DNA of 64,000 nucleotides, taken from the NCBI GenBank assembly GCA_020536535.1, contig JAHLWZ010000856.1:7677-71676 (forward strand), in the 5' to 3' direction. Below, one piece after another: positions 1-64,000 of this stretch. Under the pieces are notes generated by a model that worked only from the letters and a program-made list of their open reading frames with translations, was not told where the DNA came from and searched no databases. How positions within the stretch are numbered: position 1 is the stretch's first letter; every line of letters starts with the position of its first letter. Position numbers and translations under genes: made by a program. The stretch comes from Pelomyxa schiedti. Taxonomy: Eukaryota; Protista; Evosea.

Positions 1-1411
1 GAACTCTACAATGCCTTGAACAAAGTCGGTGCAGCCACAACAATGTATTACACCTACGAACCTCTAACATGATTAAAGCTTGGAGATCCATTTATGCTTC
101 GCGTTGTACCTGGTTCTTTGAGCCATTCTATTGTTTGTGCACTCGGCCAGTAAGACGCTACTTCAATAAAATGAGGTTAATACTTTTATAGATGTAACCT
201 TCAGTGGGGCTTGGCCCTTGGTGAACATTGTGTCCTCTTAGCACCACACATGACAGTACCTCAATCAACACTGTTAACAACACCAACAAATTTATCTGAA
301 ATACGAGTTTATTTCTCAGAGAGATCAGGACAAGGACCAGAATCACTTTCACATTTTTCCTATGTTCACACGGCATTCAGCGAGTCAATTTCACGGTTAA
401 TGTTTGGTATGACTATACCTGATACCTCTATTGAAGTATTTATTTCTATTTTTTTAGCACAACATTATTTCTGGCTGGCAAAAATGCCCATGGACAGTGT
501 ATTGGAAGCTTTACACAGATTTCTACAACCTTGGGCATCCCTTTTGGTTCACTTCACCAATAAAAAAAAAACCCCTCATCAGTAATAGACAAATGTTGCC
601 CTATACCTTGAGCACACTCAAAATACAGATTCAGAAACCTGCAACCAAACTCGTCGTTGCAGTCACCACCTGACTCAGTTAGCATTTCAAAAAACGCAGA
701 TAGATGTATGGTTACATGAGCTGTGTGAAATGCAATGCAACTGGTTTGGCTTTCTTTATATCCGAGTATTTTTCCTTCATTTTCTTTCTTCTCTCAGTCT
801 TTTGTTAAGGAACCAACTCCAGATGAAAACTTCGCTCGAACAGAAGGAAAAGAGGTTCAGGGCAACCAAAACACTCTTGCAGGAAATCTGCCCTCAGCCT
901 GCATTTTTACTGCACTCACACCTTCATCTATTATATTTTATAATACACAACAAATCGGGAACAGTTTATACGAAAACCTACCCCCTATGTATGTACTCGG
1001 TGCTCTTACAATTCTTGACATTAAACCAATAGACTGTCGACTATACCACTAACCTGGATAAGGAAATTAGACATTGTAACCCAACACAACTCATTCATGA
1101 AACTCACGTGTGTATACATCCCTCTTTGCACCACTGCGCTCACTGTCATGTTACAGCAACTTTATAACAGCTCCATCTCCGGAAGCTCCCTTAATTACTC
1201 ATATTCTTTATGCCTCAGGCTCGCAAGAAACGGTATTCTTCCACTTGTACCAATTGCCGCTCATCAACCACAAGGAACTTTGGCTAAGTGCTATTACCAA
1301 TGCTTTTCAAGCACTAATGGTTTCACAAAACCTGTAACACTACCACTACTGACAACAAACACTACTACAACAATTTTGGCCATGTTATGGTGTTATTTTT
1401 TTTCTCTCTCT

Positions 1412-3289
1412 CTACGAAGCATTGAGGGTGGTTAGTAGTTGTGTGACTTGTGATTGTACTGGTGAGTCTGGCGGGCAATCAAAAAGGTGAGCCTGAAGTT
1501 CTGCATTTTCTGCAAGACTGCCAGCAATAGGCGGGTGGCTCTTGGTTATTTGGCACAGAGACATTACTAGCCTTTCACCTACAGAGTTTTGGGAGAAATT
1601 TGTTGCGTCACCAAGGAAATGGCATTGGGAAACATACTGGAAGCATCCAAAGCGGCAGTGGCCAGGCTTTCCGCGACTGCAGTTGCACAACGCCTCGCAG
1701 CTGCAGTTGCTTTAGCGTCCTTACCGTCAAGACTAATACTATAATTATATACAAGACTGGAGGCGGCCTAAACGCATTGGTACGAGGGAAAGTGATATGC
1801 CAAAAAATAAACCTGTTTGACACCAGTGTCAGTTGACCCAAGCAAAGGCAGTATAAGGTTGAGAACTCGGTCAAGCCGTTCAGGAACTAGCATGTAAAAC
1901 TCTCCTTCCCGAGTAGCAAAGATGTTAGAAGTCAGTTCTAAGCCCATAATTTTAATTTTCCTATCCATGTGGGAGACTGTCTTCTCGATCAATGCCTTCA
2001 GAGGGTCACCTATTCCAATCAGGATCAAACTATTACAATCGCTCAGGGAAAAGCAAACCCTCATGTGAGGTGTAGTAATGTGCAACTGGGGGTACAACAA
2101 TCAGCATGCGAAAAATAAATAGCACGTAAAATAAATCTTCAGCCGGCCATGAAATCATTTTGTCTGAGGTAGTGTCAGTCAGAGTGCATTATGAGGAATT
2201 CTTGTGTTTTGGTGCATTGATGTGTGGCGTAGAGTACAGGGAAAAAACCAAAGAGAGCATAAACTGACTGGTGAGGGGGTTGCGTCATTCGAATTGGGGA
2301 TGAGGTTGGGGGAAAAAAATTGTTGAGGTGGACAAATGCATCCTTATCTTCAGCAGAAAGTTGCGAATTCTTAAGTGCTCTGACAATTGTTGTCAAGTGA
2401 GAATGAAAAAGAGGACTGAGGCTAGTGTAACCTACTTAATCATTATGGTGGCCGGTTCAACTGCACCTTTAACAGAAAGAAGTGGATTTTTGTCAGAATG
2501 CTGCTGAGCACTTGCTGTGGACATTGATGCAGCTGCCGCTGGAGCTGGAGGGACGAAAAGTGGGGACGGGGGCATGCTTTGAGGAAACTGTCAGAAGAAA
2601 AGAAGATTGGAAGAGACTACAAGCCAGTATTGCTCGCAGCAAGTTGTTTTTTCATGTCGGCCTCCATCTTTAATATGAATGGCTTGAAGGCTCTACCAGC
2701 ATCAGTATTCATTATCTCATCAGCTTGTGTCATAATCTCTGTTTGCAAATCACTTAGGCCAAAAATGGGTCTTGCTTGCAAAACCAGGAGGATTGGAGTT
2801 GCCAGTTAAAAACAAGTTGAGCTCGTTTGTGAAGTTGTTACAATTGTTGCTCAACAAACTGTAGGTTTGTGGCGTGTATTGTGGCCGTAAACCATTGACA
2901 TAATCATCGACAAGTTCCTTTGGAACAAAAGTGGAACCAAGCCTATACGAAATTAAAGCTCACATGATGAATAATCAACCCACTTGTAGCTTTTCGTCGG
3001 AGCGCCAAAAGGAGTGCGGCCCTTAAAAGAATTGAGGTAAGGAAAGCGGAAAAAGAACATACTGGCCGCATCACGCCAATTTCTCCTCCCCAAAAATACT
3101 CGTATCCATGAACAACCAAGCCTGTGTGCCTGGATGTTGCATTACATTTTGTGCAATTTTTTTTTTGGGAACCCACCATATGCCTTCTATATGCTTGCCA
3201 ACGATGGAGTCAGACAACCGAGCAGCCCATCCGCCAGAAATGTCGTAGCAGTTTAACGACACCGGTGCGCTTTCCTCATCATCACCCAT
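1412..3289 (-). CDS. PPPDE/DeSI-family isopeptidase with C-terminal helical (PUL-like) region, multi-exon
   Basis: Spliced reading gives MGDDEESAPVSLNCYDISGGWA...IEGIWHTGLVVHGYEYFWGG and YSLLSNNCNNFTNEL, the His/Cys catalytic dyad motifs of DeSI1. The 3' end is taken from the last ORF fragment (1412..1690) and is less certain. Confidence 0.85.
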
Positions 3290-3524
3290 TTTTTTTTGTT
3301 TTTGTAGGTGTAGACTCAAATTGGTGAGGGACCGAAAGGACAACTCACAATTACCTGTAAGCAAACAGGTGAGTTCTGCCAAGACAAGATTGCAAAGGGG
3401 ATCCCCCAAGTTGGTTCGGGAGTTTCCGCCTTTGAATAGTCTCGTTCTTCGGAAAAAAAGACGAAACCTTTAAAAGAGAGAGAACGAAACGACAACCAAC
3501 AACAAAGAAAAAAAAAAAAGCAAC

Positions 3525-5889
3525 ATGTTTCGTAAGATCTTTACGGTTACCAACCGAACGGGGCACGAGACCGAACTCTCCCTGGCCCCCAGTAAGCTCA
3601 ACGAGCCATCTGCCTCCCTCCTCGTCTCACGTTGCACCGACTGCACCGTGCACCTCCCCTCACAGCCTCCTCAGTCTCCCACACCCACGCCGGCCACCAC
3701 TACCACAACGCCGCCGTCGTCGTCATCACCGCCACCATCAACACCAACAGCAACAGCAACCACTGCCACAACCATCCCACAAGTCCAATCCACCGATGGT
3801 GGTGCAGTCTCGCCTCCGACGCCTACACCTCCGCCTACGCAGCCACCAACAAAGGCGGTTGATGCTAGATTCCCTACGAGTGTTACTCCTGGTCCAAAGG
3901 CGGCAAAATTGATGTGCGCCAGCCCCATTTTGTGCTACCCCCTTGTGGGATTTTTTTTTTTTTTTTTAATTTGCTATTCTTCCAGTGTAGAAAATTGTAA
4001 GAATACGACAGTTATAATTGATGTTCAGCTACTCTCGGGAACTGCAGGTTTTAATCCCTTTCTTGTACTTGCACAACTTGTTTTCCTACCCACTTTCTTC
4101 CCCTCCAGACCTTATTTCTCTAAGTGGCTGTACTGTGGAGTTCCGCAGAGTAGTACCAACACTTCAGATTGATGGTTGCACCAACCTTTCTGTCAAACTA
4201 GCGGGACCGTGGTTTACAGCTCCGGGAGTTGCTTTGATTTCGTATTTCTCTAACATTGTTTTTATTAAGTCTAATATTTTTCAAAAGAGCCAAGAATACT
4301 AATCTCCGGTTACTCCTGGGCGAGATAGAATATGCTGTACCTGACCATGATGTCCAGCAGATAACGTAAGTTGGTGTCAAGTAAGATTTTCTCATTGTGT
4401 CACAGTAAACTTGATTGCGGTCGTCTTGTCACTTGTCCAGCAGTTTGGGATGGAGCTGGGTACCCAACCACGCAAAAAGAAAAGGAATTCCAGGTACTGA
4501 TTCTATTTCTTCCGTGTAAGTAAAACATTTCCAGGATGCAAAAATGGAGAGACTTGAACAACTCATGGAAGAGCGACTACGAGGACTGACTACAATTAGT
4601 GCAAAGCCCAAACCAGCTACCACAACTCCTCCTGCCACAACAGAAACAAAGCCAATAGAAGAAACTCCAAAACCAACAGATGAATCACCAAAGCCCACCC
4701 CGGCAACTCAGCCTGCTGAATCAATCCCCCCACCTTCTGTATGCGTAGCCTTAACGCCATAGTCGTGACAAATTTGCAGGGATTATTCAGTGCTATATCT
4801 AAATTCGACGCAGCGAAGCTCAAACCTACCACTACTCACGTTACCCATGAAAATGTTGTATTTAATGAGACAAGAACACCTACTGGTTATGGACACGCAG
4901 ATGGTGATGACATTACTGTACCTTTCAATTTTTAAATATCGCAACTACCTTCTGACTTCAGATGCAGGAATACTTCGATGAGCCAGCTGTGCTTGACAAA
5001 AAAATACAACAACTTGCTGAACTTGTGAAAAACTCTCACTACATGGTAATCTACACCGGTGCCGGTATAAGTACTTCAGCCAAGATACCGGTATGGACTA
5101 GTTCACTTTCATACGGACCACTGATAAATGATAGGATTATCGAGGCCCTGAGGGTGTATGGACCAAGCGAGACAAAGGGGAGACTGTAACAATGAAAATC
5201 ACTTTGGAAGAGGCAATGCCCACCCGTGGACACATGGCCATTGCAAAACTTGTTGAACTGGGAACCTGCAAATTTGTTGTCAGTACAAATGTTGATGGTC
5301 TCCACCGAAGATCGGGTGTACCAAAGGCTAACATTGCTGAAGTGAGGAGATATTCCCGAGGATTATTCTAATAACCGAATAGGTTCATGGAAACTGTTAT
5401 CTTGAGCGCTGCAACCAGTGTGAGGCAGAGTACATGAGGACCTTTGATGTAATGAGGGATGCCCCGCCTGATGGCACCCGTCATCAAACTTCTAGACTGT
5501 GCACCAAGTGCTCTATTCCTCTCCAAGACAGCATAGTTCATTTTGGGGAAGCACTTCCTGAGGTAACAGTTTCACTTGTCCCTGCGTACTGAGATTGATT
5601 TGATTTGTACATGTAGACGGAACTGGCTAATGCACAGACTCACAGTAAGGCTGCCGATTTGGCCCTAGTTTTAGGAACAAGTAAGGATTCTCAACAACAG
5701 CTTTCTTCTAATGGTCTTGATGCAGGCATGATGGTTCAACCTGCTTGCTTGTTCCCACTAATGGCACGGCGGATGGTGATTTGCAATTTACAAAAGACTA
5801 GATATGATTCCAGAGCCCAGGTCGTTCTACATGCAAGGACTGACATAATTCTGGAAAAACTACTGGTTGCACTGGGCATAGAATTTTAA
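3525..5889 (+). CDS. Class IV (SIRT6/7-like) sirtuin with N-terminal CAP-C/cofactor-C-like beta-helix and a WH2/beta-thymosin motif, multi-exon
   Basis: Sir2 motifs: [73 protein letters not shown]. N-terminal repeats LLVSRCTDCTVHL, VENCKNTTVII, LSGCTVEF, LQIDGCTNLSV. Central GLFSAISKFDAAKLKPTTT. Confidence 0.85.
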
Positions 5890-5938
5890 GATGTAAACGC
5901 TTCAGTAAACAAAAGTATTAGTTTTCCCGTTGGTTGTT

Positions 5939-7334
5939 TTATCCTGTAAGTTGATTCATTTGGCAATAATCTACAAAGTCTGTGTACAAGCAAGGCCCTG
6001 TGAAAGGATTCCAATGAATTTCGGAAAGATTGAGTGGTGCATACAAGGGTCATCTGGGTTCCAAGTTGAAAAGTTTGGAGGAATAGCTTGTGAAAAGTCA
6101 AAGAAGCAACTCCACTGGTCTGAACAAGAGGTTAGAAGATGAGATAATTGTGACAGCTACCACCTTTATTTAACATTTTGGTGCTCCCTTCCTTGAGGAA
6201 AGTAGAGAAGTTCGTAACATGATGGAACCCTGGCCTACCCAGCAAAGCAATAGATATCATCTGACCAGCATATATACTTTCCAGTAACTGTGATGTTGGT
6301 TTATAGTTGTCGATGTGTGAAAAAAGAGATATGACCTTGTGCTCAGGAGTTTCTTTGGAAAAATCAAAGGCATACTGGTACATTTTCTTGAGTTCGGGCA
6401 CATTGGAATTGAGTGATGAGTTTATGCTTTTTAGTTTTGGAAGCAGCTCTGAAAGCGTTTTGCATCTGGAATGCACTCAGCAACCTAAAACATATAATTT
6501 GAAGTACTTGAGGGCCTTCATTCCGCCCATAAACTCTTCCTTTGAAAGGTACCCGTTTCGGGCTGCCCCAAATTTCCATGCCAAAACTAGAGTGAGAACC
6601 TTGAATAAATCAGGCAAAGAGTGGAGGAGAGGGGACAAACGTCATCAGGGGCCACTCCAAGTTGTTCACATAGAGTCTCAACACCATCCGGATTGATACT
6701 ATCTTCCCCTTTGCTAAAAGTATTAAATAAATCAAGCAGTTCATCTGGAGGGCTCGGTTCTACTGCAGTTGCAACTGGTTTGGTGGTTGCGGCTGTGGGT
6801 GTTGGTGTCACTGATGTCGTTGATGTCACAGGGCTGGGGGTTGGTGTAGAAGGTGTAGGGGAGGCACTTGTAGTTACAGTTATAGGTGCAGGTTTAGGAG
6901 TTGTGGATGTTGTTGTGGTGGAAGTGGAAGTTTTTGTGGTGGGAGTACTAGTAGGTTCCCCTTTGGCTTTACCTGGCGGGGCTGAATGGCTTCCATGAAC
7001 TTTCTCTGACTGACTTCATCAGATAGGAATAAATGGAATACAAGAAAAGACATCATACACATGGTGTGTACATGGCAGGTGACATGCACCTTTTATGTGT
7101 GGAGTACTTGCACTCTATTGGTTTTTATTGACCAGTCAGACAAGGTATCATAATTGAAAGAAACAACAACTGGTTTATTCAATAGGTTTCATTTTCGAAA
7201 ATTTTCCACGTACTTGAGCAACGGTATCCTTGTTTCGAAAACACGCCCCATATGAAATCATGGCAGTATGTGCACCATGTCAATTTGTGAAAATAATACA
7301 ATTTGAAATCGTGTCCGTCCCCAGGCCCAGACAT
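5939..7334 (-). CDS. DCN1-like (cullin-binding/PONY domain) protein with N-terminal C1 zinc finger, multi-exon
   Basis: DCN1 motifs INPDGVETLCEQLGVAPDD, LVLAWKFGA, MYQYAFDFSK, WSCFFDFS, WPCLYTDFVDY. The first exons splice to HDFKLYYFHKLTWCTYCHDFIWGVFSKQGYRCSKCKYSTHKRC...C, matching C1 spacing. Confidence 0.85.
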
Positions 7335-7649
7335 TTACGAACAAACCACCGTTATACTTGACGAATAAACGCAGATCTAGGAAGAAGAAGATCCAGACAT
7401 ACTTGACACCATCACAGCAAGGGGAGCACACCTTCGTGGAGTCAGTTAGGGGAAGATCGGAGAGAGGACTCTCAGTTTTGTCAACTTGGGGGACGACTGG
7501 GCCATCAGAGTTGGTCTTTTTCCAGGAAAAACAGGGGAGGAAAATAAAAGATAAAATAAAGAAAACCAAAATAAAGGTTGGGGTTGTAGTGCACGGCGAG
7601 GGGAGATCTACACGTTACGTAACGAACAGCGGTACAACAGAGTGTGAAA

Positions 7650-8912
7650 ATGGCGGGAATCAAAAAGAGCGTGAAAGTGGTGCTCGTTGGCGACGGCGCT
7701 GTTGGGAAGACTGTGCGATCTCCTTTTCTTTCTTTTTGGGTGTTTTCTAACGCTTCCTTAGAGTTTGTTAATTTCGTACACAACGTACGTTTTTTTTTTT
7801 TTTTTTTTTTTGTCTTTTTTTTTCTCCCGTTCCGACCACTGACCTTGTGTCCAAAATCAGTCACGCGTTTCCAAAAACCTACGTTCCAACGGTTTGCCTT
7901 TTCTTTTCCGTTATTTTTGACTCACTTATGTTAGGTTTTTGACAATTTCAATGCTATTGAAATGTACCTAAATAAACCTGTAAACCTTGTACTTTGGGTA
8001 TGACTCACTTTTCCTTTTTCCTACTGATGCTAACCACGCCCCAAGGATACAGCCGGTCAGGAAGAGTAAGTACAGTTCCTATTTAACGATTTTGCCCTTA
8101 CAACATTTCATGCATTTTGAAGCTATGACAAACTGCGACCATTGAGGTAAGGCTCCTATTCACTTCTATCAAAGCATGACAGTTTCTTTCCTTAGCTATC
8201 CTGATACGGATGTTTTCGTTATTTGTTTTGAAATCACAAGTCGAGATTCATACGAAAACGTAAGATCTAAGGTGTGACTCTTTTATTCCACGAAGCAAAC
8301 TCAAATTTGATCAGTGGATACCCGAAATTAGGCTTTCCAATCCTGATACACCCATTGTATCGCGTACTTATTCCCAAACATTCTAATTTCATTCCAAGAT
8401 TCTTGTTGGTACGAAGCTTGATTTAAGAAACGATATGAAGAAATTGCGGGAACTGGAAGCAAACCACCAGCAACCTATCTCACTAGAGGAGGTAATTAAT
8501 TCAAGTCCCCACAGATTGTGCTTACGGTGAAGTACAGGGTGAGGCACTTAAAGATCAAATTAATGCGGCATCTTATCTGGAATGCTCTGCACTCACCCAG
8601 AGTGGCGTGAATGAGATTTTCCACGAATCAATCAAAGTGGTGTTAGAAAAGGAGAAGGGCAGCAGCTCGAAGGATAAAAAGAAACCCAAACCAGCCACAT
8701 CAACGCATTCCTCCTCCTCAGCTGCCTCTACGCCGGCGACACCCATGTCTGCTTCCGCTTCCTCAACCACAACCACCTCCACTTCGTCATCCACCTCTAC
8801 CTCGACCTCTATGTCAGCATCCACCCCACCCAGTTCAACTAAGGCCACAAAGCCGTCATTCTTTTCTTGGAAGCGCAACAAAGACAAAGACAAAGACAAA
8901 GGAAAGCACTAA
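7650..8912 (+). CDS. Rho/Rac-family small GTPase with Ser/Thr-rich C-terminal extension and no CAAX, multi-exon
   Basis: [64 protein letters not shown]; ends [10 protein letters not shown]. Confidence 0.93.
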
Positions 8913-9095
8913 ACAATGCCACCAAAACGTGAACAGCAACAGCACCCCTTTGAACAGCAACAGACACCACGAAATTCCAACCAACCCAAACAAACAACCT
9001 GTTTATTTGAAACAACCCACATCATCCTCTTTGTAAGTCGTTTCTCTCTTGTTATTACTGCACACTACACATTCCACTAAGGGTGGCCTTTGTTC

Positions 9096-10720
9096 TCAGT
9101 GGTTGGAGTCCCTGTTGCCTTTGGCTTTTCCTTTGGCTTTGTTGTATAACGCTATTATACATGGGCCTTTGGTCACAGACATGATTGTGCCAAGAGCAAC
9201 GACTCGGGACATGTTGTGAACAATGATGGTGCCAAGGCGGGGGTGTTCTGTGAAAGGCTCCACAGATACCGGCCTCATGGGTATCATTAGAACTATGGCT
9301 GAGTCTCCTGGCCGAATGTATGTCGGATTGTGCTGAAGGACTTTACCACTGTGGTAGTCGATTTTGGCCTGAAGCTCGGCAAACCGGCACGCGAAGCGAG
9401 CTGCATGACAGTGAATCAGCGGAGAAAATCCAGGACGAATCGAAGTGCCATGGGGAAGAACAGTCACCTGGAATCAGTTTAGTGATTCCGTAAGTAACAT
9501 TGGATTTGGGAGCTTACGCGTGCCAGGAAGCTTGAAACTGATGAAGGTGGGTTATTGTCTGCATCCCCTGTTACGGCGCCTCTCCTAATGTCTGCTACTT
9601 CCACATTTTTCAGGTTAAATCCAATATCGTCCCGAGGCATTGCCTCGGCTAGGGGCTCGTGGTTCATCTCTATGGATTTCACTTGGGCAGTGATGTTGTC
9701 AGGTGCAAGTGTGATTGTCATGCCAGGCCTCAACACACCACTTTCCACTATACCAACAGCCACGGTTCCAACTCCGCTAATCATATAAGCTCCTTCAATA
9801 GAGATGCGGAGAGGTTTTTCAATAGGCATTGTTGGCGGTTCTACGAGATCAAGAGCCTCCATTAGTGTAGGGCCATTGTACCATTGTGCCATGGTGGAGC
9901 GAGTAACGAGGTTATCTCCATGCCACCCAGAAATGGGTATGAAACTGATATTATGAGGATTGTATCCAATCTATGGCAGTGTGAATTCAAGGCTTATTCT
10001 TCGCCAACAAGGCTTCCTTAAGACCTTTTCCAGGAAAGTGGACATTATTGTCTTCACATCCACATAGCGAGATTCGCTCCACTTCACTGACTTATCATCC
10101 ATCTTGTTGACCAAGACAATCATGTGCCTGACGCCAAGTGTGTAAGCCAGCCATACATGCTCTCTCGTTAGTCCCGTCATGCTAATTCCAGCCTCAAACT
10201 CCCCAAGTGGTGCTGCAACTACTAGAAGAGCCACATCAGCCTTCCCATTTTTGGTACCATATTTCAATACATGTTGGCAGCTCCAATGGGGAAAAAGAAG
10301 AAGAGAGAAGGAGAGGAAAAGAAAAAGAAAAAAAAAAAGGAATGTAATCAACACAAGTCAGTGATGGCACACCAGACACGTTGCAGATATCATGTTTCCC
10401 ATAAAGTCCCTGTGGCCCGGGGTGTCGATCACTGTGCACAGGCGGGCCCTCGTCTCCACGTCCCTGGCGGCCGCCTCTGTCGTGATCTCCCGCTCCCTCG
10501 CGGCCCTGCGGCGGTCCATCAGCAGGGCGTACTTCCTGCCGCCGGACATGCCCCGCGACTCCCTCCACCTCTCGCTGGCCTCCACCTCCCTCGGCCCCAC
10601 GGCCCCCATCGCCACGGCGAGGTGCCCCGCCGTCGTGGACTTGCCGCTGTCCACGTGCCCAATCACCGCGGCCCTCACTCGTGGTTTGCCGTTGTTGGTG
10701 CTTGCTGACGATACTCTCAT
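9096..10720 (-). CDS. Divergent translation elongation factor 1-alpha paralog
   Basis: GHVDSGKSTTAGHL, IDTPGHRDF, GEFEAGIS..GLTREH, VNKMDD, ISGWHGDNL, WYNGPTLMEALD, KPLRI...GVGTVAVG, domain III VEPFTEHPRLG. Confidence 0.9.
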
Positions 10721-10996
10721 TACGGTTCGTTTGGAAAGTGAGTGCGTTTGATTGGTTTCGTAGAATTGTGGGACCTCATGAAGAAGGGGGAAAAGCAAGA
10801 TGGTATGGTTGCAATGAGGGTTTTCTTTTTCTTTTTTGTTGTCCCAATTCATTTGGGATTTTTATAAAAAAAGATGATGTGGGGATTTACTCATACATGA
10901 GAAGGCCGACAGTCCCTTGGTGGGAGTGCAGACTGTCATGAATGAGTCTGTTGATTTGGATGTGTGCCCATTTTCTTTTACAATGCCAGAGTAATT

Positions 10997-13009
10997 TTAG
11001 AAGTCAGGTATTGCAGTAAACTTGGAGGCCACATCAAACATCTTAGGGCATGAGTACTTCTTCTTGACAGCAACAAGTTTGGTGGTCTCCTGTTCGCGAA
11101 CTATTTTATTAAGATAGCGCGCGCACTCGATGACAGCTGAAGCCGGATAGCGGCTGTAGTACTCCAAAGTGGGTGTCTGAACATTGAGGGAAGAGGGAAT
11201 AAAGAGTGTGAGGGACAAAGGGATGGAGTGTGTTGGATACCCAATCTGGTTGCATTCCTGTCATCACTCGGGCAAGTAAGACACAAGCTGCGGCGATCTG
11301 AGATGGAGGGAACTGCAGCATGCTATAATCAAGTAGGGAAAGCTCAGCGAGCCATTTGGAAACAGTGTGAACTTGAGCATTATGTTTGGCGGCGCGAGAG
11401 TAACGGCGGAGGAAAAAGAGGGTGCTGGGGGTGGAAAGCTTGAAGTCAATGACTTTGAGGACGTGTCGCTCGAACTTTGATTTGTCATACAAAATAGCAA
11501 AGGAAGCGAGTGGAATACCTTCCGAATGTCGTCTGCTGAACAGGCCCTATCACTGAGGTGGAAGAAAGTCGTTATTAGTACATTGACACAAGTAAAACTA
11601 GGCTTACCTTATAAAAACCAAATCGTTTATCTCAACTGCAAATATCTCCTCAAATTTGGTTGCAATAAGCAACGCTGTGACACCAAGAAGTTGGAATTGT
11701 TGCCTGAGGAGTAAAGTAAGATTATTTACTGATTTATCATTTACAGCATTTTCAGTACCTGGTTATTTCATTGACAGACAAATATTTATCCACAATCATA
11801 ATCGTAAGGAATAGTGTATCAGGCAACAGTTTAAATTTAAGGGTCACTTCGCACTATGGTTACATAAGTCAAATGTATGAATCTTGAAAGATCTCCAACC
11901 AGCCAATTGACAAGTATTGACCTCATTTTGCCATTTATTTGCGTTTGGCGAGAAAGGTAACCACAGTCAACAAGCTCAGCCCTCTATGGATAATTAAAAC
12001 GGGAGTATGAAAGTATTCAGCTGTCTACCTCCTTTAGGTAGGCGTTCAAAAATATTTCCATTGCATATTCAGTGCATCCCATAGGATCATGAATAGCATC
12101 AACATCATCCACTTCTTGTAGTTGTTGCACTTGAGGGGGTGGTTGTACTTGAGGGGGTTGTTGAGGAAGGGCGGCTTCGTGAGGAAATCTAGCTTGAGAG
12201 TTGCAGACCGAAGTAACGGGTTGAATGACAGGTTGGGGCTGAACAGCGGGTTGAGACTGGACCACAGGTTGGGGCTGAGCAACGGGCTGAACTGCCTGTA
12301 CTGGGATGGTCTGTGGTGGAGGCATGAACTGATGTGGTTGGGGATGATGCGAGGATGCGGCATGAGGCGGCAAAGAGTGTTGTGCCAATGCTGCGTGACT
12401 GTGCTGTGAAACCCCACTCACTGTAGGAATTTTGAAGGCTCTTGCAGGAATAGCCTGTGGTATCAACAAATGGAGTAAGAATAGCATCCCACATAAAATT
12501 CCCAAGTAAGAGCCACAGCAGTAACAAACTAACCCACAATACGGTAACACATACACCCACAAAACAAAATATAAACATGCGGAGCTATCCATATAAGTCT
12601 ATAAATAGACTTGGCACCATACCGCTTTCTTAGGAGGAGGAACAGCCAAGCTCGTGTCGGGCACATTCGTTATGTTCCCCAAAGCTGGTCTCTTCACAGC
12701 CACTTGCTTGCTCGATGCCGCCGCCAACGATGCTGAAGACGACGACGCAGCAGCAGAAGCAGAAGCAGCAGATGCCGACGACGCCGCAGAAGCAGAAGAA
12801 GTGGAGGAGACGGAAGCAGTAGCAAGAGGCTTTTTGCCCTGGAGCAGAGAGCTCTTGGTGGCGACGTGGGTCCTGTTCTCGTCGACGGGCGCGCCGGGCT
12901 TGCAGACTGGGAGGCCGCCTCCGTTGTTGGACGCGATGCAGGGGATGTTGGAGGGCTGCGAGGAGACTCCGCCGCCGATCTTGGACACGTTCTTTAGTAT
13001 GTGGTGCAT
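10997..13009 (-). CDS. B-type mitotic cyclin, multi-exon
   Basis: D-box RPALGNITN; DPMGCTEYAMEIF; cyclin-box fragments MRSILVNW and FQLLGVTALLIATKFEEI; STLFFLRRYSRA; PPSQIAAA; AVKKKY. The start codon is uncertain. Confidence 0.9.
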
Positions 13010-13534
13010 GGTCTCGGGCTCGTGGCGGTTCGATAATCGAGCGGCGTTAATATTGTGCTTTGGGAGTGGCAGGCTGGTGTGCTTGATAACTGCCTTTTAG
13101 CGTCGTAGGGGAGGAGCGAAGGGCACCCACCGACTTTGGTTGTTTTGAAATAAAGAAAATGCAACTCACTCTTGCCTATAAGAGGTCTGCAAATAGAAAA
13201 TGGCGCCTTTTTTGTTTGAACCCGCAGAGTTTTTTGAACTCCCCCAATTTGCCCGCGAAGTTCGAGATAGAGGGAGGTGGTACCTGGTTCTTCATAAGGG
13301 GAGCTGGTTGCCCTTACCTAGAGGAACATTTTCCCTTGTTCCCCCTGATTTGGATGACCTTTGGGACCCCGTGGTCCATGTAGGCCTCAAATCGGAGCCG
13401 TACAGCAACTACTGCAGTCCTTCCACATGTGATCATCCATTCGGCCACACCGGGACCCTGTCCGCTCCTGTCCCCGGGAGAAAAGTGATCACGGCCATCA
13501 CACTTCAGTTCTCACAAAAACGCAGCCCGAAATC

Positions 13535-16500
13535 ATGCACGACCCCTCAACAGCCGAGCCCCCCGCCTCCGCCGACGCGCCCACCGCCCCCGTACTCGCG
13601 CGCCCCGACCCCGCCGCGGCGCCCGGCTCCCCCGCGCCCAAGCCCTCCCGCGGCCACTCGGGGCACCACCACCGCCACTCCCACTCCCACCACTCCCACT
13701 CCCGCGAGCACCACCACCACCAGCAGCAGCAGCAGCAAATCAAGGAGTCGCCGACCACCCCTCACAACGCTGAGCATCTCTCCCGCCAGAACATGCATAC
13801 TTCTGCGCCGGTGGTGCCGAGACTGGGGGCTTCAGGCCACACAGACGAGCTTGGCCCCAACGGCGGGGCGAGGTCGTCGAGCGCGAGCATGGACGTGGGG
13901 GGCGGCGGTGTGGATTATGGGACACTGGAGGCCTCGGTCGTGGCGCTGGGGCCGCCGCCGCCGCCGTCCCCTCAGTTGCTGAGAACGGACGAGCCGTCCC
14001 GCAGTGCTGCGGCGCAGCCACTGCAGCGTGGCAACAGCGGCGCGGACGACATTATGGGCACACGGACCGAGGACCCAGACGAGGGGATGCCGCCGCCGCC
14101 ACCCTCTCCTCCTGACAGCCCCCCTCCGTCGCCTCCTTTGGGAAATGAACCGCCACAACCACAACTGCTGCAGCAGCAGCAACAAACCTATTGTGGGACA
14201 CCGCCGGGCCCACCGTCCTTTCCTTCGTCTGTTGATGCACCTCCTGTTGGGACAGTTTACCCAAAATATCATTATGGGCATAATGCACCAAACCCTGTAG
14301 GCATGAAGCACTCTGCTTCATGGGATAATTCAGATGGCAACACAATGCAATCCATGGATTCTGCTGCAGCAATAACAAAGTCTCCTAAACACACACATAC
14401 ACAGACTCAAACACACACAGGCACACAGCCAGTTATGCCACCTCCTCTTCTCAGTCTCCCCCCGAGATTGAAGAGGCACCCCACATCTACTCCCACACCC
14501 ACTGTCACTCTCACCAATTCTAGTAGTACATCCCCGATTCCAACTGCGCATCTATCTTCACAATGGTACCACCACAGCAAGCATCTGCACCATCAATCCC
14601 CCACCTCTGTATCTCCCTCAACAATATCTACGGCATCTACTAGGTCTCTGCAGTCTATGTCAAATATATCACCCCCGTATAGGAGCTCGCATAGCTCTAT
14701 CAGCAGTAGTGGTAGCATCAATGCATCTCCTGTAGGGAGCATTGCGGGATTTAAAGTACTGGCTGAGGGCGCAGTCAGTACAGATGACGTTGCTGAAACC
14801 GCCACAGCAACATTAATTGGGGAGCGTATTTGGAATGAAGGAGGTGCAGATAGTGATGAAGAAGCTTCTGCAAAGAAAAATGACAGGAAAAGATTAATTG
14901 ATGGCTCCTCGGCAAGTATTTCAGCTACTGGTAGCGTTTTGGCCCATGCAGAGGGCGGAAAATACAATGGTATTGTTGCATATGCACTGTTGCTCAATTG
15001 CATGATGGGTGTTGGAATGTTTGGATTACCGCATGCCTTTTGGTATACTCCCTGAAACTTAACTCATTTGTAACAAATCTTCGAAACGAAAAGGCATGCC
15101 GGGGCCCCTTTGGCAATCCTTATGGGCATCTTTTTATTTATTGTGAATGTGCTGACCTGTATGTGGGTTTTGGAGGTAATCTTCACTTCTCTTACTGCCA
15201 CTAGAAAAGATAACCATCTGTGAATTGTTAGGTGATGGCCCGTACACATGGAGTGATGCAGACTAAAGCACATAACACCTTGATACCCAAAAATACCATT
15301 GGATACGAGAAGTATGATTTGGGAAAAATGTCACACATTTTTGGAGGCATGACAGGTAGGCTGGCTTGTCAAGTTGTTGTTATCACGTACTGCTTTGGTT
15401 GTATGTGGGCCTGCGCTGCTGTGTTTGGTTCGAGTGTCTCACAACTGGTATATTGACATTTCTATTTAACATACTCTTATTTCACTCCAGATTTTTGAGT
15501 TACTTGGAGGGGATACTTGCGATGTCTACTTCAAGCCCTCCAGATCTTGTACTGCAGCATACTTGATTTCTATTCTGATGTATTCTTCACAATACATTCT
15601 CCCTTTTCCAATGAGTTGGCAGATATGGCGTTGTTGTAACAGTCCTAACCTTGCTTGACTATGGATACCAATTAGTCCTGCAATTATTTTTATCAGTGGG
15701 TTGACCAGTTCTCATGTTTTTTTTCTGTAGAACTTAGACAACTTCTAGGTTTACCGATTCCTTGGCTTTTTGCTCATGATAGGAACCATAATATATGCTC
15801 TGGCTGTTTCTGGCCCTCTCAACCTGGAATCTACCAGTGGTAGTTCCGATAGTGGTCCTTCAGACATATGGACTGCTCATTGGGATGGGTTTTATCTGGT
15901 GTTCACTGGCATGGCTTATGTGTTTGTTGTCCAATACAACATGCCTGGCATGATTCACGTGATCCTACTGATTTTACTGATCCCACACACCACCAGAAAT
16001 CTTAACACCTGTGAAGTCCAAGAAGAAATTGAAAGGCATCATGATTTTCAACCTTCTCACAGTCGCGATTGTTACTGTTGGTGTTGGCATTCTCTGTGCT
16101 TGGTTTTTCAATGGGACTATTGAGCCACTATGCATTCTAAATTGGAGGTTGACTGCTCTTAATACCGACTTACTAAAGAGCCTTAGGTTCTTCACCGGCC
16201 TCGGTCCTTCAGGGTGGTCAGAGGGAGAACGAACTTGGTTTGCTTGGTTTACATGTAAAGCTTGCTTTTTTCTTTGACTATTAACACACTTGTTTGCAGA
16301 TATTGTCATACTATTGTTTCCGGTTGTTGACCTTATCAGCATTTTTCCTCTCGTGGCTGTAACGCTTTCAGACAACCTTACCCACTCCTTGCCCTCCTCC
16401 CTTGTTGAGATTTACCCAGTAAAAACCAAAGTGATATCAAGGATCGTTGCAGTTATTCCACCACTGATAGGTGCTATGGCATGTAATTATCTCGGAATTT

Positions 16501-16773
16501 CTCTTTCTAATATTTCACTACTAGGTAGAGGCAAACCTCTCCTACATATTCATGTTCAGTGGCCTACCAGCGTTTGTTATTCAGTGTGTCATCCCTGCTG
16601 CACTGCAACTGTTATCATTCAAATACTTCGAAAGTGTCTATGCCGGAAAGGACAAAACACCCTACACCACCGCAGTATTCAGCAGCCGGCCAGTCGTGGT
16701 CATCATTGTGATAGTTGGCATACTTGCGCTATTGGTTAGTGCGCTGTGTTCCCTTGTACCTCTGTTCCTGTAA
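13535..16773 (+). CDS. Amino-acid transporter (Aa_trans, TMEM104-like) with a long Pro/His/Gln/Ser-rich N-terminus
   Basis: YALLLNCMMGVGMFGLPHAF, many hydrophobic exons, LFPVVDLISIFPLVAVTLSDNL, VIQCVIPAALQL. Confidence 0.8.
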
Positions 16774-17003
16774 ACAACCTTTTTTTGTAAATCTAATCGG
16801 GTGTCATGCCTTTCTATTCTATTTGGTAGTCACATGTCAACGCAACTGCGACCTGTCAATCCAAAAGAGGATTCTGCAAGCTGAATTTTCTTCCTTTATA
16901 AGTTTTGACACCGACAGGTGTCAAACCAAAAAAAAAAACATACAAGCAACAACCGCAATAAAAAACAAGCGACATACAAAAAAAAAAGCGTTTTTGAAAA
17001 AGA

Positions 17004-18420
17004 ATGAGCCGAACAGTCGAAGAAGTGGTGGCAATCGACGATTTCAATGACATGAACCTAAAGGAGGAACTATTGAGGTAAAAAAACTGCGTTTTCGAAA
17101 AAGCAAACTCATGTATGGTAGGGGAATTTACAACTATGGTTTTGAGAAACCCTCCATGATCCAGCAGAAAGCAATACGTCCTCTTTGTGAAGGCCGCGAC
17201 GTAATTGCACAAGCTCAATCCGGAACAGGCAAAACCGGCGCCTTTGCTATTGGGGCTCTGCAGAGGGTGGATACTGATGTTGAAGGATGTCAAGCTCTAT
17301 TTCTATCTCCAACGAGGGAGCTTGCTAATCAGACATACTCGGTAGGTATTGTTTGGCTCTTTGCGGAACTTAATTCTAGTGTAGGTCATTTCAGAAATAG
17401 GCCAGAGAATGGCTCTTTCTTGTGCTTTGTTGATAGGAGGTCTTGGGATGAATCTCAGTGATGCACGCAACTGTAAAGTGGCAGTCGGAACACCCGGCAG
17501 GGTCTGTGATATGATAAACAGAGGCTTCCTTGATCCGCGAACAATACGAATTCTCATCTTGGATGAAGCCGATCAACTCTTGGACAGGTTCTTTGCCATA
17601 TGTAGTTTTCACAAGTAATTTTTCCATAGGAACTTCAAAGAGCAGCTCTATGACATTTTCCAAGCCCTCCCACGCCAAGTTCAAGTTGGATTATTCTCAG
17701 CCACAATGACGCCTGAAGCCCTTGAGATAACCCACAAGTTCATGAACAATCCCGTAGAAATTTTAGTCAAGGCTGAGGAACTGACTCTTGAGGGAATGAG
17801 GCAGTATTACATAGACGTTGAACGAGAAGACGCTAGTATGCACTCTCCACTACTTGAGGTAATTAAACTCACAATCCTTAGAACTGGACACTCTTTGTGA
17901 CTTGTACGATACCCTGAGCATTTCCCAATCTGTCATATTTGCCAATTCATGCAGAAAGGTTCAATTCATATCTGACCAGCTGCACCAGCGACGATTTACA
18001 GGTTAGTTCCCACCTCAACCCATAGAAAAATACTTACCATTCAATAGTATCATGTACACATAGCCAGTTGAACCCCAAAGAGAGACTGTCGATTCTCAAA
18101 GACTTCAGGTCAGGACACACGCGGGTTCTAATATCCACGGACGTGCTGGCAAGGGGCATAGACGTCCAACAAGTCTCCCTCGTTATAAACTTTGACCTCC
18201 CTCTAGAGCCTGAGACCTATATCCACAGGTATTTCTTCATCGTTTCGACAAAGATGTGTTTCTAAACACTACAAGGATTGGACGCAGTGCCAGGTTCGGA
18301 AGGAAAGGCGTCGCCGTGAACTTTGTCACGTCAAGGGATGGCACCAAATTACATCAACTGGAGAAAATGTATGACACTTCCATCGTCCCGATGCCAACCA
18401 ACATAGCCGATTTCTTGTAA
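17004..18420 (+). CDS. EIF4A: DEAD-box RNA helicase eIF4A
   Basis: [74 protein letters not shown]. Confidence 0.93.
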
Positions 18421-18564
18421 ATAAGAGGGGATAAAAGATGTTACAATCTTTTTTTTGTTATTCCATGGTTGATGATGTGGACAGAGATAGGTTTTAGTAA
18501 CAAAAATGGTATACCCGTGATGAGATTCGGTAGGGGAAAAGGGGTATGTACATCATAAAATGGG

Positions 18565-21500
18565 CTAGTCATTTTCTATGAGTTTGCGGGGAAAGTACGA
18601 GAATGGTATCAAGGGGGCTGTGTCTTCCAGGAGCATTGCAGTAAAGAAGCACTGTGTGGCCTTTTGGCAATCGTTGGTTGCTTGTGTGACTATGCCCATG
18701 TATTTCCATGCCTGCTGGAAGTTAGAGGACTTTGAACAAAACGAAGGAGATACGATATGGCTTTCAGGGTTGTTTCGTAGTGCAGTTGTAATGTAGTGTT
18801 CTGCAATTTGTGGGTTCCCGTTTTCCATTGCCTGAACTGCAACAGCAATTAAGCTGTTATGATGAATTGGGTCGACACTGAGTGATTTTTGGTACTAGGC
18901 AGGGAGGAAAGTAAGAGAAGGCTAAGGCCACCCCGCCCCAGAAGTTTCAACCAGTAAAGTCTTGGCTGGGGTAGTATCAAGTTCCGCTTCGAAAGCAAGA
19001 ACGTCTGCCATGGAGATGGTGTGGTCACACAAGGAACTCCGGCTGCTGGTTAGTTTGGCCGCCTCCTTGATACAGTGCTGTGCATCTTGGTGTTGGCTAA
19101 GTCCTGGGATGTGTTAAGAGATTGGAGTCGCACTTAAAGATACTGTGGAAGCAGGTGGCAAGGGAAAACCAGAGAAACCCTTCTGGACCACAGTCTTTTT
19201 GGGAAATATCCAGTGTTGAAGGTACGAAAGTAAGTTCCGTTCTTGCACTTCTCACCTCTTTTTTTCGGGGTCACAGAGTATTTCAGAGATAGGATTACTA
19301 ACCCACGTTAGCGACATCTGTGATCGTACTGGAGCGAAGTGAGAGGGTATCTTCTGCCCTGCATTTAAGTTAGTAATCAAAAAGAAAATCGAAAGTGCCC
19401 CAGTACTCTTGAGTTTTTGGGTTTTGATTTCCAGAGCAGGCTATGGCAGAAGTATATACATTGATGGCTCCGCGGATATCACCAAGTGTTTCAAGGATCT
19501 TGGCTTTAATTACCAATAGCCTGAAATGAGTGCACATTAATATTCCCCTAAGAGTGTGTTGTACCTACCTCAGATAGGTTGGAGATAGCAGTAGCCCTGC
19601 ATTAACTACATCCATCGCAGCAGAAAATTCGTGCTTCGAAGTAAGCAATAGTGCAAGTAACGCATACGAGTCAGTGTGATTTGGGTTGAGTGCCAAGCAC
19701 TCCCGTACACTTGCAATAGAATGATCAGTCTACTAGGCATTTATTACCTGATTAGTAGGTGGGAAAAGTACCTGTCGAATGTCAGCCAGCTGCAAAGCGA
19801 TATAATAAATGCATTGGTAATCGTCAGGGTCCATGGATGCCGCAATGTGAAGCTGTTCAAGTGCTTTGGCACAGAGTGCCTTTTTGTTCTCACAAGTTGT
19901 GGCTGGTTCCCAAAGAAAAACCGCATTTAGATGTAGTTGAGGTGTTTTGAGGAGACAAACCTGTCAAAGCAGCTTTGCCATACGAAATCCCCACCATTAA
20001 ATGAAGACGAGGTAGCATAGGTGATGCTGGAGCTTCTTTACAAATATTTATCCCAGCATTCCCATGAGCAATTGCTTTTTGCGGCTGGTCATAGTGAGGC
20101 AGTAACCCCCAAGAGAGTTTACTTACATCTTCAATATAATTGAGAAAAACTTTGGTGGCAATAGACTGAAGGAAGACATCTTCTGGTTCATATGCTAAGC
20201 ACTCCAAGATTACTACAATTGCACTACGGTATCTAGGGTTTTTTTTTTTGGTTTTGGTTTTTTTTTTTTTTAATCCAAACTGGACACGCAACCACTGCAA
20301 CCTGCCTTCCACAAGCTATGAGACTTAGAAAGAATTGTGCCCACATATGTGTCGTGTGAACCAGTCGTGATGAAATCTCCCTTTCAACTGCCTATTTGGC
20401 AAGGGAACCATCAGACCCGAAAATAAAAGAAGAAATACTCTTATGAGATAGGGATACTGTTGTAGCCGTGAGTAAATTATGGAATAGGCATCATAAATTC
20501 CACTAGCATCCTGAGTTTGTTTAGTTGAAATTTCAATATTAAATTAATTTGAACCTGCTCTGCCACAGATTGCATTTTCTCAAGCATCATCAGAGATAAA
20601 ACTACCTCTTCCTCAAGTGTTATTGGGACATAGTCTGTTTTAGACTCCGGTAAAGGTGGATAAAGTGCTGGCGTGCACTTGAAAAGAAGTGTATGAACAA
20701 GGGATGCCAGAAACTGAATATGGGTTTCTGGCAAAAGGTTGGCAGGTGCGTGCAACACTTTCCTTATGATTTGAATAGCATCCACAGTTTTTCCCCTGAG
20801 GTAGTCATTTAAAGTATGCAATACAACGAGAAGTACACACTGAGACAAATTCAAATGTACAATGCAAAGCCAGGCCTTATCTGTATACTTTCTGCAAGCT
20901 GCAGGCATTAGTACCAAATCAGGATATACTGCTTCTGCATGATGAAGCAGAAGCCGGTAAGTGTCATAAGCTTTCTTTTAAAAATAAGTTTGCACACTTC
21001 ATTGTTTTTACAGTTGAGGACCTGCTGTTTATTAGCTGTGAGTAGTTTATCTGCACACCAGAGTAGTCCCTTTAGTACACCAACAAATTCCCGTAACGGA
21101 AGAACTTTGGGATCAAGCTTGTTATCAAATCTGTTTGAATGAGAAACCAGAGGAAGGATGAAGGACTAATACTTCAAAAATAACTCCATAGCCTCATCAT
21201 CGTGCTTGGTTGCCACTTTTATCTTAGCCAGTAATAGTCTTGCTTCCACATTATCTTCTCCAGCAAGGGAGAAAACTCGTTTTAATTGCTCTTCAGCTTT
21301 CTCTGCGCAGCTTAGTACTTCTTCACCGGTAATAATGGACAAAGCAGAGGAAGCTGCAGCAGCTGCCGAGGTGATTCCGGATGCAGAACTTGCTGTTGCT
21401 GCTGTTGGCGTTGGAGTTGGAGTTGTAGTTGTAGTTGTAGTAGAGGGTGTTGTGGTAGTGGCAGCATTTAAGCTGTTGACAGCACTTGAAAGTGCGGGTG

Positions 21501-21983
21501 CGTTACGTGCAGCTCGAGCTCTTATACTGGCAGTGCCGGATACTGTAGATAACATTTGGGAAACAGGAACAGTAACAGACACGGAAAGCGATGATGATCG
21601 CACCTGTGGTGACTCAATACCCGGCTGTGCATGTACGGGAACTTGCATTGGCGAAGAAACAAGTGGAGGCGATTGAGGGGTCTAGACCAGAAAATTAAAA
21701 TTAAGCACAAAAGATTCGATTGGGTTAACATTAACACAACTCACACTGCATTCGCGTTTCGTGGGGGAGAAAAGAAACACCAAACCTCAGGCTTCTTTTT
21801 CCCCAAACAAGCCTTCATAGAAACCACTTCCAGTTCAGCCAAACACAAAGGCTCGAGTGCCGTTCCTGGGAACTCCTTTGACAGTGCCTTTACGAGCAGG
21901 CTCACTTTGCTCCATTCCTTCTGAGACCTGGCTAGATCTATCGTCTGCTCGAGTTTCTTCTGCTTGGAGCTGACTTGTTTCAT
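18565..21983 (-). CDS. TPR scaffold protein, TTC7/YPP1-like (PI4K complex)
   Basis: N-terminal KLEQTIDLARSQKEWSKV; central PITLEEEVVLSLMM; TPR exons; C-terminal AWKYMG...ATQCFFTAMLLEDTAPLIPFS, typical of TTC7. Confidence 0.75.
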
Positions 21984-22170
21984 CTTATGGTTATAACGAA
22001 TGCCAAAACGAAACGAGCCACTGCGCCGGCAATTCCTATCACTGTCCGAATTATTTGTTTCCCTTTCATAAAAAAGGAAAGGAAAAAAAAAGACATAACG
22101 CGAAAACAAACGATCTGGGTGGCCTTTGTTTCGAGGTATTAAACGAGATCTCATTGTGGTGGCCGGAAAC

Positions 22171-23803
22171 CTAGGATCTGGTGTTGGACCTGCATAGTAT
22201 GCCTCCGGTGAGGGGAACTTTGGCGCCGGTTGTCTTGGGGAAAGTGATAGGCAAACCGAGCTTGGATCTCACAGCCAAAAGTGCGAACGCTTCTGCCTCA
22301 AGAGAGTCCCCTCTCCAGTTCAGCCTGGAAAACCACTTGTTTAGTTGGCTCAATTTTAGTTAATTCATTGTTTAGAGATTCGAGTGGTTTCTTCAACCTT
22401 TCCACGCTATCCACAGTGGCTGGAGTCAACAAATTCTGAAGATACTTCATCAACGTGGGATTACTTCTTCCACCACCTTTTTGGCTTGTTTTAGTATGTT
22501 CCTCCATTTCTAACGCGTAAATAGGTAAGTACCCGTTACAAACCACCTTACAGGAGGTGTGGGTAGGTGCTCTCTAGCGGCAGCACAGGCAGATGCTGTC
22601 AAATACGTGAGAGTAGCTGCACCATCGGCAGGACTATGGGTCTCTATTTGGTTGTAATTTACTTATTAATCTTCGTTTGTTTGGTACATATATCTCAGCT
22701 TTCGGTTGGAAAATACCTATTTCATCTATAAGTTTGAGAAACTCTCCCCTGTCCAGAGACTTTGGTGGTGACCTTCTAAAGTAAGGTTTTTGCAATACCC
22801 GCTCTATGAAGGGTGTATCTATAGTCCCTGAGCTGGCAAGTACCCCTTTTTTAATTCTCAATGATCAAAAATTTGGGTAGGAATAACCGTTATAATCGCA
22901 AGGCTTTCCAGTGTGCCTTAGTGCCCAATCATCAATGAGCGCATTTCCAGGACCTGTGTCAAAAGCAACAACTTCAATACCATCTATAAAAAATGTAAGC
23001 GATCTCTTGGATAATTTGTTTTCACACCATGCGCTCTCCATAGGCACGTAATGTTTGAAACCCCTCCAATGTTGAGAATTGCAACAGGATTTTCTGATAT
23101 CTCATTGGCACCCTCTAGTAGGGCAGCATGATACACTGGAACCAAAGGGGCACCCTACAATACGATTATCAATGAAGAAACTGGTCTGGTTACCTGGCCG
23201 CCATTCTTGACGTCGTTTATTCTCAACTGATAGACTACATCTATTCCAGTTGCATTTGCCAGGTGCTGACCGTCACCAATTTGAGTAGTAATGCCAGCTG
23301 CAGGATTGTGATAGATTGTGTGCCCATGGAAACCTACAGTAAAAAAACGGTATGTACAGAATCAAATGAAATGCAAAAAGATTATGGAACCGATTATGTC
23401 TATGTCTGCAGGCGCATACCCAAACTCCTCCATAAATGATTTCACAGCTTCGACATGATCATCTAGGTCGAAAAGCACATTGCCTCTTAATATTCCATGT
23501 GGTAACTGGTAAAAAACCTGTCAACTGTCGCTCCAACGCAACTAAATCCAAATCAGGTGGAACACTGCCTCCCAATACTGCTATCCTCCTCAAGCCATCT
23601 GTGACCTGGGGGGGAAAAAGTCAAGTAGAATGCCAAACAACTAATAAGCATAGGCAACTGACGAGTTGTTTGTATTTGTAGGTCTTGTACTGGCCCAGGG
23701 ACAATATCCTGTGACCGTCAGTTTCAATTACAGCCACATCAATGCCGTCCATCGACGTTCCGCTCATAAGGCCAATGGCACGCATTCGTGCAGCGGTGGC
23801 CAT
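22171..23803 (-). CDS. anmK: Anhydro-N-acetylmuramic acid kinase (bacterial type), intron-containing
   Basis: [101 protein letters not shown]. Confidence 0.93.
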
Positions 23804-23853
23804 TTCTAAACAAGTTTTCTATTTTGCTATTTTCAAAAACCCCCACCGGTGGA

Positions 23854-24895
23854 TTAGAGTTTTTGAGTCTGAGGAGTGCGATCTGGTTGGGTTGGACTTG
23901 ATGCTGTTGTTGGGGTTGTGGTTGTGGTTGTGGTTTCAGCTTCAGCTTCGGCTTCGGTTTCCGTGGTTGTGCTTTGCAAAACTTGGATTATGGGAGGTGT
24001 TGGTGGTAATGCATTTGGAGCCTCTGGCGAGTCATTTTCCTCCTGTTCCTCAGTGAGTGTGAAATGATGTGCAGAAGCTTCTTCATTGTCATCAGAGGGT
24101 TCGCTGTGTTCCTCCTGGTCTTCCTCTTCATCGTCATTTTCATCTTGTTCACTGCTACTCTCTTCTGCATCTTCTTCATTGCTGGCAAGGTCTTCATTTT
24201 GTTCTTGTGGCTCATGACACTCTGAAGTCGAGCTGGTTGTGGTGACAAGTTTGGATGGTGGGCTGTTTGTAATGACCTTTATGCGTGGTCTCTTGCTTGC
24301 TGATGGGGTTGCTTCCGTCGGAAGTTTGACAGGCTTTTTCTTCTTCTTTTTTTTTTCCTCAAGAATTCCAAGAGCCAGATTCTAATTGAAAAGTTCTTAC
24401 GGAGGAGGAAGGGGCGGGAACAAATAAACCATTTCAACGTAAGGTGATGCTTCATCATTCAGTACTTCAATATTTACAGCCTTCCTCCCTTCGTCAGTTT
24501 TAATCTTTTCAGTGAGTTCCTGGTTTGCCTTCGAAATCTGAGGAAGAAATTCCCTCAATCTTTGCAGAACTGAACTTGAAGGTTACATCATGTGAGTTGA
24601 GTAGTGTTGCCAACCAATATAATAAGAACGGCACCATATACATATATTAATATCAAAACATTATCAACATTATTAATGTTGTGAAGAGTGAGAGGCTTTG
24701 CAATATACGTGGACTAGGCTGAAGTTTCTCTGTGGCAAAAATTTTACTGCGAACCGCGGCGCAACTTGGAGGGGAGCTCCCCGTCACGACGAATTTTCCT
24801 GAAAAGAGAAACTGTGTAAAACGGCTGAATGATGTTTCGAACAAACCCCCACCTTTGGTTCTATCCACCCCGTCTAAGACGTTGTCGGTCGCCAT
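23854..24895 (-). CDS. NOPCHAP1/C12orf45 (DUF4598)-like protein with acidic tail
   Basis: VLQRLREFLPQISKANQEL...NIEVLNDEASPYVEMNLALGILE followed by an Asp/Glu-rich region. Confidence 0.7.
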
Positions 24896-25330
24896 CAAAT
24901 TTTGTTGGACGGAACTGCAATAAATGGAAGCGAGAAAATTGATGAGCGCGAAACCCCACAGGAAAAAGAGTTCTTTCTCAAAATGGGGTACCGTTGCTGA
25001 CCCTTGGTGTAAGTACCCAGACATCAAGGAATAATCCGATCAAAACCACTTGATGTGTCCGCCGGAGGAGATCAAAACTGATCTTTTTGTGGGCAAACGA
25101 GTTGCTTTTATTGCGCTGCCAATGTGCATTTGTGCTTTGTGTTTCTCAAAGCCCCGGGGTTCAGTTTTCTGGTTTTTTCCTTCGGAAACTCGAGTCTTCA
25201 GTTCTTCGTTTTTCTCCTTTGATGTTCCTCATTCTCCCTTAAGCCTGAGCAAGGATAATAACCTCACAGAATAACTGGAAGGGCAGGAAAAAAAACAAAA
25301 AACAACACACTAAAACACAAACAAAACGCC

Positions 25331-26545
25331 ATGCCACAGTGCTTCTGTCACGGCTGCAACAGGTATTTCTCCACCAATACCACCACAACGACGGTGGTTC
25401 AGCCCCCTGACCACCAGGATGTCACGGCCCTTCGCTGTCTACTGTGTGGTTCTGACTTCGCTGAGGAAGTTGACCCAGAGGACCCCCCTCGGCCACGGCC
25501 ACAACCACAGCCACAGCCGCAGCCACAACGACAACAACAGGAAATCGTCTCCTTCTCGGTGCCCCCTCAATCAACATCAACATTCTCAGGAACTGGGGGA
25601 TCCACGAATTCCACAAGCTTCCCCAATTCGTTCGTGCTGAATTCCAACACTGGGGGTGGGGGAATGACTATCCAAGTGGGTACACTGTCTCCACAGCCAC
25701 TGCAGCCACAGCCACAGCCTGGCATGCCGATGCCTATGCCAGTGCCGCCCCCTGTGCATTGGGGCCAGACTCACTTCATGGTGCACACAAATATGTCTGG
25801 TGGCTTGCCGTTCCAGTTTTACCAGAACCTGCAGAACCTGTTCAATGTCGTTGCGGCAAGGCATGGATTGGAACCGGGGATGGGGATAGGTCCGTTGGGC
25901 CCATTGGGCCCTGGTGGCCTCCCCCAAATGCAGTTTGTCGTCGTCGCTTCTTTTTTTTCTTTTTCTCCCTCGGAGATATATGAGTCTACTAACTTGGGTT
26001 AAAATACCACCAGGCCAGGAGCAACAGGTCTTGCCTCTGATCCCAGAAACTATGCCTGGGGAAACCACTTAAATGAGCTGATGCAGCAGATGTTTGATAA
26101 CAGGTATCTTTCTGCACTGGTTTTTTTTTCTCCCTCTGCTGACCCCTTTACCAATAGTCAAGGGCGAAGTCGACCTGCATCTGCTAGTTCTATTTCTTCC
26201 TTGGCTGTTGTAAAAATCCAGCAGCACCATGTTGGTCAGTTGAATTTATTGTGTTGAAAAACTAACGGCCTTTCTTCACCTATAGATGATAAAGAAGAGT
26301 GCACAATATGTAAGGATGATTACAAAGTAGACGATGAAGTTACTATGCTGCCTTGCAAGCACCTGTTCCACCCAGATTGTATCAAGCACTGGCTAAATAT
26401 GGTCCATTCAATTCACCTCAATTCCTCAACTCCCTGTAGCTGACTTTTTCACTTTTTTAAGCACAACACATGTCCTTCCTGCCGACACGAACTTCCCACT
26501 GATGATCCTGAATATGAGGCACATCGCTCTCATGAGAAGAGCTAA
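25331..26545 (+). CDS. RING-H2 E3 ubiquitin ligase, RNF126/RNF115-like
   Basis: N-terminal zinc ribbon FCHGC...[12 protein letters not shown]; C-terminal CTICKDDY...[37 protein letters not shown]. Confidence 0.9.
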
Positions 26546-26731
26546 ATGCTACTGGGTTTAGAAGAGGAATGGTGATTGGCAATTGGCCATTGGCTTTCTC
26601 GTGGAAAGAGTGAAGCTTCTAGTGGCAAACCTCACCATTCCTTTGCTTGCCGTTTGTACTTAAGTAAAACTTGTCCTCAAAAGAACGCCTCTGTGAATTT
26701 TAAAAGAATTTGGTTTTGCACAAAAGGAGTG

Positions 26732-27649
26732 TTACGAAATACAGCAGTTAGATGGCTCTTTTTTTCTTGGATGAGGGGGTGGATGTTGACTTCGGCGAAT
26801 TTGTCTTACAGTTTCAAAGAAAGCCTGCTCAATATTTATTCTGGTCTTTGCAGAGGTCTCTCTTTAACGGAATGAGTGAAAGAGGATACAGGGTTATAGT
26901 AGAGGGGAAGTATACATAAAAGGAATTTCGAATGATTTAGCCATATCAGCGCCTTCCATTGTTGTGACTTCACGTGAGGTTTCAAGATCACACTTGGTCG
27001 CAACAAGGATCATGGGAATTTTTTCGTTATCTCTTGCTCTTAGCACTTTATCCCTAAACAAGAATGTAAAAAACCTTGAGGTATTGGCGATAGTGCAGTA
27101 CCTGTAGGATGGAATTTCTTTAAAAGAATTACGTGATGTGACACTATAGACAAGTAGAAAAGCCTGGGCCGTTCGTATATACCTGGTACAAGTGTGAGTT
27201 GTTTTTTGTCTGGATTGCTTCGTAAGTTACGAGTCACTCATTGCACTGTATTCTTCCTCACCGGCTATAAAAATTTAGTAAATATGCCGGAAACTGTGGG
27301 AGCCAATACCTGTATCAAGGATATCTAGCAAGCATGGTGCCTCCGAGTCAACTAAACAAGACTTTCTGTAACTGTCCTTTTGTTTTGTTGTTTAGTCTGG
27401 CTGTAATAGTTGAAAACTGTAGTTACTCTGCACCTCTATAGTTGGATCCAGGTCCCCTGCCCAATAACTCAACAAACAATAAGCAATAGAAAAACCAACG
27501 AACCAACGAATGCATTTTGCGTGAACGTTAGAACCAAGGAAGACTTGCCAACTCCCCCACCACCAAGAACAACAAGTTTGTGTTCCTATGCAGTTACAAA
27601 AAAGTCATATAGTTTTTTCATTGAGCACTGCACTCACAGTGACACTCAT
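26732..27649 (-). CDS. Ras-family small GTPase (atypical G3/G4), CAAX = CCIS; absent from the ORF track because of small exons
   Basis: Spliced: MSVTEHKLVVLGGGGVGKSSL...DLDPTIEDSYRK...LDILDTAGEEEYSAM...ILVATKCDL...FIETSAKTRINIEQAF...KKEPSNCCIS*. Confidence 0.9.
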
Positions 27650-27745
27650 GGCTGGTTACTGCGTCCGCTCGGCAGTTTTTTTTTGGTTTGTTTAGTTTGG
27701 AAAAATATCGATGCAGGTTTACTTGAACAAGCGATTATTTTTGAA

Positions 27746-29582
27746 CTAAGTTTTTGAAGGGGAATTGAACTTGAAAAAAGAGGTGATCAGCTTGGTTCCT
27801 TTGGCGGCTGTTTGGTTCCTCTTTTGCTGAATTGCAGCTGTATCTACTCTGGCTCGTTTCTTGGCGCCCTTTTGTGGTTGTTTGTTTGTTTGTTAGTTAG
27901 TTAATTGGGGATGTAATTTACTCCTCACATCACTCTCACTTCCTTGGAGAGGGGAAAATACCGGAACGGCGACCGGCGAAACCGGGTCCCCTATGGCTGC
28001 AAATGCACGAGCTTCCTCGATATCATTGTGGCCTCTCTTATTCATTGGTGGTGCAAGTAAGGAGGAAGATGCGGTTGGTTGGTAGTCTGGTTCACTGAAC
28101 AACCTGTAAGTTTTTTAAATAAATGGAAGGAGGTGTACCCAACAGCTGTGCACAATTTTTTAAACCATTTTTCGTCTAGATATTCAGAGAGGATACCAAG
28201 AGCTGCTCGCGTCAATCCGCTTTCATTGTCCACTGAGAAAAATTAAAACAGAGATTCACTGTAGGCCGATACCTGTTTGACTTACGGCAGCAAAATGCAC
28301 AGAAGACGACCCACTGTAACAGAGTTGTGGTGCCAATTGCTTTACAGCTTGTTTGGTGGCTTCAAATTTCACTCCCATAAGCCACTTCATCACAAGCTCA
28401 TCACTCAGTCGATAGTACAACTCTCCTGCGCCTGAAACTGGAATCAGAGATAAAAGGAATAGAAAGGTACATTCTGATGTGTCACACAGAGTCTTGATCT
28501 TGGTACATGAGCCACGCACCACCTCAGCCAGAGCGGGAAAGGCTTCACAGCATGTGCCGCAAACAGCAGTACTGGATTCACTTGATTCTGATGCAATTTG
28601 AGTTGGAAGAGGACAGTCAAGCAAATCTTCCAGTGCAAGAAAGCTGTTCTGTCTCTATTTGGGTGTCAGTAAAAGCGGATCACAAGGAACGCTAAAGAGA
28701 GATACTTTCTTTTGAACAAGATTCATCAAGGAGAGGCAGAATTACAAACAAAGGGTCTATTGGCGTTGCAATAATCAAAGTACCATCTGGGGTAAAAGCT
28801 TCTAAACGATTTGTAGTTTACACTGTTTTCCTATACCTGAAATGACTTTGTCTCCAATAAACCAAGAAGATGGTGTACAATTAGAAGTCTGCAGCTCAAA
28901 TAACGATATTGTTGATCTCTTAGGTGATGGTGCTGTGTGTATTTGTTCACTACTGGTCGAGACTTGGCTTGAACGAGCTTCTTCCGAAAGTGCAGTGTTG
29001 CTGGGTTCTTTGTTGGATTGTAGAACTGTAGTGTCCTCTGATTTGCTCGGTCTCGTTGCAGATGTTGGCGAGATAGGTGTTGTCAAAGTTTGGTCACCAG
29101 AGCTCGAGGTGTGGCGAGATTCCGAATTTGGACAAGTGGCAGCCTCACACGAGGTGGATTCCACCAAAATGCATTGCAAACACCGGTCGGCTGCCTGAGG
29201 GCCTGTCAATTCCCACTCTTCGTTAGGTGCATCAACAAACTGATAAGGTTGAAAAGAGGGAGGCTAATCCTCACATGGAGCGTGAAAGAATTTCGGGTTG
29301 GGCAGGGCAACGACTCTAAACGGCTTATTCTCATCAAGTGTCAGACCTGTGCTCATTAACAACAACAACAACAACAACAAAAAAAAAAAGCAGCAAACCC
29401 TGGGGTGCTATTAATACGCGGCGCTGGCGGCGATCTGCCATGCACCCGTCGTCCCGCCGCTGGCTCGACGACGTGGTCGTAGTGCGAGAGGCCAAGGAGG
29501 GAGGCGCAGTCCCAGAGGGCGTGGGTTCGTCAGCCTCGCTGCTCTCGCCACCACTGTCGGACGAGAAGTCGCTCCCACTCAT
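27746..29582 (-). CDS. RNASEH2B: Ribonuclease H2 subunit B
   Basis: LFELQ...SSWFIGDKVISDGTLIIATPIDPLFVILPLL; YYRLSDELVMKWL; C-terminal PIP-like KGTKLITSFF. Confidence 0.85.
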
Positions 29583-29758
29583 TTGATGGCGAAATCTGCA
29601 ATCTGGTCTCGGTGCTGGGGATGATGAGCTGTACCCCTCCTGGAGGAGGGTAGCTGCTAAAAGGACATTACATTGGTGGCGCGACATAAATGGGGACAAA
29701 GGTGTGACCTGGGAAAGAAAATAACCCTAGTTTTGTTGTGGTTGGGATTAGTGGCATT

Positions 29759-31161
29759 TTATATGAGATGCTCAGCTGTTGCAAAAGTCTGCAGGTTGAA
29801 GGGGGAAAAGACTCCCTTCTCAGAAATAATGGCACTCACTAGTGTGGGTGGAGTGATATCGAAGGCAGGGTAGAATCCAGAAATACCCTCCTTAGCTGTG
29901 CGCACTCCCATAAAGCCGAGTGACTGAACTATGCGTTAGAGAGCGGAAGGAGGGATGGAGGTACCTCAGTTGGATCCCGCAGCTCAATGTGAACATCGTT
30001 GACTGTGGGGTGCAGAGGAGAGGGTTCCCGCATGCAGTAAAACGGAATCTTGTGGTAATGTGCAGCAAGAGCAATTTGGAAAGTTCCGATTTTGTTGACC
30101 ACATATCCGTCAAGGGTGATGATGTCAGCAGCACAAATGAAAACGTCGACCATTCCTCGAGACATTACGTAGGCTGGCATGTTGTCTGTGATTACAGTTG
30201 TAGGTATCCCAAGGTCATGCGCGCAACTGGCTGTAAGACGTGCTCCTTGTAAGAATGGCCTTGTTTCCGGGCATATGATAGAAATCTGCTTTTGGTAAAC
30301 AAGAAGTAACTAAACACATGCTGAACATTTTTGCCGGCTTCTTTAGCAAGAAGCAGTGTGAATGCTATATAAGTATCTGCAAAGCATTGGGTCAGAATTC
30401 GACAATTCTGAGGTAGGAGTTTCACAACATTGGCAGCACTCCTTCTAGCCTAATCCAAAGCACCAATGAGGTCAATGAGAAAGAGTAGTGTGCTATACTG
30501 ATGAGTAACTTGCATCCAGCCACTTTAAAACATGAGCTGCTGTGGCAGCTTCATAATCCTCACCATTAGACAGAGCCTAGTGATGGGGAAAATTTATCCA
30601 AAATGGTGAGAGTGAATTGAGACTCACGGCAATAGCTACAGTTTTTAGCTTGTTAACATGTTTTTCCATTGTGGCTGAAGTAGTTGGCCGGGCATGTGAC
30701 AATTTGTATGCCGCCGTCTCAAGGAATTCCTTAGCCTGATCCAAAGCCTACGAATGGGAAAAGAGGAGTCAGTTCTAGCCCCATCTCCGCAGAAAAAAAG
30801 AGTCGAACCAGCGGCTTGGACAGTCTTGCAGCCAGAACCATACCCTGAGCAACAGCCACATATGGCCCCAAACTCTGTGTCACCATGTCTCTTACAGCGT
30901 TGGCAACATCTTCTACACTGCGGCACACCACGAATCTGCCTTGTGCGTCAATACACACTTCACACAAATTAAATAAATAAAAATAATGCAAAAGTAACAA
31001 CAGAGCAGGGCAATATGCCAAAAAAAAAAAAAAAACAAGTACTCAGTTCGTGCAGGGTAGCAACGCCTATCGAGGATAGAAACCGTCGACGTGGCACTAT
31101 CAAACCTCGCCACGTTGTCATATCTAAGCAAAAACGGCATGCCTGCGTCCATGTGCTCCAT
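29759..31161 (-). CDS. Methylthioribose-1-phosphate isomerase-like (eIF2B alpha/MtnA family), atypical bacterial-type subfamily, intron-containing
   Basis: SILDRRCYPA, AVRDMVTQSLGPY, LTQCFAD, ETRPFLQGAR, AADIITLDGYVVNKIGTFQIALAA, IELRDP, YPAFDITPP. Confidence 0.85.
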
Positions 31162-31389
31162 CTTATTCTTCGAAACTGGTTTTATTGTTAAGAAGATAGC
31201 AGATTATAAGAAGTTGAAAAAGGCAATTGTTTGGACACTTGCACTAAACCAGGTTGTTGGACCTGTGGTTTGTGGTGAATTCGGTGCCGTCGTGTGGTGG
31301 TATTGGTTTAAATATAGGCCAAGGCATAAACCCCCAAATAATATTCCTGTGTGGTGTATTAGCTTGGTGTTGTATAAAGGTGATTGGGG

Positions 31390-32542
31390 CTACATGTTTG
31401 GAGGGACCCAGAAGAAGTCATGGAGATTTTTGTTGATCCCAAGATTGAAGCTATTTACAAATCTCTGAAGGGCAAGTTGGGAGAGAGTTTCTCAGTACAA
31501 AGATAATACCTCGCCTTTCTCTTTCAAGTACTGTCTTTCTTCACTGTTGATGTAAAACTCTATAGTTGTTTGGTTTGTGACCAGCAGAAAGACTTGCCAC
31601 AGAAGTAGTGCTAGCACAGCAAAGGAAACACTCAAACAGAGTACATAGACAAAACTGGCAAAGCCACCTTTTAGAGTGTCCCGAAGGTACTCCTTAATGG
31701 AAAAGTCAATGGCGGAAAAGGAAGGAAGAATATCCTTACATGCCCGCTAGTTGTCACCATAATAGGTAACCCCATTGAGGCAATAATTGCACAACCGGTC
31801 ACCATGTAAACAAGAAAGAGCAGAAAAAATCTGTGGTTGAAGAATCCAACACAATTTGATACCCACACTAGAAACAGTAAAACAACATATTTGAGCATCT
31901 CGGGAAAAAGATTACCACAATGATGATCCATTCTCAGAACGCATCTGGTACACATAAGGCAAACAAAATAGAGAATAGAGCTTACCTTCCACACACTGAG
32001 CAGTGATGAGTCCTTGGCGGCTTTGCTAGTTTACCTAAGCAAGAGGGAGTTAATGAAAGCTGACACATTAGGTGCCCACAAGGTTTTTTTTATTGTGTAC
32101 ATTTTTTGCACCTGGGCCATTTGGGAGAACTCTGAGTTTCAATCGATGGTGGCATCCCAGGGTCAACAAGGACTGCCATTCTAGTAAAAAGAATTAAGAG
32201 AATTCATGGGAGCATCAAAGACCACAACAACTAGTTGGCACGCAAAGGGAATAATTAAAGAGCAACAGCAGTATAGAATAGAACCAGGCATTAGAAAGAA
32301 ATGCACTAGTACGCGTAGTTGGAAGCTATCCCCCAGGCCACGAGGGCATTGGAAGCAATGAACAACAGAGACACAGGGAATCGGGACCACGGCGTGATGC
32401 CCCACCACGGCAGAGTCACGAAGAAATGAGCCCACGCGCACAGCGGCACCAGAACACACACGCTCACGACCAGAATTGGCCCCAGGCAACGCGACCCGAG
32501 CCCCGACACGCCCCGGACAACTTCGGTCACCCTGTCGATCAT
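31390..32542 (-). CDS. DHHC palmitoyl acyltransferase
   Basis: [38 protein letters not shown] and TNQTTIEFY. Confidence 0.92.
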
Positions 32543-32844
32543 AAGTACCCTCCGCGCAGGGGTGTTAAACCCAATTCTGGGTCAAACAGAGCAGAAAGAC
32601 AGAAATAGAGCTTGTTAAGATGGGAAGAAACTCTACCACCAGCCCTTCATGAATCACTTGAAGATCTGGAGCCACGAGGAAGTGTGGCAGGCGATCAAAA
32701 GACCTTCCTAGAACCGCTGTAAAAGAAAAGCACAAAAAAAGGAAAAGAAAGCATCAACATCATCAGAGGTGCCTACGCCGACAACAAACAAAACAAACGA
32801 CAACAAAGTGTTTCGTTCCATTCCTTTATTTAAGTGTTGTTTAG

Positions 32845-34427
32845 ATGTCGACTAAACTTGCGGACAAGATCCCACCGGAAAAGGTGAAACCAATTCTTGA
32901 CGCTCTATTGGAGGAGGACTGCAACAAAATATGCGCAGAATGTCACTCCAGAGGTTTTTTTTTTTTTGTTTTTCTGTAGTGATGGTATGTCTAATTTATA
33001 TTCTTGGCTCTTAGGCCCTAGGTGGACCAGCACTAACCTTGGTGTTTTCATATGCATTAAATGTGCGGGTGTTCACCGGTCAATGGGAACGCATATCTCC
33101 AAAGTCAAGAGTGTGTCTCTGGATGGCTGGTACCCATACCAGCTTGCTGTGAGTTTTACTTTTCCCCTTAAAGACTGCTTATATATGTGCAGACTCTCCA
33201 AAAACTTGGAAACCACAAGGCGGCACTCATATGGGAAGCCAACGTACCATCCGAGTGGCACAGACCATCAGATTCTGATCAATAGTAGCAATTTTTGTCA
33301 AAAAGGAGTCACCTCATTTGTTTTTTTAGTGCTCTTGAGCAGTGGATCCGAACAAAATATGAAAGAAGGGAGTTCTTCAGTAGAACAGCTGCCGAAGATA
33401 TCCTTCCCGAGGTAACAAAGTTAGAAGCACACTACCCTCTCAAAAATCCAGCTTGCAGATGATCCCTATGCTGGGGCAAGAGCCGCAGATGTTTCTGTTT
33501 CCTCAGTCCGGTCTAAGGTATCTCTTTTACATGTCGTTTTCATCTTACAATCTCGTAGTCCGCACCAATCAAGGAGCCCACCCGTAAACCAATCCCAGAG
33601 CCTGTTGTTTCCAAGCCAACGCCGGAGCCAGTAACCCCAGCTAAGCCAGTCTCTACAGGCAAGCCAGTCTCAGCCGGGCCTGATCTTATTCAGTTTGCAC
33701 CAGCACCACCGAAAGACGAACTTGCAGAATTATTTCACCAAAGTATGCGTCAGTATTCACGTACTTAGGCACTAATGTTAGAAGCACCAACGCAGGGGAC
33801 ACCAAATTTGATTAACATGGGACAGCCAAGTACACCAAACTTGATAAATATGGGACCAGCAGCCTCTCTTACACCGCAACAAATGATGCAACTGCAACAG
33901 CAACAATTACTGCAACAGCAACAGATGATGCAACAACAATTAATGCAACAACAACAGCAACAACTAATGCAGAGATCAGGGATGACCACAGACCAGAAGA
34001 TGACAAAAGATCAGATAATGATGCTCTATGGCAACTCTGGAACTGGAACTTCAACCATCCTCCCTACAACTCAAACAGCGCAAACTTCAGGTAAACCTAG
34101 AGGCAACTACAATGTCGATCTTAGTGCCCTCACTGGTGTTCAGCGGCCACAACAAACACCAGTGACCGTACCAACCTACCCTGTTTATACGTACGTGCTT
34201 TTTCCACTTTCCATAATTAACTTTTCTCCTTCCAAAACACAACAAACAACAAAACCAAACAGAAATCCTAATGTGATGTATACCCAAAACACCACTGGCT
34301 ACCAGACCCCAGTTTACTACCAGCCGCCCACCCCTGGACACTATGGGTACTTACCCCTATGTTTTGAGCACATGTTTATCTTGTTACTGACTCTGCCAAA
34401 AAAAAAAAAAGGTTCAAGAAAGTATGA
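32845..34427 (+). CDS. ArfGAP, SMAP/AGE2-like, with Gln/Pro-rich tail
   Basis: [47 protein letters not shown]; WIRTKYE. Confidence 0.9.
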
Positions 34428-34574
34428 CCCTGGTGTAGGGCCCATTGCCTTTTTGCAAACCCCAACTGACAACAAACCAAACCGTTTTGCCAAAACCAAA
34501 TAGACTTTTATTTTCTCTTACTCCTCTTGCTAATTTCGTTTTTCCTGCCGTTTGTTTTTGGTTTTTTTTTGGTG

Positions 34575-37026
34575 ATGTCGTCCAGTGCATCGACACACCG
34601 CGAGTCGGTGACGACGACGGGATTCTCGGGAACGACGACGTCGGTGGTGCACGGGGTCACGGACCGGCGGCGCCGCGAGGTGGAGACCATCAGGAAGAGC
34701 GACCGGCTGCGGATCCTGTCGTCCAAGCGGCCCCGCACCACGCCCCCCTTCGCGCCCTCCTTGCCCTCTGCCTCCTCCTGCGCGGCCACGCACGAGGCAC
34801 CGGGCGGGGCGACCGGGAGCAGCAGCGAAGCCACGGGCACAGGGTATGCTGCCGCCACTAGTTCTACTGCGAGCGCAACGGGGACGGGGACGGGGTCGGG
34901 CACGGGAACGGCGAGCTGGAGCGGAGGCGGCGGGATGGGGGTCACCACGGGGTGCGGGGCCAGCGAGCACAACGGGGGAGGCGGGGGTGCGAGCACGGGG
35001 AAGCACACGGGGATGGAATTGGACCATGGTGTGGGGTGTTTTTTTTTTTTTTGTTTGTTTGTTGTTGTGCTTGACCCAGTAACTCCCCTCCCTAGGTCCC
35101 CATGTTTCTTTTCTCCCTAGTGGTGGGGCTCCTATGCTGATGAAATCGGAGGGGACAACTGCGGACCAGCGTGCCGCGTCTGCAATTGCAATGCTGTCAT
35201 CACCATCCCTTCCACAACAGAAATGTGGGATGGACACACTTTGCCGTATGATGTCTGATACCTTTGAACCCCCCATTGATAAAGTCACCCAGCCCGCTAC
35301 AATGCAAAGAATCCTGGTAGCACCGTGATTTACTTTGAATATATTAACTTTTCCCGCAAATAGAGCTATTTGACCGGAACTGATGCGGACTTGCAGCTGT
35401 ATGCTACATGGTGCATTACAAGTAACACACCACCTCAGTGCTTTGTGTTCCCCTAACCGTACACCCAGATATTGCTGCAATTGGATCTCACGAACAAACA
35501 CAATCTATAATGCTTGCAGCACCTTATCTTATTGCTTTTCTTTCATGCCCAAATGCAGTTTCTTTCCAGTAGCTATGCTTCTACTTTGCTCAATAGAATT
35601 TAGGCACTCCAAGAACAAGCAAGTTGGGCACTTGGTAACATAGCTGGTGACAGTATCACGTTTAGAAATACAATTCGTGCAAACGGAGCTATTCTTCCAT
35701 TAGTCTCTCTGTTGAAATCAAAGGTATGTGGTATTTATTCTGAAGAGGGAAGAAAACCCAAAAAATGCAAGGTACCAAGTGTTGTTCACACAGCAGCATT
35801 TGCTTTGAGCAATCTCGCAAAGGGGCCTGTTCCTAAAATTGGAGACTTCTTTTCAGCTGGAATTGCTCCTCTCCTTGTGTCCTGCTTCAGTTCCTCCGTT
35901 GCTAGTATTCTCCTCTTGCCTGCTCTCACACGCACACAGGATTCTTCCGTGCTTATCGAGATCGCATGGCTTTCCACCTATATGGTTGCATCAGAAGAGA
36001 CATATGCAAACCAACTTTTGGAGGCTGGGTTTTTTCCTGTACTGGTGTGAATTTACTGGGTTCCCTTCTGTTACCACTCCTCCCTTATTCTAACAACCCT
36101 GATTCTCACAACTTGTTCAGGTTAATACATTCGTTAATGCCGCACTTGATGAGCTCATCATCCCGTGTCTGAGAATCCTTGGTATGCATCTTAGGAAAAA
36201 AATATAGCCTTTCCAACCTACTAGGTAATTACATATGCCAGCAAACAAATGGTGATGACTTTACAAAGGCTTTGGTCTCAGATCCCAGGATGATTGATAC
36301 TTTCAAGCGTTTGATTACATCCACAAACACAAAGTTTATCCCATTTGAACTTGATTACAAGGCTTAGTCAACAATCACAGTACTGTGTTGAAAGAATGTG
36401 CATGGGTAATTTCCAACGTAGCTGGTGGATTAGAAGAATATTCTGATACACTGATACGAGAAGGATTTTTACCACCAATGGTTGAAGTTTTGGCAACAGC
36501 CAATTTTGATGCCAGAAAAGAGGTCCACTTACTTGGAAGAAGACCTGTTAGCTAACATGCACAAGATGAGCTATGCAATTGCGAATCTATGTAGAGAGAA
36601 ACACGTAGAACTCGTAGTTGCAGCTGGTGCCATCTCCCCAATGTGTGAGCTCCTGGAGTCAAGTGCTCACGATAATGAAGTTCCCGATGTAATTATGTTC
36701 TTCTTGGACCAAGTCATGCACTTCCATCCCCAAGTATTAACCCCACCCAGAGCATTCTTTATTTCACTAACTACCACAACAGGGTACTACCTTGGTTGAG
36801 GAAGCTGGAGGCATCAGTGCTTTGGAGACACTACACTTCCACAAAAATCCTGAGCTCCATAGAAAAGCCTCTGCCCTTATTGATAAATACTTCACAGAAG
36901 AAGAACCTGAGGTACAAATTCCCACTATTGCGGAGAACTAACAAGCCAAAAACACAGAACCCATTTGAGGACGACGAGGACACCAGCACACCCTATCCCG
37001 CTTGGCGGTTAACTGAAAAGAGTTGA
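34575..37026 (+). CDS. Importin-alpha-like ARM-repeat protein (IBB-like N-terminus; TMCO6/KPNA-like)
   Basis: RRRREVETIRKSDRLRILSSKR; ARM motifs WALGNIAGDS, AAFALSNLAKG, EIAWLSTY, KECAWVISNVAGG, YAIANL. Confidence 0.8.
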
Positions 37027-37087
37027 TGAAGTCCGAAGTGCGAGCGGGTCACCCTCGAATCTCTGAACTTAGATATACCCGAAAATT

Positions 37088-37249
37088 TATTGGACGTTTC
37101 AGTCAAAAACCCGCCACACAAACAAAAAACGAGAACTATCATCAAAATCAAACGAAATGCACTGGGTGCGCCCAGTGGATAAACTTGTTTTTTGTTGGTT
37201 GTTTTTATTTTTCATTCATTATGCCGTTTTTTGACTGAAACGTCCAATA
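37088..37249. mobile_element. MITE-like foldback 1 (~160 bp), possibly with TA target-site duplication
   Basis: tattggacgtttcagtcaaaaa (37088-37109) is the exact reverse complement of tttttgactgaaacgtccaata (37228-37249). The inner arms pair imperfectly. No coding capacity. Confidence 0.6.
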
Positions 37250-37384
37250 GCTCCAATTACTAAACTGCCATTGAAGTGCTCGAATTGTTCATCGCCACAC
37301 CCGCCGAAAGTTTTCGGCGACGATCATTTTCGCAGACCATCATGTGTCGTGGTTTTAGGTGCCGGAACGAACTTTTTTACCGAC

Positions 37385-37606
37385 GGGGTTAGTCCGACTG
37401 TGGGTAGTGCCCACTTGTAATGTTTTCGCAGCAGTACCACGCCACCGCACAACTGCATTAGAATCCGACGTAACAACAATTTCTACCTGTAATTTTCTTT
37501 TTCAAATTGTTCATTGAAATTCCTTCAATTTGGAGTTGGGAATTGGCTGAATAAAAAAAACACGAAAACATTACAAGTGGGCACTACCCACAGTCGGACT
37601 AACCCC
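37385..37606. mobile_element. MITE-like element 2 (222 bp) with perfect 44-bp terminal inverted repeats
   Basis: ggggttagtccgactgtgggtagtgcccacttgtaatgttttcg (37385-37428) is the exact reverse complement of 37563-37606. The interior is AT-rich and non-coding. No clear TSD. Confidence 0.75.
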
Positions 37607-37803
37607 TAAGTAGGAAAGCCTACTTCCTCCCACAGTTCGCCAGACATCCACCGACTGCACCTCAGCCGATTTGCACATACATGCACCCGGAGAAGCATGA
37701 CTTGAACCTTCCACACTGAATTACACCTTCCACGTGCAGGCTCATAAGCGCGAGCAACACACACAACATTCACCTCTTATCCATCCTTGATAACAAGTCA
37801 ACA

Positions 37804-39543
37804 ATGAGCACCACCACTCCGACACGTCTGTCACAAGAGTTCATTTCCGTGGCACGAGGGCGCCTCCTTCTGAACGACACAGCTGCCCTCATGGAGAGCA
37901 AGAGCTTCGTGGGAGTCATGGGGCCGCCAGGCGCCGGCAAGAGCACGCTCTGCACAGCGCTCGTCAACGCCGCATTTGGCACACATCTGTCCGCGTTCGA
38001 GGCAGCCAACTCCTTGGAGACATTCACCCGAGGAATTTGGATGCTGTCACTGGAATACCGGAGGTCGCTGGAGACCACCTCTGACTGGGAGCCGCTCGAC
38101 GTGGAGGGGTTCCAGTCGGACGACGAGGGCTGCTACAGGCTCACCATGGTCATGGCTTTGCTCTCAGAGGTGGTTGTGTTTTGCAACCGCAACCCACGGT
38201 ATGACGATCTGTTCAAAGCGGCCCGCACCCTTGCTTCTGGGCTCAAGTTATGTGAGCGTTTCTCTCTCAAGTCTCCAATAAAGATGGTTTTTGTGCAGCT
38301 GCGCCCCGGGGAGGAGACTGAGATCATCCAAAAACTCTTGGAAAAAGTGAAATCGCTCTTGCCAGAAGGAATACAAGTCCAAGTGTTCTTCCTACCAGAA
38401 CTCAGGGGGGTGTCCACCAATGCGGCTTTCTCACCGGAATTCATCGCAGCCACCAGAACCTTGGTCTCCATGTTTAAATTCGGTCCTTTAATTGCCGCTG
38501 CAGCCAAGAAAACCATGCTCGAGGAGATGATTCGAAATGTCAACAGCAACAGTGAAAATGAATGCAAAGAAACGGCCAAGAAGTTTTTTAGGCAGGACTG
38601 CGACAGGATCATGATGACCGTCAAGGCACAGGAGACGTTACTCCATACCAAAAGAGCAGTCGATCTGCATGTATGCTCTGGCGACACCACTCTTGCCCAG
38701 TATGTTGGCAACCCTGTATTCCCCACATCATATCACTTTGAAGAATCGCCCTACTACAGCAACGGCGCTTCCTCCATTGCCAACGACCTCGACGCGGAGT
38801 GCATCCCCCCCCTCCAGCTGGAACTGCAGGAAATATACAAGAAGCACTTTACCCTCAAAATGAATACGCTGAAAGTTGAACAAGAGGAAGAACGAAAGAG
38901 GCAAGAGGAAGAACGAAAGAGGCAAGCAGAAGAACAAAAGAGGCAAGAGGAAGCACGCAGCGTCATGGAGGCGGAGCGAATAAAGCGGAATGCCGCCGTA
39001 GAAGAAGCACGATTGAATTCACTAAAGGCACAGCTGGAAGCCAAAATCGAGGAGGCCATCACAGCAGGCAAGCGCAGAGCCTTGGCAGAGCTCTCGGCTG
39101 CAGACGTGCACCGGCCTCTGTGGGACCGCGTCCGCCTTTCGGCCTGGGATGACCTCATAAAGAACGAAAAGCTGCAAGCCGAGGCATTAGCCAGGACACA
39201 CGTTCGCCTTGCAAACCCGGGCTCCCGCTGGCACTCGTTCAGGGACTGGTACGAAGGCCAGAAGGACGTGATCAGAGTAAGGTGGGACACACAAATCCAA
39301 AACGCGAAGTGGCACGCGCCTGTAATGGCGTTCGGCGACATGCACTGCAACAACGGACACAGCCTGAACACCGCCGTATCGTGCGGTACATGTAATGGTG
39401 GGATCTATTGGGTTGATGGCCCACACTGTGTCATTGCCTGCCAGACCTGCGGAAGGCCCTGGATGACTGACCTTACTACAGTCTGTGGAAAGTGTGGTGC
39501 TGGTGCCAAATGCCGCATTCGTGAAAGCACCTATTTACCGTAA
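37804..39543 (+). CDS. Intronless GBP/atlastin-like (GB1/RHD3-type) GTPase with coiled coil and Cys-rich C-terminal domain
   Basis: 579-aa single ORF: VGVMGPPGAGKSTL, TFTRGIWM, LDVEGF, ALLSEVVVFCN; charged helical repeat QEEERKR; C-terminal CNNGH..CGTC..CQTC..CGKC. Confidence 0.8.
   Translation: MSTTTPTRLSQEFISVARGRLLLNDTAALMESKSFVGVMGPPGAGKSTLCTALVNAAFGTHLSAFEAANSLETFTRGIWMLSLEYRRSLETTSDWEPLDVEGFQSDDEGCYRLTMVMALLSEVVVFCNRNPRYDDLFKAARTLASGLKLCERFSLKSPIKMVFVQLRPGEETEIIQKLLEKVKSLLPEGIQVQVFFLPELRGVSTNAAFSPEFIAATRTLVSMFKFGPLIAAAAKKTMLEEMIRNVNSNSENECKETAKKFFRQDCDRIMMTVKAQETLLHTKRAVDLHVCSGDTTLAQYVGNPVFPTSYHFEESPYYSNGASSIANDLDAECIPPLQLELQEIYKKHFTLKMNTLKVEQEEERKRQEEERKRQAEEQKRQEEARSVMEAERIKRNAAVEEARLNSLKAQLEAKIEEAITAGKRRALAELSAADVHRPLWDRVRLSAWDDLIKNEKLQAEALARTHVRLANPGSRWHSFRDWYEGQKDVIRVRWDTQIQNAKWHAPVMAFGDMHCNNGHSLNTAVSCGTCNGGIYWVDGPHCVIACQTCGRPWMTDLTTVCGKCGAGAKCRIRESTYLP
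38881..38951 (+). repeat. Coding 21-bp tandem repeat (~3.4 copies) encoding QEEERKR
   Basis: caagaggaagaacgaaagagg x2, caagcagaagaacaaaagagg, then a partial copy. Confidence 0.85.
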
Positions 39544-40355
39544 CGGTTTTGGAAAAAAAGCACTTACTTTTTTTTTGGACGGTGGGTGTATCGGTATCTT
39601 GCAACGATCCAATCGCCCGCGATTTTTAATTACGCATCGGCTTATGGTGAAAACGAAGTGCAAAGAGCAACACAATGGCCGGTTGTGACACCAAAAAGAC
39701 GTCGACCACAATGAAGACGTACACATTCCGGGCACGATGCCTTTCTGTGCCACCAAAAGGCAACACTCATTTGCTGCATGTTGTTGGGTGTCTCATAGCG
39801 GACGCAATCATCACTATCGTTGGCACTGCCATAAGAGACATATCCGTCAGTTTCCACTTGTGGGGGCAGAGACTAACAGAAGTAAGAGGAACAGTGTACC
39901 AGCAGTACAGACAATGGAGGTGTTTGGCACGCCCAGCAACAGTAAAGTAGGTTCCAGTAATGATAGAGAAGGTTCCGGCTATGGTAAAGAAGTTGCCGGT
40001 AATTGTAGAGCCAGTTCAGGAAGGCGCTGCCCTACTCCTATTTGAATAGCACCAACAGAGATTACTACCACCACTATTCACGGCGCTATGATTATTATTG
40101 TACAAATAGTAATTCTGGGATACCATCGCACACTGTAGGAAAGTCAGGCCGCCTGGTAACTCCCTCCCTTTGGAAAGGTGCACTACACACCCACTTGCAC
40201 CCCTCCTCCCTCGTTCTCCCTCGTCTTTCGTCTCACCCACTCCACAATGTATTCATTGTCGTGGCTTGTGTGAAGATGGGGTGTTGTTCTCGGAAAAAAT
40301 TGAATCTTTTGTTACCAGAAAGGTTTTACAGTTAGATCAACGGTTTTTTTCCCCG

Positions 40356-41537
40356 ATGACTACGAAGGGAACCGCGGACTGGGTGCTGGTGCCCGGCATC
40401 TCATTCAAAGAACAAATTATGGCACTGATGATGTCGTCTCACGCACGGTGCGGGCGACTGAGCCCAGCCTCAGTCCTCACTGGGAGCGAAAACGCAGCCC
40501 TGCTGAGATCGATGGCCCAATCATGGTCGCACGGCTGGGTTGTGCTCCAGAACACGGAGTCCGTACTTGTGGGAGTATCACTGTCCACGCTCGGGGTTGT
40601 CTCCTGGACGAAACCGTGCAACATGCGCGGCGTCGTTTGGGTCGACAGCTCTCGCTGCTTCATTGCGACTAGTACAGGGGCTTATTTGATGAACCCAGTG
40701 ACTGACCAAAGGGTCGACGTGCCTGGGTATGTATTCTCGATCAAATACGAGTTCTGCGGCCGCTGGATTATCGATTATGGGAGGTGGATGGTGTGGAAGC
40801 TGGTTCCGGGAGGAGTGTGCGGGCCAAAGACTTTGAGGTGGATTGATGATGGCAGTGCTGGTGTTGTAGTTGACGCGGGTAATTTGGTTGGAATCAGAAC
40901 AGGAGCCGTGGGTAGGAGGAAGAAGAAGAAGAGCACGGTGCCGAGGGATGAGGGGTGGCGTTTCGGCCGCGTCGTGGGGGATGGGTTCTTTGATGTGTTT
41001 GGTAGAGACAGGGATGGGCTCACTGTGTTACACTTGGTTGACGCGGAGAGGGCGTATGAGACTGGGATAATGGCTCCTGTGGATTCCGTGAAGATTACAG
41101 CTCCCGAACACCTGGGCAGTGGAACACAAGGCCGCACTTATTGCTTCTGGGGATCAAAGCGAGTTGTTATTCCTCGTCTGAAAGAAGTTTTCCTGTATGA
41201 CCTGAACGCTGGGACGGTTATCCACAAGGAATCCACAAGCTATTCTTTATTGGATAACTTTTTCATTACATATAGCAAGCCTGATAGAACACTCCAGATG
41301 GAGGCATGGGACTTCAGAGGAGCCGGAGCTGCAACAGCCCCAACACTAATTACTATACCCTATGAGAGTGAGACCGTGTGCGTGGGAACTGCTGGTGACC
41401 TCATTGCAATTGAGGACAGTTCCAGGACTATAGTTGTCGAACCCTCCTCCGGTGTCATCGTATTCACTCTGTATCGAGACATGCCCCACCAACTGTACTC
41501 CTTCCTAACTCCCAAGGCCAAAACTCTTCGTTATTGA
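40356..41537 (+). CDS. Intronless hypothetical protein with N-terminal EQxxALxxxSHxRCGxxSPA motif and beta-rich (propeller-like) C-terminus
   Basis: Part of a 455-codon open frame (40170..41537); first ATG in good context at 40356; motif KEQIMALMMSSHARCGRLSPA. Confidence 0.7.
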   Translation: MTTKGTADWVLVPGISFKEQIMALMMSSHARCGRLSPASVLTGSENAALLRSMAQSWSHGWVVLQNTESVLVGVSLSTLGVVSWTKPCNMRGVVWVDSSRCFIATSTGAYLMNPVTDQRVDVPGYVFSIKYEFCGRWIIDYGRWMVWKLVPGGVCGPKTLRWIDDGSAGVVVDAGNLVGIRTGAVGRRKKKKSTVPRDEGWRFGRVVGDGFFDVFGRDRDGLTVLHLVDAERAYETGIMAPVDSVKITAPEHLGSGTQGRTYCFWGSKRVVIPRLKEVFLYDLNAGTVIHKESTSYSLLDNFFITYSKPDRTLQMEAWDFRGAGAATAPTLITIPYESETVCVGTAGDLIAIEDSSRTIVVEPSSGVIVFTLYRDMPHQLYSFLTPKAKTLRY

Positions 41538-41604
41538 GAACAATCCATGAATAGGAATATGTTTTTTTGGAATAGTCGCGAAAAATATTTATGGTTTTTT
41601 CCTA

Positions 41605-44600
41605 CTACATTTTACAGACACTGCTGCCTCCCTTCTCCCTCTCTTCCTCCTTGTTTGCTGATGATTTCCCCAGCAACCCAGTTAAGTTGGGAACAAGCCG
41701 TGATAGTCTGGTGGCTGGAGATGACTGGACCACCAGGCCCAGTACTCCACTTCCACCAGTGGTGGGAGTTGCGTTGGATAATGACGTGGTGCTGCTGCTT
41801 GTTTGTGAGGGGGTACCTGATGATGTGGTGGAGGTACCACTCGGTGATGTTGGCGCTGTGGTTGCTGCGGATGTGGATGCTGATGTGGCTGCTGATACAG
41901 TGGTTGGTGTGGGAGAGGTGGATAGGGTGGGACTAAGGGGGGTTTTTGGGGGTGTGAGTGCCCACACATACAACCTCTTGTCACTGCCTCCGCCATAAAT
42001 AGCCCCAGTGTCAGAGTGAACACAGAGTGCAGAGCCGTCAAGCCGGCGTAGGCAACGCTCGCTGTGCACATCCCAGAGCTTAATGACCTATGTGTGTTAG
42101 TGCGAGCCGAAACTTGCAGGACAATCCTACCTTGTCTTTACCACAAGATACAATTTTTACATCATCAAATGACAAACTGTACACTGGCGCCCCAGAGTAA
42201 AATGATTTTGTACATTGGAGGTGCTTTAAGTCCCAGCGATGAATGAAGCCGTCATTTCCCCCACTTATAAGTACATTATCCCCAGCAACATGGTTCAACG
42301 AAGTCACTTCACCCTTGTGGCCTTGTTTGTTGTTATTGTTGGATCGGTGAAGCCAGGTATAAAATAAAAGAATGCACCTCGGAGGCTTGACACAACATGG
42401 AAAGTGGGAGTGCGTGGATCCCAGAGTCTTACAACACCATCTTCATACCCAGAGGCAATCAAATCACCATGGAACGTGACAGTTAATGGTGACGCCTCTG
42501 TATTTCCTCTTAGTGTGGAAATTGTGGTTGCTGTCTGTAAGTCCCACAGAAGAAGAGTTCGGTCCTTGGAACCACTTACAAACCGTGTGCCATCAACAGA
42601 AAGGCATGTAACGATTTCCTTGTGTTTACCGACAATCTGTATGTGGTGACAAGGGGTTGAAGTTCATAATCGTACTTGGCAAAGTCCTTTGGTTTTGCAC
42701 CTGCTATCCAAGTACCATAGGCGGATGGTTTTATCTGCAGAACCGCTTTGTTTGCATTAGCTTGTAGTTACCCACCAATTCTCTGGGAAGGATACCTTAA
42801 CAGGGAATATCCTGCCGCTTCGGGAGTTATAAAATCTAGGCATGTCACTGTGCCACGATGTCCATGCAAGGTATTTATTCTCCGCCTTTTGTTAAGATCC
42901 CAAATCTGTACCTGGTCACAATTGATTTTGATGTCAGCAAACCTTGATGTTTTTATCAGCACTGCCAGTAAATATCAGTGGGTCCATGCCACCATTGCAC
43001 CGTAATGTTGTAATTGGCTTTTTATGGCCCTTGAACACTGCAGGCACAATTTCTTTTGTAGCCCAAGCATGTTGGTTACAGACATAGTTGGTAAACATAT
43101 TTTTCCATGACTTATCTGTGGAATTTAAGTGGGGCCATTGATAATGTCAGCCTAACCTTTGACAATAACGGTATTCCAGTAGTCAAGGCAGACAAGTTGC
43201 CATATGTTGTCATCTTTAAATACTTGCAACCAGGTTCGACAGACCTGGCTTGAATCAACATAAGAAAAGCAGTATGTAAGCTACCTGGGGAAGATGCCGT
43301 AAATCTGAGACTGTAAGGAACTTCAAGATTGTTACAATGACACTTGGTGGAAGATTTTCTAAGAGGAAGTGTGGACGGGATACGACTGAAATGGAAGCTG
43401 GTTGGCCGCCGAGATCGCCCGAAAGTGGTGAAGCGGGGTTTAGAGGCGGGGATGAAAACTTTGGGAAGGACAGCTGCATAACATCAAGTTGGTGTGAATG
43501 CGAGTGTTGTCGCTGGTGGGAATGAGAGCGTTGACGAGTGTGGGTATGATGCGTGCGTGGTTGTGGAGATGTCGGCTCTGAAGGCTGGATAGAGGGAACC
43601 GATGTGGAAGAGACAGTGGGTCCTTGCATTTCAACTCCACTCGTTGCTGGAGAGATGGAGAGCTCAAGATTTGAAAGGGAAAGGGCCGATTTTACGCGTT
43701 CCATTGTAAGGAAGGGATTCTTCAGGAGTTGTTGGGCAGTTGGTCTGAGTGTGGGATCTCTAAATAAACTTGTAAGTAAAATACTAAAACTACAACACTA
43801 CCGTTGTAGACAGGTATCAAGAAGTTGCTGCAACTGTGGCGACAAATGGGAAGGTATATGCAGAGGTGTTGTAGTATTACAGATGAAATGCATTGCTTGT
43901 GTAGGATCTATTTTCCACTTTCATTCAAAGATGTCGAGGGAAAGTGTGGAAAATAAACTTGGGAATTGCTGGCTCCAGGGTGGTTTACCAGTAACCATCT
44001 CCACAATTGTGCATGCCAAGCTCCAGATGTCAGCAGAGCTAGAGGGGTTTGAGAGACTGGCAGTTAGAGTAAACATACGGTCCATGGCCATTGGCAAGCA
44101 TTACTTCTGGTGCCTACCACATATTATTTGACAAAAGAGAAAGAAGACAGATAATATACCATCCAAAATGGAGTCCCTCGCACACTGTTTGGTTGAGATT
44201 GAGCAATAGTATCTACAGAAGAAAGTTGATTAAAATCTTGGTTGTTACATTTTTCTTATATACCTGTAATATTTCTGGAGCACCCAAAATCAGACAACTT
44301 CACATTCTCCCTCCCAACACCAGTGTCAAGTAAAATATTAGCACACTAAGGATTATTAGGTTGCTTGGGTAATCAGTCATGCCTTTATGTCCCTGTGTAG
44401 AATATTGTTCTCGTGAAGATATGCTAAGCCTTGTAGTAGTTGCTTTGTATAAGAGCGCACCATATTTTCAGAAAATGGACCAAACTTGGATAAAATGGAG
44501 CTGAGTGAACCGCCACCAACATACCTGTACTTGTAAGAAGAATTACGAGACAAAGTAAGAACATACTCCATAAAAATATTCAGCATCAAGCCATCGATCG

Positions 44601-47290
44601 TAGCCCCCAAATATTTGACAATATTTGGGTGCACAAGCTTTTTCATCAACTGGATCTCTTTGTCATAAGATTTCAGAAGCTAGTATGCATTAGCCCAGTT
44701 GCAGGCAAATTCAAAGTACCTGTTGTGCATTTTCATCAGATATATTCTCAATTTCAATTTGTTTCACAGCGAATATTTCTCCAGTATCTTTATTCATCCC
44801 TAGATACACAGTGCCGAAGCCACCCCTTCCAACCCGTTGCATTTTTTGCCAGTTTTGGGGTGTAGTTGTACACTTTGGTACAGTGTAGTTAACCTGCACT
44901 TTGGATTAGCGGGATACTTGTGACTTCTAACTTCCTTCAAATTACCTTAATTTCTGGGGCATCAACTCTTATTTCAAGTGGTAGTACTGAGGAGGTTACT
45001 TCCAGTTGAAAAGGAATTGGTGGAGGTGAGTGAGACATGGGAGACGGGGATAGTGATGGAGTTGGTAACGGAGATGGCTGTGGAGACGGTAAGGGAGAAA
45101 CTGGGGAATTTTCAGACATTGCCGCATGTTTTGGTGATGACGGGGGGGTTTTCTCTGCGTCTCTGCTGGAGGATTCCCTTAATACTGGGGGATCAAGTCG
45201 GGGTGGTGTTCGTGTATACTCTGGTGGGGTAGACTCCTCATCAAACTGCCCACTTTCAGAGGTGTCTTCATCTTCATTTTCTGTTCCGCTACTGGTGTCA
45301 CCTTCCGTGGTACTACTAATTTCAATTTCTCCTTCCTCACTTTTTTGAATCTCACTGTTACTGGAACTCTGTGCTTCACTACTTTCACTTTCAGAGCTGT
45401 CATTCTTGACGGATTCCTTGTAATCGTTCTTGTTACTGGAATTGTATACTGAAAGCTTTCTTTCAAGTTCTCCTCCAGAGCTACTTTCACTTCCTTTACT
45501 GTGCGTCTTCTTTTTTCTTGGATTGAAATTTTCATGTAGCCTCTGATAGTTTGCTGCTGGAGGAAATGAACCCAACTTATCCTCCGATTGGTAGGAGGCT
45601 GTTGGCGCACATGTACGCTGACGAGAAAGATGCATGGGTGTGGGTTGAAATGTACTTTGAATTTGAGAGGGAAAAGGGTCATGAACTTGGTCAGTTGGAT
45701 TACTTTTTCCTGGACGAAAGATTGAAAACTGGTCTGGAGGATTCCGAGCTCTCTTATTAGTGTCAGCTAATGGTGTCTGACCAAGTGCAATTTCATGGGG
45801 ATTGCTACCTTCGTGTGGTAATTTTATGGGAAGGGATTGTATTTGTGGTTGGGATGACTCAGTCGTGAAGTAACTTGAATTTGATACAAGAGTGAGTGGT
45901 GCTGGAAGTGATGATCTTAAAGAAAACTGCCGGTGGTTATGCTGTTCTTGTGGTGTGGAAGCTCGTTGATATTCCACTTCTGTTGGTGGAAATTGTGTAG
46001 GTTGCTGCGGTTGTGGTTGCTTAGGAGGTTGAAGTATGGCTGGTGATTGTGATTGGCTAGGAAGGGGTAATGGCGGAGGTGACAGAGGCAACTGGGGTTG
46101 GAATAATAAGGACTGGGGCTGTGAGGTGTGGTGTTTCTCGGAGTGGTGAGTTTTAGATGTGTGCTGAGTATGGTGGTGCTGGTGATGGTGGTGATTTTTC
46201 CTGTCACTCACACTAGGTGAGGAGATGGCCCGTGGCATTGAGTGTGCATTTGGAGACTGTGATCTGGATTGAGTGAAATTTTGCTGTTTCAAGGAAGATT
46301 GACACGAGTGTGGAGATGGCGAATTGGCTAAGCGCGTATCTCCCCTACTGTCACTTGTCACAATTGGAGGGTCTATATCTGTCCCACCCTCCCTGGGATA
46401 TCTATCTTCACGGGTGAAGTCTCGGTGAAGGGACCATGGTGAAGTGGTGGATGTGCGCCGGTAAAATTCTGCGGGATCTGATTCAGCACGATTTCTAATG
46501 TTGGGAAATTAATATGTAAAAAGTATGCCAAGCTCACTGCTACCTTGTTGGTGTTCGTTTAAGATATACCCTTAAAGCTGACACATCGTTTTTTCTCTTT
46601 CTAGCCTTTCTGTGAAGATACATTAGTACTGCCTCTTCGAGCCAAGAGCTCCCGGTACCAACAGTGACTATTTCGTGATCGTTATCTTCATACCTAGTCA
46701 AACAAAAATAAACCATAAATAACGAAATAGTAGCCTCAGATTTGTCCAGAAATAAAAGCAAAGAAAAAGAGAAAAAGAGCACAAGTTGAAAAAAGAAGGA
46801 AAAGGTACTGGTACACTGTCACTGGCTCCCCAAAGACACGGCACATTTGAGCCACAACGAATGCCTCGGACGCACCCTGTGATACGTGAATTACGTGTAT
46901 CACATTATCCAGGTAACACTTCAATCGGACCTGCGATCCCGTCGAATGGAGGTTATTCCCTACCCAGGATATAGTAATAATAATAAGATAATACAAACGT
47001 GTGGACTGTGTCCATTAGTGTTCGGTTTTATTTTGAGTTTTGGTTGGCAGAATGAATGCAACGTGTCACCCAAAATGAAAAGAAAGGAAGGAAGTTCCTC
47101 CTCCACACCATAATTTATCTGCCGGGCCTGGGTCTTGGTGTGAAGCAACGTCCAGGGGGTTTTATTGTCGTTCTTGTCCCCAGCAAGGATCCGGCCGTCC
47201 CTCCACTGAATGTCGTCGACAAGGGACACTCCTTTTTCTTCCTCTTTTTTCACCTTTGATTCGCCGTATTCCATCTCTTCACGGACCTTC
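41605..47290 (-). CDS. MAP3K with PB1-like N-terminus, STE11-type kinase, F-box and WD40 repeats (Dictyostelium MEKK-alpha-like)
   Basis: [59 protein letters not shown]; F-box [21 protein letters not shown]; several GH...WD repeats; PB1-like RLKCYLDN...[12 protein letters not shown]. The start is uncertain. Confidence 0.85.
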
Positions 47291-47458
47291 ATCAGTGTCT
47301 CCTCTGTGCAAGGCCACCCCAGGCTCCTCCGTCCAGTATTCCTCTGTCCTCTCAGCCGACAGGCCCAACTCCGACAGCATGCGCCGGACTCACGGCCTTC
47401 AGTCCCCAGATGATCAAACCAAGTTGTCTGTTGAGCAGACAAAACGAAAAGGGAAAAA

Positions 47459-48920
47459 ATGGGGTCAGTGGTGACGGGAGCGGTTGGTGTGTCTGTGCTC
47501 TTGGTCGTTGTTGCTGTTTTATTTGGTCTGAAGATCAAGTTTACGCCGGAGGTAGTTTTGTTCTGGAAATCTACACTTTTTTTTGGTTTTTTTTGTATTA
47601 CTTCCTTATTATTATTTGGTGCTGTCGTTGTTTTCCTATTTGTTTGGTTTTTAACCAGCAAAGTGCAGGTTTCTAGTGTTTGGATTCCTGGGGAGAACTA
47701 CTTTGAGGATCCATTGTCACAAACGCGGCATAGTTTCCCGGCACTGGTTGCTGGTCTTACTTCCTGTGGTTTTTCTTAATCTGATTGATTCTTTGCAAGG
47801 AAGCGGCCGTTCATCTCACTCTTCCCCGTCTTCTGTTTACCTCTCTGTGATTGTTCCAGCCTACAATGAACAAGTATGTTCCACATTGCCAACTGAATGT
47901 AATAATGCAGCGGGCGTGGCAATCACAAACGTAAATATAAAACGGGGATTGCATCACAACCCACACAGAAAAGGCTCCCAGCGATGCTGAACGAAACTAT
48001 AGCGTATCTTCATCACCGTGCTACTGTTGACCCATCGTTCACATACGAAATTATTATTGTGGATGACGGCAGCAAAGATAGTACCACCATGTGTGCCCAG
48101 AGTTACCTGCTGCCACAGGGATCGCCAGATTGTGATAAGAATCCCGAGTTACCTCTGCTCACAACAGAAAACTTTAGGGTTCTCAAGTTACTGAAAAATC
48201 GAGGAAAAGGAGGAGCCGTAAAGCGGGTGTGCACTGTCTTTGATCAGTTCATCTCATAAAGGTGACACAAAAGGGCATGCTCTGTGCTAGGGGCCAGTTG
48301 TTACTGATGGTGGATGCAGATGGTGCCACCAAATTTAGTGACTTGGAATCTTTGGAGAAACAACTCCAGCCTTTTGTATCTTCACACACTGCTGGCTTAG
48401 CAATAGGCTCACGGGCCCACATGCAAACGGAAACTGAAGTACAGGTACATGCTTATTAGTTTCCATTCAAAAGCTTATGAGAGATCTACTCAGCGCACAT
48501 TCATTCGAATGATTCTACAGAAGGGTTTCCATGCATTTGTGACTGTTATGTGCAGCTACGCTGGACACATAAAAGACACACAATGCGGCTTTAAGTTATT
48601 TACCAGAGAAGCTGCCGCATTACTATTTCCAAATCAACACATTGAGAGGTGAGTATTTCCAACCAAACAAAAACCACTTGACATTAGCATAGATGGGCAT
48701 TTGACATTGAGCTCATTTATCTTGCTTCCAAGCAGGGTGTTAAACTCTTTGAAGTGCCTGTCAACTGGCATGAAATTGATGGGTCAAAGTTAACGCCATT
48801 TGCATCTTCCGTTCAAGTACAGTTCTCTTTCTATGGACATTCATTCATCTTTTACAGATGGCACGAGACCTCTTGAGGATTCGACTTATGTACCTGTTTG
48901 GTTTATGGTCGATACAATAG
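47459..48920 (+). CDS. ALG5: Dolichyl-phosphate beta-glucosyltransferase
   Basis: N-terminal TM; [70 protein letters not shown]. Confidence 0.92.
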
Positions 48921-48986
48921 AGATCATTTATGTTGTTGGCCAAAAAAGGAAGTGCTGGAACAAAAAAAAGAAATCGTATTTCTAAC

Positions 48987-50668
48987 TCAAAGAAGTTTTA
49001 CATACTCAGCAGGCACAAATCCCTCTTTGTCACCCATCCTAGCATACCACCATCCACTATCATCCTGCTCAGTGATGAACAGGACATCGCCTTCCGAAAT
49101 AGCCATTTCCTTGTCATTGGTTGGAGTGTAGTCGTAGAGAGCCTGAGCCCTGGTACCCTCGGAATCACCTGATTCCTGTGTGTCTTCACTGTTCTCCTTG
49201 GGCTTTTCAGTCGTTTCTGCGGCGGGTGTTGCTGCTGGCTCGTCGTCATCTATCAGGTTCAGGATTAGTTATTTGTGGAAGTGTAACGTTTATGTACCAA
49301 ATGGATTGCTGCCAGGTACAACTGCAGCGGTTGCAGCAGGTGTGTTATCACGTTTTGGTTTTGGGGCCTCTTCACTCGTTGCTTCTGATGAGCGCTTGAA
49401 TAAGGGAGTGGTGCTGGCTGGTGCAGGAGCTGGGTCAGATGGCTTGCTGCTTCGGATTGATGGGGACCCAACACTTTTGGTGGTTCCGTCCCACGATTCA
49501 AACAAAATTGGCTCTGGAACGGATACACCAGTTGCATTTTGTTCACACCAGGAAGAGATATCTAAATTGTTACTAAGTGGTGAACCAGTAGGTAAAATGT
49601 GAACCTCCGGCAACAGAAATTGAATTGGCACCAGAATTAATATTCTGCATTGTCTTGTCCCATTTTTCTGGAAGCTTAATGGCATCCATGTTTTTAACGT
49701 ACTTGATGATGGTGTCTTTGACGAAAGTTATTCTTTCTTCCTACAGTTTTGAAGTCAGAGTTTATGATAACGGTCTCCAAAGTGCCTCAAATTGTTGGAA
49801 CTCTCTCAACGCGTTGGGCTGTTCTGTTTCATAGTGGGCAGCTTGCATTTCATTGCTTTTCCCAAGAACTTCTGTATACTTATCTTCTGCTGCTTTGGCT
49901 TTGTCCTGTTGGTAAAAGTTTTATTTTTTTTTCTCTAAATTAGGGAGGGAGATTACCTTTGCTTGTTGTAATTTTGTCTCCGCGTCTGTTTTGGCTTTGG
50001 CTTTCAGGGTTCCGTCAGCTTCCTTTTTAGTGAATGCTGTCTGCTGGGCATTAGCATCCTTCGTGAGTTTCACATAGTTCTCTTTGGTTTTTTTCAGTGT
50101 GTCAAGCTGGGTTTTCCAATCTTTCGTGATCTTGTGAGCATTGTGCATAAGGAGTTTTTGCTTTTTCTCTCGTTCTTTGACAAAAGTGTCCACTTCCTTG
50201 CTAAGGGCGATGAGCTGCTCCACAAATGGATTCTGGCACATGAAGACCCCTTCCATTTCCGTAACGAGTGCAGACATTGCGGCCTGAGGGTTAAATGATT
50301 AGTTGATTATTGCTACTGCGTTATTGACTCTGCACCTGTACTGTGAAATCAAGCAGGGGTAACTTCTTTTGTTTGAAAGTGGTACAAAGAGTACCCATTT
50401 TAGATAGGTATTCCTTGTGAAAGATAAGAACAGGGACAATAAAGTAAGAATAGGCACCTTTTGAATTTCCCTATGCAGATAAAATAAGCACACAAAACCG
50501 AAGCATCTTTAAAAAAAACAAAAAAAAAAGGCTGCAAAATAATTAAAAAACGTACGACAAGTGCTTGAAAAAAGAACCCAGTTGTTTCGTAGATCTCAGA
50601 GTCGCCAACGTGCGTTTGTCCAGGGTCTCAAACCCATCCAGCAACGTCTGCGGAAATCCCTTGCTCAT
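48987..50668 (-). CDS. F-BAR + SH3 protein
   Basis: N-terminal FPQTLLDGFETL and long coiled-coil exons; C-terminal SH3 ARALYDYTPTNDKEMAISEGDVL...DDSGWWYA...EGFVPAEYV. Confidence 0.85.
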
Positions 50669-51056
50669 CTCCTTGTGTTGATTTAAGAGTGCGTTTGAAA
50701 CTTGATTGGCTACTGCCGAGAAAAAAAAAAATAGACAGACACCCGCACTCTCGTTGTTTCGAAAACTTTGTTTTTTCTTTTTTGGCTCTTCACTCACTTT
50801 GATTTTGGGCGAAAACTATGCCGTGAAAGCGCACGCAGGCTCATCTCATCCAAGCTGATTCACAGCTCCCCCTGCAAGCGCATGAGTTGTGGAATACTAA
50901 TAACATGGCTTCGAATCCGATAGTCTAGCTTCTTTCTGTTTTCTTAGCTTGGCTATTTCTAATTTTCTTTTTCACTTTTGGCTGACTCGGCCAATTCCAC
51001 GGTCAGATCTGCACCTTCTGGAAACCATAATCTGAACGAAAACAAGCCAAGCAACG

Positions 51057-53060
51057 ATGTCAACCCTCGAAGTCTGCGAGCCTTGCCTTCTCCCCGACTA
51101 CTGCGACAACACCTTCGTGAGCGCAGGGTTCCCCGCCTGGGGCGACCCCGACGACCCCTCGTGCCTCGCCCCCGCGCCCTCCCTCCTCTACCAGCAGAAC
51201 CTGCTCGACTTTTCTTCCTCGGCCGCAGCCGCCCCAGGGTCGCCCCTGCCTCTGCCACTGCCACTGCCCCTGGACGGGCTCGCTCCCGCCAGCCCCCCCG
51301 CGTGCTCTCCCTCCGGCCGCTACTGCTTCGAGCCGCCTCCCCCGCTCCCCCTGCAGGGCGTCGTGCCCGCGCCCGGCTCCTGCTCCCCGCCGTCCTCGTC
51401 GTCTACCTCTTCTTCGTCCACCTCGTCCCCGCTGCCATACTCGTTTGGATCTTGCTCCGATGACAGCACGACGCCGCCGCCGCCGCAGATGCAGCAGCAG
51501 CAGCAGCCGCAGACGATTCTTGTGCCACAAATGATTCCGCCGGGAATGGAACTGGCCTTCTTGCCGCAGCCTTGTCTCGGTTCTGATCCATCCGCTGCAC
51601 TACCCTGTGCCTCTATTATGGGTGAGGCCCCACAGCAAGACAGACCAAAGAGAAGAAGATGTGGGCAGCAGCAATTAGATTGGCACTTACAAACCAATTC
51701 TATTCTAGTCACGAATCCAAACCCGGTGGGGAACTATGATCCTGCCGCAATTGCATCCACGTCACCTGTTTTCCCTACTACAATGCCAGTTGTGAACCCA
51801 CCCCCTGTTGGTGTTAAACTTCCACGTTCTATGCTGCTGAAAATGTCAACTGGTGACATTCTGGAATATGCACGTTCTGTAAGCTCGACCCGCGTTCTTA
51901 CTACAGAGGAAATCCGCGATCTCAAGAAGCAAAAACGGTGCGTGAATATTGTGCTCGTAATCGGTACTAACCAATAGTAGTATGGTTAGAAACAGGGAGT
52001 CAGCACAACTTTCTAGGCAAAGAAAGCGAGAACAAGTGGAACAACTGGAGGAAATTGTACGGAATCTCTCAAACGAGAATGACGCACTTAAGAAAGCTGC
52101 AGTAGATATGCGAACGCAACTTTCAAACTTACAGTAGGTCTGCAGAGTTCTTTCCTGTCTAAATAGTTGTATCAGGACTGAAAACGACCACTTGAAGAAA
52201 CAGATTGCTGCAATCGAGGCTCATGTGTCGCGTCAGCCACCCACAGCGCACTCAACTGCATTCTCGTCCAAGCGAATTAAAGTCACTGGTGTAGCTCTCA
52301 TGGTACCTTCTATCTCCTTTCAACATACTTCTAAGGCTTCCTGTAGTTAGTTCTTTTTGTTTTTGGATTGGGTATGCATCAGCTGTATGGGGCAAGGTTA
52401 GAAGGAACCCAAGGTAACCATCTTCAGCAAGCTGAATTTTTCCGTACAAGTATGTCCATCTATTCATCATATTGTGTAGTAACCCACTTAGATATGGAAC
52501 TACCAGTAGAAGATGTAAGAGTCTCTAGAATCCTTCTAGAAGTGTGTTCTGTCTGTTCTGTTAATTGTTCCTCAACTCCTTAGGAAAAAGCGAACCGTGA
52601 AGAACGAATTGATTTTGATGCACAAATACTCCCTGTCACTCCAAAATCACACCTTCTTTCCTCCGCCGAGAGATCCGGTAACGCCCTTGTTCTGAGCAAG
52701 TCAGCAAACCGCCTACCTCCCAACATTCCCCAGATGCCTCCAGACTCCTTGGTAATCTCCCACATGCTTCCACCACTTATTCCTCTTAACTCACGCCCGC
52801 ATTTTCAGTTTGCTGATCCTGACTGGACTCCCAAGAACATGACATACCTAGTTGCTGAAAACGTGGTGAGGTTTGACCCGCCGTGGGCCACACCCAACAT
52901 CCTCTTTGACGAAGACCCATCCTTTGCGCTGCTGTTGCCCTACAGCAGCCTGAATAGAAGTGGACCGGCTTCCATTACAGGAGGAGAAATAGTTGAAGTT
53001 ACATGCACAGTCATTGGTGTCAGCCTGATTCCACAGAACTGCTTGCCCAAGCAGGACTAG
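51057..53060 (+). CDS. Membrane-tethered bZIP transcription factor (ATF6/CREB3-like)
   Basis: LKKQKRMVRNRESAQLSRQRKREQVEQLE leucine zipper; TM TGVALMLVLFVFGLG; downstream SRILL. Confidence 0.82.
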
Positions 53061-53382
53061 GTGTATTTTGTGTCTGAGTGTTAATCTTGTACTTTTAAAA
53101 GCAAACAAAATCCCCCCCTCTCACAAACAGCAACCAAACAAGCCACCCAACCAATCACCCAAATGCACATTCTCTCTGTTAGTGAAATCCTTTCCTCGCA
53201 CCTGAAAACAACAGGTCAACAGTTCCTTGTTTGGGAAATGAATTTTTACAAAATTCATCTGCCGGTCCTAGCTTCGACTGCACTTCCTTGATTCAAGCGA
53301 AGGAAAATGTAAAGTGATTCAATTTGACATTTAACAAAAACAGAAAAAAACCGTTTCTCTCGGGGCAGCGTGGGTGGTACAA

Positions 53383-55166
53383 ATGGGTGCAGGAAGCAGT
53401 ATTAAGCCCGGAAGTGCGCCACCAAGGCAGATCCAACGCAACGTAGTTGTGAGGAAGATTCCGACGTCTCATCATCATGGTGCTGTAACGGGTGGTGCCT
53501 TTGGATCTAGATCTCCGCCGATTGAGTCAGTAAAGCGCTCAGCGCCTACACCTTCGATCACGCGGCCTATTGCTGTGAGTCCAGCGAGGATTTCGTCGTC
53601 TCCGCCACTTGGGGATCTATCGAGTGCACCCAGTTTGCCACCGAGCAAGTCGCCGCCGCTGGCAAAGTCTCCTCAGTTGTCAGTTTCACCTGTTGTCCCG
53701 CATTTCCCGCTGAGCCCATCGAGCTCTCCATCACCTGGTGCTCTCAGAGTGCCTGTATCAGTGTCAACGTCTCCGGCAAGTACCTGGTCTACTTCTCAGG
53801 ATGGAGAGGTGGCTGCCTTGAGGGAGAGAGTTGCTCAACTGGAGCACGAACTACAGTACCCGTTTGAGGCTTCTATGTTGGTTCTAATGTCTTCGAACTT
53901 TTCTTTTTTTCTTTCTTTCAGGCTTGCAAAAGCTAGGCAGCAACAAGACGCTGCTGAGCAGTACGGAGGAGTTCTCACCAAAACTGTTTCTTGCCCGGCA
54001 CAGTTCATGCCAATGTTCAAGCAAGCAGAGGAAAGAGTTGCCAGCTATTTTGCTCAGAAAGTTGAGGACCCGTCCTCGGCTTCCATCAGTATCATGGACG
54101 AGGTGAGATTTTTATATTTTTTACAGGATCCATCCATCTTTTCATGGATTCCTTAACCCCAAAATAAAACAACATCAGCGAACTGTGAGCTTCCTTTTCT
54201 TTTTCTCCTTTCTCATGTGCCTCAAAGAGATATATTATTATCCGTGGTTCTGCCATGTCCGTTGAGTTTTTCCGGCTTGTATCCACAGTTTTTGGTTCAG
54301 GCAAGAGAAGGCAGGCACTCGAGTTCACCAGAAATATCTTGTATGATTTGGCACAGGTTTTCTTATTGTTAAATGGGGTTATTTTGATCTTGGGCTAGGT
54401 TATTGGGAGAACTGATGCACAGGTCTTCAAAGCTAAAATGAACATCACCGATCCAATCATTCACCTAGCTGCCGGTACAGTTCATTTTGCTTTTGCAGGT
54501 GAAGCTGTATTCCCCATTCAACTGTAATATTCATCTGACGTAGGTTGGGCACACGTTAGAGTACTGCCAGAATCAGTTCCCATAGGACTTCCAGAAAAGT
54601 ACTTCCTTTTCTATGAACACCCATACTCCTTTGAGGCACAGTCATATATTGAAAATGGAGAAACGGTGTGTCCTCGTGGAATTAAGACTGCATTGTTTGA
54701 CAAACGCAGGTCGATACCCCGATATGTGTAATGAGTGCCGGGTACTCTGCTGGCTGGTGCTCGGAAGCTTTTGGACTGGATACGTGCGCAACGGAAGTGC
54801 TATGTAAAGCCAGAGGTAACTCAAAGAAAACTATTCAAGTGGTATTCACTGTACACAGGAGATGAGTGTTGCCGGTTCCTTATGAGCCACCCTTCAACAA
54901 TAAAGCAACGTGTACTGGAATACAAGCAGAATCACCCAAATCTTAATGTGTTCACAGACGGAGCACCCGGGGTATAGTAATCCTCTTGAACTCGAAAGAA
55001 ATCTCACTTGATGTCACAGTTCTTCCTCTCAGGTAAAGCTGATGAAGACCTAAGAACCCAGGTTGTAAATGCCGAAGCCACGGCATCGGAGCTGTCACGT
55101 AAAGTCGACCAACTTCTCAAAGAAAAAGAGGAAGCCTACAACAAAGTGATAAACCTCTATGTATAA
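53383..55166 (+). CDS. Stand-alone V4R/XylR-N-like bacterial-type sensor domain protein flanked by coiled coils, intron-containing
   Basis: RYIIIRGSAMSVEFF, LYDLAQVIGRTDA, HFAFAGWAHV, YEHPYSFEA, PICVMSAGYSAGWCSEAFG, EVLCKARGDECCRF (V4R E-x-x-C-x3-G-x3-C-x-F). Confidence 0.78.
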
Positions 55167-55324
55167 TAGAGGTACCACTATGTACTGTATGTACTCAATA
55201 CACCCCCACCCTCAAGATAAAAAGAAAAAGAACAAAAATTTCATTTTGGAAAACATGCGTTCCTTTTTTCTCGAACGCACATTTCTTTTTCCTTTTCCGA
55301 TTCAAACATAGAGAACTTTGATCT

Positions 55325-58300
55325 ATGTCAGACGACGCACAGCAACAAACGCCGATCGCCACACAACAAGCAAATTCGGTCCCCCAAGTGACACCGCAAT
55401 GCATGTGCGGATCTGCGACAGCTGCAACCACTACGACCGCGACGACTACGGCTACATCAACGACAGAAACCACCACTGCAGTGACAAAAGAAAACGAAAT
55501 AATAAGCAGTGTCAATGTCAGTGTAAGTGGCAACGACAGCGGCGTCACCACTGGGAATCACACCGATACAGAGCCGTGTCTTCCGTCGCCTCTTCGTTTT
55601 GAAGATGCAGCAGTTTCGTCGTCGTCGTACTGCGACGATGGAGTAGCGCCCACGCAGGAGCAACAGCAGGAAATGTTTTTCAACGGGGACTATATCTGTG
55701 GTGGCGAGGGCGTGGCGATACGAATGTCTGACCTCTCGCACTCGAAGCACCGGCGGGCAGGCCTCCCAGTACCTCACTCGCCCGCTTCTGGCCCTTTTCC
55801 GCGTGGCTATTCTGCGTCTTCCGTGGCTTCACGCTCGTCTTCTACATCGTCGTGCGTGAGCACGTCTGCTTCATCGAGGAGCGCAAGTGTGATGCAGGCT
55901 CTCAGTGTAACGCACAGGAAAACTCACCAGTATGAGTCATCAAACTTGGACAGAAGCGAGAACGCAGTGATCAGAGCCGTGAACTATGCGGAGTCTAACG
56001 TGCCAAACTATGGTTCCTCTCTGCTCTCATTTGAGCAGCGTGTAACAAGTGTGAGGCTGTTTGACTTTGAGTCTTCGTCGTCTATGGCCCTTCAGTGGTG
56101 GAAAGACACTGGATCACAATGGTTGTGCGTTGCTTGCATTGGAGTTTTCACTGCACTGATAGCTTTTCTCGTTTCCGTGATTTCGACTGTTGCCCGCACT
56201 GTGATTCTTCGTATTATAAATGCAATTGGAAATGACAATGCTGCGAAACACATTGCCAGTTGTTTGGTCTTTGCAACATCTGGGGCAATTTTTGGCACCA
56301 TTGCGGGCCTAATTCTGCTTCTCTTTGACCCTGGGCTTCGTGCAGCCACCACGGAAGCACTGTGCTTCCTTAATGGAATTGTTGTTGATAAGTCCCTGAC
56401 AATCAAAAACCTGATTGCCCATGTTACTTCGTTGGTTATGGTGTCATCCAGTCCTCTATGCGTCTGTAAGGAAGGACCTATGCTGGGCATCGGCTCACAA
56501 GTTGGATATGCTATAAGCAGATTGGGGCATATTAGAGGCTTGTTTGACGAATATGATGTCAGGGATATGGTACATGAGTACTGTCATCATTGAACTATTT
56601 AAATAAATACGCAGGTAAGTGTTGGCCTTGCCTCTGGTATGGCAGCAGCATTTGGAGCTCCTGCCGGAGCTGTGATATTCGCGTTAGAGAAGGGCTTCCA
56701 TTTCTCCATTTCCCTGCTGCAAAAGTTATTGTTCTCTTGCATGCTTGCATGCTTTGTTCTTAGCTTTCTGTTGACCGGTGTTCATGGTAAGAACCCTTTC
56801 TAATCATTTATCTGACTCTGTGCTAGAAAATAAATGGGGTGACTTCTCAACAGATAGCCTGTGCCATTTTGGCCAATTCAGCAACTCTATTTTCAACATC
56901 AAACAGCTTTTCGCCTTTGTGTTGATGGGCATTGTCGGGGGGTTGATAGGTTCTCTCTACAACTTTCTTCACCTTCTTGTTGCCCGATTCCGTAAAGCTG
57001 TATTTAAAACACCCCGAATGAGATTTCTGGAAGTTATCCTTCTCTCCCTGATCACAGGTACAATTGCAGCCAGTCTGTCTTCCTGGTAAGTAATTATTTC
57101 ATACTTTTGGCGAGATATCTAAATTCCCTTAGGTTACCAAGATGTACCCCACTACCACCGGAGGATGGGGATGTAGATCACAGCGAGCTATTGGGCGTAT
57201 TTTGTCCAACAGGCGAATACAACTTGATGGCCACACTGTTGATTAATAACCAAGAATCTGCGATTAACTTCCTGTTGGTTGTTTTTGTATGTTATTATTT
57301 CGAGTGGTGCAACGTTATTGTGACTGTGATTGTGTTTCTGGCTTTTTCTTTTCCTCCTTTGTGACTCTCAAGCATCTTTTTCAAGGTTTCATGAATCCAC
57401 ATCTGTGGACAGAACAGCCCTGATAGTTTTCTGTCTCGTATTTTTCGTGCTCTCCGTGTATAGCACAGGCGCTGGCGTGCCTAACGGATTTTTCATGCCA
57501 CCGCTTCTGGTTGGTGCCAGTGCTGGAAGGCTCCTAGGGGAAGTGCTACATGACTCACTGCAGAGAGCAGAGGTTAATGCCGGATTCATGGCATTCATTG
57601 GAGCCGCCAGCGTCCTTGGTGGTGTTACTAGGATAACTATGTCGCTCGCTGTTGTACTGAGCGAGGCTGTAAATCAAGCTGCATGGCTCTTATTCCTGAT
57701 GATCGATGTTATCTTTGCCAAAGTCGTGGGCGAGTTCATCATACCTGGAATCACCACAATCGATTTTAGGCTAAAGGACTACCCTGTCTTGGAGTGGGAT
57801 GCCCCACACCAACTCTGTGAATACATCGTACACGACGTAATGCACAAGCCAGTGATTGCTCTCCCGCCCCTGTGCACCGTACGTCAGATACAAAGGGTGC
57901 TTGAATCCTGCTCACACAATGGATTTCCCGTAGTAAACACAACCGACATAGAGAAGGGAGACACACCCCTTCTGGGCCTCGCACTACGCAAACAGCTTGA
58001 AGAGCTAGTACGCAACGCAACAACCCGCACCGCCGACGAACTCGAGGTGCATACAGAGCATCAGCCCAACGCGGACACCGACGCCATAGCAGCCAAGCAG
58101 CCGCACAGGCACCACAAGAAGCACACACACAAGCCCTCTTGGGTTACTCGCAATGGTGTATGCGTGAGTAACGCCACAACCCCAGGACCGGAGCACACCG
58201 GCTCATCACCCCTGATCGACCTGGAGCCACTGGTGTATCACACTGTCACTGTACCACCACACATAAGCTGCGAGAGGGCTTTCCACATTTTCCGCACGCT

Positions 58301-58490
58301 TGGGCTCCGGCACCTTGTTGTTGTGGATGAAAACAATGTGCCTGTGGGCATTGTGACCAGAAAGGACCTATTCTTCTTGAGGACTGCTGTGGACATGGTG
58401 GACTCTGGTGGAATTGTCTCCCAGAGCAGAATAGCCCGGAGAGCTAGATCACTAAAAGACAGGCTATCTTCAGCCCTCTACGGCAATTAA
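55325..58490 (+). CDS. CLC chloride channel/transporter (CLC-6/7-like) with two CBS domains and divergent pore motifs
   Basis: KEGPM, GMAAAFGAPAGAVIFALE, GVPNGFFMP, LGGVTRITMSL, HNGFPVV, FRTLGLRHLVVVD...GIVTRKDL. Confidence 0.92.
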
Positions 58491-58680
58491 TTCCCTCTTC
58501 ACTTATTCACCAAGAACAACCAACCATAAGAAGAAAAAACCCAGACCTGGGCCTTCCTTTTTGTTTGGTGTTTGTTGTCAAATAAATGTTTTCTGGACTG
58601 TGTTTTATTTTTTGGAGGGCAACAGCTGCTTGAAAAATGCAACAGAGTCATTGATTATCCTTTGTTTTGTTTTCCTACTA

Positions 58681-60840
58681 CTAGTTAACACTGTCCTCGT
58701 CATCATCGCGGTGATGATGGTGATGGTGATGGTGGTGCTTGTGTTTCACTTTACCTCCAGCCATCAAGAAAGCTATCTGGTCAGGTGACTTGCCCTTGGT
58801 CTCGGGTATCAGAATGAAACTGAAAATCAGGGCTATGACTGCAAACGCCATGAAACCAAAGAACACAGTCTGCTCGTTTGTGAGGTCAATGAGGCTCAGG
58901 AATGAGGCTGACACTGCGAAGTTGGTTATCCAGCTCACACCCAATGCAAGACTCATAACAACAGCCCTTATTTCGTTGGTGCATACCTCCGAGATGACAA
59001 TCCAAGGAACACACTGGGGATTGAAATGAGTGTTTGCGGAAGAGGCGGGTTTTTACCCCCAGACTGACGGCAAATCCCATGACAAATGTTATTGTGCACA
59101 CAATGGTGATTGCTCCCATAGCACTCTACGGAAAATTAGAGAGCTTTCCAAATCAAGTATTCATACGTCAGAAAGCTCTGAATCAAAGAAGAATGCTGCA
59201 GCTATGCCAAACAAACTCAATATCATAGAAGACAAACCAATCAACAGGAGTGGTTTTCGTCCAGCTCGGTCAAGAATGAAAACACTGACAACAGTCATGA
59301 ATATCTGACATTGATTTGATTTTACGTTTCTTAAAGTGGAGCACTACATTGATAGCACCGACTAAAATCGAAACAAGATTGGAGCTGTCAGCGCTCATGC
59401 CCGCTTTTTGGAAGAATGTGGACATGTAGTACATGATCGCATTGATTCCGGTAATCTGTGTTCCTTGAGAAAAGAAAAGGACAGGAAAAAGAAGTACTTG
59501 TTGGAAAAAGCTAAGACCCAGAGAAATAACAACAGGTCGCCATTTCATCAATGAAAAAACCGCAAGTCCTGACACTTTCTTCCCCGCAGGCTGTTTTGAT
59601 GACTGCTCGAGCTCCTCAAATTCTAGAACAGTATTAAGGGGGAAAAAAAGAAATCTATCTGCTCACCAGCAGTAATATCGCCATTCAGGCGCAGGTAAGA
59701 AAGCATGGATTGCGCCTCTGTTGCCTTCCCTTTAATAATAAGCCAGCGAGGAGTCTCAACACGTATAACAAAAGCACCAACAACGTGGATTATTGGCTAC
59801 AGAGGTGTCATTGCAAGAACGCAGAAAAAAAGGATGTAAAGTTCGCGAAGTTTCCATTCGAAAAGGCATGCCATTAATGCGCTGCACTGTGTGTTTTCGT
59901 GTTGACCCTAATGGGGGATGTATACAAAGAGAGCTGCGAAGGCAAACATCCACCTCCAATCATATTTCACGCCAGTGAAGGCAGTTCCCACTATATATGA
60001 CAGTTCAATGCCGATCGTGATACACAGTTGGTTCGTAGTTCCAATTTCACCACGAATAGATTTTGGAGCAATCTCTGTTACCTTTTTGTGGATTATTTTT
60101 TCTGGCGGAGAGTGAGGAATTAAGGTTGACAGCAACCATTAAAGGTACAACGACAGAGGCAACACCTGTTGACGATCATCAGATGTATCGCGTAAAACAA
60201 CATGAACAAACCTATGCCCAAACCAGTTATGAATCGGCCTACTAAAAGCATATAATATTCCACTGAGCCAGAACAAATTCCAATCCCTTGTAGTTTTAGC
60301 GAACCTCAGAATAAAACATGGGTTTACCTATGAGAAATACAAAGTCATTTGCAATGAGGACTTTATTCCTCCCAAACATATCTGCAAGAATACCCGCTAC
60401 GAGAGCCCCAATAAGACAAGCTATCAAAATGATACTGCCAAAAGTATGAACTTAACAGTTTACTTTGTAGATCTAGAGGTGCAAATAGCACTATAATACC
60501 CACCTCACAACGCATTCTTGTTGGAAAGTGTTTAGATCCCACTCGTCACTTACAGGAGCCAGTGCAGGAGAAACAATAGCTAAAAAGAATGAAAAATAGT
60601 ACTTTGCAAAAAGAATGTGTCTGCGAGTTATCATATTTATTGTTTATGAATTGAAACCAATAAAGAGACGTTAGATCGCACACATGAATTGTAGCCAAAG
60701 CCCAAAGCGCCCATGCAATGGACGACGGCAACGACATAGAGGAACACACGCAATTTCGGGGGAATGAGGGTGGGTGCAGCGGCAGATCCTTGCTGTTTTG
60801 CCGACGGCGACAACAATGGCGTTGTGTCCCGGTGGTCCAT
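58681..60840 (-). CDS. MFS sugar porter (GLUT-like)
   Basis: LGFGYNS, ADMFGRNK, EIAPKSIRG, ETPRWL, QQITGINAIMYY, DRAGRKPLL, PETKGKS; poly-His tail. Confidence 0.92.
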
Positions 60841-61199
60841 CTTGTCTGTGGGGCTCGGGTTTTTTCTTGTTTTTCTGACTCCCGGGTCGAGAAGGGATTT
60901 CGTGCCAAGGTCCACAAAAATTGGGGAAAGTGATGATCGAGTTGCCCGTTGCCCTTCCGTTTCATCCAACGGCCGTTAGAATCACATTCGTGCCGTGGGT
61001 GTAATGGCGACTAGACCACGTGCCTACAAGCAAGCCAACAGCAACACACAACGAGCGTCGTACGGGACCCACGTCATCGTTTCGGCCCGTACACCGCACG
61101 CACACGCATGCTCGAGGCGGGGAGCACGAGGTGCGTCTAGTGCGGTGAACGGAATGCATTACTGTTGCCAGAGAACCTAGGCTATGTCTAGGTCTTTTG

Positions 61200-64000
61200 G
61201 GATGTTCTGATAGAGATTGCTGGTTGTGTTGTGATCGATTCTAATATCATTAAGCTATGCTTCCTGTGCACGCAATATGTAAGGTATCAGCATCTAATCT
61301 CAGTACAAACTCAACTCCTTCTACAATGGTTGGGCAAACAAACTGAGGTGCAGTTCTAACAATAAACACAGGCTGATGGCTCAATGAGAACATTTTTATA
61401 CTCACCCTCAACAAAAATCGTGGAGTAATCTATGTACATGTTAGTTGACTACATTACCACGGCTATATTTCTAACATGCTAATATAGTGTTTCTGTTGAT
61501 GTACTTAGTAGGGACACATTTGTGGAGTGAAGAAAGTGCCCATCGCACTGTTGATGAAAAGAACAATAGTTTACTGATGGACATTCCAATATCATGTACT
61601 TGTGGTTCCCTTCCAGAGAATTGTGAACTTGTACCTTACATCCAAGGTTTTACCATATGTTCCATACACAATCCAATTTACCCCAAATAGATGCACAATG
61701 TTGCTTTTGGGACCAGTGAGGTGAGGACATAATAATACTCCCAATTACTGAAATGGTAAAAACCCCACCAATTTTGATAGCATTTATCCCCCATTTCTTT
61801 TAATACTTTCCAGAGAGAAATTGTTGGTAAAAGGTGTGAACACTAGTGTATTAACCTTAAGAGTTTCTCTCACATCATGCTAATTAATTCATTCATGGAA
61901 ATGATGTGGAGTTTCTCTTTAGGTCAACACACCAGTGTTCACACCTATACCCCCCACTATGTAACAATTTCTCTCTGGAAAGTATTAAAAGAAATGGTTT
62001 GTTTTTTCATAAAAACTTGCTTGCAAGAGAGACCTCTGCTTGTGGCACTATCAATGGAATCCTCTTCCTTTGTTATTGAATTAAAGAAACAAAGATTAAA
62101 AGACCACCAACCTTGATTCCTTTTCTTTTGTGTTCATTCTACCTTATGCTGAGCAAGGTCTTTTTGAAAAACAAGATTAGAGTAATGACTATAAAACAAA
62201 CCTTAAGTTGTGGAATTTGGTGACCAGGTACTCCTTGCAAGAGGTGAATTTCATTTATGTAATAAATCAAGGATCCTTCAGGGCATGATCCCCAGTTTCA
62301 CAGGATCTTCTGGTGAATGGTTAACCTTCTTCTTCAAAGAGGGCACTGATCAGTACCAGCTTGAATAAATGTGAAGGAATGCAGTTTTCAAAAATGGAAC
62401 CAAAAGCATCAAAGCAATGCTTTCTAACTTAGAAATTGAATGGAATCTGGAGGCCTAGAATTGTTTAGATTAGACAGGATTTTTTTCAGCATTGGCTTCA
62501 AGACCTTTTCTTGTCATTGCTGTTGTGGGAATGCTTGTGCAATGTAGATGAGTGTTTGTTATGTAGGTTGCAACAACACAATGCAAACAACAATGAAATG
62601 TGTTGTCAGAGAGCAAGTTCCAAGAATCATCAGGAAACATAGTTCAGGACAGAGCCAGTCATTCACAGGAATGGCTGGAGTGTTCATTCTCATGGCCTTT
62701 CCTTGAATCACCCGCTGTTGTACCACAGAAAGATTATCAATAGGAATAATAACAAAAATAATTCTTCTTGATAGACACTATCACACACACAACTCAAATG
62801 GGAATGAGTCCTATCAGTGTTGGGGGTCAAATAACTCCAATTTCTTGGTTTTTGACATAACGATGCGACAATTTAGATTGTAACGAAATCTGTTACTAAC
62901 ATGTCCGGAGCCAAGGTTTTAACGCTTTCGGGGTTGTTTTTGCTGAGGTGCTGTGGCAGTGTCCTTGGGAATGGGTGCCACTTGTGAAGCAAAGAAGAAC
63001 TGTTTTTGTTGTTTCCATGTTTCCAGTTTTTGCAGCCCAGTCAGAGATGGCTTTCCTTCATGCGCAGATGACTTTCCTGCAAGCTGTAGGTCTGTGTCAG
63101 TGAGATGCAGTGCAGCTTGTAATGTCAGCAGCAATTCAGAAGAGAAATGAGAAATCCCCAGATATGCTATAAACAGTTAAAACAAAAAAAAAACTGTGGT
63201 ACCTACCCTTTTTTTGTGGTTTTAGCACTGAAGTTGTTGTGGTTGTCACAGAAGGTGGAGTGTAAGGTTCTTCTTGAACAGCTGGTAGGAGTTGTATGTC
63301 ATCTCTTAGAGGTGGTGGAGCTATTGGTACCACACAGCAAGAGGAACTGTATGTTTTGGTGGGGGAAATTGGAATTCCACAAGGAGTAATCTCTTCTATG
63401 GTGAAGCAAGACCATACATTTTCTGCAAAAACTCAGAAAAGAAACTCTGCTCTTCAGTGACACAAGAATAAAACAACAGCTTTTTTTCAGCTGCTTTCAG
63501 TTGGTCATATATGACCAATGAGCAGCCACCATGAGCACACCTTCAGTCAATTCATGCACTTCTTTCTGAGTTGATGCATAAAATGTATGGTCACACTTGT
63601 TCTAGAAGGTTCCAACAGCCACATGGTCCAGAGTATTGGGGGGACCACTTTTCAACGCAGCCAAGCTTGAGGATTATCAACGGCAGCTGCTTGTGCTAGC
63701 CCCGCCATGTGATATTTACTCTCGGCCTCCATTTCCAGTAACCATCACGAATCTACAAGTCAAGATCAGATCTCTCACCCCCGAGATGATCAGATTCCTC
63801 CGACTCAGTGAGTTCGTGTACTTTATGGAAGTACACAGTATTAGCACGTCAAGCTAAACATCAAAAACTTTGTGCTAAGGTGCTGAAACAAACACAATTA
63901 GAAGACCAACATCACTTTGAAAAGCCAGTTCTTCATGCACTGAGGTATGCCAATATTGTGGGATCAACAGCCAAAACCTTCACTGTTAAGAATATGAGAG
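61200..64000. other. Decayed, CpG-depleted region without a recognisable intact gene (probable TE or pseudogene relic)
   Basis: Only short stop-interrupted ORFs, near-absence of CpG, and an embedded foldback. Confidence 0.45.
61791..61997. repeat. ~207-bp foldback (MITE-like) with perfect 35-bp outer arms
   Basis: ccatttcttttaatactttccagagagaaattgtt (61791-61825) is the exact reverse complement of 61963-61997. Inner arms ggtgtgaacactagtgt / acaccagtgttcacacc pair with one mismatch. Confidence 0.75.

Follow-up and report, generated by a model that had tools for sequence, protein, structure and literature searches.

At positions 3525–5889 of the window analysed (the entire 64,000-nucleotide stretch of Pelomyxa schiedti DNA), spliced RNA contigs together with the exon model define one expressed gene of 12 exons on the plus strand, encoding a product of 609 amino acids. 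The RNA evidence comes from a single study, four single-cell RNA-seq runs of which yielded spliced contigs, one of them (1727 nt) covering 3665–5923. Ten junctions are seen directly in RNA contigs, i.e., 4047/4109, 4241/4288, 4365/4406, 4493/4535 and 4738/4780 as well as 4917/4968, 5090/5135, 5341/5383, 5562/5617 and 5680/5726, all of them with GT..AG ends. The first junction of the gene (3913/3986), which adjoins a T-run, was derived from the RNA contig's own coordinates, and its intron (3914–3985) likewise has GT..AG ends. The exons add up to 1830 nt, corresponding to 609 codons plus stop, and their translation is identical to the NCBI protein P0001 of P. schiedti, the database name of which is just 'silent information regulator family protein'. 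The sequence of this record served as the full-length protein in all analyses. The start codon at 3525 is the first in-frame ATG downstream of an upstream stop, and the stop codon occupies 5887–5889. The 5' end (3525–3664) lies outside the RNA coverage; residues 1–45 nonetheless form part of the beta-helix in the AF2 model.

The first-pass annotation of this locus, made from the sequence alone, had joined exons through GT-AG introns into a single gene that starts with the ATG at 3525 and stops at 5889. Both proposals are borne out by the spliced contig (3665–5923), by the identity of the model with P0001 and by the ten junctions read in RNA contigs, the eleventh being taken from contig coordinates. 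The junction near 4230–4290 that had been called less clear is now placed at 4241/4288 by RNA contigs, and the proposed thymosin-like exon (4780–4836) had to be extended, since RNA contigs give 4780–4917 (aa 319–364). Wrong merging by annotation of two adjacent genes, one for a CARP/WH2 protein and one for a sirtuin, is extremely improbable. An ATG is present at 4962, and retention of intron 7 (4918–4967, GT..AG) would give a stop at 4933–4935 after exon 7. However, this ATG is located within the spliced-out intron, which rules out a separate sirtuin gene. Three RNA contigs splice from 4917 to 4968, one contig runs from 3665 to 5923, and homologues from other genera represent the same colinear protein. 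The skip from 4917 to 4968 was found in runs X1 and X2, and in a contig of X3 the end of exon 7 is present as a loose end ahead of 4968. An independent sirtuin start near ~4960, considered in the first-pass annotation, was not found; the sirtuin exon begins at 4968 in three contigs.

Exon 1 (3525–3913; aa 1–130; RNA contig over 3665–3913) encodes the first CARP beta-helix turns (3525–3659; aa 1–45) and a disordered Pro/Thr-rich insert (3660–3884; aa 46–120), after which the beta-helix resumes. Exon 2 (3986–4047; aa 130–151; 62 nt, from contig coordinates) contributes a CARP beta-helix turn, exon 3 (4109–4241; aa 151–195; both junctions in two runs) the CARP core and exon 4 (4288–4365; aa 195–221; junctions in RNA contigs) another part of the CARP beta-helix. 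Exon 5 (4406–4493; aa 221–250; RNA junctions) carries the last CARP strands, an (E/D)GxGYxTT motif and the beginning of a long helix, which ends in exon 6 (4535–4738; aa 251–318; RNA junctions) at aa 272 (~4600), this exon also encoding a disordered Pro/Thr linker.

According to family profile and AF2 fold match, the N-terminal part forms a CARP beta-helix of the CAP type, into which a Pro/Thr-rich loop is inserted, in agreement with the CAP-C-like beta-helix proposed earlier. The Pfam CAP_C profile (curated cutoff 23.8 bits) is borderline, with 25.1 bits on aa 1–330 but 23.2 bits on the whole protein, the match spanning aa 125–205; the profile matches 27 of 37 relatives (best 2e-15). In a comparison of the family profile with PDB, the CARP domain of CAP1 (6fm2_B) was retrieved at 1.1e-14. 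A TBCC/RP2 identity of the beta-helix was rejected, since RP2 reached 0.014 versus 1e-14 for CAP1 and TBCC merely 16–17 bits. The AF2 model displays regular short strands with pLDDT >90 across most of the beta-helix (strands at aa 5–44 with block-mean pLDDT of ~80–97), and in the insert pLDDT is <60 for ~aa 60–120 and <50 for aa 63–95. The top six Foldseek matches of this model are all CAP CARP structures (probability 1.0), the first of them being CAP1 CARP (6fm2) in complex with ADP-actin.

Individually, the four CARP exons gave no match in a per-exon Pfam scan because they are too short. Six-frame genome scans with the CAP_C, TBCC and Thymosin profiles left this locus unflagged, phmmer searches of PDB sequences with either exon 3 or exon 7 by itself yielded chance-level matches only, and a word-indexed search for homologues of the CARP region returned solely the protein itself. 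A scan with the PF01213 profile had zero matches anywhere and is uninformative. Exon 3 as query recovered P0001 at 100% identity; P0002–P0009, also matched in this search, are long multi-repeat proteins. The (E/D)GxGYxTT motif following CARP (aa 236–243) recurs in the family (E/D in 34/37, G239 in 35/37, Y in 26/37). AF2 places the long helix at aa 244–272 and assigns pLDDT <50 to aa 282–314 of the linker. A DUF4798 match on the long helix (E 0.001–0.01, below cutoff) was treated as chance.

The C-terminal half of CAP/Srv2 is similar to the P. schiedti protein in having a homologous CARP beta-helix and a WH2-class motif (hydrophobic helix, then LK). The order differs, with WH2 preceding CARP in CAP/Srv2, CARP preceding WH2 in P. 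schiedti, and WH2-SIR2-CARP in relatives. Unlike CAP/Srv2, the P. schiedti protein possesses neither the N-terminal helical-folded domain nor the profilin-binding polyproline; its I-to-L spacing is 8 residues (thymosin-type) versus 10 in CAP1, and CARP is followed by the (E/D)GxGYxTT motif and helix instead of a free C-terminal tail. Assignment as a CAP orthologue was rejected, as the order is CARP-helix-linker-WH2-sirtuin and CARP is not C-terminal. The strongest CAP_C locus of the P. schiedti genome, on contig C213, is separate and much stronger, and probably encodes the canonical CAP. The CAP actin-contact residues are kept in part. The CAP1 interface residues compared were K347/Y351/Y353, K365/N367/D372, Y418/F447 and D446/E449, the D446–E449 region being unaligned. 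The position of K365 is K/R and that of D372 is E/D, each in 27/37 family members; these two are the only ones kept as like charges among the CAP1 residues where mutation reduces or abolishes ADP-actin binding, and N367, Y351, Y353 and Y418 are not conserved in the family alignment.

Exon 7 (4780–4917; aa 319–364), symmetric in phase (0-0) and bounded by junctions 4738/4780 and 4917/4968, encodes a beta-thymosin/WH2 motif (4780–4839; aa 319–338) and, downstream of it, a flexible tether (4840–4917). Judged at the family level by profile comparison, the motif is a beta-thymosin/WH2 homologue, as had been supposed before. Exon 7 alone scores below the cutoff of the Pfam Thymosin profile (E 0.082, 13.1 bits; cutoff 24.8), and Pfam thymosin/WH2 profiles gave no match on aa 330–400 of P0001. 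A motif profile of 27 segments, compared with PDB, matched thymosin beta-4 chimeras (2.1e-9) and thymosin beta-9 (1.4e-6), as well as, more weakly, ciboulot (2e-3) and N-WASP (0.08), with nothing else below E = 1. Homologue P0060 scores above the curated Pfam cutoff with all three profiles, CAP_C, Thymosin (25.6 bits) and SIR2.

In P0001, the amphipathic helix and LKxT are present at thymosin spacing, arranged as L320/F321, I324, F327 and then L332-K333-P334-T335, with the same I-to-LK spacing as in thymosin beta-4. Of the 37 aligned members, 27 share the motif; L332 and T337 are invariant, I324 and F327 occur in at least 90%, and the I, F, L layout likewise in at least 90% of members, while P0001 has TTT where xET stands in most of them. 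AF2 predicts a helix at aa 320–325 within the motif; the tether comprises a 13-residue low-confidence stretch (aa 339–351) and then the sirtuin's ordered N-terminal extension (~aa 352–360). Pattern and spacing match residues 6–22 of thymosin beta-4. Whereas beta-thymosins, ciboulot and actobindin (Pfam PF01290/WH2) are small free peptides or tandem repeats, a single motif resides here inside a 609-aa enzyme; the P. schiedti protein continues into the sirtuin, and an equivalent of the pointed-end helix at the C-terminus of thymosin beta-4 was not recognised in it.

The sirtuin (aa 365–609, plus stop) is encoded by exons 8–12 (4968–5090, 5135–5341, 5383–5562, 5617–5680 and 5726–5889), the junctions of which were found in up to four RNA runs. 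On the basis of profile matches and alignment, it is an intact class IV (SIRT6/7-like) sirtuin with the full set of catalytic residues; the complete SIRT6/7-type Sir2 domain with catalytic His and Zn cysteines described in the first-pass annotation is thereby upheld, and all motifs quoted there are present in the gene product. Pfam SIR2 matches at 4.2e-29 (102 bits, cutoff 24). The closest solved chains are SIRT7 (4.6e-53) and SIRT6 (3.3e-52), next-best being bacterial/archaeal Sir2 (1e-29), then SIRT5 and SIRT3 (1e-16). Invariant in the 37-sequence alignment are (i) the NAD-binding GAGIS motif (G395–S399), (ii) the catalytic H476 (codon 5386–5388) and (iii) all four Zn-ribbon cysteines C484, C487, C514 and C517 (5410–5511). 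AF2 pLDDT of the sirtuin is 84–98 in every block except one (74). The likeness to SIRT6/SIRT7 extends over the full-length catalytic core (E ~1e-52), including GAGIS, catalytic His, the four Zn cysteines and a GVWT motif. In contrast to both, the P. schiedti protein carries cytoskeletal modules in an N-terminal extension of 364 residues and is devoid of the chromatin-binding C-terminal tails.

ADP-ribosyltransferase activity has been reported for SIRT6-type enzymes, and the enzyme could in principle act chiefly as a mono-ADP-ribosyltransferase of actin, blocking polymerisation as an endogenous counterpart of the bacterial actin-ADP-ribosylating toxins. This appears quite improbable: the sequence holds nothing to separate such an activity from deacylation, and the protein keeps the complete catalytic set of a deacylase.

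As judged from sequence comparison, the P. schiedti gene belongs to a WH2-sirtuin family of Amoebozoa and Heterolobosea, and this family of amoeboid protists is apparently undescribed so far. It comprises three forms, i.e., CARP-WH2-SIR2, WH2-SIR2-CARP and WH2-SIR2, all of which are found in Balamuthia (P0049, P0098, P0067). In P. schiedti itself, contigs C16, C790 and C291 harbour paralogues of the gene. The WH2 motif is present in 43 of 120 class IV relatives, always 72–95 residues ahead of GAGIS, with CARP N-terminal, C-terminal or absent. A zf-UBP domain is found in sister sirtuins from Pelomyxa and Mastigamoeba, and YEATS-sirtuins (P0073, P0082, P0124) also occur among the class IV relatives. 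Some sources label relatives as 'mono-ADP-ribosyltransferase sirtuin 6', which is a transferred label only. When the sirtuin domains were placed on a quick maximum-likelihood tree, the backbone of which is weak, the architectures came out interleaved and P0001 joined Archamoebae zf-UBP sirtuins (SH-aLRT 97), suggesting free shuffling of modules. That the CARP-WH2-sirtuin architecture arose only once is, tentatively, not supported by this tree.

Archamoebae also have zf-UBP sirtuins that contain CARP but no WH2 (P0012, P0040, P0020, P0034, P0099 and Mastigella P0249), which renders an actin-binding role of CARP in the P. schiedti protein less certain. Of the two-module actin tether proposed in the first-pass annotation, the WH2 homology thus stands, while the CARP part is weaker. 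The modules might even bind no actin at all, with CARP serving as a dimerisation or scaffold domain common to many class IV sirtuins of Amoebozoa and the thymosin-like helix being reused for another partner or an intramolecular contact. In favour of this are the zf-UBP sirtuins just mentioned, the only partial conservation of the CAP1 actin interface and the interleaved architectures with P0001 among Archamoebae zf-UBP sirtuins. A complex prediction of P0001 (aa 322–375, a segment without the motif's G319–F321) with Pelomyxa palustris actin (P0193) likewise gave no support, although its score of 0.01 falls into the 'no answer' class and is not counted as evidence against binding. However, the actin-contact positions of thymosin beta-4/WH2 (four hydrophobic helix positions, LK and T) are exactly kept, the motif profile finds solely actin-binding WH2/thymosin chains in PDB, and the combination of CARP with WH2 recurs in two permuted orders, the same pair binding G-actin in CAP. 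Modules without any actin partner are therefore considered unlikely.

Instead, the WH2-sirtuin family probably brings a sirtuin to actin; both its binding to actin and its possible action on it are inferences. The chances are about even that WH2 docks the enzyme on monomeric actin for NAD+-dependent action on actin itself or on a protein riding on the monomer. The motif would bind the actin monomer at the cleft between subdomains 1 and 3, for which thymosin beta-4 and the WH2 of CAP provide precedent, and docking would keep the sirtuin active site in reach of the bound monomer. Using NAD+, the enzyme may then deacylate lysines on actin or on the monomer-riding protein, ADP-ribosylation of either being less likely than deacylation. 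Binding of the thymosin type would hold the bound monomer out of filaments. CARP may raise the affinity for ADP-actin, dimerise the enzyme as in CAP, or both; in CAP, WH2 and CARP jointly bind G-actin (PMC5951797). The fixed distance of 72–95 residues between motif and NAD site points to a geometric relation of bound actin and active site.

Class IV sirtuins are nuclear where studied, including AcSir2 of Acanthamoeba castellanii (PMC7376869), which counts against action on actin. With AcSir2 there is a precedent for the fusion of a targeting/reader module to a class IV sirtuin in Amoebozoa, but its module is YEATS, an acyl-lysine reader, instead of the actin modules of the P. schiedti protein, and the enzyme, which is nuclear, acts in encystation (PMC7376869). 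One may ask whether G-actin is a regulator rather than a substrate: WH2, perhaps with CARP, would sense the monomer pool and thereby steer a sirtuin that targets chromatin or other proteins, either in its localisation or in its activity, comparable to the RPEL motifs of MRTF, by which G-actin levels govern nuclear import. Such a role is rather unlikely, even though the class IV sirtuins studied so far are chromatin enzymes, the catalytic domain is nearest to SIRT7 and SIRT6, and the WH2 evidence is equally consistent with binding in the service of any substrate. Against it stands the motif-to-NAD-site distance, which is short and fixed in all three architectures. As an analogy only for a sirtuin brought to actin, HDAC6 is a lysine deacetylase steered to the cytoskeleton by accessory domains and also has zf-UBP; its fold is unrelated (Zn-dependent HDAC versus NAD+-dependent sirtuin), and it contains neither WH2 nor CARP.

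Full-text literature searches found no paper describing the CARP/WH2/sirtuin architecture. The earlier view of an undescribed architecture holds in this respect, but the protein is not a one-off, being instead one variant within a protist family of wide distribution. To our knowledge, no sirtuin with a built-in actin-monomer motif has been described. Actin carries many lysine acylations, and we know of no dedicated eraser for them. Amoebal class IV sirtuins extend well past chromatin-type architectures, comprising WH2, CARP, zf-UBP, YEATS and Kelch forms. This diversity matters for annotation, since labels stop at 'silent information regulator' or 'sirtuin 6/7'. The family constitutes a simple, testable system: the binding rules of the motif and the catalytic His are known, and orthologues exist in the culturable Naegleria and Balamuthia. 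As a possible though doubtful extension, WH2-sirtuins might be conserved actin-directed NAD+-dependent enzymes of amoeboid eukaryotes that, docked by their thymosin-type motif, deacylate or ADP-ribosylate G-actin and thereby tie the polymerisable actin pool to the NAD+/redox state. If true, fermentative metabolism would be linked directly to motility in the anaerobe Pelomyxa.

The gene at 3525-5889 (plus strand) belongs to Pelomyxa schiedti, a free-living anaerobic archamoeba whose genome was obtained via single-cell genomics (PMC8887013). Reading of the three frames over 3400-6000 hinted at a gene split by short introns, and spliced contigs of the locus are contained in four single-cell RNA-seq runs of a single study (labelled 'protist metagenome'); since these contigs lack the introns, they derive from RNA rather than contaminating DNA. 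Ten junctions were seen directly in RNA contigs, all with GT..AG ends (flanking exon ends 4047/4109, 4241/4288, 4365/4406, 4493/4535, 4738/4780, 4917/4968, 5090/5135, 5341/5383, 5562/5617 and 5680/5726), while the first intron (3913/3986), located beside a T-run, was derived from the RNA contig's own coordinates. All 11 introns measure 40-72 nt. The GT-AG introns, start and stop proposed in the first-pass annotation were retained, but some of its junctions had to be corrected from the RNA contigs. The resulting 12 exons sum up to 1830 nt (609 codons plus stop) and translate exactly (local script comparison) to P0001, the NCBI entry 'silent information regulator family protein [Pelomyxa schiedti]'. 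This 609-aa protein was retrieved with 100 % identity from 1.84 billion representatives by the 43 aa of exon 3, and it or segments of it served for the subsequent protein-level analyses. Position 3525 is the first in-frame ATG downstream of an upstream stop; RNA coverage of the gene starts at 3665, leaving 3525-3664 without RNA.

A single 1727-nt RNA contig corresponds to 3665-5923 and thus takes in the β-helix portion, the exon with the motif and the sirtuin, in agreement with the original proposal of one gene. An independent sirtuin gene starting from the ATG at 4962, the main counter-hypothesis of that proposal, was rejected, since this ATG resides within intron 7 (4918-4967) in the RNA contigs. 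At 3714-3732, where exon 1 encodes the Pro/Thr-rich loop, the RNA contig of one run shows five substitutions relative to the genome as well as an extra CCG triplet after 3725 that keeps the frame; allelic or strain variation could account for this, as could collapse of the low-complexity sequence during assembly. Downstream, RNA contigs at 5970-6100 contain an intron (5997-6043) with CT..AC ends, indicating a convergent minus-strand gene; the end of that gene's transcript lies no more than about 50 nt from the sirtuin mRNA 3' end (5923). Upstream, about 235 nt separate the ATG at 3525 from the start of a divergent minus-strand ORF (2943-3289), which presumably resembles a PPPDE/DeSI-type peptidase; two exon-sized pieces of it yielded no Pfam match at E up to 0.01.

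On every sequence test, P0001 qualifies as a class IV sirtuin, as anticipated from its SIRT6/7-type features. Pfam SIR2 matches with 4.2e-29, and the nearest solved chains are SIRT7 (4.6e-53) and SIRT6 (3.3e-52), with other classes far behind. Among 37 relatives, the NAD-binding motif GAGIS (G395-S399), the catalytic H476 and all four Zn cysteines show no variation, and the domain is modelled with pLDDT values of 84-98 per ten-residue block, with one exception at 74 (full-length AF2 model).

Thymosin/WH2 motifs bind G-actin at the barbed-face cleft. The motif of P0001 (aa 319-338) begins with G319 exactly at the start of exon 7 (4780-4917), a symmetric exon of phase 0-0. Pfam Thymosin matches the P0001 motif alone with E 0.08 only. 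In homologue P0060, CAP_C, Thymosin and SIR2 all score above their curated Pfam cutoffs. Among relatives, the consensus L-x-x-I-x-x-F-N-K-x-x-L-x-x-x-E-T is strongly conserved, with L332 and T337 invariant and I324 and F327 present in at least 90 %. A 27-segment profile searched against all PDB sequences matches thymosin β-4 constructs (2.1e-9, 3.7e-6, 1.8e-5), thymosin β-9 (1.4e-6), ciboulot (7.7e-5 and 2e-3) and N-WASP (0.08), and no other chain below E = 1, corroborating the initial assignment. The AF2 model predicts a short helix (aa 320-325), a low-confidence tether (aa 339-351) and an ordered N-terminal extension of the sirtuin from about aa 352-360.

The β-helix produced no Pfam match when exons were scanned singly. 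For P0001, CAP_C scores 23.2 bits with the whole protein and 25.1 bits with aa 1-330 (cutoff 23.8), and TBCC 16-17 bits only. A profile of 37 N- or C-terminal family domains matches CARP of mouse and human CAP1, Cryptosporidium CAP and yeast CAP (1e-14 to 3e-11), but RP2 with merely 0.014. In the AF2 model built for aa 1-375, the confident parts are aa 1-45 and 121-270, the intervening Pro/Thr-rich disordered loop (aa 46-120) being inserted within the β-helix; the top six Foldseek matches of this model are CAP CARP structures, the first being CAP1 CARP in complex with ADP-actin. The suspected CAP-C-like nature is supported. An orthologue of CAP itself was rejected, because the module order differs, the N-terminal CAP domain is absent and a far stronger CAP_C locus exists on contig C213. 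CAP uses its WH2 domain to bind ATP-G-actin and its dimeric CARP domain, through two interfaces, to bind ADP-G-actin; joint mutation of K365, D372 and N367 of CAP1 abolishes ADP-actin binding (PMC5951797). Like charge is found at the K365 and D372 positions in 27 of the 37 family members each; N367, Y351, Y353 and Y418 are not conserved. The contribution of the CARP domain is less secure than that of the motif; it may serve ADP-actin binding, enzyme dimerisation, or both.

The sirtuin part retrieves 466 relatives at E < 1e-10. The motif HMM is positive in 43 of the best 120, the motif always starting 72-95 residues before GAGIS. In this architecture search, the named taxa extend the finding within Amoebozoa (Archamoebae, Discosea, Tubulinea) and to Heterolobosea; in the ESM Atlas, the single close cluster (68 members) is eukaryotic throughout, with Discosea in the majority. 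Three architectures occur among WH2-sirtuins: CARP-WH2-SIR2 (P0001, Balamuthia P0049, Naegleria lovaniensis, N. fowleri, Willaertia magna), WH2-SIR2-CARP with the motif at the extreme N-terminus (Balamuthia P0098, Pyxidicula, Flabellula), and WH2-SIR2 alone (about 340-430 aa; Balamuthia P0067). P0044 (760 aa, EukProt) carries tandem CARP domains (aa 2-165 and 193-395) followed by WH2 motif and sirtuin. CARP also occurs without WH2: motif-less Archamoebae sirtuins combine a CARP-like domain with an N-terminal zf-UBP, among them P0012 and P0040 of Pelomyxa, P0034 and P0099 of Mastigamoeba, and P0249 of Mastigella. Domain order in P0012, P0040 (both P. schiedti) and P0249 (Mastigella eilhardi) is zf-UBP, CARP-like domain, sirtuin; the M. 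eilhardi zf-UBP sirtuin has four transcript isoforms (393-587 aa). A Kelch-sirtuin (P0128) is also present in P. schiedti. Together, these proteins show a broad range of targeting modules on one catalytic type. In a quick maximum-likelihood tree of sirtuin domains, architectures are interleaved and P0001 groups with the Archamoebae zf-UBP sirtuins (SH-aLRT 97), suggesting module shuffling among paralogues, albeit on a weak backbone.

Further loci of this kind exist in the P. schiedti genome assembly, which contains at least 37 SIR2 matches. On contig C16 (229500-237500), a paralogue at locus positions about 470-3200 has the same CARP domain (exon 3 identity 50 %, WDGAGYPTT present), followed by a second, divergent CARP-like β-helix (~1740-1950) and a class IV sirtuin from ~2480, representing one gene or two; no thymosin-like motif was seen at ~470-3200. 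On contig C790 (63306-66389, minus strand), a thymosin-like motif, scoring 33.5 bits against the motif profile, comes right after the Met of an ORF; with class IV sirtuin exons downstream of it, the locus is classified by sequence as a WH2-SIR2 type paralogue. On contig C291 (69245-72316, plus strand, ~1500-2950), an N-terminal thymosin-like motif (35.7 bits; best Pfam Thymosin match of the genome, 20.6 bits) precedes a stretch rich in Ser and Pro, after which come a divergent CARP-like segment and, at the locus end, a typical sirtuin lead-in. The Actin profile yields at least 88 matches at E < 1e-20, including ~20 near-full-length canonical actins, a very large gene family for a 52-Mb assembly.

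Established for the P. schiedti gene are expression, three homologous modules, an intact catalytic set and a conserved motif position. The motif probably binds actin; it would anchor the sirtuin to a monomer, with the short tether keeping the active site nearby. The docked enzyme would then deacylate lysines of actin or of a monomer-riding protein; ADP-ribosylation would be a less likely alternative. That the substrate is actin or an actin-bound protein is more tentative, at slightly short of an even chance. A complex prediction of actin with the motif peptide lacking its first three residues gave 'no answer' and weighs neither way.

Among published proteins, Acanthamoeba AcSir2 comes closest: this nuclear class IV sirtuin has YEATS as partner module (PMC7376869). 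In line with the first-pass annotation, the literature searched yielded no account of a sirtuin that bears WH2 or CARP; at incomplete full-text coverage, this amounts to absence of evidence and no more. A review on the actin-binding proteins of Amoebozoa, P. schiedti included, mentions none. The family proteins and their precomputed Pfam domains are already in databases. New here are the recognition of the family as such and its actin-directed reading, a plausible proposal for the function of the P. schiedti gene.
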